Assembly: GCA_002269645.1 (NCBI GenBank)
Contig: NIVC01004569.1
Coordinates: 1 to 41,763, forward strand
Direction: 5' to 3'
From: Macrostomum lignano
Taxonomy: Eukaryota
DNA: 41,763 nucleotides
The position numbers and the translations under genes were made by a program. Below are positions 1-41,763 of the stretch, one piece after another. Each line of letters begins with the position of its first letter. Position 1 is the stretch's first letter. The notes under the pieces are model-generated. The model was given only the letters and a program-made list of their open reading frames with translations. It did not search any database and was not told where the DNA came from.

Positions 1-92
1 GTGGATTCTAACTGGGATTAGGGATGTTTTGCAGAATTGGTACATGTTTTTTTCAAGAACTTCCCGGTTGAAATCCCGGAGGAAGTCTATGA

Positions 93-1614
93 GGGAGCTG
101 ATGTGGATTCCATGGGACTGATGTGGGTTCCATGGGAGCTGATGTGGATTCCATGGGAGCTGATGTGGATTCCATGGAGCTGGTGCGGGTTCCATGGGAG
201 CTGGTGTGGATTCCATGGAAGCTGATGTGGATTCCATGGGAGCTGATGTGGATTCCATGGAGCTGATGTGGATTCCATGGGCTGGTGCGGGTTCCATGGG
301 AGCTGGTGTGGATTCCATGGAAGCTGATGTGGATTCCATGGGAGCTGATGTGGATTCCATGGGAGCTGATGCGGGTTCCATGGGAGCTGATGTGGATTCC
401 ATGGGAGCTGATGTGGATTCCATGGGAGCTGATGTGGATTCCATGGAAGCTGATGTGGATTCCATGGAAGCTGATGTGGATTCCATGGGAGCTGATGTGG
501 ATTCCATGGAAGCTGATGTGGGTTCCATGGAAGCTGATGTGGGTTCCATGGGAGCTGATGTGGATTCCATGGGAGCTGATGTGGATTCCATGGGAGCTGA
601 TGTGGATTCCATGGAAGCTGATGTGGGTTCCATGGGAGCTGATGTGGATTCCATGGGAGCTGATGTGGATTCCATGGGAGCTGATGTGGATTCCATGGGA
701 GCTGATGTGGATTCCATGGGAGCTGATGTGGGTTCCATGGGAGCTGATGTGGATTCCATGGAAGCTGATGTGGTTCCATGGGAGCTGATGTGGATTCCAT
801 GGGAGCTGATGTGGATTCCATGGGAGCTGGTGCGGGTTCCATGGGAGCTGGTGTGGATTCCATGGGAGCTGATGTGGATTCCATGGGAGCTGATGTGGGT
901 TCCATGGGAGCTGATGTGGATTCCATGGGAGCTGATGTGGATTCCATGGGAGCTGATGTGGGTTCCATGGGAGCTGATGCGGGTTCCATGGGAGCTGATG
1001 TGGATTCCATGGAAGCTGATGTGGATTCCATGGGAGCTGATGTGGATTCCATGGGAGCTGGTGCGGGTTCCATGGGAGCTGGTGTGGATTCCATGGGAGC
1101 TGATGTGGATTCCATGGGAGCTGATGTGGATTCCATGGGAGCTGATGTGGATTCCATGGAAGCTGATGTGGGTTCCATGGGAGCTGATGTGGATTCCATG
1201 GGAGCTGATGTGGATTCCATGGGAGCTGATGTGGATTCCATGGAAGCTGATGTGGGTTCCATGGGAGCTGATGTGGATTCCATGGGAGCTGATGTGGATT
1301 CCATGGGAGCTGATGCGGGTTCCATGAGAGCTGGTGTGGATTCCATGGGAGTTGATGTGGGTTGCATGGGAGTTGATGTGGGTTGCAGTGAGCTGATGTG
1401 GATTCCATGGGAGCTGATGTGGGTTCCATGGGAGTTGATGTGGGTTCCATGGGAGTTGATGTGGGTTGCAGTGAGCTGATGTGGATTCCATGGGAGCTGG
1501 TGTGGGTTGCAGTGAGCTGATGTGGGTTCCATGGGAGTTGATGTGGGTTGCAGTGAGCTGATGTGGGTTCCATGGGAGCTGGTGTGGATTCCATGGGAGC
1601 TGATGTGGGTTCCA
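93..1614. repeat. Minisatellite, 21-bp unit GGGAGCTGATGTGGATTCCAT, ~70 copies
   Basis: Direct reading; single-base indels shift the MGADVDS / WELMWIP frames. Confidence 0.97.
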
Positions 1615-2062
1615 GAGTTCCAGAGTTCCGTGGGCGCTATTATGTATTTAAGGTGAGTTCATGTGGGTTCCAATGCCTCCTCACACGGCTAAGCGGTAAA
1701 TGACGCACGCAAGCTCGGCTAGGTGTGCGCACGTGACTAATTGATGCATTTTAAACGATGCAGGCCGACGATTCTTTATAGGGCCTAATTAGCAGAACAA
1801 ATGAGTTTCTTTAAATTTCTTAAACGGCCGAAATTTGGGTCAGAAATTTTTTTACTGGAAAGTCAAGAATCTGAGACAGAGACCGAAAAGTTTGAGCTGC
1901 TTTAAGGTTAGCCAAGAGTTGAAGCAGAAATTCTACTTTGGTCGGGTCCAATTATTCTGTAAGCCCTGCGAATTTATAGCTTAAATTCTGTGAAAGAATG
2001 TTTTTGTTACTATGCGAGGGTTAGATTGTACTCGATACTGATTTAGCATAGTGTGTAGAGCC

Positions 2063-2493
2063 CTTCTGTGTTAGTGCGCGCTTATACAACTTCGCGCTTC
2101 TGTGATAGTGCGCGCTTATACAACTGCCCCATCCTATGATAGTGCGCGCTTATACAACTTCGCGCTTCTGTGATAGTGCGCGCTTATACAACTGCCCCAT
2201 CCTATGATAGTGCGCGCTTATACAACTTCGCGCTTCTGTGATAGTGCGCGCTTATACAACTGCCCCATCCTATGATAGTGCGCGCTTATACAACTTCGCG
2301 CTTCTGTGATAGTGCGCGCTTATACAACTTCGCGCTTCTGTGATAGTGCGCGCTTATACAACTTCGCGCTTCTGTGATAGTGCGCGCTTGTACAACTGCC
2401 TCATCCTATGATAGTGCGCGCTTATACAACTTCGCGCTTCTGTGATAGTGCGCGCTTATACAACTTCGCGCTTCTGTGATAGTGCGCGCTTAT
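2063..2493. repeat. Minisatellite, 34-bp unit with two alternating variants, 12 full copies
   Basis: Constant GATAGTGCGCGCTTATACAACT plus TCGCGCTTCTGT or GCCCCATCCTAT. Confidence 0.95.
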
Positions 2494-3237
2494 CTAGACA
2501 GTTTTACATGTATTTGCAAGATTTCCCTGGTAGATTTTGTGAGTAGAGCGCTAGCCTGACTCAGAAATCCAGACAATGATAATTTATTGCGAGCTGCGCG
2601 AAAAACAGTTGATAACTTCATAAATCTCTATCTCCGGGCAAATCCTGCCCCCTAAGATACAAAAAGAATTTGAGAAGCAGTCGCCGTGTTTATTCCACAG
2701 TAGCTAGGAAGTGATATGGAGAGTCTGCCGTTGCTAACTGAAGTCTGAAGCCCCCCCCGCTGTGAGGGATTCGAAGGAGAGCTCGGCTCTTTGAAGCTAC
2801 GAAGCTGTTGGTCACGCAATGCAACTCAGCTGGGGGCATCAGTCTGCATTGTCAGGCAATAATTTCCATGCAATTAATACAGGGGATTATGATAATTATA
2901 ATTATAATGGCATTGGTAGCAACACTTGTCTATCAAGCCGTGCGGAATGGGCTGGTGGCAGCTTAGCGCCAGGTATTTTGCAGCGTCGTTACAGCTGCCG
3001 TTGCCACGGGGATATCCCAGTCTTCCCACATCCCCTCGCCCTTCTTTCTATCCATGCAATTATGGATAGGTTTCCCGCGCATCCCCCAGGCATTGGCTGA
3101 ACATTAGTGACTCGGTGGGCGATGAAGGAGGCTGGGGCCAGGCTTTCAAGAGCGGAGGAGAGCCTGCGTGACTGATTGACTTTCTCTCTTTTTCTTTCTC
3201 TCCCGGCCTGTCTTCAGCGCAGCAGAAGCAATAAGAG

Positions 3238-3763
3238 CTCTCTTCCTTTCCCTCTCTCCCTCTCCCTCTCCCTCTCTCCCTCTCCCTCTCTCCCTCTCCC
3301 TCTCCCTCTCTTCCTCTCCCTCTCTCCCTCTCCCTCTCCCTCTCTTCCTCTCCCTCTCTCCCTCTCCCTCTCTCCCTCTCCCTCTCTCCCTCTCCCTCTC
3401 CCTCTCCCTCTCTCCCTCTCCCTCTCCCTCTCTCCCTCTCCCTCTCTCCCTCTCCCTCTCTCCCTCTCCCTCTCTCCCTCTCCCTCTCTCCCTCTCTCCC
3501 TCTCCCTCTCCCTCTCTCCCTCTCCCTCTCCCTCTCTTCCTCTCCCTCTCTCCCTCTCCCTCTCTCCCTCTCCCTCTCCCTCTCTTCCTCTCCCTCTCTC
3601 CCTCTCCCTCTCTCCTCTCTCCTCTCTCTCCCTCTCTCCCTCTCTCCCTCTCCCCTCTCCCTCTCTCCCTCTCTTCTTCTCTCTCCTTTCCCTCCCTCTC
3701 TCCGTCTCTCCCTCTCTCCCTCTCTCCCTCTCTTCCTCTCTCTCCTTTCCCTCCCTCTCTCCT
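3238..3763. repeat. Pure-pyrimidine microsatellite (CTCTCC-type)
   Basis: Essentially only C and T over ~525 bp. Confidence 0.95.
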
Positions 3764-4722
3764 ACTCGCCCTGACGAAGAATTTACCAGATTTGAAATAT
3801 CAGCAATATAAAATAATTTACTTATCAGTCCTTTTTCACCGTGTCAACGCCTGAGATTGGAGGTGCCCTACTCTCTCTCCTCTCCCTCTCTCCCTCTTCC
3901 CTTTCTCTTCTCAGTGCAGCAGTGGAACTCTCCCTGCAGCGACCCTCCCTGAAAGCAACGAAGAAAATTCAGTTCCCCATCCCGCCAAAAATTGCCGAAC
4001 AGAGCGGGCATTAATATTATTCGAAGCAGATTTCAGCAATAATGGCGAGGATCTTTTAGTAGAAGAAGAAAGCTGCTGCTACTGCCCCGTTGATGATGCT
4101 GATGATGACGCAATCTTTATAACCCCTCGCCTCCACTCCGGCCTAATACTTCGAAGCATAATGCCTCCCCCGGGGGGGGGGGTCTGTACGCGCCCGAGTT
4201 TCTGTACAGTATAGCGAGAAAGGCGGAACTGAATCTTGCAGCATGGCGAACGGCAATGCCAGCCAGCCTGAGCTCGCCAAGTGCTGCCTTTTGTAAGGGG
4301 ATTTTTTCGAGACTTTGACAACTAAAATCGGGATTGGGGCTGGTTTGAAGGAGGTGGAGCGAATGGGCGGGTGAATCAGCCAGAGCGGGGTGGGGGTTGA
4401 AGCGCCTGCTGTCAAATTCCCACGACTGGAGGGCCGGGAGGGCCCAGGGAGTAAGTAAGTGGGAGTTTCAAGGAGCGACCACCGGCCCGAAACCGGTGTT
4501 TCCTGTCACCGCGCTGGCCTCCTGGATCACCGACACTTTTGCGGCTAATCTCGGCCGATGTGCAGGGATAGGGACTACTAAGCAGAGATGTCTAGACCTG
4601 AGCCCGAAGAAGTTTGTTTTACAACGGATTTTAGTTCTTTAAGTCTCTAGAGCGTTATGGACATACAAATATTAGATATTTAGTATATTTAGATTTAGTT
4701 TCTTATCGCCTAACGGAATCCC

Positions 4723-5207
4723 GTGACCTCCCCCATGCCCACTGTGACCTCCACTATGCCCCCTGTGACCTCCACTATGCCCCCTGTGACCTCCACTATG
4801 CCCCCTGTGACCTCCACTATGCCCCTGTGACCTCCACTATGCCCCCCTGTGACTTCCACTATGCCCCTTGTGACCTCCACTATGCCCCCTTTGACCTCCC
4901 CTATGCCCCCTGTGACCTCCACTATGTCCCCTGTGACTTCCACTATGCCCCCCTTTGACCTCCCTTGTGCCCCTGTGCCCTCTTCCAAGACCCCTGTGCC
5001 CTCCCCTATTAACCCCTGTGCCCTCTCATATTACCCCTGTGCCCTCCCCTATAACCCATGTACCTTCTCATATGACCCCTGTGCCCTCCCCTAAGACCCA
5101 TGTACCCTCTCATATGACCCCTGTGCCCTCCCCTAAGACTCCTGTGCCCTCTCCTATGACCCCTGTGCTCTCCCCAATGCCCCCCTGTTCTCTGACCATG
5201 TCCCCCT
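4723..5207. repeat. Degenerate ~21-bp minisatellite GTGACCTCCACTATGCCCCCT
   Basis: Direct reading; drifts into a related CCCCTGTGCCCTC unit toward the right end. Confidence 0.9.
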
Positions 5208-6372
5208 GATTATATTTATAATCTCCAATCCAGACGGCAGATTAGTTTCGAACTCCACGGAGCATAATTCAAGCCAAGCAGCGGCATATGTGTGCATTGG
5301 GATATTGCAATATAAAAAATCCTTTCTAATCCCTCAATAAATGAGGGAGATTTTCCTCGATATGGATTTCCCCCCCCGCCAATTTAGTTGCTAAAAATCC
5401 CCCCCAGCCAGCGTCAACCCAAGCCGGAAGCGGCGCCTTTTAATTTTCAAGAAAGAAAGAAAAAAATCTGTCACCCCTTCGGTCATCGTCATTGTCGCGG
5501 AGATTTTTTTGATCCCGAAAAATCCCCGACAGAAACTGCGACCGTGTCAGCTGGTGCCAGCTGCCCAGGCTTATCGCTACGGCTGGAGGGTCAACGGCTG
5601 TTCAGTTTCACCCCGTCATCGGCCCCCAGGCCAGCATCAGATTCAATGCATCATCAAAAGCCGACACGAGGCTAAGCGACGTCAGTGAAAGGATCAGCTG
5701 CGCCAATCGCAGTTCACGCCCGGTTGAGCCCGCACAGACGCGGGAACTCCAATCGTGGGAGTTTGGGGATCACGGGCTCTTTGTCGCCCACTGCCAGACT
5801 TGAAAATATGAAATTGAGAACGCTTTGCTCGGCCACTCGAGTTTCGCTCTCGCCCTCGATTCTTCTCAAACTGTAGACGATGAGGCACGAGAATTAATTA
5901 ACTTTCCTTAAAGAAACTCTATACGCCAATAAACAGCCTTTGTCGGTCGGGCTTGGCCCACACTTCATTCTCTTTTTTCTCTCAATTCTTTTCTCAAACA
6001 ACCCATCGCGTGACTTCGAGCAGGCGCTTCCATTGATTCTGGACCGAGCCGGTCCTCTTCGTGCGCCTCTTAATTTCCCGAAAATTGCTTCCCCTCTGAG
6101 CCCCATTGCCATTGTGGTCGGTCGGGCGGTGTTTGACTAGACCACCGCTTGTAGTTCAGGCGCGCCCTGCTGGGGTCTGAAAAGGAGCCCCGCTGCGAGA
6201 GCCGTATGGACTTGACAGCAGGAAGCGGGCAGAAGGCAACGACTGCCTTCAAAGCCCCGCTGTGAGGGCTATAATATTGCTAAGGCATCTGAGCCGCTGA
6301 GCCCCGTAATGGGAAATTAGCTTTCAGTATGGGACTACCATTTTCAGACATTAGTTCCCTCCCACCTGTCTC

Positions 6373-7099
6373 CCACGTCTCCCTCCTCACATCTCCCTCT
6401 CCACATCTCCCTCTCCACATCTCCCTCTCCACATCTCCCTCTCCACATCTCCCTCTCCACATCTCCCTCTCCACATCTCCCTCTCCACATCTCCCTCTCC
6501 ACATCTCCCTCTCCATGTCTCCCTCTCCACATCTCCCTTTCCACATCTCCCTCTCCATGTCTCCCTGTCCACATCTCCCTGTCCACATCTCCCTCTCCAT
6601 GTCTCCCTCTCCACATCTCCCTCTCCACATCTCCCTTTCCACACCTCCCTCTCCACATCTCCCTCTCCACATCTCCCTCTCCACATCTCCCTCTCCATAT
6701 CTCCCTCTCCACATCTCCCTCTCCACATCTCCCTCTCCACATCTCCCTCTCCACATCTCCCTCTCCACATCTCCCTCTCCACATCTCCCTCTCCACACCT
6801 CCCTCTCCACATCTCCCTCTCCACATCTCCCTCTCCACATCTCCCTCTCCACATCTCCCTCTCCACATCTCCCTCTCCACATCTCCCTCTCCACATCTCC
6901 CTCTCCACATCTCCCTCTCCACATCTCCCTCTCTGTGTCTCCCTCTCCACATCTCCCTCTCCACATCTCCCTCTCCACATCTCCCTCTCCACATCTCCCT
7001 CTCCACATCTCCCTCTCCACATCTCCCTCTCCACATCTCCCTCTCCACATCTCCCTCTCCACATCTCCCTCTCCACATCTCCCTCTCCACATCTCCCTC
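6373..7099. repeat. Minisatellite, 14-bp unit CCACATCTCCCTCT, ~50 copies
   Basis: Direct reading; 14-aa periodicity in all translated frames. Confidence 0.96.
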
Positions 7100-7740
7100 C
7101 CCTCCTTCTCTCCCTTCCTTCCCTGTATCTCCCCCTCGAGCTGCCATATCTACGTGAAGCCGCCCCAAGAGCCATATGGTCATGACTGAGGCAGTGGCTG
7201 GACAAGAAAAAAACGCAGAGAGCCTTGAAGGCGCCCTGCTGCGCATCTGATAAGGCATCTGAGCGGCCCGAACGCGCCAGTGCGTAAAAAGAAAAATTAT
7301 TTTAGAACAGGGGGGGCAAAAAAGTGTTTCGACAGTTCTTCGAGGCCGGTGCCGGCCGCCTCGACACCCCCGCTGCGCTCGGCACCCCGCAGAGAGGGGG
7401 AGGGGGTTGACGGTCGGATTTCCGCAATTACGAAGGCATTCCAGTCTTATCCGGAGTCTTCATCTGTTCTCGAGCTGAAGCCAATCTCCCAGGCAGCTGA
7501 GCTCCACAAGCCGCTTTTGTAGCAATTTTATAGACTCTCTCTGCGTGTGTGCGACTGCTGGTCTGCATTTATTATGCTGGATCACCCATTCTCTCATCCA
7601 CCATTCGCTTCTCCTGTCCTTTGTCCCTTCGCTCACCGATCTCTCGCAGTGGCATCGCCGCCTCTCACTGGCTTCACCTTGTCGGTGCCTGTGTCTACTG
7701 GGCCTTTCTAATCTCCTTCTACCTTCCAATAATATATCTA

Positions 7741-8820
7741 CTCTCTCCCTCTCTTGTCCTCTCTTTCTCTCCCCTCCTCTCCCCTTCTCTCCTCTCCCCT
7801 CCTCTCCTCTCCACTCCTCTCCTCTCCTCTCCCCTCCTCTCCCCTCCTCTCCCCTCCTCTCCTGTCCTCTCCTCTCCCTCCTCTCCCCTCCTCTCCTCTC
7901 CTCTCCCCTCCTCTCCCCTCCTCTCCTCTCCTCTCCACTCCTCTCCCCTCCTCTCCCCTCCTCTCCTGTCCTCTCCTCTCCCCTCCTCTCCCCTCCTCTC
8001 CTCTCCTCTCCCCTCCTCTCCCCTCCTCTCCTCTCCTCTCCACTCCTCTCCTCTCCTCTCCACTCCTCTCCACTCCTCTCCCCTCCTCTCCTCTCCTCTC
8101 CTCTCCTCTCCCCTCCTCTCCTCTCCTCTCCTCTCCTCTCCTCTCCTCTCCTCTCCTCTCCTCTCCTCTCCTCTCCTCTCCTCTCCTCTCCTCTCCTCTC
8201 CTCTCCTCTCCCCTCCTCTCCTCTCCCCTCCTCTCCTCTCCCTCCTCTCCTCTCCTTTCCTCTCCTCTCCTCTCCTCTCCTCTCCTCTCCTCTCCTCTCC
8301 TCTCCCCTCCTCTCCTCTCCTCTCCTCTCCTCTCCTCTCCTCTCCTCTCCCCTCCTCTCCTCTCCCTCCTCTCCCTCCTCTCCTCTCCCCTCCTCTCCTC
8401 TCCCCTCCTCTCCCCTCCTCTCCCTCCTCTCCTCTCCTCTCCTCTCCTCTCCTCTCCCCTCCTCTCCTCTCCTCTCCTCTCCTCTCCTCTCCCCTCCTCT
8501 CCTCTCCTCTCCTCTCCTCTCCTCTCCTCTCCCCTCCTCTCCTCTCCTCTCCTCTCCTCTCCTCTCCTCTCCTCTCCTCTCCTCTCCTCTCCTCTCCTCT
8601 CCTCTCCTCTCCTCTCCTCTCCTCTCCTCTCCTCTCCTCTCCTCTCCTCTCCTCTCCTCCTCTCCTCTCCTCTCCTCTCCTCTCCTCTCCCTCCTCTCCT
8701 CTCCTCTCCTCTCCTCTCCCCTCCTCTCCTCTCCTCTCCTCTCCTCTCCTCTCCTCTCCTCTCCTCTCCTCTCCTCTCCTCTCCTCTCTTCTCCTCTCCT
8801 CTCCTCTCCCCTCTTCTTCC
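7741..8820. repeat. Pentamer microsatellite (CTCCT)n, polypyrimidine
   Basis: Direct reading. Confidence 0.96.
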
Positions 8821-9513
8821 CTCTACACCTCTTCTGTCGGTGTCCCTTCAACACGCCCCCGAGTCTGCATCTCCGCAACTGCTCCGTTAGTTTTCCTCGC
8901 ATCATATAATAATTAATTTTAACTTACAGAAAAAAGATCTCTGCTGAGATTCTTGCTTACAGAACCAGATATTGGCGACTCAGCTTTCCCGACAGTCTTG
9001 CCTGCATAGAGTCTCACAGTTGCCATTTCGCTAGCACTCACCTCTTCATCTGATTCTCTATCTGTCTCTCCTTACCATGCCTAAGCAATTAACAAGACGG
9101 TGCGGCACACCTGCTATTAACCAAGCCATCTTCATCGCTTCTCTACTCGCTTTGGCTGCTCGGGTTTCTTGACGAGAAAATTTCTGATTCATGGCTGCTC
9201 AGATTCCTCCGAGTTGCTTTGATGGCGCCTGTCACGTGATCAGATTCAGCTGCCAATAATTTCTCCGCTCCGGTGACTTTTAATACCTCAGTAGGGCTGT
9301 GCAAGCCGGCTTCACCAGATTGTCTGCCAGATATTTTTCAGACAGCCTGCGAGTTTGAGTCGATCAGTTTGCTTGGCCTTGATGGCGGAAGAAAAATTCA
9401 GATTTTAATAATTCTAAAAGTTTTCACCTCGGAAACAATGCCATTGGTGTAAAATATATTATTTTAATTAAATTTCATTGGTCATTCAATATCTATAGAA
9501 GGTCTAGAAGATA

Positions 9514-10993
9514 AGGTGGTGGACAAGATGGTGGGACAAGATAGTGGACAACATTGTGTTCAGCATTGTGGACAAGATGGTAGAAAAGATGGTGGACAAG
9601 ATGGTGAACAAGATGGTGGACAAGATGGTGGACAAGATGGTGGACAAGATGGTGGACAGGATTGTGGACAAGATGGTGGACAAGATGGTGGACAAGATGG
9701 TGGACAAGATGGTGCATGGACAGGATTGTGGACAAGATGGTGGACAAGATGGTGGACAGCATTGTGGACAAGATGGTAGAAAAGATGGTGGACAAGATGG
9801 TGGACCAGGTGGTGGGACAAGATGGTGGACAGGATTGTGGACAAGATGGTGGACAAGATGGTGGACAAGATGGTGGACAAGATGGTGGACAAGATGGTGC
9901 ATGGACAGGATTGTGGACAAGATGGTGGACAAGATGGTGGACAGCATTGTGGACAAGATGGTAGAAAATATGGTGGACAAGATGGTGAACAAGATGGTGG
10001 ACAAGATGGTGGACAAGATGGTGGACAAGATGGTGGACAGGATTGTGGACAAGATGGTGGACAAGATGGTGGACAAGATGGTGGACAAGATGGTGCATGG
10101 ACAGGATTGTGGACAAGATGGTGGACAAGATGGTGGACAGCATTGTGGACAAGATGGTAGAAAATATGGTGGACAAGATGGTGGACAAGATGGTGCATGG
10201 ACAGGATTGTGGACAAGATGGTGGACAAGATGGTGGACAGCATTGTGGACAAGATGGTGGACAGCATTGTGGACAAGATGGTAGAAAATATGGTGGACAA
10301 GATGGTGAACAAGATGGTGGACAAGATGGTGGACAAGATGGTGGACAAGATGGTGGACAGGATTGTGGACAAGATGGTGGACAAGATGGTGGACAAGATG
10401 GTGGACAAGATGGTGGACAAGATGGTGGACAAGATGGTGCATGGACAGGATTGTGGACAAGATGGTGCATGGACAGGATTGTGGACAAGATGGTGGACAA
10501 GATGGTGGACAGCATTGTGGACAAGATGGTAGAAAAGATGGTGGACAGCATTGTGGACAAGATGGTAGAAAATATGGTGGACAAGATGGTGGACAAGATG
10601 GTGCATGGACAGGATTGTGGACAAGATGGTGGACAAGATGGTGGACAGCATTGTGGACAAGATGGTAGAAAATATGGTGGACAAGATGGTGAACAAGATG
10701 GTGGACAAGATGGTGGACAAGATGGTGGACAAGATGGTGGACAGGATTGTGGACAAGATGGTGGACAAGATGGTGGACAAGATGGTGGACAAGATGGTGG
10801 ACAAGATGGTGGACAAGATGGTGCATGGACAGGATTGTGGACAAGATGGTGCATGGACAGGATTGTGGACAAGATGGTGGACAAGATGGTGGACAGCATT
10901 GTGGACAAGATGGTAGAAAAGATGGTGGACAAGATGGTGGACCAGGTGGTGGGACAAGATGGGGGACAAGATGGTGGACAAGATTGTGGACAA
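9514..10993. repeat. 12-bp minisatellite GGACAAGATGGT with higher-order structure
   Basis: Recurring variants GGACAGGATTGT, GGACAGCATTGT, AGAAAA and a GCAT insertion. Confidence 0.96.
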
Positions 10994-11164
10994 CAGCAAT
11001 TTAGAATTCGGGGTGCCTGAATTTCTTCTTTCGTATAACAAGAAAAAGCAAAATCCAACTCTTTGAGTCGCGCTCAGTGAGGCACAGAGCGAGAGTCACG
11101 CTTGAAAGATTAACAACCTTTTTTGAGCATATTTCCCCGGGAGAAAGAGAGTGTCACTGTGCTG

Positions 11165-11476
11165 TCATGTCAAACAGGCTGCTAGCCTCATCAATTCATC
11201 AATGCTGCATCGGTCAGTCAGTCGCTCACTGCAGAAGTCGGCCAGGCGTGAAATGACAATGAAGTCGTCCTGGTCAAGCCAGCAGTCCCTGAGGCTGTCT
11301 GTTGCGTCAGGCTGGTAGGATGTCACTGCTGCAGCTTTTGGAGAACTTTCGCTTTCGTTCTCGGCTTTCACACGCTGTCTCTGCTGGTGGATGGGTGACT
11401 CATCCTCCGAGCTCATTTGCTCCCGCGTGCTAATAATGCTCTGCTCCTGGCTAAAATTGGGCCTATATGGCCACAC
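11165..11476 (-). CDS. Possible coding exon, unidentified
   Basis: Unique-sequence ORF with protein-like composition (QMSSEDESP...DCWLDQDDFIVISRLADFC) and a donor-like GTGAGC inside; no domain recognised. Confidence 0.22.
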   Translation of the reverse strand: MWPYRPNFSQEQSIISTREQMSSEDESPIHQQRQRVKAENESESSPKAAAVTSYQPDATDSLRDCWLDQDDFIVISRLADFCSERLTDRCSIDELMRLAACLT

Positions 11477-11748
11477 TCTCAGTCACCTTGCAGGCAATGC
11501 TTTGCCAAGAGGCAGCCATTGTTTGCTGTATTGGCATTGTGTTTAACATTGCATTATTAACAACATTGGAATTATGCAATCAAACTGACTGTGCGCTGAA
11601 GACCCACTTTTGCTTTCATGCCAGCCACTAAGCACTGCCCCCTGGGGGACCGCGTTTTTGACTTTGCCCAAACAACATGGTAAACAAACTGACTCAGGGA
11701 TGGAAAGATTGAGAGATAAATATATGAAATGAGTATTGAAAGAAATTT

Positions 11749-12451
11749 GAGAGATCAGAAAGAGATCAGGGAGAGATCAGAGAGAGATCAGAGAGAGATC
11801 AGAGAGAGATCAGAGAGATCAGAGAGAGAGAGAGAGAGATCAGAGAGAGATCAGAGAGATCAGAGAGAGATCAGAGAGATCAGAGAGAGATCAGAGAGAG
11901 ATCAGAGAGATCAGAGAGAGATCAGAGAGAGATCAGAGAGATCAGAGAGAGATCAGAGAGAGATCAGAGAGAGATCAGAGAGAGATCAGAGAGAGATCAG
12001 AGAGAGATCAGAGAGATCAGAGAGAGATCAGAGAGAGGTCAGAGAGAGATCAGAGAGAGATCAGAGAGAGATCAGAGAGAGGTCAGAGAGAGATCAGCGA
12101 GAGATCAGAGAGAGATCAGAGAGAGATCCGAGAGAGATCCGAGAGAGATCCGAGAGAGATCAGAGAGAGATCAGAGAGAGATCCGAGAGAGATCAGAGAG
12201 AGATCAGAGAGAGGTCAGAGAGAGATCAGAGAGAGATCAGAGAGAGATCAGAGAGAGGTCAGAGAGAGATCAGCGAGAGATCAGAGAGAGATCAGAGAGA
12301 GATCAGCGAGAGATCAGAGAGAGATCAGAGAGAGAACAGAGAGATCAGAGAGAGATCAGAGAGAGATCAGAGAGAGATCAGAGAGATCAGAGAGAGATCA
12401 GAGAGAGAACAGAGAGATCAGAGAGAGACCAGGGAGAAATCAGAGAGAGAT
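11749..12451. repeat. Purine-rich repeat GATCA(GA)n, 9-13-bp units
   Basis: Direct reading. Confidence 0.95.
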
Positions 12452-13516
12452 CTCTCTGGGACCAAATAGCGATCAGATCTGAACGCAGTTCCAGAGCAAA
12501 AGCAGAGCTGGCCAGCAACTCACTGTGGTCAATTCCTCTGTCAATACCGAGAGACAGCAGAAATTGATTTGCTCAAAAAGCTCCGCAATCCAATTCTCTA
12601 CACAAGAGCCACCCTGCTCAGTCCCCAGCCCGCATTATTTATCATTCTTCAATTCTTCAAGACAGACATCTTTCTCTGCAGGCTGGATCGAATTTCTGCT
12701 TTGAGCTTAGCAGACAATCCAAACTCGAAGCGTCCCCCGAAGGCAGGCGGAGCAGAACTGAAGCGAAATTTCAGTGAAATCGTTGACAGCCTGTCAAATT
12801 TGATAACAAGCATCGATTTGATAAAGTTTCTTTTTTGTCTAATTTTCTACACTAGATAAAGTAGCGGCTTGTCCATCTCCTTCGGGCGGTCAGAGACGGT
12901 CAGAGTTACCAGCCACGGACAACCAGAGCCGTGGCCCCTGGTTCGATTCCGAAACAACAATAATTTGTGGCTTTTAGATTCACACCTATGACTGCCGATC
13001 CCCAAGGCACAGAGACTGTACATTAGAAAGTCAAAGTGCCGCTGTACACCCAGTGTGAGCGTGTATCATGCGCTGGTAGCGAGACGATGTCAGTGTGGCC
13101 ACAACGCTGATGCAGCTCAGAATCCCATAAATTTTAACCCCCTGTCTCGAGTTCTCCATCTTTCAGCTCAGATATTTCTCTTACTAATAGATAGGATGAA
13201 TTTCCCGCCCTTTCCTGTCTTCCTTTCTGCTTCTTTTTCTGAACTGGCCCGTGGCTGAGCTGTCCGTCACGCCCCACCCCGCGGGGCTAACGGGGCGGCC
13301 AGGGGCGGGCGGCCCAACAAGTGCCCTCAAGGCTACTGGGCTCCATCTCCGATGAAGCTGAAACTGCATCCCCCAGACCGGCCCCCTTATCCAGTCAGTC
13401 TGTTTGACTGACGGATCCCCATCAGTTTTAGCCTCGGAGAATGAGGGAGAGGGGAGCGAGTAGCGTCACCGGACACAGCCGCTCAGATTATGAATTCCTC
13501 TATCAGTTGTTCACTT

Positions 13517-14626
<1,110 letters not shown>

Positions 14627-14989
14627 CTGTCATTGCTGCATCGCAGTCCCATGCGCAATCACGCGTGCCTTCTGCTACCCTGTGAAGCCCCACCCTGCAG
14701 CCTCCCCATGGCATAGATGATGAAGGACTGGGATTTATCCTGCTAAGCTCCATAGGGAATTCTGTTTGCCATCTTACTCAGCTCAGCCTCTTAGCGCTGT
14801 TCTTCTCTTACTCTTCATCATAAATACTGGCTACTGATTGATCTCAGAGCATTGCCTGTCTCTCTGTGTGACAGGGTGGTCCGGGTGCCACCAAATTTCC
14901 TCACTGCCAATTCTGCGTGGCCAGCGGCTCAGCAATTGCAGGAAAAGTTGTCAATTTATCGGTGCGGTATAAACGGTACCACCTCCAGC

Positions 14990-15692
14990 GCCCCCTCATT
15001 CACGGTGCCATCTCATTGACGGCACCCCCTCATTCCCGGCCCCTCATTCCCGGCCCCCCTCATTCACGGCTCCCCCTCATTCACGGCGCCATCTCATTCA
15101 CGGCACCCCCTCATTCACGGCACACCCTCATTCACGCCTCCCCCTCATTCACGGCACCCCCTCATTCACGGCACCCCCTCATTCCCGGCACACCCTCATT
15201 CACGGCACCCCCTCATTCCCGGCCCCCCTCATTCACGGCTCCCCCTCATTCACGGCGCCATCTCATTCACGGCACCCCCTCATTCACGGCACACCCTCAT
15301 TCACGCCTCCCCCTCATTCACGGCACCCCCTCATTCACGGCACCCCCTCATTCCCGGCACACCCTCATTCACGGCACCCCTCATTCCCGGCCCCCTCATT
15401 CACGGCACCCCCTCATTCACGACACCCCCTCATTCACGGCACCCCCTCATTCCCGGCCCCCCTCATTCACGGCACCCCTCATTCACGGCACCCCTCATTC
15501 ACGGCACCCCCTCATTCACGGCACCCCCTCATTCACGGCACACCCTCATTCACGGCACCCCCTCATTCACGGCACCCCCTCATTCACGGCACACCCTCAT
15601 TCACGGCACCCCCTCATTCACGGCACCCCTCATTCACGGCACACCCTCATTCACGGCACACCCTCATTCACGCCTCCCCCTCATTCACGGCG
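14990..15692. repeat. ~16-bp minisatellite CCCCTCATTCACGGCA(C)
   Basis: Direct reading; lies downstream of the cathepsin F stop codon. Confidence 0.94.
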
Positions 15693-16124
15693 CCCGTTGA
15701 ATGACCCGCGCCAATGCACTGAGTGTATATTTTCAAATATGTTATGATAAAAATCCAATCGATTAATATTCTTAGAAATAGAAAATCAACGAGTTTATTT
15801 GATTCGTTTTTTGATAATAGAAAGAATGTTTTAATTAGAGATGCATATTATTTGCTGTGGAGAACAAAAGTATTTGGGCAGACTGGTGCAAGCCCGAAAA
15901 TTTAAAGAGCTCCATTTAGAAAGAATCAAGACAGGCTGTCCTCACCGGAATAAAATATTTATTATAGTGTAATCAATTTGTTTCTGGCGTAAAAATTCAA
16001 TATATACTGCTCACTGTATGCTACTGTCACTTATAAGTAGTAGATTAAAGATTTTTTTGAATTTATTTTATCCTTTTTATCCGAAGAAATTCGCGTTTAA
16101 AATCGAGTTCAGCATCGATTTTCT

Positions 16125-16372
16125 TTATTTCACCTGGGCGCTGGTGCACATCTGGTTCAGACCGCAGGTGCCATCGCCCCGGTACACCAGGTAGTAGCCC
16201 TTGTTGCCCCAGCTGGTGCCCCAGGAGTTCTTGATGATCCAGTACGGCTCGGTGCCCTTCATGCCATATCCAACAATAAGGACTCCGTGGTCCAGGTGGC
16301 TCGGGTTGCAGAAGATTTTCCAAGGATGCGAGATGCCGCTCAGGTAGAACTGCATGGCGTTGGCGTTGATGC
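16125..16372 (-). CDS. CTSF: Cathepsin F exon 5 (catalytic His and Asn)
   Basis: Acceptor CCAACAG|; [10 protein letters not shown]...[11 protein letters not shown]...IKNSWG...CTSAQVK-stop; AATAAA overlaps the stop codon. Confidence 0.95.
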
Positions 16373-19300
16373 CTGTTGGCGGGTTTGGAGAAAATCGTTA
16401 ACTTAAAGCCGGAAATTTTTTTATAATGCGACAATAATTGTAAATGAAATTCCACTACGAGTATTTCAACTCAGTTTGATTGAGTTATTCTCAGACTTAT
16501 TGCTTGGATTTTCTTTGCTTCAATCAAGTCAAACAGTTATACCAACTAATTGTCATTTTGTCGTTAATTTAAAGCCGGAAATTTCGTCATACTCGTTAAA
16601 TATAAAAATATAAAGTTGAACTGTTATGCTAATATAGTCTGAATTCATAAAATAAAAGCTTCTTAAGATCTTGCAAGTCGAGCCTTACTACATGTATGTT
16701 AGACACGCATTGCTGTGTCGTTAATCTAATTACGGAAAATTTGTTTGTTTGAGTTCCCACGATTCTCAAACAATTTGATTTTAATGACTTTTACGTATCG
16801 GAACTCACCGATGCTGATCGGCCCGTTCTGCACCAGCCAGGCGGCCATGGCTTTCTCGTCCTTGGAGATGGCCACGGAGCTGTTGATGTAGACGGCCACC
16901 TTGCCCTGGTTGAACTGGCACTTCTGGTCGCTGCCCCTGTACGGATAGTCAGACTCCTTCATCAGGCCGCCCATCCTCTCGATCTCCTTGTAGGCCTGGC
17001 TGGGCAGCCCGCCGTTGCAGCCCTCGTCGACTTTGTCGCAATCGACGAGCTGCTGCTCGGACAGATCGACCAGCTTCTTCTTGCTGATGAACCACTGGCC
17101 CTCAATGTTGCCGGTGGTGCTGAAGGCCCAGCAGCTGCCTGCGGAGTGGGTGAGTTTATATGTAATAGCCTGTGGCCTGCCTTCTCACAGCTCCGACCTA
17201 CTAGCCTGCTAGCTTAATGACCCAGTTCTTTGATTTTTGACCCACTGACCCACTGAACCATTGCCATATCGACTCATTGGACCCGCTTACTAACAGACCC
17301 ACTAACTCACAACGGACTGAATTATGGACCTACTGATGCACTGAACCACTAACCCGCTGACCCATGGACTCGCTGACCCCGTGCTTTACTGACCCACTGA
17401 CCCACTGAACCTTTGACCCACTGAGCCTCTGACCCACTGAACCCTGACCTACCGACCCCTTGACCCCTTGACCCACTGACCCAATGCCGCCCTGAACCCT
17501 TGACCCAACGACTCCCTGACCCACTGACCCACTGACCCACTAACCCATGCACTGACCCTCTGACACATTGACCCACTGACCCCTGACCCTTAGCCCACTG
17601 ACCCACTGACCCCTGACCCTTAGCTCACTGACCCACTGACCCCTGACCCTTAGCTCACTGACCCACTGACCCCTGACCCTTAGCCCACTGACCCACTGAC
17701 CCACTGGCTCCCTGACCCCCTGACACAATGAACCTTTGACCCACTGACCCCCTGACCAACCGACCCCCTGACCCCTTGACCCACTGACCCACTTCCGCCC
17801 TGACCCCTTGACCCAACGACCCCCTGACCCACTGACCCACTGACCCACTAACCCATGCACTGACCCTCTGACACATTGACCCACTGACCCCTGACCCTTA
17901 GCCCACTGACCCACTGACCCCTGACCCTTAGCTCACTGACCCACTGACCCCTGACCCTTAGCCCACTGACCCACTGACCCACTGGCTCCCTGACCCCCTG
18001 ACCCACTGACCCACTGACCCCTGACCCTTAGCCCACTGACCCACTGACCCCTGACCCTTAGCCCACTGACCCACTGACCCACTGGATCCCTGACCCCCTG
18101 ACCCACTGACCCACTGACCACTGACCCATAGCCCACTGACCCACTGACCCCTGACCCTTAGTCCACTGACCCACTGACCCCTGACCCTTAGCTCACTGAC
18201 CCACTGACCCCTGACCCTTAGCCCACTGACCCACTGACCCACTGGCTCCCTGACCCCCTGACCCACTGACCCACTGACCCACTGACCCCTGACCCTTAGC
18301 CCACTGACCCACTGACCCACTGGCTCCCTGACCCCCTGACCCACTGACCCACTGACCACTGACCCGCCAACTCACCACAGGTTCCCTGGTTCTTGACTTC
18401 GGTCACGGCGCCCTTCTCGCGCCAGTCGAAGCTGGTCGGCAGATCGCCCAGGGTGGGCACGGCGGCCTCCTCGGCGGGGCGGCGGCTCAGGTCCCATCTG
18501 GGCGACAGGTAGCGGCTGCGGAACTCCTCCTGGGTGAGGTCGGCGAACACCGACGCGCCGTAGCGAGCATCGCCGCGGTCGAGCATCTGGTAGGCGTAGG
18601 CCTTCTTCATGTTGTCGCGAAAGATGGCGAAGCGGCGCTGCTCCTCGGCTCTGCAATGCAGAAATTCTCGAGGTCTTCGTTACAGAATCTTTGTTCTCTA
18701 CAGGGTGTACTCCATGAAGGTCTTAGAGGTCACAACCTAGAGGTCACATATCCTAAAGGTCACAGGTTCCAGAGGTCACATGTCCTAGAGGTCACGTCTT
18801 AGAGGTCACATGTCCTAGAGGTCATACATCCAAGCAATCACATGTCTCAGAGGTCACAAGCCCCAGAGATCACATATCCTAGAGGTCACATGTCCAAGAA
18901 GTCACATGTCCTAGGGGTCACATGTCCAAGAAGTCATATGTCCTAGGGGTCACAGGTCCCAGAGGTCATTTGTCCAAGAAGTCACATGTCCAAGAAGTCA
19001 CATGTCCAAGAAGTCACATGTCTAAGAAGTCACATGTCCAAGAAGTCACATGTCCAAGAAGTCACATGTCCAAGAAGTCACATGTCCAAGAAGTCACATG
19101 TCCAAGAAGTCACATGTCCAAGAAGTCACATGTCCAAGAAGTCACATGTCCAAGAAGTCACATATCCTAGAGGTCATAAACCAGCCGAAAGCGCTCACCT
19201 GGAGGCGTAGACCTTCCCGTGAGCCCTCTTGAACTCGGCAAACTGTCCGTAGTGTCCGATGTCGTGAGAGTCGCCGCCGAGCAGCACCTGATGCTGCGGC

Positions 19301-19721
19301 TCGCTCCGTTTCAGCCGCCGAGTCTGCTGGCAGCTCTCCAAGCCAGACCGGTCCACTTCGTACTGCCTGGGGCTGCTCCAGGGCCGGTACACCACCGACA
19401 CGGGGCAGCGGTACACCTTAGCGTCCGGGCTCAGCTTCTCCTTGCACCAGCGCAGCGGGCTGCCGTAGTGTCTGACGGCCTTGCGACACGGCGTCTCGAC
19501 GAACACGGCGACGAAACTGTACCGGATGCCCGCCACCACCTGCTTCTTGGCGTCCTCGTATCTGCGGGTGGCGAGAATTTCGAGGTGGAGTTGTTGTTGT
19601 TATTGTTGTTGTTGTTGTTGTTGCTGTTGTTGGTGGTGGTGTTGTTGTTGCTGTTTTTGTTGTTGTTGTTTTTGTTTTTGTTTTTGTTGTTGCTGTTTTT
19701 GTCAAGGTGCAATTTTTGTAG

Positions 19722-19768
<47 letters not shown>

Positions 19769-20111
19769 GGTGGTGGTAGTGGTTGTGTTGTTGTTGTTGT
19801 TGTTGTTTTTGTTGTTGGTGTTGTTGTTGTTTTTGTTGTTGTTTTTGTTGTTGTTGTTGTTGTTGTTGTTAAACTCGGGCAAACAAACTTTTTAAAAAGC
19901 GACTGACTTACCTGAGCATGGCGTGATGGAACATGCTGTTTGAGTAGGTGTTGTACGCCCTCGTCACCTCCGTGATGGCATTCTGAAACGACTCGCCCTC
20001 TGCGTCTTGCGCCGTGATTGGTGATTTACCGCCGGTCACAACGTTGTGAGAGCAATGCGCGCTGATTGCTACTGACAGTAGCAGAGTTAGCCCAAGTAGC
20101 AACCTTGTCAT
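16125..20111 (-). CDS. CTSF: Cathepsin F (papain family C1A), complete 5-exon gene: join(20111-19912, 19561-19199, 18650-18376, 17138-16809, 16372-16125), 1416 nt, 471 aa
   Basis: Manually spliced. All four introns are GT..AG with matching phases (2,2,1,1). Signal peptide [18 protein letters not shown]; cystatin domain (VTGG, QVVAG, PW); I29 prodomain with E-x3-R-x3-F-x2-N-x3-A-x3-Q (ERFNAQ, cathepsin F/W subfamily) and [14 protein letters not shown]; mature enzyme [25 protein letters not shown] (Gln, catalytic Cys), [11 protein letters not shown] (His), YWIIKNSWG (Asn); stop TAA at 16127-16125. Confidence 0.95.
16809..17138 (-). CDS. CTSF: Cathepsin F exon 4 (catalytic Cys region)
   Basis: Acceptor CTCCGCAG|; [16 protein letters not shown]...[10 protein letters not shown]...GCNGG...NGPISI; donor G|GTGAGT. 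Confidence 0.95.
17239..18366. repeat. 8-bp-based satellite GACCCACT filling cathepsin F intron 3
   Basis: Direct reading; interspersed GACCCTTAGCCCACT variants. Confidence 0.95.
18376..18650 (-). CDS. CTSF: Cathepsin F exon 3 (ERFNAQ prodomain and start of mature enzyme)
   Basis: Acceptor TTGCAG|; [21 protein letters not shown]...[18 protein letters not shown]; donor G|GTGAGT. Confidence 0.95.
18725..19177. repeat. 16-bp minisatellite GTCACATGTCCAAGAA in cathepsin F intron 2
   Basis: Direct reading; homogeneous on the right, degenerate on the left. Confidence 0.94.
19199..19561 (-). CDS. CTSF: Cathepsin F exon 2 (cystatin core and start of I29 prodomain)
   Basis: Acceptor CCCGCAG|; [15 protein letters not shown]...YRPWSS...[14 protein letters not shown]; donor CAG|GTGAGC. 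Confidence 0.92.
19591..19870. repeat. (GTT)n/(GGT)n trinucleotide microsatellite in cathepsin F intron 1
   Basis: Direct reading. Confidence 0.96.
19912..20111 (-). CDS. CTSF: Cathepsin F exon 1 (signal peptide and start of cystatin domain)
   Basis: ATG at 20111; ends CTCAG|GTAAGT, phase 2. Confidence 0.88.
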
Positions 20112-20172
20112 ATTGCTCTTCTGGTTTGCTAGCAGAAATTTTCTTATTCTAAAATTTGCATAAACATCAAAT

Positions 20173-20180
20173 TATTTATA
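20173..20180 (-). promoter_or_regulatory. Candidate TATA box of cathepsin F
   Basis: TATAAATA on the minus strand about 62 nt upstream of the ATG. Confidence 0.45.
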
Positions 20181-20406
20181 GTCGATTGTACTTTTAACTA
20201 AAAACATTGTTGGGCTTCTTTTGAAGACGATCAGATAAAGTGCTCAGGCAGTATAATAACAGCTTTGAACTGATTCTTGGACCTGGGGGGTCATTGGCTG
20301 CAATGAATTGGGCTAAATAACTTTATGGTTGATTTTATTCTTGAAGCTGAGTTGAGGCTACGAAGCAGGTTGGCCTATAAATAGACTGGGGGTTTATGGA
20401 TCTCTA

Positions 20407-20903
20407 GATGGTTTACCCCCGATTCGCCGAATCCCGATTTGCCGATTCCCAGCTCGCCGAATCCCGACTTGCCGATTTCCTGATTCGCCGAATTCCCGAC
20501 TCGCCGAATTCACTATTCGGTCAATTCGTACTACGTCGAATATCTGGTAATGCCTGTGGCCTGTGCTAGCTAGTAGATAAGCCATTCTTTGTTCGAACCT
20601 TGTGTATATTTTGCTTGTTTCATTCACTCTACTATTTCTTAGTGACTTACTAATACTAATACTCAAGAAATAATGGAGTAAATGATAACAAGCAAAAATG
20701 TACAAAACGTTCGAGAAAAGAATGGAGCCTTATCTATTAGCTAGCACAGGCCACAGGCATTACCAGAGATTCGACGTAGTACGAATTGGCCTAATAGTGA
20801 ATTCGGCGAGTCGGGAATTCGGCGAATCAGGAAATCGGCGAATCAGGATTCGGCGAGCTGGGAATCGGCAAATCGGGATTCGGCGAATCGGGGGTAGACC
20901 CTC
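20407..20903. mobile_element. Foldback/MITE-like element with ~200-bp terminal inverted repeats
   Basis: Arms ~20407-20610 and ~20692-20903 are reverse complements (both translate to LLASTGHRHYQ.FDVVRI..IVNSASREFGESGNR); ends GATGGTTTACCCCCG / CGGGGGTAGACCCTC; TA on both sides; 15-16-bp subrepeats (CGATTCGCCGAATCC-like) within the arms. Confidence 0.7.
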
Positions 20904-20914
20904 TAGATAGCCTT

Positions 20915-21167
20915 CTGAAACAGCTGTCAGGGGGTATCAAAGGCCTCCTGAAGCAACTGTCAGGTGTATCAAATACCCACTGAAGCAAACTGTCAGGGGG
21001 TATCAAAGAACCCCTGAAGCAACTGTCAGGGGGTATTAAAGGCCCCCTGAAGCAACTGTCAGGGGGTATCAAAGGCCTACTGAAGCAACTGTCAGGGGGT
21101 ATCAAAGGCCTACTGAAGCAACTTTCAGGGGGTATCAAAGGCCTCCTGAAGCAACTGTCAGGGGGTA
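20915..21167. repeat. 33-bp minisatellite CTGAAGCAACTGTCAGGGGGTATCAAAGGCCTC, ~7.5 copies
   Basis: Direct reading; abuts the right arm of the foldback element. Confidence 0.93.
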
Positions 21168-23140
21168 GAAACGATGTAGAAAAGTTACTGTCCAACTATA
21201 CTCGTAATCCTTACTTAATTAAAATTCAGACTTACCAATTCAAACTTTTCAACGATATGAATTAAAAGTTGTTTCAGAAGCTTTACAGAGAATTTAGTAG
21301 CAGCACACAGATAAACTAAAGCCTTCCTTCCTATTTAAAACATTTGCAGTTTGTGCTTTAGATTGTGTTGCCAAGATATACCCAAGCTGAGGCCACTTCA
21401 GTCTTTCCCTACCCTCTCTTCGGGCCAACCATGCAGTAAGGGGGGGGGGGGCATGAAGGTTGAATCGAGTTTTCGTCCTCTCCCTTCGGTGCTGCTGAGG
21501 GCACACTGCACATAGGCTGTATTGCGGTGTGTGCGTATGTACGTACGTTACTTATCTTAATGGCGTACTCTTTTATTACTTGCCAGAATCAGTGAATAAG
21601 CGATAAGAGCTATAGCAATATGCATGGCTGATTTAAACTAATTCGAACAGATTTAGACCTGTTTATCACGTGATTTTTTTTTTTATTTTAGCAAATCGAA
21701 ATATTAAAACGACCTGACTTGTTCATTTATTCGATGTGAAGTTTTTCCGTAAACATTGTGTTATACGAGCTAAATCTTTATATGCATGCTATTATTCAAT
21801 ACGTACAATAATTTTTTCAAAAAATGAAACGTTTTTTCGCTAGCACAACTGTATGCAGGGGGTGGGACAGCAGCATGGCACATGCATGCAGACAGTTCCA
21901 ACTTCGGCACATTGCATGTACTGTACATATTTTGCTCTAAAATTATATTTTGATCGGACTGCAAAACTGCAGCGTATGCTTTATCACCGTTGCTTCAATC
22001 TACAAGATTGTGCTGCGTCTATATATTTAGCCGCATACAAAATATTATAAAACTTGACTTTCTTGGAGAATAACGGACAAGCGCAGCGAAAGTCCTTCGA
22101 ATAGTTTTAGATTGAAATTCCTATTGCCGCCATATAACCATTCGACCTTAGCCCATAAAACTTGATCGTACACGAGATTATACCAATTGAGGACGGTAAC
22201 TTCTAGTAGTCCTTGGATTATACTTGAGTACTTGAGTGCATGCATGTAAAGATACTACTAAAGATACTAAAGAAGCACATCGAAAAGATACGGTCCGAAA
22301 TCTCATCCATAAAAAGCGGTGAAATGTCATTAAAAAGGAGAATTGGTCCTTAATTGCCAGCTGAAAGAGGCAGACGGTGTGGGAAGTTCAAAAAGAATAA
22401 ATTTGTGATAAACTAAAAAAATGAATCTGAAACTGTGATTTTGCTATTTATTACTGTAGAGCTATATCAACGATTATTGGAATTTGAGTTAAATCATAAA
22501 AAACTTGCGCATGTTGTTATAGTGCCGAATGATAAGCCGATGTCTAAATTCAACATCGGAAATTGGGTGTAGTACTTTAAATTTAAAAAAGCAGTCTGGC
22601 AGTGACAATACGAGCTTGAAACATAAAACTGCGTATTGCTGTAAATTGAGTTTTCAGATAGTCTGCCTATTCTTTGCTAGCAATAGAAAGTAATTATCAA
22701 CCACCAGAATTTCAATTTGGTTACATACATGTCTGTTTAACTGTTCTTAGTCCCTCATGCAAGAACGTCTAATATTCAAAATTCAAAATGCAGATCATGT
22801 TTTGTTGTGTGCCATGAAACTAAAACTAATGTCTTTTTATGGTTTTGTTTTTTAATTTAATTTAATTTTTTCTAGGACTGTAATAATTTTACATGGACGA
22901 GGGTGACTCAGCTATTTTTAGCTATTTATTTACTGTGTTCCGCTTAATTCAATTTTAATTAACTTAAAATAATGAAACTAAAAACTATTTTACCTATAAA
23001 ATGTGAAGTTTTTTTACTTCATAGGAAGCTTTAGCATTTATAATTAGCTTTCAAAAAACAATCTTTTTGCCTTTATGACTGGTTTACTAGAGTCATCTTT
23101 ATATTTTATTGCACAAAAGAATTTTATCTATCTATGCTTA

Positions 23141-23300
23141 GGTGCAACCTTGGGATTTACTTGGCCATTTCTATTGGCAACACACACATGTAAGTTGCTA
23201 TTGGACAGAATAGTAGTCACGTGACTGCTCTCAGCCAATAGTGACTTACATGTGTGTGTGTTGTCAATAGAAATGGCCAGGTAATTCCCAAGGTTGCGCA
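23141..23300. mobile_element. 160-bp loopless palindromic MITE-like element
   Basis: Left arm GGTGCAACCTTGGGATTTACTTGGCCATTTCTATTG... mirrors right arm ...CAATAGAAATGGCCAGGTAATTCCCAAGGTTGCGCA; axis GTCAC|GTGAC at 23220/23221; TA on both flanks. Confidence 0.7.
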
Positions 23301-23789
23301 TATATGATTTTTTTCATAACTTTTGAACTTTTTCTTATATAAATAAAGTATTAAAGAAAGTAAAATGAACTTAAGTTACATAAATGTCATAAAAATGGTT
23401 TTATGTTAATTCTTGTCTTCATCAAAACATCTTGCCTTTTCATAAGCTAGACTTTTTGTTAGAAACTGGTTGTTAATTAGAGTAGAATGCTCAATAAAGC
23501 TTTATGCCTTTATTTGGCAAGTTATCAAAAAATTCTATTAGAATAAAAATGTGGACTCTAGGAAATTCTTCTAAGACTAGTTGAATAGTTATGATTTTTA
23601 ATAGAAATATAAATTACCTATATTCTATATAACTAGTATATTGTATATATTTATAGTTTTTACTATCATTGTAATTAATTGCAATCACCAATACTATAAA
23701 ATTGCATTTGTAGGCATTGGTTGTAGCTTAGATAAAAACTTTTATCATTTTTTAGGAGGCAAAAGGATGCCATAGCTGCCGTAAAGGGT

Positions 23790-24045
23790 AAAAGGGTACC
23801 AAAATAGTTAGCTAGGGGCACCACAACTGCTATGAAAGGGCGCCAAAACAGCTGGCTAGGGGGCACCGCAACTGCTATAAAAGGACACCAAAACAGCTGG
23901 CTAGGGGGCGCCGCAACTGCTATGAAAGGGCGCCAAAACAGCTGGCTAGGGGGCGCCGCAACTGCTATGAAAGGACGCCAAAACAGCTGGCTAGGGGGCG
24001 CCGCAACTGCTATGAAAGGGCGCCAAAACAGCTGGCTAGGGGGCG
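23790..24045. repeat. 45-bp minisatellite CTATGAAAGGGCGCCAAAACAGCTGGCTAGGGGGCGCCGCAACTG, ~5 copies
   Basis: Direct reading; MKGRQNSWLGGAATA periodicity. Confidence 0.93.
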
Positions 24046-24124
24046 AATTTCATGATGCTAAATGGCGCCATGATTCTGACAAAAAGCACTGGTTGTTAGC
24101 GCAGTCTCTGCTCGCCCCCCGCAG

Positions 24125-24649
24125 ATGTCATTCTCCATCTCCAGCTTCGTGGCCAAACGCCGCCAACTCCACCAGGCTCGCACAATCTGCCAGCAGAGTT
24201 TCGGCAGGAAGCTGCGCTGCGCAATTTGTGGCGATAAAATCCGTCGCTGGTGCCAACGCGAGGAGACGCTGTGCCATCCGTTGAGCTGCTACGATCACCC
24301 GTGCCACTCGCACTGCATGCTGTCGATCTTGGGCGCTGACCAGCCGATGGGCAGCCAGCAGGTGTGCCCGGGTGCCGGCTGCAGTCGCCAGTTTAGCCAG
24401 CTGTGCTTTCACCGCTCCTGGTGGGGCCGATCGTCTGGACAGCGAAGCGTCAACAACTTGCCGTCTGGTGACAACGACGCAGTCGATGGCGGCGATCAGC
24501 TGGTCGACCAAACTACAGACGAGCTCCATGAAGCCGCCGCCGCTGCCGCCGACGGAGACAGCAGCAGCAGCAGCAGCGGAGGCTTTTCATTAAGAAATTT
24601 TCGGCGATTTTTTCCCGTCTTGGTGAGCTCCTGGGGTTGGTACGGATAG
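24125..24649 (+). CDS. RING-H2-like zinc-finger ORF; probably exon A (24125-24622) of a larger gene
   Basis: C-x2-C-x19-C-x2-H-x2-H-x2-C-x16-C-x4-C (CAIC...CYDHPCHSHC...CPGAGC); GC-rich; preceded by acceptor-like CCCCCCGCAG; strong donor TTG|GTGAGC at 24623. Confidence 0.6.
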   Translation: MSFSISSFVAKRRQLHQARTICQQSFGRKLRCAICGDKIRRWCQREETLCHPLSCYDHPCHSHCMLSILGADQPMGSQQVCPGAGCSRQFSQLCFHRSWWGRSSGQRSVNNLPSGDNDAVDGGDQLVDQTTDELHEAAAAAADGDSSSSSSGGFSLRNFRRFFPVLVSSWGWYG

Positions 24650-24750
24650 AAAAAGAAGATATTGGCAGCAGTTTAAGATAATGACCTCGGTCACCACGGC
24701 AAATCAAACCGTGGCTGTTTTCATGGTAAATTATGCTCGTATTCCGCTAG

Positions 24751-25618
24751 CTGAGGTCATGACCCTATGATTAACAATGGCAACTGAGGTCATGACCCTA
24801 TGATTAACAATCGCAACTGAGGTCATGACCCTATGATTAACAATCGCAACTGAGGTCATGACCCTATGATTAACAATCGCAACTGAGGTCATGACCCTAT
24901 GATTAACAATCGCAACTGAGGTTATGACCCTATGATTAACAATCGCAACTGAGGTTATGACCCTATGATTAACAATCGCAACTGAGGTCATGACCCTATG
25001 ATTAACAATCGCAACTGAGGTTATGACCCCATGATTAACAATGGCAACTGAGGTCATGACCCCATGATTAACAATGGCAACTGAGGTTATGACCCTATGA
25101 TTAACAATGGCAACTGAGGTCATGACCCTATGATTAACAATGGCAACTGAGGTCATGACCCTATGATTAACAATCGCAACTGAGGTCATGACCCTATGAT
25201 TAACAATCGCAACTGAGGTTATGACCCTATGATTAACAATGGCAACTGAGGTCATGACCCTATGATTAACAATCGCAACTGAGGTTATGACCCCATGATT
25301 AACAATGGCAACTGAGGTTATGACCCTATGATTAACAATGGCAACTGAGGTCATGACCCTATGATTAACAATCGCAACTGAGGTCATGACCCTATGATTA
25401 ACAATCGCAACTGAGGTTATGACCCTATGATTAACAATGGCAACTGAGGTCATGACCCTATGATTAACAATCGCAACTGAGGTCATGACCCTATGATTAA
25501 CAATCGCAACTGAGGTCATGACCCTATGATTAACAATTGCAACTGAGGTCATGACCCTATGATTAACAATCGCAACTGAGGTCATGACCCTATGATTAAC
25601 AATCGCAACTGAGGTCAT
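24751..25618. repeat. 33-bp minisatellite CTGAGGTCATGACCCTATGATTAACAATCGCAA, ~26 copies
   Basis: Direct reading; 26 MTSVAIVNHRV-type units in the ORF track. Confidence 0.97.
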
Positions 25619-25715
25619 ATATTCAAGCAGAAGAATCTGGGATCTGGAGTTTCCTACATCTTTTTCACAAGATCGAACTGGTTTAACCGCAGCTGCCGCC
25701 ATCCCGCTCCCTACA

Positions 25716-26492
25716 ATGCAGATCTCATCAAGCAAGCGCCAGAAGCGGCAGCAACAGGAGCAGGAGCAGCGGGTGTCAGACGAGCAAGCCGCCGAACAGG
25801 AGCCAATGGAACTGTCGCTCAACAGTCTGGAAGCTGAGTGCGCCATCTGCTGTTGCGGCATCGACACTGAAGCCGGCGTGCCAAATGGTTGCTGTCACAG
25901 CTTCTGTTTCGACTGCCTGAAGGAATGGGTGGTCAACAATGCCAGCTGCCCGATGGACCGGCGGCCGGTGAACTTTATCTACAAGCGCCAGCCAGGCTCG
26001 CAGGCCTTCACTGGGCGGCACCGGGTGTTCCTGCGGAACAGTCGCGACGCCTGCCAGGGCGGCTACTGCGGCCCGTTGGAGTCGCCGCCTGGGGAGCCGC
26101 ACTTCTCTGAGCCTGGCGGCGGCGGCGGCGGCTGGTTCAGTTCGGCCAGACTCGAACCCAGCGCCCCTCCGGCCTCCAGCTTTGACAATAACGACAGAAG
26201 CAACAATGCCAACGCGAATGCCTCGGCGGCTAGAAGCGGCGGAGATGTATCAGCGCTGTTCGCGTTCGTAGCAGCCGTACTGTTGGCCATTGTCATCTTC
26301 GCGTTCTTCCGCAGATACGGAGCTTCGCCGAATCCGGTGCCGACTCCTGCTCCGCCACCGGCTGCCGAATCCGGTAGCTCAGTAGCCAATCTGATTCAGT
26401 TTGTTGTCCTAGTGGTGGTGCTGTACCTCACCGCCCAGCTTTGCCTGACGAGCAGTCAGACTAATACTAGAGCAGTGCCGGGTCGGGCTTGA
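25716..26492 (+). CDS. RING-HC (C3HC3D) protein with two C-terminal transmembrane helices, putative membrane E3 ligase; possibly exon B from 25722
   Basis: CAIC-x13-C-x-H-x2-C-x2-C-x10-CPMDR, resembling PHRF1/SCAF11-type RINGs (HxFCxDCxxEW...CPxDR); hydrophobic segments ALFAFVAAVLLAIVIFAFF and LIQFVVLVVVLYLTAQLCL. Confidence 0.8.
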   Translation: MQISSSKRQKRQQQEQEQRVSDEQAAEQEPMELSLNSLEAECAICCCGIDTEAGVPNGCCHSFCFDCLKEWVVNNASCPMDRRPVNFIYKRQPGSQAFTGRHRVFLRNSRDACQGGYCGPLESPPGEPHFSEPGGGGGGWFSSARLEPSAPPASSFDNNDRSNNANANASAARSGGDVSALFAFVAAVLLAIVIFAFFRRYGASPNPVPTPAPPPAAESGSSVANLIQFVVLVVVLYLTAQLCLTSSQTNTRAVPGRA

Positions 26493-26723
26493 GGGGACGA
26501 CTGTTGGCTGCGATAATTCCACTTCCGTAATGAATATGGCCCTTGTAGCTAGTTCCTGCTGTTCCTGCTGTCCTGCTGCGTGTTGTCTGGGCGGGAGTTT
26601 TAATTATATAATCTCATTATTCTCTCTGATCTCAAGTAGTAATTGATGACATTCACAAGTTTGAAATTTTTCATTCGTATGTACACGCATCTGAATTATT
26701 GCGTGATTGTGATTTACAATTGT

Positions 26724-28148
26724 TGAATCCCAGAATTCTAACCCACAGTCTGAGAACCCCGAATCCTTAAATCCCAACCCTGATCCTAAATCCCAGAATG
26801 CTGATCCCAAATCCTTGAATCCTGATCCCGAATCCTTGAATCCCAACCCCGATCCCGGAATCCTGATCCCAAATTCCAGAATCCTGATTCCAAATCCCGG
26901 AATCCTGATTAACTGATTCCCAATCCCAAAATCCTGATCCCAAATCCCAGAATCCTGATTCCAAATCTCGGAATCCTAATTGACTGATTCCCAATCCCAG
27001 AATCCGGATCCCAAATCCCAGAATCCTGATCCCAAATCCTTGAATCCTGATCCCAAATCCTTGAATCCTGATCCCAAATCCTTGAATCTTGAACCCAAAT
27101 CCCGGAATCCTGATCCCTGATCCCAAATCCTTGAATCTTGAACCAAAATCCCGGAATCCTGATTCCAAATCCCGGAATCCTGAATGACTGATTCCCAATC
27201 CCAGAATCCTGATCCCAAATCCCAGAATCCTGATTAACAAATCCCGGAATCCGGAATGACTGATTCCCAATCCCAGAATCCTGATCCCGGAATCCTGATC
27301 CCAGAATCCTGATCCCAGAATCCTGATCCCAGAATCCTGATCCCAGAATCCTGATCCCAAATCCCAGAATCCTGATTCCAAATCCCGGAATCCTGATTGA
27401 CTGATTCCTAATCCCAGAATCCTGATCCCAAATCCCAGAATCCTGATCCCAAATCCCAGAATCCTGATCCCAAATCCTTGAATCTTGAACCAAAATCCCG
27501 GAATCCTGATTCCAAATCCCGGAATCCTGAATGACTGATTCCCAATCCCAGAATCCTGATCCCAAATCCCAGAATCCTGATTAACAAATCCCGGAATCCG
27601 GAATGACTGATTCCCAATCCCAGAATCCTGATCCCGGAATCCTGATCCCAGAATCCTGATCCCAGAATCCTGATCCCAGAATCCTGATCCCAGAATCCTG
27701 ATCCCAGAATCCTGATCCCAGAATCCTGATCCCAAATCCCAGAATCCTGATTCCAAATCCCGGAATCCTGATTGACTGATTCCTAATCCCAGAATCCTGA
27801 TCCCAAATCCCAGAATCCTGATCCCAAATCCCAGAATCCTGATCCCAAATCCTTGAATCTTGAACCCAAATCCCGGAATCCTAATTCCAAATCCCGGAAT
27901 CCTGAATGACTGATTCCCAATCCCAGAATCCTGATCCCAAATCCCAGAATCCTGATCCCAAATCCCAGAATCCTGATCCTAAATCCTTGAATCTTGAACC
28001 CAAATCCTTAAATATTGATCCCAAATCCTTGAATCTTGATCCCAAATCCTTGAATCCTGATCCCAAATCCCAGAATCCTGATCCCAAATCCCAAAATCAT
28101 GATCCCTTATCCCAGAATCCTGATCCCAAATCCCAGAATCCTGATCCA
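26724..28148. repeat. 7-bp-based complex satellite (GAATCCT GATCCCA AATCCCA)
   Basis: Direct reading. Confidence 0.95.
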
Positions 28149-28767
28149 GCATGCATGCCAAAATCTAGACCCCGAACTCGTGAAATTACTTTCTCAGACA
28201 CGTCAGTCTGTAATGCATATCCCCAATCCGGATCAGAGTATGTTTATTCCGACCAAGAATGTTTATTTTGATAGCCTAGATAATTATTTCGTGAGTTTTT
28301 AGAATTTTACTATTCCATACCATTTGCCTTGTGTTAGCAAGTGGTTTCTCCATTAACAGTATAATTATAGAATGTTAATTGCCTTTCAATTTCCTTTTTT
28401 AACGATAGCGGTACCGTATGCGGCTTAAAAAACGCAACAACATGTGTGCCTACTTTTGCGTTAAAAATTTATGAAACGATTTTAATGCTAGTGTATTTTC
28501 GCTATCTTTATTACTCGTAAAAGTAAAAAATGTAGTTATTGCTTCAAAATACTACTTACGAGTACACAATGATTGTAAACACAGAAGTTGTTTGGAAGGA
28601 AAATATATTTGACAAGAAAACTGCCTATTTTTTAAGCATTCAAAGAAAACGTCGCCAAAACGCTATTAAGATGGATTTTACGTAGTTTTTGGGAATTGTA
28701 CTTTCGATTTTTGTGGGAGTTACAATTCAACTATTCGCTGAGAATTAGGCTGGCGGCACAAGTCAAA

Positions 28768-29340
28768 ATCGAGGTACATTGAGCGAGGCAGAGTGGCTTG
28801 AATTAGTAGGGCAGGAGGCAAAATTGATGTACATTGGGCGAGGTGGGTGGCTTGAACTGGCGGGGCAGAAAGAGCCAAAATTGATGTACATTGGGCGAGG
28901 TGGGGTGGCTTGAACTGGCGGGACAGAGAGCCAAAATTGATGTACATTGAGCGAGGTGGGTGGCTTGAACTGGAGGGGCAGAGAGCGCCACAATCGATGT
29001 ACATTGGGCGAGGTGGGGTGGCTTGGACTGGCGGGGCAGAGAGCCAAAATTGATGTACATTGGGCGAGGTGGGGTGGCTTGAACTGGCTGGGCAGAGAGC
29101 CAAAATTGATGTACATTGGGCGAGGTGGGGTGGCTTGAACTGGCGGGGCAGAAAGAGCCAAAATTGATGTCCATTGGGCGAGGTGGGGTGGCTTGAACTG
29201 GCGGGACAGAGAGCCAAAATTGATGTACATTGAGCGAGGTGGGTGGCTTGAACTGGAGGGGCAGAGAGCGCCACAATCGATGTACATTGGGCGAGGTGGG
29301 GTGGCTTGGACTGGCGGGGCAGAGAGCGTCACAATCGATG
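28768..29340. repeat. 56-58-bp minisatellite AAAATTGATGTACATTGGGCGAGGTGGGGTGGCTTGAACTGGCGGGGCAGAGAGCC, ~10 copies
   Basis: Direct reading; variant pattern repeats with a ~283-bp period. Confidence 0.94.
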
Positions 29341-29632
29341 AGCATTCAGCTAAAATAAACAAAAAATATTTTGTTTCGTAATGGTTTCGAGATTGGCAAT
29401 CAACAGAATTAATTACGAGCTATTATATTCTTGCCCCCGAAATTTTCCCAGCGAGCGCATAAAAATACATTGCATGCTTTTTCCTCTCCCTCTTAATCTG
29501 CTCTAAGCTCGTAACATTAGATTCGCAGCCTCTTTGGATCTTGGAACCTGGTTTCCCCGATTCTCGTTTCCGCGAGATGCTCCCAAACAGACTATTTGTG
29601 CATCCGCAGTAAGCCAGTCAGTCTCCAAGGAA

Positions 29633-29875
29633 CCAATGGCAAACCGATTTTGGCTTCTTGCGCAGCTGCCCACCCACCCCCTGCCAGTAACGAGCCTATA
29701 AAATGGAACGCTTCATCTCTGGCAGCTGGAAGTGCCCGCCTCCACAATCTAACTATATTCCCTGATCGCTGCAGTGAAGCAAGGTACTAAGCAATAAAGG
29801 TAAGAGTAAGCAATGTACTATTGCAGTATGTAAGCAGCACGAGTGAGATGATGCCGATTCCAAACCCCGTTGCAG
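29633..29875 (+). promoter_or_regulatory. Promoter and 5'UTR intron of precursor A
   Basis: CCAAT 29633-29637, TATAAAA 29697-29703, donor AAG|GTAAGA at 29800, acceptor CGTTGCAG| at 29875. Confidence 0.6.
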
Positions 29876-29903
29876 ACTCATCAACTTCGACCAAACACTG
29901 GCA

Positions 29904-30197
29904 ATGTCCCCGATCTTGCTAGCCATCCTGCTGATTGCGGCTGTGTCCTCGGCGTCGGCGATGCCACCGCATAACCGCCGGCGGGAGAACTTGTCGGACG
30001 AGCTCATGAAGTTTGCGACGGCGGCGGCCGCTGCTGCTGCTGGCCCGCCGGACGCCTTGGACGAGCTGGTGGAGCCGCTGGCCGCCGCTGAAGGTGAACC
30101 TCGCCATCGTGGCAGCCGGTTGTCACCGTTCTTGAGCAAGAGGCACAGTCTGCAGTCGATTCTGTACAAGCTGGGCCACTTCAAAAGTGGCAAATGA
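29904..30197 (+). CDS. Small secreted peptide precursor (prohormone-like), 97 aa, paralogue A
   Basis: Signal peptide MSPILLAILLIAAVSSASA; basic sites RRR and KR; C-terminal KR-HSLQSILYKLGHFKS-GK-stop (amidation signal); upstream CCAAT, TATA and 5'UTR intron. Confidence 0.8.
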   Translation: MSPILLAILLIAAVSSASAMPPHNRRRENLSDELMKFATAAAAAAAGPPDALDELVEPLAAAEGEPRHRGSRLSPFLSKRHSLQSILYKLGHFKSGK

Positions 30198-30412
30198 TGG
30201 CCCAATGGCCTTCAGCAGCTGACTAGACAAGCACAGACTCCATGCGATTGAAACATTCGAAAATATATATTTTTTTTAAATCGAAAGTTTGCTGTGGTAC
30301 ATCTTTGTGACTTTCGATTTTTAAATTACACTCGTCTTTTATGATGTAATTGTTTGATTTACGAGAGTAATATCAAGAAATGGGTTACTTTATGATAACT
30401 ACTGAGTGTGGA

Positions 30413-31042
30413 GGGCTCACTGTAGCTTCAGAAAGTCGCAGTGGGCGTCACTGAAGCATCAGGAAGTCGCAGTGGAGGTCACTGAAGCATCAGAAAGTCG
30501 CAGTGGATGGATCACTGAAGCATCAGGGAATCAAAATGGGGTCACTGAAGCATCAGAAAGTCGCAGTGGGGGTCACTGAGCACCAGGGAATCAAAATGGG
30601 GTCACTGAAGCACCAGGAAATCAAAATGGGGTCACTGAAGCATCAGAAAGTCGCAGTGGGGGTCACTGAGCACCAGGGAATCAAAATGGGGTCACTGAAG
30701 CACCAGGAAATCAAAATGGGGTCACTGAAGCATCAGGAAATCAAAATGGGGTCACTGAAGCACCAGGAAATCAAAATGGGGTCACTGAAGCATCAGGAAA
30801 TCAAAATGGGGTCACTGAAGCATCAGAAAGTCGCAGTGGGGGTCACTGAAGCATCAGAAAGCCGCACTGGGGGGTCACTGAAGCATCAGAAAGCCGCACT
30901 GGGGGTCACTGAAGCATCAGAAAGCCGCACTGGGGGGTCACTGAAGCATCAGAAAGCCGCACTGGGGGTCACTGAAGCATCAGAAAGCCGCACTGGGGGG
31001 TCACTGAAGCATCAGAAAGCCGCAGTAAGAGGTTACTGAAGC
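30413..31042. repeat. ~29-30-bp minisatellite with GGGGTCACTGAAGCA core, between the two precursor genes
   Basis: Three tail variants: TCAGAAAGTCGCAGT, CCAGGAAATCAAAAT, TCAGAAAGCCGCACT. Confidence 0.94.
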
Positions 31043-31761
31043 GTTGGAGGCGGTAGCGACAAAATTATTATCCGAGGTAAAATCCATAAATTTTGCTGCC
31101 GACGCTGAATTTAAAATTATTTTTAGACGCGAGACAATTCCCTCGCGCTGATATGCGATCCCGTGGATCCGCAGAAATTGAGACAGCTACGCCCCAGAAC
31201 ATGACTCTGCCCCGTGTCTTAATGAAGATTGTTGCCAACCCCCCTGCCAGAAAACAATTAGCAGTCCGATTTAATCAGTGTTGGATTTCAGGCGTCTCAG
31301 AATTTTAATAATTCGAGTAATTGGAGTTTATCTCACCTGCTGGGAGACACAACAGGTGAGCGCGTGGGAGGACAGCTCCATTCTTATTCGTCCACTGTTC
31401 CTTCGGCCTCCACGAAATCAATTTATTACATGCGAAGCTTTTCTCATCTTTCCTGATTTTTGTTTTAACATTTAACTGTTTCCCTACTGCTGTACTGCAT
31501 CCAGGAGGCGATGGCATGGTGATCTGGGTGTGTAGTATCGGCGGCACTGCTGTGGAGACGTTCTGTGGGGAAACGGTTGCTCAAATACTAACTTATTTTA
31601 TAAATCATTATGCATTCTCATGTGATGGAAATTCGGAGAGTGATTCCAGTCGACATTGGGAATGAAGAATGAAAAGTGAGCCATTAAATTTCTCAGGGCA
31701 GTCAAGCTCTATCAGATTGCTTTTTCTGTGAGTTCTAAAATTAGCTGCATAGTTGATGCAG

Positions 31762-31977
31762 CCAATCATGAGATCTGAGGAGCTGTTCGACATCTCAACT
31801 ATCAATATTTAAAGCAAACTCACCCAGCTTAAATATTCTCTTAAGGCCCTCAAAAAATCTCCACACTAAAAACTGGGAGACTTCGAAATCCGGTAAGTTG
31901 GCTTCGAGATTCCCCCCCCCAGAGTTTTTCATACTTTTGAAGCAGGCTCAAACTCGGATGCACTGATTCCGTTCCAG
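31762..31977 (+). promoter_or_regulatory. Promoter and 5'UTR intron of precursor B
   Basis: CCAAT 31762-31766, TATTTAAA 31806-31813, donor CG|GTAAGT at 31893, acceptor CGTTCCAG| at 31977. Confidence 0.5.
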
Positions 31978-32007
31978 AGCTTCATCAAGAACCAAGCAAC
32001 AAGCACA

Positions 32008-32288
32008 ATGGCTGCCTCTCTCTCGTTGAAGCCGACAGCTCTGCTGCTGCTGGTACTGCTTTCGGTGGCATCGGGAGCCAACTCTGCTGACAACCCTCTG
32101 GAGGGGCTGGTGAATTTCTGCCGTCAAATCTGCGAACAGGAGCGGCTGTCAGCTGACAGCCTTTGGCAGCCTCAGCCTCAGCCGAGGCCAGTGAGCCTCA
32201 GCCGGAGAACGCCGAGTCTTCAAGCCATCTTTACAAGCTGGGCCATCCGCCGGAATCCAGCAAGGACAAGAAGCAGCAATTCTTCTGA
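32008..32288 (+). CDS. Small secreted peptide precursor, paralogue B, about 93 aa after correcting a 1-nt frameshift at ~32228-32232 (sequencing error or pseudogene)
   Basis: Signal peptide MAASLSLKPTALLLLVLLSVASG; LSRR-TPSLQAI, then in the shifted frame YKLGHPPESSKDKKQQFF-stop (TGA 32286-32288); TACAAGCTGGGCCA is identical to paralogue A; AATAAA at 32374-32379. Confidence 0.7.
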
Positions 32289-32701
32289 TTTCTGCCTCAG
32301 AACTTCGACTTTTGATTTAGATTGTTTTGGCAGTCGAATCGTAGAACTTGGATTTTTTGAAGAACAAAATTTAAATAAAAGCCCCATCGGCGGGAGAAGG
32401 TGGCTGACTGTTACGAATCGCATGGTTCCAACGACTTATATTCATTTTTATTGACAAAAGTTCCAATTACTCTACTGATCAGTAGTCAGTTAATGCCGCT
32501 ATTCTTCAAGTAATAATTTTGAATACTTGGAATAATAGATGAATGCCAGCATATTTCAGTAAAAGCTGCTACACCGAATAATTTGCAACGCGAAGAAGAT
32601 TCAATCTGTTCTGCATCGCTCAGCCTCACAAGCAAATATTCTAATAGAGTATTGCCTACTTTAGGACGCTTGTGTCATAACTGAGAATTATGACAATCAT
32701 A

Positions 32702-33144
32702 CCGCTTCCGCTCCCGCTTCCGCTCCCGCTTCCGCTCCCGCTTCCGCTCCCGCTTCCGCTCCCGCTTCCGCTCCCGCTTCCGCTCCCGCTTCCGCTCCCG
32801 CTTCCGCTCCCGCTTCCGCTCCCGCTTCCGCTCCCGCTTCCGCTCCCGCTTCCGCTCCCGCTTCCGCTCCCGCTTCCGCTCCCGCTTCCGCTCCCGCTTC
32901 CGCTCCCGCTTCCGCTCCCGCTTCCGCTCCCGCTTCCGCTCCCGCTTCCGCTCTCGCTTCCGCTCTCGCTTCCGCTCTCGCTTCCGCTCTCGCTTCCGCT
33001 CCCGCTTCCGCTCCCGCTTCCGCTCTCGCTTCCGCTCTCGCTTCCGCTCTCGCTTCCGCTCTCGCTTCCGCTCTCGCTTCCGCTCTCGCTTCCGCTCTCG
33101 CTTCCGCTCTCGCTTCCGCTCTCGCTTCCGCTCTCGCTTCCGCT
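32702..33144. repeat. 12-bp repeat CCGCTTCCGCTC / TCGCTTCCGCTC
   Basis: Direct reading. Confidence 0.96.
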
Positions 33145-33685
33145 CTCATCTCCCTGTCTCTCATCTCCCTGTCTCTCATCTCCCTGTCTCTCATCTCCCT
33201 GTCTCTCATCTCCCTGTCTCTCATCTCCCTGTCTCTCATCTCCCTGTCTCTCATCTCCCTGTCTCTCATCTCCCTGTCTCTCATCTCCCTGTCTCTCATC
33301 TCCCTGTCTCTCATCTCCCTGTCTCTCATCTCCCTGTCTCTCATCTCCCTGTCTCTCATCTCCCTGTCTCTCATCTCCCTGTCTCTCATCTCCCTGTCTC
33401 TCATCTCCCTGTCTCTCATCTCCCTGTCTCTCATCTCCCTGTCTCTCATCTCCCTGTCTCTCATCTCCCTGTCTCTCATCTCCCTGTCTCTCATCTCCCT
33501 GTCTCTCATCTCCCTGTCTCTCATCTCCCTGTCTCTCATCTCCCTGTCTCTCATCTCCCTGTCTCTCATCTCCCTGTCTCTCATCTCCCTGTCTCTCATC
33601 TCCCTGTCTCTCATCTCCCTGTCTCTCATCTCCCTGTCTCTCATCTCCCTGTCTCTCATCTCCCTGTCTCTCATCTCCCTGTCTC
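33145..33685. repeat. 15-bp repeat CTCATCTCCCTGTCT, ~36 identical copies
   Basis: Direct reading. Confidence 0.97.
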
Positions 33686-34099
33686 CTTATCTCTTTCTCT
33701 CTCTTCTTGTGCAGCTCTCGAAATAGAATACTGTGTTCCCCTATCCCAGTTGCAAGACACGTGCATATTCAAGCCCTTTTGTGGATAGTTCACAACATCA
33801 GAAAATGGTAAACTATCACTGTTAAACCTAACCGCAGCTCCCTCCAACGAAGTGGCGTCTCCGCTTCACATTTTGAAGCTGTTAATAAACTGGATAAAAG
33901 AGAGAAGCCCAACTATATTGACACCATTTAGCTACCGCTTCCAGGCAGATGCTGATTTCGCGTATGCAAAACGCTGCTTAGGGATTTTGGTACATTAAAT
34001 AACCGGCTGTTAACGACTGGCACCCAAATTTAGCTGGGGAAAGAATGAGCTGAGCCATCTGAGCACTTCAATGTTCTGTTACTGTTGACATTGTGCGAA

Positions 34100-34856
<757 letters not shown>

Positions 34857-35309
34857 AAAAAGTGCAGCACGGGGCGCGCACTACAGTAGCTTCGTTCAGG
34901 CGTCCCAACTTACGTTTTTCACTTGGTTCGGTTTCAGATTCGGGCAGAGACACATTTGCGAGCTTCGGTGGAAGCGGCCTCTCAACCCCTCTCCAGCTCC
35001 CTTCAGCTGTCTCTCCTGCGTTCAGCTCGCGTCCGTCACATATTTTAATTTGTACGATTTGTTACACAAAAGTTTGGACTATCCTACTTATTAGTAGTCA
35101 GTGCGTAAATGCCATTATTCACCAAAATCATAATATTAAGATCCTGAATGTATTCATTTCAGTAATTCAATTAGCAATCCATGCACCGACATTGAGACTC
35201 AGAAGAGATGCTGAATCAGTTAGAAAACTTGGAAGGTTCTATCCACATATAGTTCTTCATCACTTAGCCTAGCGGAGTTTTCCAGCACTCACAGATACCA
35301 ACCGATTCA

Positions 35310-35321
35310 GGTGTGTGTGTG

Positions 35322-35361
<40 letters not shown>

Positions 35362-35367
35362 GTGTGT
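35310..35367. repeat. (GT)n dinucleotide microsatellite
   Basis: Direct reading. Confidence 0.95.
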
Positions 35368-35529
35368 GGCACTTCTTTGAATTCATTGATTAATCTGTTC
35401 TGCTCAATGTACCTGCTTGACCGGGACGTTCTTGAAAGCATACATTTCATACCGTACAGCCGTGAGCGATGCATACACCTCGCTCATAACTAACATCAGT
35501 ACAGCCACCTTCTTTTTTGTCCTGTCTGC

Positions 35530-36457
35530 GTCCCCTGTCTCCCCTGCCTCCCCTGCCTCCCCCGCCTCTCCTGCCTCCCCTGCCTCACCTGCCTCCCCTG
35601 CCTCCCTGTCTCCCCTGCCTCCCCCGCCTCTCCTGCCTCCCCTGCCTCACCTGCCTCCCCTGCCTCCCTGTCTCCCCTGCCTCTCCTGCCTCCCCTGCCT
35701 CCCCTGCCTCACCTGCCTCCCCTGCCTCCCTGTCTCCCCTGCCTCTCCTGCCTCCCCTGCCTCCCTGCCTCCCCTGCCTCCCCTGCCTCCCCTGCCTCCC
35801 CTGCCTCCCCTGCCTCCCCTGCCTCCCCTGCCTCCCTGCCTCACCTGCCTCCCCTGCCTCCCTGTCTCCCCTGCCTCCCCTGCCTCCCCTGCCTCTCCTG
35901 CCTCCCCTGCCTCCCCTGCCTCCCCTGCCTCACCTGCCTCCCCTGCCTCCCTGTCTCCCCTGCCTCTCCTGCCTCCCCTGCCTCCCCTGCCTCCCCTGCC
36001 TCCCCTGCCTCCCCTGCCTCCCCTGCCTCCCCTGCCTCCCTGCCTCCCCTGCCTCCCCTGCCTCCCCTGCCTCTCCTGCCTCCCCTGCCTCCCTGTCTCC
36101 CCTGCCTCCCCTGCCTCTCCTGCCTCCCCTGCCTCCCTGCCTCCCCTGCCTCCCCTGCCTCCCTGCCTCCCCTGCCTCCCCTGCCTCCCCTGCCTCCCCT
36201 GTCTCACCTCCCTCCCCTGCCTCCCCTGCCTCCCCTGCCTCCCCTGCCTCTCCTGCCTCCCCTGCCTCCCCTGCCTCCCCTGTCTCCCTGCCTCCCCTGC
36301 CTCCCCTGCCTCCCCTGCCTCCCCTGTCTCACCTCCCTCCCCTGCCTCCCCTGCCTCCCCTGCCTCCCTGTCTCCCCTGCCTCCCCTGCCTCTCCTGCCT
36401 CCGCTGCCTCCCCTGCCTCCCCTGCCTCCCCTGCCTCCCCTGCCTCCCCTGCCTCCC
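35530..36457. repeat. 9-bp-based repeat CCTCCCCTG
   Basis: Direct reading. Confidence 0.95.
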
Positions 36458-37488
36458 GTGTCACTCCCTCAGTCATTGAATCTGCCTCTCTCCGCTCCTC
36501 TATAATCACTTAACCATTGTCTACCATTACCTAATGCTATTCCCTGCATTTGGAGGAAATTTTGGAACAATATAAGGTGACACAAACAGGTTAATACAAT
36601 AAGTCATTGTCTCTATGCTCACGCTGACTTATATATTCATACTAGTACGGTAAAAATCAACTCTTATTGTGTTCACTCTGTTTATGTAGCAGAATGCCTA
36701 CACATCTATTGCGGCATTGTTGCGGGGCACATGTGCCTACTAGTCTATCATTATATGGATCTCCATTTCTCTTCAAATCAGATTCGTGGGTCAGTCACGT
36801 TGGCTATAGAAATTTGCTTCAAGACTTGCACAATGGGTTGCGATAGCCTTTTGTTCGACTGCCTATGGTCCAGCTTGAAGCTCGAGTGAATAGCTCACAA
36901 TACAGGTGCCTTGATTGCGTCATTACAGAGCTGCTCATGGCATAACCATGACTGATATTTTTTTATTCCCAATTCTATCTTAAAGAAATCCTTATTTCAA
37001 AACCACTAATTAGTGCTTCCATTGTGCCGCTCCTGCTGTTGGTTTTGCTTTGCCCCTGAAGGCGAATTTGTGTCCGAATCAACATGCTGAAATTCGGACA
37101 GAACCCCGAGTTTGAATGTGCGAAGGCAGGTGCGATATTGGTTCGCATTCCACGTGCTGCCTTTTTCGATGTCTACATTAATTCCTTTTTAAAAGAAGAC
37201 TCTACAAATTCGATTAATTTCAGGAAAGACAAGATAAATGAAAAAAAACTGAAATTAGGCGAAAATTACTCGATGCTTATCTTTTATTGCGGCTTTCTTT
37301 GATGTTTTGGCACGAGTGAAAGAGAGAAAACATGAGAATTTGAGTGACATCCGCGTTTAAATAATGAGTCTCTTTTTTAATGAACACATTGATACTTAAT
37401 ACAATTTGTACCAATCGGTTCTATTGCATATTTTCAGATTTGAACCGTCTCATTGGAAAGGCCATCCTCAGAACCCATCATTCAGAGT

Positions 37489-39266
37489 GGCCGCTACCCC
37501 ATTCCCTGTCTTTTATTAAGGCCGCTACCCCATCCCTGTCCTTTATTGAGGCCGCTACCCCATCCCTGTCTTTTAATGATGCTGCTACCCCATCCCCTGT
37601 CTTTTATTAAGGCCGCTACCCCATCCCCTGTCCTTTATTGAGGCCGCTACCCCATCCCCTGTCTTTTAATGATGCTGCTACCCCGTCCCATGAACTTTAA
37701 TGAGGCCGCTACCCCATCCATGAACTTTAATGAGGCCGCTACCCAATCCCATGAACTTTAATGAGGCCGCTACCCAATCCCATGAACTTTAATGAGGCCG
37801 CTACCCCATCCCCTGTCTTTTAATGAGGCCGCTACCCCATCCCCTGTCCTTTATTGAGGCCGCTACCCCATCCTCTGTCTTTTAATGATGCTGCTACCCC
37901 GTCCCATGAACTCTAATGAGGCCGCTACCCAATCCCATGAACTTTAATGAGGCCGCTACCCAATCCCATGAACTTTAATGAGGCCGCTACCCCATCCCCT
38001 GTCTTTTAATGAGGCCGCTACCCCATCCCCTGTCCTTTATTGAGGCCGCTACCCCATCCTCTGTCTTTTAATGATGCTGCTACCCCGTCCCATGAACTTT
38101 AATGAGGCCGCTACCCCATCCCCTGTCTTTTAATGAGGCCGCTACCCCATCCCCTGTCCTTTATTGAGGCCGCTACCCCATCCTCTGTCTTTTAATGATG
38201 CTGCTACCCCATCCCCTGTCCTTTATTGAGGCCGCTACCTATACCCTGTCTTTTAATGAGGCCGCTACCCCATCCCCTGTCCTTTATTGAGGCCGCTACC
38301 CCATCCTCTGTCTTTTAATGATGCTGCTACCCCATCCCCTGTCCTTTATTGAGGCCGCTACCTATACCCTGTCTTTTAATGATGCCGCCACCCCATCCCA
38401 TGTCTTTTAACGATGCCGCTACCCCATCCCCTGTCTTTTAATGAGGCCGCTACCTATACCCTGTCTTTTAATGATGCCGCTACCCCATCCCCTGTCTTTT
38501 AATGAGGCCGCTACCCCATCCCCTGTCCTTTAATGAGGCCGCTACCCCATCCCCTGTCCTTTATTGATTCCGCTACCCCATCCCCTGTCTTTTAATGAGG
38601 CCGCTACCCCATCCCCTGTCCTTTAATGAGGCCGCTACCCCATCCCCTGTCCTTTATTGATTCCGCTACCCCATCCCCTGTCTTTTAATGAGGCCGCTAC
38701 CCCATCCACTGTCCTTTATTGAGGCCGCTACCTATACCCTGTCTTTTAATGATGCCGCTACCCCATCCCCTGTCTTTTAATGAGGCCGCTACTCCATCCC
38801 ATGTCTTTTAACGATGCCGCTACCCCATCCCCTGTCTTTTAATGAGGCCGCTACCTATACCCTGTCTTTTAATGATGCCGCTACCCCCATCCCTGTCTTT
38901 TAATGAGGCCGCTACCCCATCCTCTGTCCTTTATTGAGGCCGCTACCCCATCCCCTGTCTTTTAATGATGCTGCTACCCGTCCCATGAACTCTAATGAGG
39001 CCGCTACCCAATCCCATGAACTTAATGGGGCCGCTACCCTATCCCCTGAACTTTAATGGGGCCGCTACCCTATCACCTGAACTTTAATGAGGCCGCTACC
39101 CCATCCTCTGTACTCTAATAAGGCCGCTACCCCATCCCATGAACTTTAATGGGGCCGCTACCCCATCTCCTGAACTTTAATGGGGCTGCTACCCCATCCC
39201 TGTACTCTAATGAGGCCGCTACCCCATCCCCTGAATTTTAATGGGCCGCTTCCCCTTTCCCCTGTT
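37489..39266. repeat. 31-bp minisatellite GAGGCCGCTACCCCATCCCCTGTCTTTTAAT, ~57 copies
   Basis: Direct reading; second variant ends CCCAATCCCATGAACTTTAAT. Confidence 0.96.
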
Positions 39267-39916
39267 CTTCAGCGAGGCCACTTGTTTGATTTATCATCTG
39301 GTGTTAAGTTGCCAAGACTTGAAACTAATCCTCAAAGTCAAAAACAAAGTTTACAAACTCACTTTACAAACAAATAAAACAGAGTGTACAAGCAGAAGAA
39401 CAAACAAAACTAATTAATATCGTGCAACCCAGTTTAACCCAGACACCGAAGTGCTAACAATCTGCCACGCCTGATACCAACAGACGCGCCAGCTATAGTC
39501 GGCAAAACTTCAAAGAAGGCTGCCATTGCGCTCCGGCAGTCGCCGACAGACAGATAAGAAAATCCGGCCGCTATCGCACCTCCTGATATAGCTAATTAAT
39601 TAGCTCACCTGTGCCTATCTCTCTTTAGAGTCAGTTTTTTATTCACTGCCCGCCAGTCCCCCACACCGTGAAGTGGTCTCAATTAACCTGCAGTTAATTA
39701 ACCTGCTTCGTCACACGTGCAGCTCCCGGTGTGCCAGCCAATCAGAGAGCTCGGCTTTCTACTGGCCTTTGGTTTGGCGCTAGCAATGGAGGCGAGAGGT
39801 GCGAACTCGAGAAAGAGGGAAGAAGATTATAAAAGGTAAACCCTGCTACCCGTTGATCTACTTGAGATTCGAAAGCCAAATAAGATAACTAATTAGTCAT
39901 ATCGCAGGTAATCAGC

Positions 39917-40174
39917 ATGGCTTGCAGAAGAATCAGCTTTGATGGCTTCAGGCCCAGCAGCAGCGTGGCGGTGCTGCGGGAGCGACTTCAGAGCTTAGCG
40001 TCGGGAACTTCAACGAGTGTTGTGATCGAACTTGGTGAGACTGAGGTGAGCTGCCATCTGCCAGAGTTCTACCATAGACAACCTCTGCAGCTCAAGAACA
40101 TCGCGGCTCCTGCTCAGGATTCAACTGCTGCGTGCTCAGGACCCACTACCCGCTGGCGAAGGAGAACCAGTCAG
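39917..40174 (+). CDS. Putative coding start, weakly ubiquitin-like, uncharacterised
   Basis: CCAAT 39738-39742 and TATAAAA 39828-39834 upstream; ISFDGFRPSSSVAVLRERLQ...VVIELGETE resembles ubiquitin-fold residues; possible in-frame 45-nt intron 40046-40090. The ORF tail after 40174 looks like non-coding AT-rich sequence. Confidence 0.3.
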
Positions 40175-40661
40175 GTCTGGCACTGGCTGACTCATCAAAT
40201 CGATAGATCATATGAGCCTCTGAACGTTTTTATTTACGTTTTGTATTTGCATAGAAACTGTTTCGTATATCTTGTATACTGTGCATGCTTTGTGTTCCAG
40301 AGCTCATATTGGGCTGTGATAACTCTTGTGAATAGTTTCATGTACTTTCCATGCTGCATGTACTTTTATGCAAATATTCTTTTAATCTCAAAGTGACAGC
40401 AATACAAATTTTATAAATATACTTGCAAAAATGATTTGTCATTTTTAACATAAATTCACATTGACTTAAAAATTTGTTAAATTTTGCCGGCAGTGGTGGA
40501 GAAAGTCAGCAATTCGGAGCACAGTGCATTGTACTAAACGTATCAGAGAGAGCTGATTATTTATGTATTTGCGCAGGTTCAGCTAACATACAAATTTTCC
40601 CTTGACAGGGAGGCAGGGAGAGACAGGGAGAGACAGGGAGAGAGGAGATATATAGAGGCAG

Positions 40662-41074
40662 GGAGCGGAGAGAGGCAGATTCAAGCACTGAGGGAGAGGC
40701 AGATTCAAGCACTGAGGGAGAGGCAGATTCAAGCACTGAGGGAGAGGCAGATTCAAGCACTGAGGGAGGGGAGAGGGATTCAAGCACTGAGGGAGCGGAG
40801 AGAGGCAGATTCAAGCACTGAGGGAGCGGAGAGAAGCAGATTCTGGCACTGAGGGAGCGGAGAGAGGCAGATTCAAGCACTGAGGGAGCGGAGAGAGGCA
40901 GATTCAAGCACTGAGGGAGCGGAGAGAGGCAGATTCAAGCACTGAGGGAGCGGGAGAGGCAGATTCAAGCACTGAGGGAGCGGAGAGAGGCAGATTCAAG
41001 CACTGAGGGAGAGGCAGATTCAAGCACTGAGGGAGAGGCAGATTCAAGCACTGAGGGAGAGGCAGATTCAAGCA
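40662..41074. repeat. 24/31-bp minisatellite GAGAGGCAGATTCAAGCACTGAGG(GAGCGGA)
   Basis: Direct reading. Confidence 0.94.
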
Positions 41075-41763
41075 CACACAAGCCTATTCAATGCCACGCA
41101 TATTTGGATTGTCAAAAAAATGTCTTCGGCTTGCAAATTGTGAGTAGTTATTCTGTAAATTTTGAATTTATTGAATTATCATTAGTACAAAAATGCACAC
41201 GGACCTGCGTAGTGCTACTTAAAGTATGATGAAGTAGATATTTCCCAACGCGGTCGCAGATAAAGTACAATTACTAAAGATCAAGGCACAGAGAATTTAC
41301 ATTCGTACTTAAAAACTAGAGCTTTGGACAGTAAGTAATTACAAATCTGAATATTTAAAATGAAATGCATAAAAGACATGAGTACGATCTCATTTATATA
41401 AATTTAAAGTACAAAAGTTATTAATTTAAGTCATGTACTTCTTGCACTAATAGTTAGTTAGATAAGCAGAGCTTGTCACCTCAGTGCGGGCGTCAACAAT
41501 TTGTTAACTGAGGAATCTCAGCCACGCTACTAACAAGTAGCGCATAAAGAATATGTAGCGAATCTCTTACAGTTTGTGTGGAAACTTTTGCACAGTGAAA
41601 ATTAAATAAAAACGTTCAATGAGGAATTTCATAAGCCCTAAACTTTATAAAGACTAACTTATCCTATAAGTCTAGACTTCACTGAGCTCACAAACCATTC
41701 AATTCAAAAAACACTTCAATTCACAAACTCTAACTACTTAAACATAAACTACACAAACCCTAA

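What the first reader, a model, noticed from the sequence alone, without database searches (positions are those of the whole stretch)
29904..32288. Tandem pair of divergent prohormone-like genes defining a candidate new peptide family (LS-[KR]R-x-SLQxILYKLGH)
Seen: two ~95-aa secreted ORFs 2.1 kb apart on the same strand, dissimilar except for two blocks. One is ENLSDELMKF vs DNPLEGLVNF after the signal peptide. The other is LS-KR-HSLQSILYKLGH vs LS-RR-TPSLQAI(L/F)YKLGH, with 14 identical nt (30165-30178 and 32232-32245). A ends FKS-GK-stop; B ends PPESSKDKKQQFF without an amidation Gly and carries a C-x3-C pair. Established: signal peptide, dibasic convertase sites and a Gly-basic amidation signal with conservation limited to the mature peptide is the standard neuropeptide precursor pattern. 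Inference: a ligand family with an amidated 15-mer (HSLQSILYKLGHFKS-NH2) and an extended non-amidated sibling. I do not recognise the core as any described neuropeptide family.
Basis: partly seen in the sequence, partly recalled or inferred. Interest (0 to 1): 0.85.

Follow-up and report, generated by a model that had tools for sequence, protein, structure and literature searches.

The report
Orphan prohormone-like gene pair in Macrostomum
Two neighbouring small genes of the flatworm Macrostomum lignano look like precursors of secreted signalling peptides that share one short conserved core, a plausible but untested species-level addition to the many lineage-specific flatworm peptide genes; one of the two is broken by a single-base deletion in this contig.

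Summary
The window is contig NIVC01004569.1 of Macrostomum lignano (Mlig_3_7). Gene A (29904-30197, 97 aa) is intact, with a signal peptide, an acidic spacer, KR, HSLQSILYKLGHFKS and GK-stop. Gene B starts at 32008, but in this contig a 1-nt deletion after 32231 splits it across two frames. The two other genomic copies carry the intact 93-aa ORF (...LSRR-TPSLQAIFYKLGHPPESSKDKKQQFF).

The shared C-terminal block is real. BLASTP gives 12/17 identities, E=4e-5, and none of 2000 shuffles reaches the score.

Both genes come from an RNA-seq-based annotation and are named only 'hypothetical protein'. A homeologue of A differs by 5 synonymous and 2 non-synonymous changes, neither non-synonymous one in the peptide.

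I found no relative outside M. lignano (k-mer searches, HMMER over 1.84 billion representatives), no Pfam or PDB match, and nothing in the literature. I tested a PDF/cerebrin resemblance against 12 spiralian precursors and it failed; only the precursor layout is alike.

Best reading: a paralogous pair of prohormone-like genes, an orphan member of a known kind. Processing, neuronal expression and 'family' status beyond one species are untested. Interest is modest.

The parts
29904..30197 (+). Gene A, single-exon CDS of 97 aa (Mlig016515 gene family; the identical protein is also encoded on NIVC01000838.1)
   Evidence: ORF list. The exact protein is found on two contigs of GCA_002269645.1. The homeologue PAA74919.1 differs by 2 aa.
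29904..29960 (+). Predicted signal peptide of A, MSPILLAILLIAAVSSASA, with the cleavage site ASA|M
   Evidence: It is the only strongly hydrophobic stretch in the protein (Kyte-Doolittle 9-residue windows starting at 1-10). The -3/-1 rule was applied by inspection; SignalP was not available.
29976..29984 (+). RRR (residues 25-27), a possible extra convertase site that would release MPPHN
   Evidence: Translation. Cleavage is inferred.
30138..30143 (+). KR dibasic site (residues 79-80) directly before the conserved core
   Evidence: It aligns with RR of B.
30144..30188 (+). Predicted mature peptide of A, HSLQSILYKLGHFKS, amidated if processed (calculated [M+H]+ 1756.986)
   Evidence: The homeologue carries one synonymous change here (L83 CTG>CTT) and no amino-acid change.
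30189..30197 (+). Gly-Lys-stop, the amidation donor plus a basic residue
30413..31042 (.). 30-nt minisatellite in the A-B intergenic region. It is not part of either gene and its copy number differs between genomic copies.
   Evidence: TRF; three-way alignment.
31893..31977 (+). 85-nt GT..AG intron in the 5' UTR of gene B (GTAAGT ... TTCCAG)
   Evidence: It is implied by the annotated product P0001...RLRNP|SFIKNQATSTMAAS, and by the splice-site sequences.
32008..32231 (+). Gene B, first part: ATG to the first two bases of codon 75. It contains signal peptide residues 1-26 (32008-32085, cleavage site uncertain), CRQIC (32119-32133), RR (32203-32208) and TPSLQAI (32209-32229).
32231..32232 (+). 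Site of the 1-nt deletion (missing C of TTC = Phe75) that frameshifts B in this contig only
   Evidence: Alignments with the two other copies. The intact ORF is present in L002.
32232..32288 (+). Gene B, second part in the shifted frame: YKLGHPPESSKDKKQQFF-stop
32374..32379 (+). AATAAA polyadenylation signal of gene B. The annotated model ends near 32415.

Best explanation
A and B are tandem paralogues in Macrostomum lignano that encode small secreted prohormone-like precursors.

Shown:
- Both are transcribed gene models.
- Both begin with a signal-peptide-like segment.
- Both place a conserved core, SLQ-x-I-[LF]-YKLGH, one or two residues after a dibasic site preceded by L-S.
- The core has been held constant at the amino-acid level while the rest of the two genes diverged beyond recognition.

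Inferred mechanism for A: signal peptidase cuts after Ala19. A PC2/PC1-type convertase cuts after KR80, and possibly after RRR27. A carboxypeptidase removes Lys97. PAM uses Gly96 to give HSLQSILYKLGHFKS-NH2, which is released from secretory vesicles and acts on a receptor.

Inferred mechanism for B: cleavage after RR67 gives the non-amidated TPSLQAIFYKLGHPPESSKDKKQQFF. If KK88-89 is also cut, the product is TPSLQAIFYKLGHPPESSKD.

Only the N-terminal core is shared, so that core, not the amidated C-terminus, would be the receptor-binding determinant.

The B copy in this window carries a 1-nt deletion. It is more likely an unpolished PacBio consensus error than a real null allele, but this is undecided.
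For: - Organism and gene models.
- The annotation is built from RNA-seq (StringTie/TACO/TBONE).
- Significance of the motif.
- Six synonymous codon differences at conserved residues between A and B (L, R, L, Q, I, H).
- A against its homeologue on NIVC01000913.1: 5 synonymous and 2 non-synonymous changes, pN/pS 0.14. Both non-synonymous changes lie outside the peptide (signal peptide L5S, spacer L52F). The 150-aa antisense ORF acquires a stop in that copy. A binomial computed by hand from those counts gives P about 0.015 for 2 or fewer non-synonymous changes out of 7.
- The N-terminus is the only strongly hydrophobic segment of each protein; the only other window above the cut-off is the poly-Ala run of A.
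- The locus order RING gene - A - B is kept in three genomic copies, and B's CDS is identical in all three apart from the deletion.
- The pattern of a conserved peptide with a divergent signal and spacer is the usual one for neuropeptide paralogues (established knowledge).
Against: - No orthologue was found outside M. lignano, so the key test, conservation limited to the peptide across species, could not be made.
- There are no expression, peptidomic or receptor data. Neither gene ID appears in the complete table of ISH-tested M. lignano transcripts, and the other supplementary tables searched were either negative or truncated.
- B lacks an amidation signal, and the C-termini of the two peptides are unrelated.
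- The signal peptide and cleavage sites were judged by rule, not by a trained predictor.
- The homeologue counts are small, and the divergence of flanking non-coding DNA (about 2%) is not much higher than pN.
Confidence: 0.55

Rival explanations
1. The genes encode small secreted proteins or peptides of non-neuronal secretory cells (gland, epidermal, host-defence or reproductive secretions). They may be cut by furin-like enzymes but do not act as hormones or neuropeptides. A has the layout of amphibian-type antimicrobial peptide precursors: signal, acidic propiece, KR, short cationic peptide, GK.
For: A's spacer is acidic (net -5) and the predicted peptide is cationic (+2 from Lys, plus 2 His) and amidated. 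Nothing ties either gene to neurons. M. lignano has many lineage-specific secreted gland products (literature).
Against: The hydrophobic moment of the A peptide is ordinary (muH 0.30; 24% of shuffles are as high). The conservation pattern is the reverse of that in antimicrobial peptide gene families, where the signal and propiece are conserved and the mature peptide is hypervariable (established knowledge, set). Neither gene is among the ISH-validated antrum, prostate, testis or ovary transcripts in the one complete table I could search.
Confidence: 0.22
2. A (and B) are highly derived PDF/cerebrin-type precursors, the flatworm orthologues of pigment-dispersing factor.
For: Size and layout match spiralian PDF/cerebrin precursors, which run 72-98 aa in nemerteans and brachiopods (the two phoronid precursors in the same list are about 170 aa): signal, spacer, KR, a single 16-18-aa peptide at the extreme C-terminus, then G[KR]n-stop. 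There is a loose resemblance of I-L-Y-K-L-G to S-L-Y-N-L-P. As in PDF, the N-terminal and central part is the conserved part.
Against: An HMM of 12 spiralian mature regions scores A at -1.4 bits and B at -2.0 bits; 27% and 22% of shuffles score as well. hhalign aligns only the signal peptides (probability 10%). Pfam Pigment_DH gives no hit even at E<=10. The invariant D-S-L and the near-invariant P of the family are absent at the corresponding positions.
Confidence: 0.07
3. The ORFs are not functional coding sequences: chance ORFs in GC-rich transcribed DNA, or decaying duplicates, with B in this window a pseudogene.
For: B in the window is frameshifted and would give a non-stop mRNA. No homologue exists in the large databases. 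A GC-rich antisense ORF of 150 aa overlaps A.
Against: The shared motif is kept through six synonymous codon differences. The ORFs are intact in the other copies. The antisense ORF is broken in the homeologue. Synonymous changes outnumber non-synonymous ones in A. The deletion is the only difference in about 470 aligned nt of a PacBio/Canu assembly that was polished with short reads, which map ambiguously to three near-identical copies.
Confidence: 0.06

Closest known systems
Lineage-specific flatworm prohormone genes (e.g. the spp/npp genes catalogued in Schmidtea mediterranea, Collins et al. 2010, PMC2953531)
   Same: Small precursors of about 100 aa with a signal peptide, dibasic sites, frequent C-terminal Gly-basic amidation signals, and no homologue outside a narrow clade. 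Many were found only by rule-based searches.
   Different: The motif SLQxI[LF]YKLGH or its fragments do not occur in that paper or its supplementary sequence tables. The planarian genes have peptidomic and in situ support; these two have none.
PDF/cerebrin precursors of spiralians (Thiel et al. 2021, PMC8557429, supplementary list)
   Same: Overall size, and a single peptide at the extreme C-terminus after KR that is followed by G[KR]-stop. The N-terminal and central part of the peptide is the conserved part.
   Different: The sequence signature x(3-4)-[VI]-D-S-L-[WYF]-x-L-P...[VI]-amide is not present. The profile score is no better than for shuffled sequence. There is no conserved spacer helix (QEIxxSAxxILR). 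B is neither amidated nor C-terminal in the same way.
Amphibian-type antimicrobial peptide precursors (signal, acidic propiece, KR, cationic amidated peptide, GK)
   Same: A has the same layout, with an acidic spacer and a short cationic peptide with an amidation signal.
   Different: The amphipathicity is unremarkable. The conservation pattern between paralogues is the opposite of that family's. This comparison rests on general knowledge, not on a database test.

Membership tests
Peptide-hormone / neuropeptide precursor (generic architecture) | N-terminal signal peptide and no other membrane segment | tested here: met
   The high-hydropathy windows cluster at residues 1-18 (A) and 7-24 (B); the one other window above the cut-off is the poly-Ala run of A. 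Small residues occupy -3/-1 (ASA|M; ANS|A or ASG|A). This is rule-based; SignalP was not available.
Peptide-hormone / neuropeptide precursor (generic architecture) | Dibasic convertase site directly flanking the conserved peptide | tested here: met
   LS-KR|HSLQ in A and LS-RR|TPSLQ in B. Actual cleavage was not tested.
Peptide-hormone / neuropeptide precursor (generic architecture) | Gly followed by a basic residue or stop as the amidation signal | tested here: inconclusive
   Present in A (S-G-K-stop). Absent in B (ends QQFF-stop).
Peptide-hormone / neuropeptide precursor (generic architecture) | Conservation concentrated in the mature peptide, with the spacer and signal free to diverge | tested here: met
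   Between the paralogues only: the C-terminal block gives 0/2000 shuffles and the propeptides give P=0.88, with synonymous codon differences inside the block. It could not be tested across species because no orthologues were found.
Peptide-hormone / neuropeptide precursor (generic architecture) | Processed peptide detectable; expression in neurons or endocrine cells; a cognate receptor | not testable with these tools
   I could not find peptidomic, in situ or single-cell data for Mlig016515 or Mlig028219.
PDF / cerebrin | Mature-peptide signature (invariant D-S-L, L-P, C-terminal aliphatic amide) | tested here: not met
   An HMM of 12 spiralian sequences scores A at -1.4 bits and B at -2.0 bits, within the shuffle distribution. 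There is no Pfam Pigment_DH hit at E<=10.
PDF / cerebrin | Precursor layout: signal, associated peptide, KR, one C-terminal peptide, G[KR]n-stop; 72-98 aa in nemerteans and brachiopods | tested here: met
   A at 97 aa has this layout. B has it only in part, with no Gly and a long tail.
PDF / cerebrin | Profile-level similarity of whole precursors | tested here: not met
   hhalign aligns only the signal peptides, probability 10%.
Class B GPCR ligands (glucagon/secretin, PTH, CRF/DH44, calcitonin) | Match to the family profiles | tested here: not met
   No Pfam family at E<=10 for the precursors or the isolated peptides. No PDB chain at E<=10. The 'HS' start and the LYKL tetrapeptide shared with one insect PTH-like sequence are isolated coincidences.
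Cationic amphipathic antimicrobial peptide precursors | Strongly amphipathic cationic helix; conserved prepro region with a hypervariable mature peptide | tested here: not met
   muH is 0.30, with P=0.24 against shuffles. The conservation pattern is the reverse of the family's.

The most novel reading that the evidence does not exclude
A and B are the founding members of a previously undescribed, macrostomid-restricted (or fast-evolving flatworm) peptide-hormone family. Its receptor-binding determinant is the N-terminal core SLQ-x-I-[LF]-YKLGH rather than an amidated C-terminus. One paralogue is amidated and short; the other is extended and not amidated. A less likely version is that they are the long-missing, extremely derived flatworm counterparts of PDF/cerebrin.
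Probability: 0.4. Interest if true: 0.45.

Novelty: new member of a known kind. Interest (0 to 1): 0.3.

Why it matters
If the peptides are real, M. lignano, the one flatworm with routine transgenesis, gains an unannotated ligand pair that can be tested directly by peptidomics, reporter lines, RNAi and GPCR deorphanisation. It would also add to the evidence that flatworm peptidergic signalling is largely lineage-specific. The practical lesson is about the assembly: the three near-identical copies of the locus differ by single-base indels that break ORFs, so small-gene surveys on Mlig_3_7 need the paralogous copies or the reads as a check. None of this bears on a long-standing open question. 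Orphan prohormone candidates of this sort are expected in any flatworm genome.

Tried and rejected
1. Homologue searches. K-mer/phmmer searches with A, intact B and a C-terminal A+B profile found only M. lignano's own proteins. An HMMER profile search of 1.84 billion representatives gave the two B models plus one spurious hit, P0009. That protein is a 763-aa Ig-repeat protein whose repeated LSPxRxxxELQFxFYRNGH boosts the score.
2. Pfam at E<=10 on both precursors and on the isolated peptides: nothing. PDB sequences with the profile: nothing.
3. Literature. The motif strings were not found in 8.3 million full texts, nor the gene IDs. The Collins 2010 text and supplements have no motif fragment. 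The polyclad atlas supplement has none. The Thiel 2021 supplements give only chance tetrapeptides in receptors and unrelated precursors. McVeigh 2009 and 2012 are not held. No M. lignano neuropeptidome paper was found.
4. The PDF/cerebrin lead, first recalled from memory, was tested with real sequences and rejected at the sequence level.
5. The antimicrobial-peptide idea: the hydrophobic moment is unremarkable.
7. More family members nearby: a six-frame motif scan of the window and of +/-10 kb around the other two copies found only A and B. The downstream '57-aa gene' of NIVC01000838.1 is a tandem-repeat artefact.
8. Expression look-ups in supplementary tables were negative or, in the last paper, mostly truncated files.
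9. The bacterial promoter/terminator scan is irrelevant for a eukaryote and was ignored.
Full report
**Where the window comes from.** The 97-aa product of ORF 29904-30197 is encoded, residue for residue, on two contigs of assembly GCA_002269645.1. One is NIVC01004569.1, 41,763 bp, which is the window itself. The other is NIVC01000838.1, 435 kb. The sources name the proteins 'hypothetical protein BOX15_Mlig...[Macrostomum lignano]'. A third copy of the locus lies on NIVC01000913.1. All three copies have the same order: RING-finger gene, gene A, gene B. M. lignano is a known neopolyploid with large duplicated blocks, and Mlig_3_7 is a Canu assembly of PacBio reads polished with Pilon.

**Checking the observation.** Gene A is exactly as described:
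- MSPILLAILLIAAVSSASA (signal-like)
- MPPHN-RRR
- a 51-residue acidic spacer with an Ala run (residues 28-78, ending in L-S)
- KR
- HSLQSILYKLGHFKS
- GK-stop

Gene B is not a single ORF in this window. The frame that starts at ATG 32008 reads ...LSRRTPSLQAIF and then TSWAIRRNPARTRSS..., with no stop before the AATAAA at 32374-32379. The text YKLGHPPESSKDKKQQFF-stop is in another frame. Aligned with NIVC01000838.1, the window lacks one C after 32231 (ATCTT-TAC against ATCTTCTAC). That is the only difference in about 470 aligned bases, and NIVC01000913.1 also has the C. In those two copies the ORF is intact, 93 aa from the ATG, ending ...VSLSRRTPSLQAIFYKLGHPPESSKDKKQQFF. GenBank's model for this contig (P0002) reads on in the wrong frame.

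The differences between the window and NIVC01000838.1 across 29400-31560 are almost all indels, most of them inside the minisatellite. Short-read polishing of three near-identical copies is unreliable. I therefore think an uncorrected consensus error is the more likely cause, roughly 2:1 over a real null allele. Only the reads can decide.

**Is the similarity more than chance?** The C-terminal block is. BLASTP gives 12/17 identities and E=4e-5 for the single comparison, and none of 2000 shuffles reaches the score. It scores 14 in BLOSUM62, and the best local alignment between the two propeptides is below the shuffle mean (P=0.88).

At the codon level the block is informative. Of the 12 identical aligned residues, six use different synonymous codons in A and B: L TTG/CTC, R AGG/AGA, L CTG/CTT, Q CAG/CAA, I ATT/ATC and H CAC/CAT. 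The duplication is therefore old enough to have randomised silent sites and everything else in the genes, while the peptide core was held.

**Coding strand and constraint.** A 150-aa antisense ORF overlaps A and shares its wobble positions. In the NIVC01000913.1 homeologue that antisense ORF acquires a stop. In the sense frame the seven differences are 5 synonymous and 2 non-synonymous (L5S in the signal peptide, L52F in the spacer), giving pN/pS 0.14. A binomial computed by hand from those counts gives P of about 0.015 for so few non-synonymous changes. The numbers are small, and flanking non-coding divergence is only about 2%, so this is supportive rather than strong. B's CDS is identical in all three copies apart from the deletion.

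**Transcription.** The GenBank annotation of Mlig_3_7 is the 'coregenes' subset of a genome-guided RNA-seq transcriptome (StringTie, TACO and TBONE with trans-splicing and poly(A) data). Both genes therefore rest on transcript evidence. The annotated product of B (P0001) begins with translated 5' UTR that is spliced across an 85-nt GTAAGT...TTCCAG intron at 31893-31977. An AATAAA lies about 35 nt before the model's end. An old 1007-aa UniParc model (P0008) fuses the RING gene, A and B. It is plainly chimeric and says nothing reliable about co-transcription.

**What it most likely is.** Each protein has a single strongly hydrophobic segment at the N-terminus, with small residues at -3/-1. In each, a dibasic site preceded by L-S sits immediately before the only conserved block. 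A ends in Gly-Lys-stop. This is the standard layout of a peptide-hormone precursor.

The inferred pathway for A:
1. Signal peptidase cuts after Ala19.
2. A convertase cuts after KR80.
3. A carboxypeptidase removes Lys97.
4. PAM uses Gly96, giving HSLQSILYKLGHFKS-NH2 (calculated [M+H]+ 1756.986).

For B the inferred product is TPSLQAIFYKLGHPPESSKDKKQQFF (3021.583), or TPSLQAIFYKLGHPPESSKD (2215.139) if KK is also cut.

Every step after translation is inference. What the paralogue comparison adds is that the conserved, presumably receptor-binding, part is the N-terminal core. The C-termini, including the amide, are unrelated.

**Comparison with known families.**
- Pfam gives nothing at E<=10 for the precursors or the isolated peptides. 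The PDB gives nothing.
- The motif and its fragments are absent from 8.3 million full texts, from the planarian prohormone catalogue and its supplements, and from a polyclad atlas supplement.
- In the large spiralian proneuropeptide lists they appear only as chance tetrapeptides.
- From memory, A resembled PDF/cerebrin precursors, so I tested that with 12 nemertean and brachiopod precursors taken from Thiel et al. 2021. Size and layout do match for those 12 (72-98 aa; the phoronid precursors in the same list are about 170 aa): a single C-terminal peptide after KR, then G[KR]-stop. But hhalign pairs only the signal peptides (probability 10%). An HMM of the mature regions scores A at -1.4 bits and B at -2.0 bits, no better than 27% and 22% of shuffles. 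The invariant D-S-L...L-P is missing. Membership is therefore not supported, and only 'works like' remains possible.
- The antimicrobial-precursor layout also fits A, with an acidic spacer and a cationic amidated peptide. However, the hydrophobic moment is ordinary, and the conservation pattern is the reverse of that family's.

**Relatives elsewhere.** None were found.
- Three k-mer-seeded searches and one exhaustive HMMER profile search of 1.84 billion cluster representatives returned only M. lignano's own B models and one spurious hit, a repeat-boosted Ig-repeat protein.
- A six-frame motif scan found no further copy in the window or within 10 kb of the other two loci.
- I could not verify that other Macrostomum species are represented in those collections, so this is absence of evidence. 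It does mean that 'family' currently stands for two paralogues, each in up to three genomic copies, in one species.

**Expression.** I found no data.
- The gene IDs appear in no main text.
- They are absent from the supplements of two M. lignano transcriptome papers.
- In a third paper, the one complete table, which lists transcripts with published in situ patterns in reproductive tissues, contains neither gene. The genome-wide tables there were truncated in storage.

**Verdict.** A prohormone-like paralogue pair is the best reading (about 0.55). The rivals are non-neuronal secretory products (about 0.22), derived PDF (about 0.07) and non-functional ORFs (about 0.06). It is a new, unannotated member of a well-known kind. 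Lineage-specific peptide precursors are common in flatworms, so the interest is modest (0.3) until orthologues, peptides or a receptor are shown.

Noticed in passing
window 1-41763: The contig is dominated by tandem and simple repeats: 44 TRF rows with periods of 2-354 nt, many arrays longer than 500 nt. Most of the long 'ORFs' in the six-frame list are repeat translations.
   Followed up: partly
window 24125-26492 (+): Two-exon RING-finger gene (PAA47113.1, 422 aa, weak zf-RING_2 hit, hydrophobic C-terminal segments). Its intron is filled by a 26-copy 33-nt tandem array (24751-25618). The gene precedes A in all three genomic copies.
   Followed up: partly
window up to about 20111 (-): A cathepsin-L-like gene (Inhibitor_I29 + Peptidase_C1, 471 aa) lies upstream on the opposite strand.
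   Followed up: no
P0008 (UniParc UPI0007A2EB98); window about 19200-32190: An old 1007-aa gene model is a chimera of antisense-translated upstream sequence, the RING gene, gene A and gene B. A is joined to B through a predicted intron of about 1.77 kb. Because of this model, gene A sits in a 90%-identity cluster whose representative is the RING protein, which is why A never appears as a hit in the homology searches.
   Followed up: partly
window 29400-32700 vs L003/L004: The window is a mosaic of the other two copies. It is identical to NIVC01000838.1 up to about 31560, apart from indels and a few differences inside the 30-nt minisatellite (30413-31042), but it shares the NIVC01000913.1 state at 31563-31722. 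From 31723 to 32700 all three copies are identical except for a poly-C length and the 1-nt deletion. This suggests recombination or gene conversion among the copies.
   Followed up: partly
window 30413-31042: The 30-nt minisatellite between A and B differs in copy number and unit variants among the three genomic copies.
   Followed up: no
window 29753-30205 (-): A 150-aa antisense ORF overlaps gene A and shares its third codon positions. It is interrupted by a stop in the NIVC01000913.1 copy, so it is a by-product of GC-rich coding sequence.
   Followed up: yes
L004 16115-18759: A gene model with a 57-aa product downstream of B on NIVC01000838.1 lies inside a roughly 660-bp tandem repeat and does not look like a secreted peptide gene.
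   Followed up: partly
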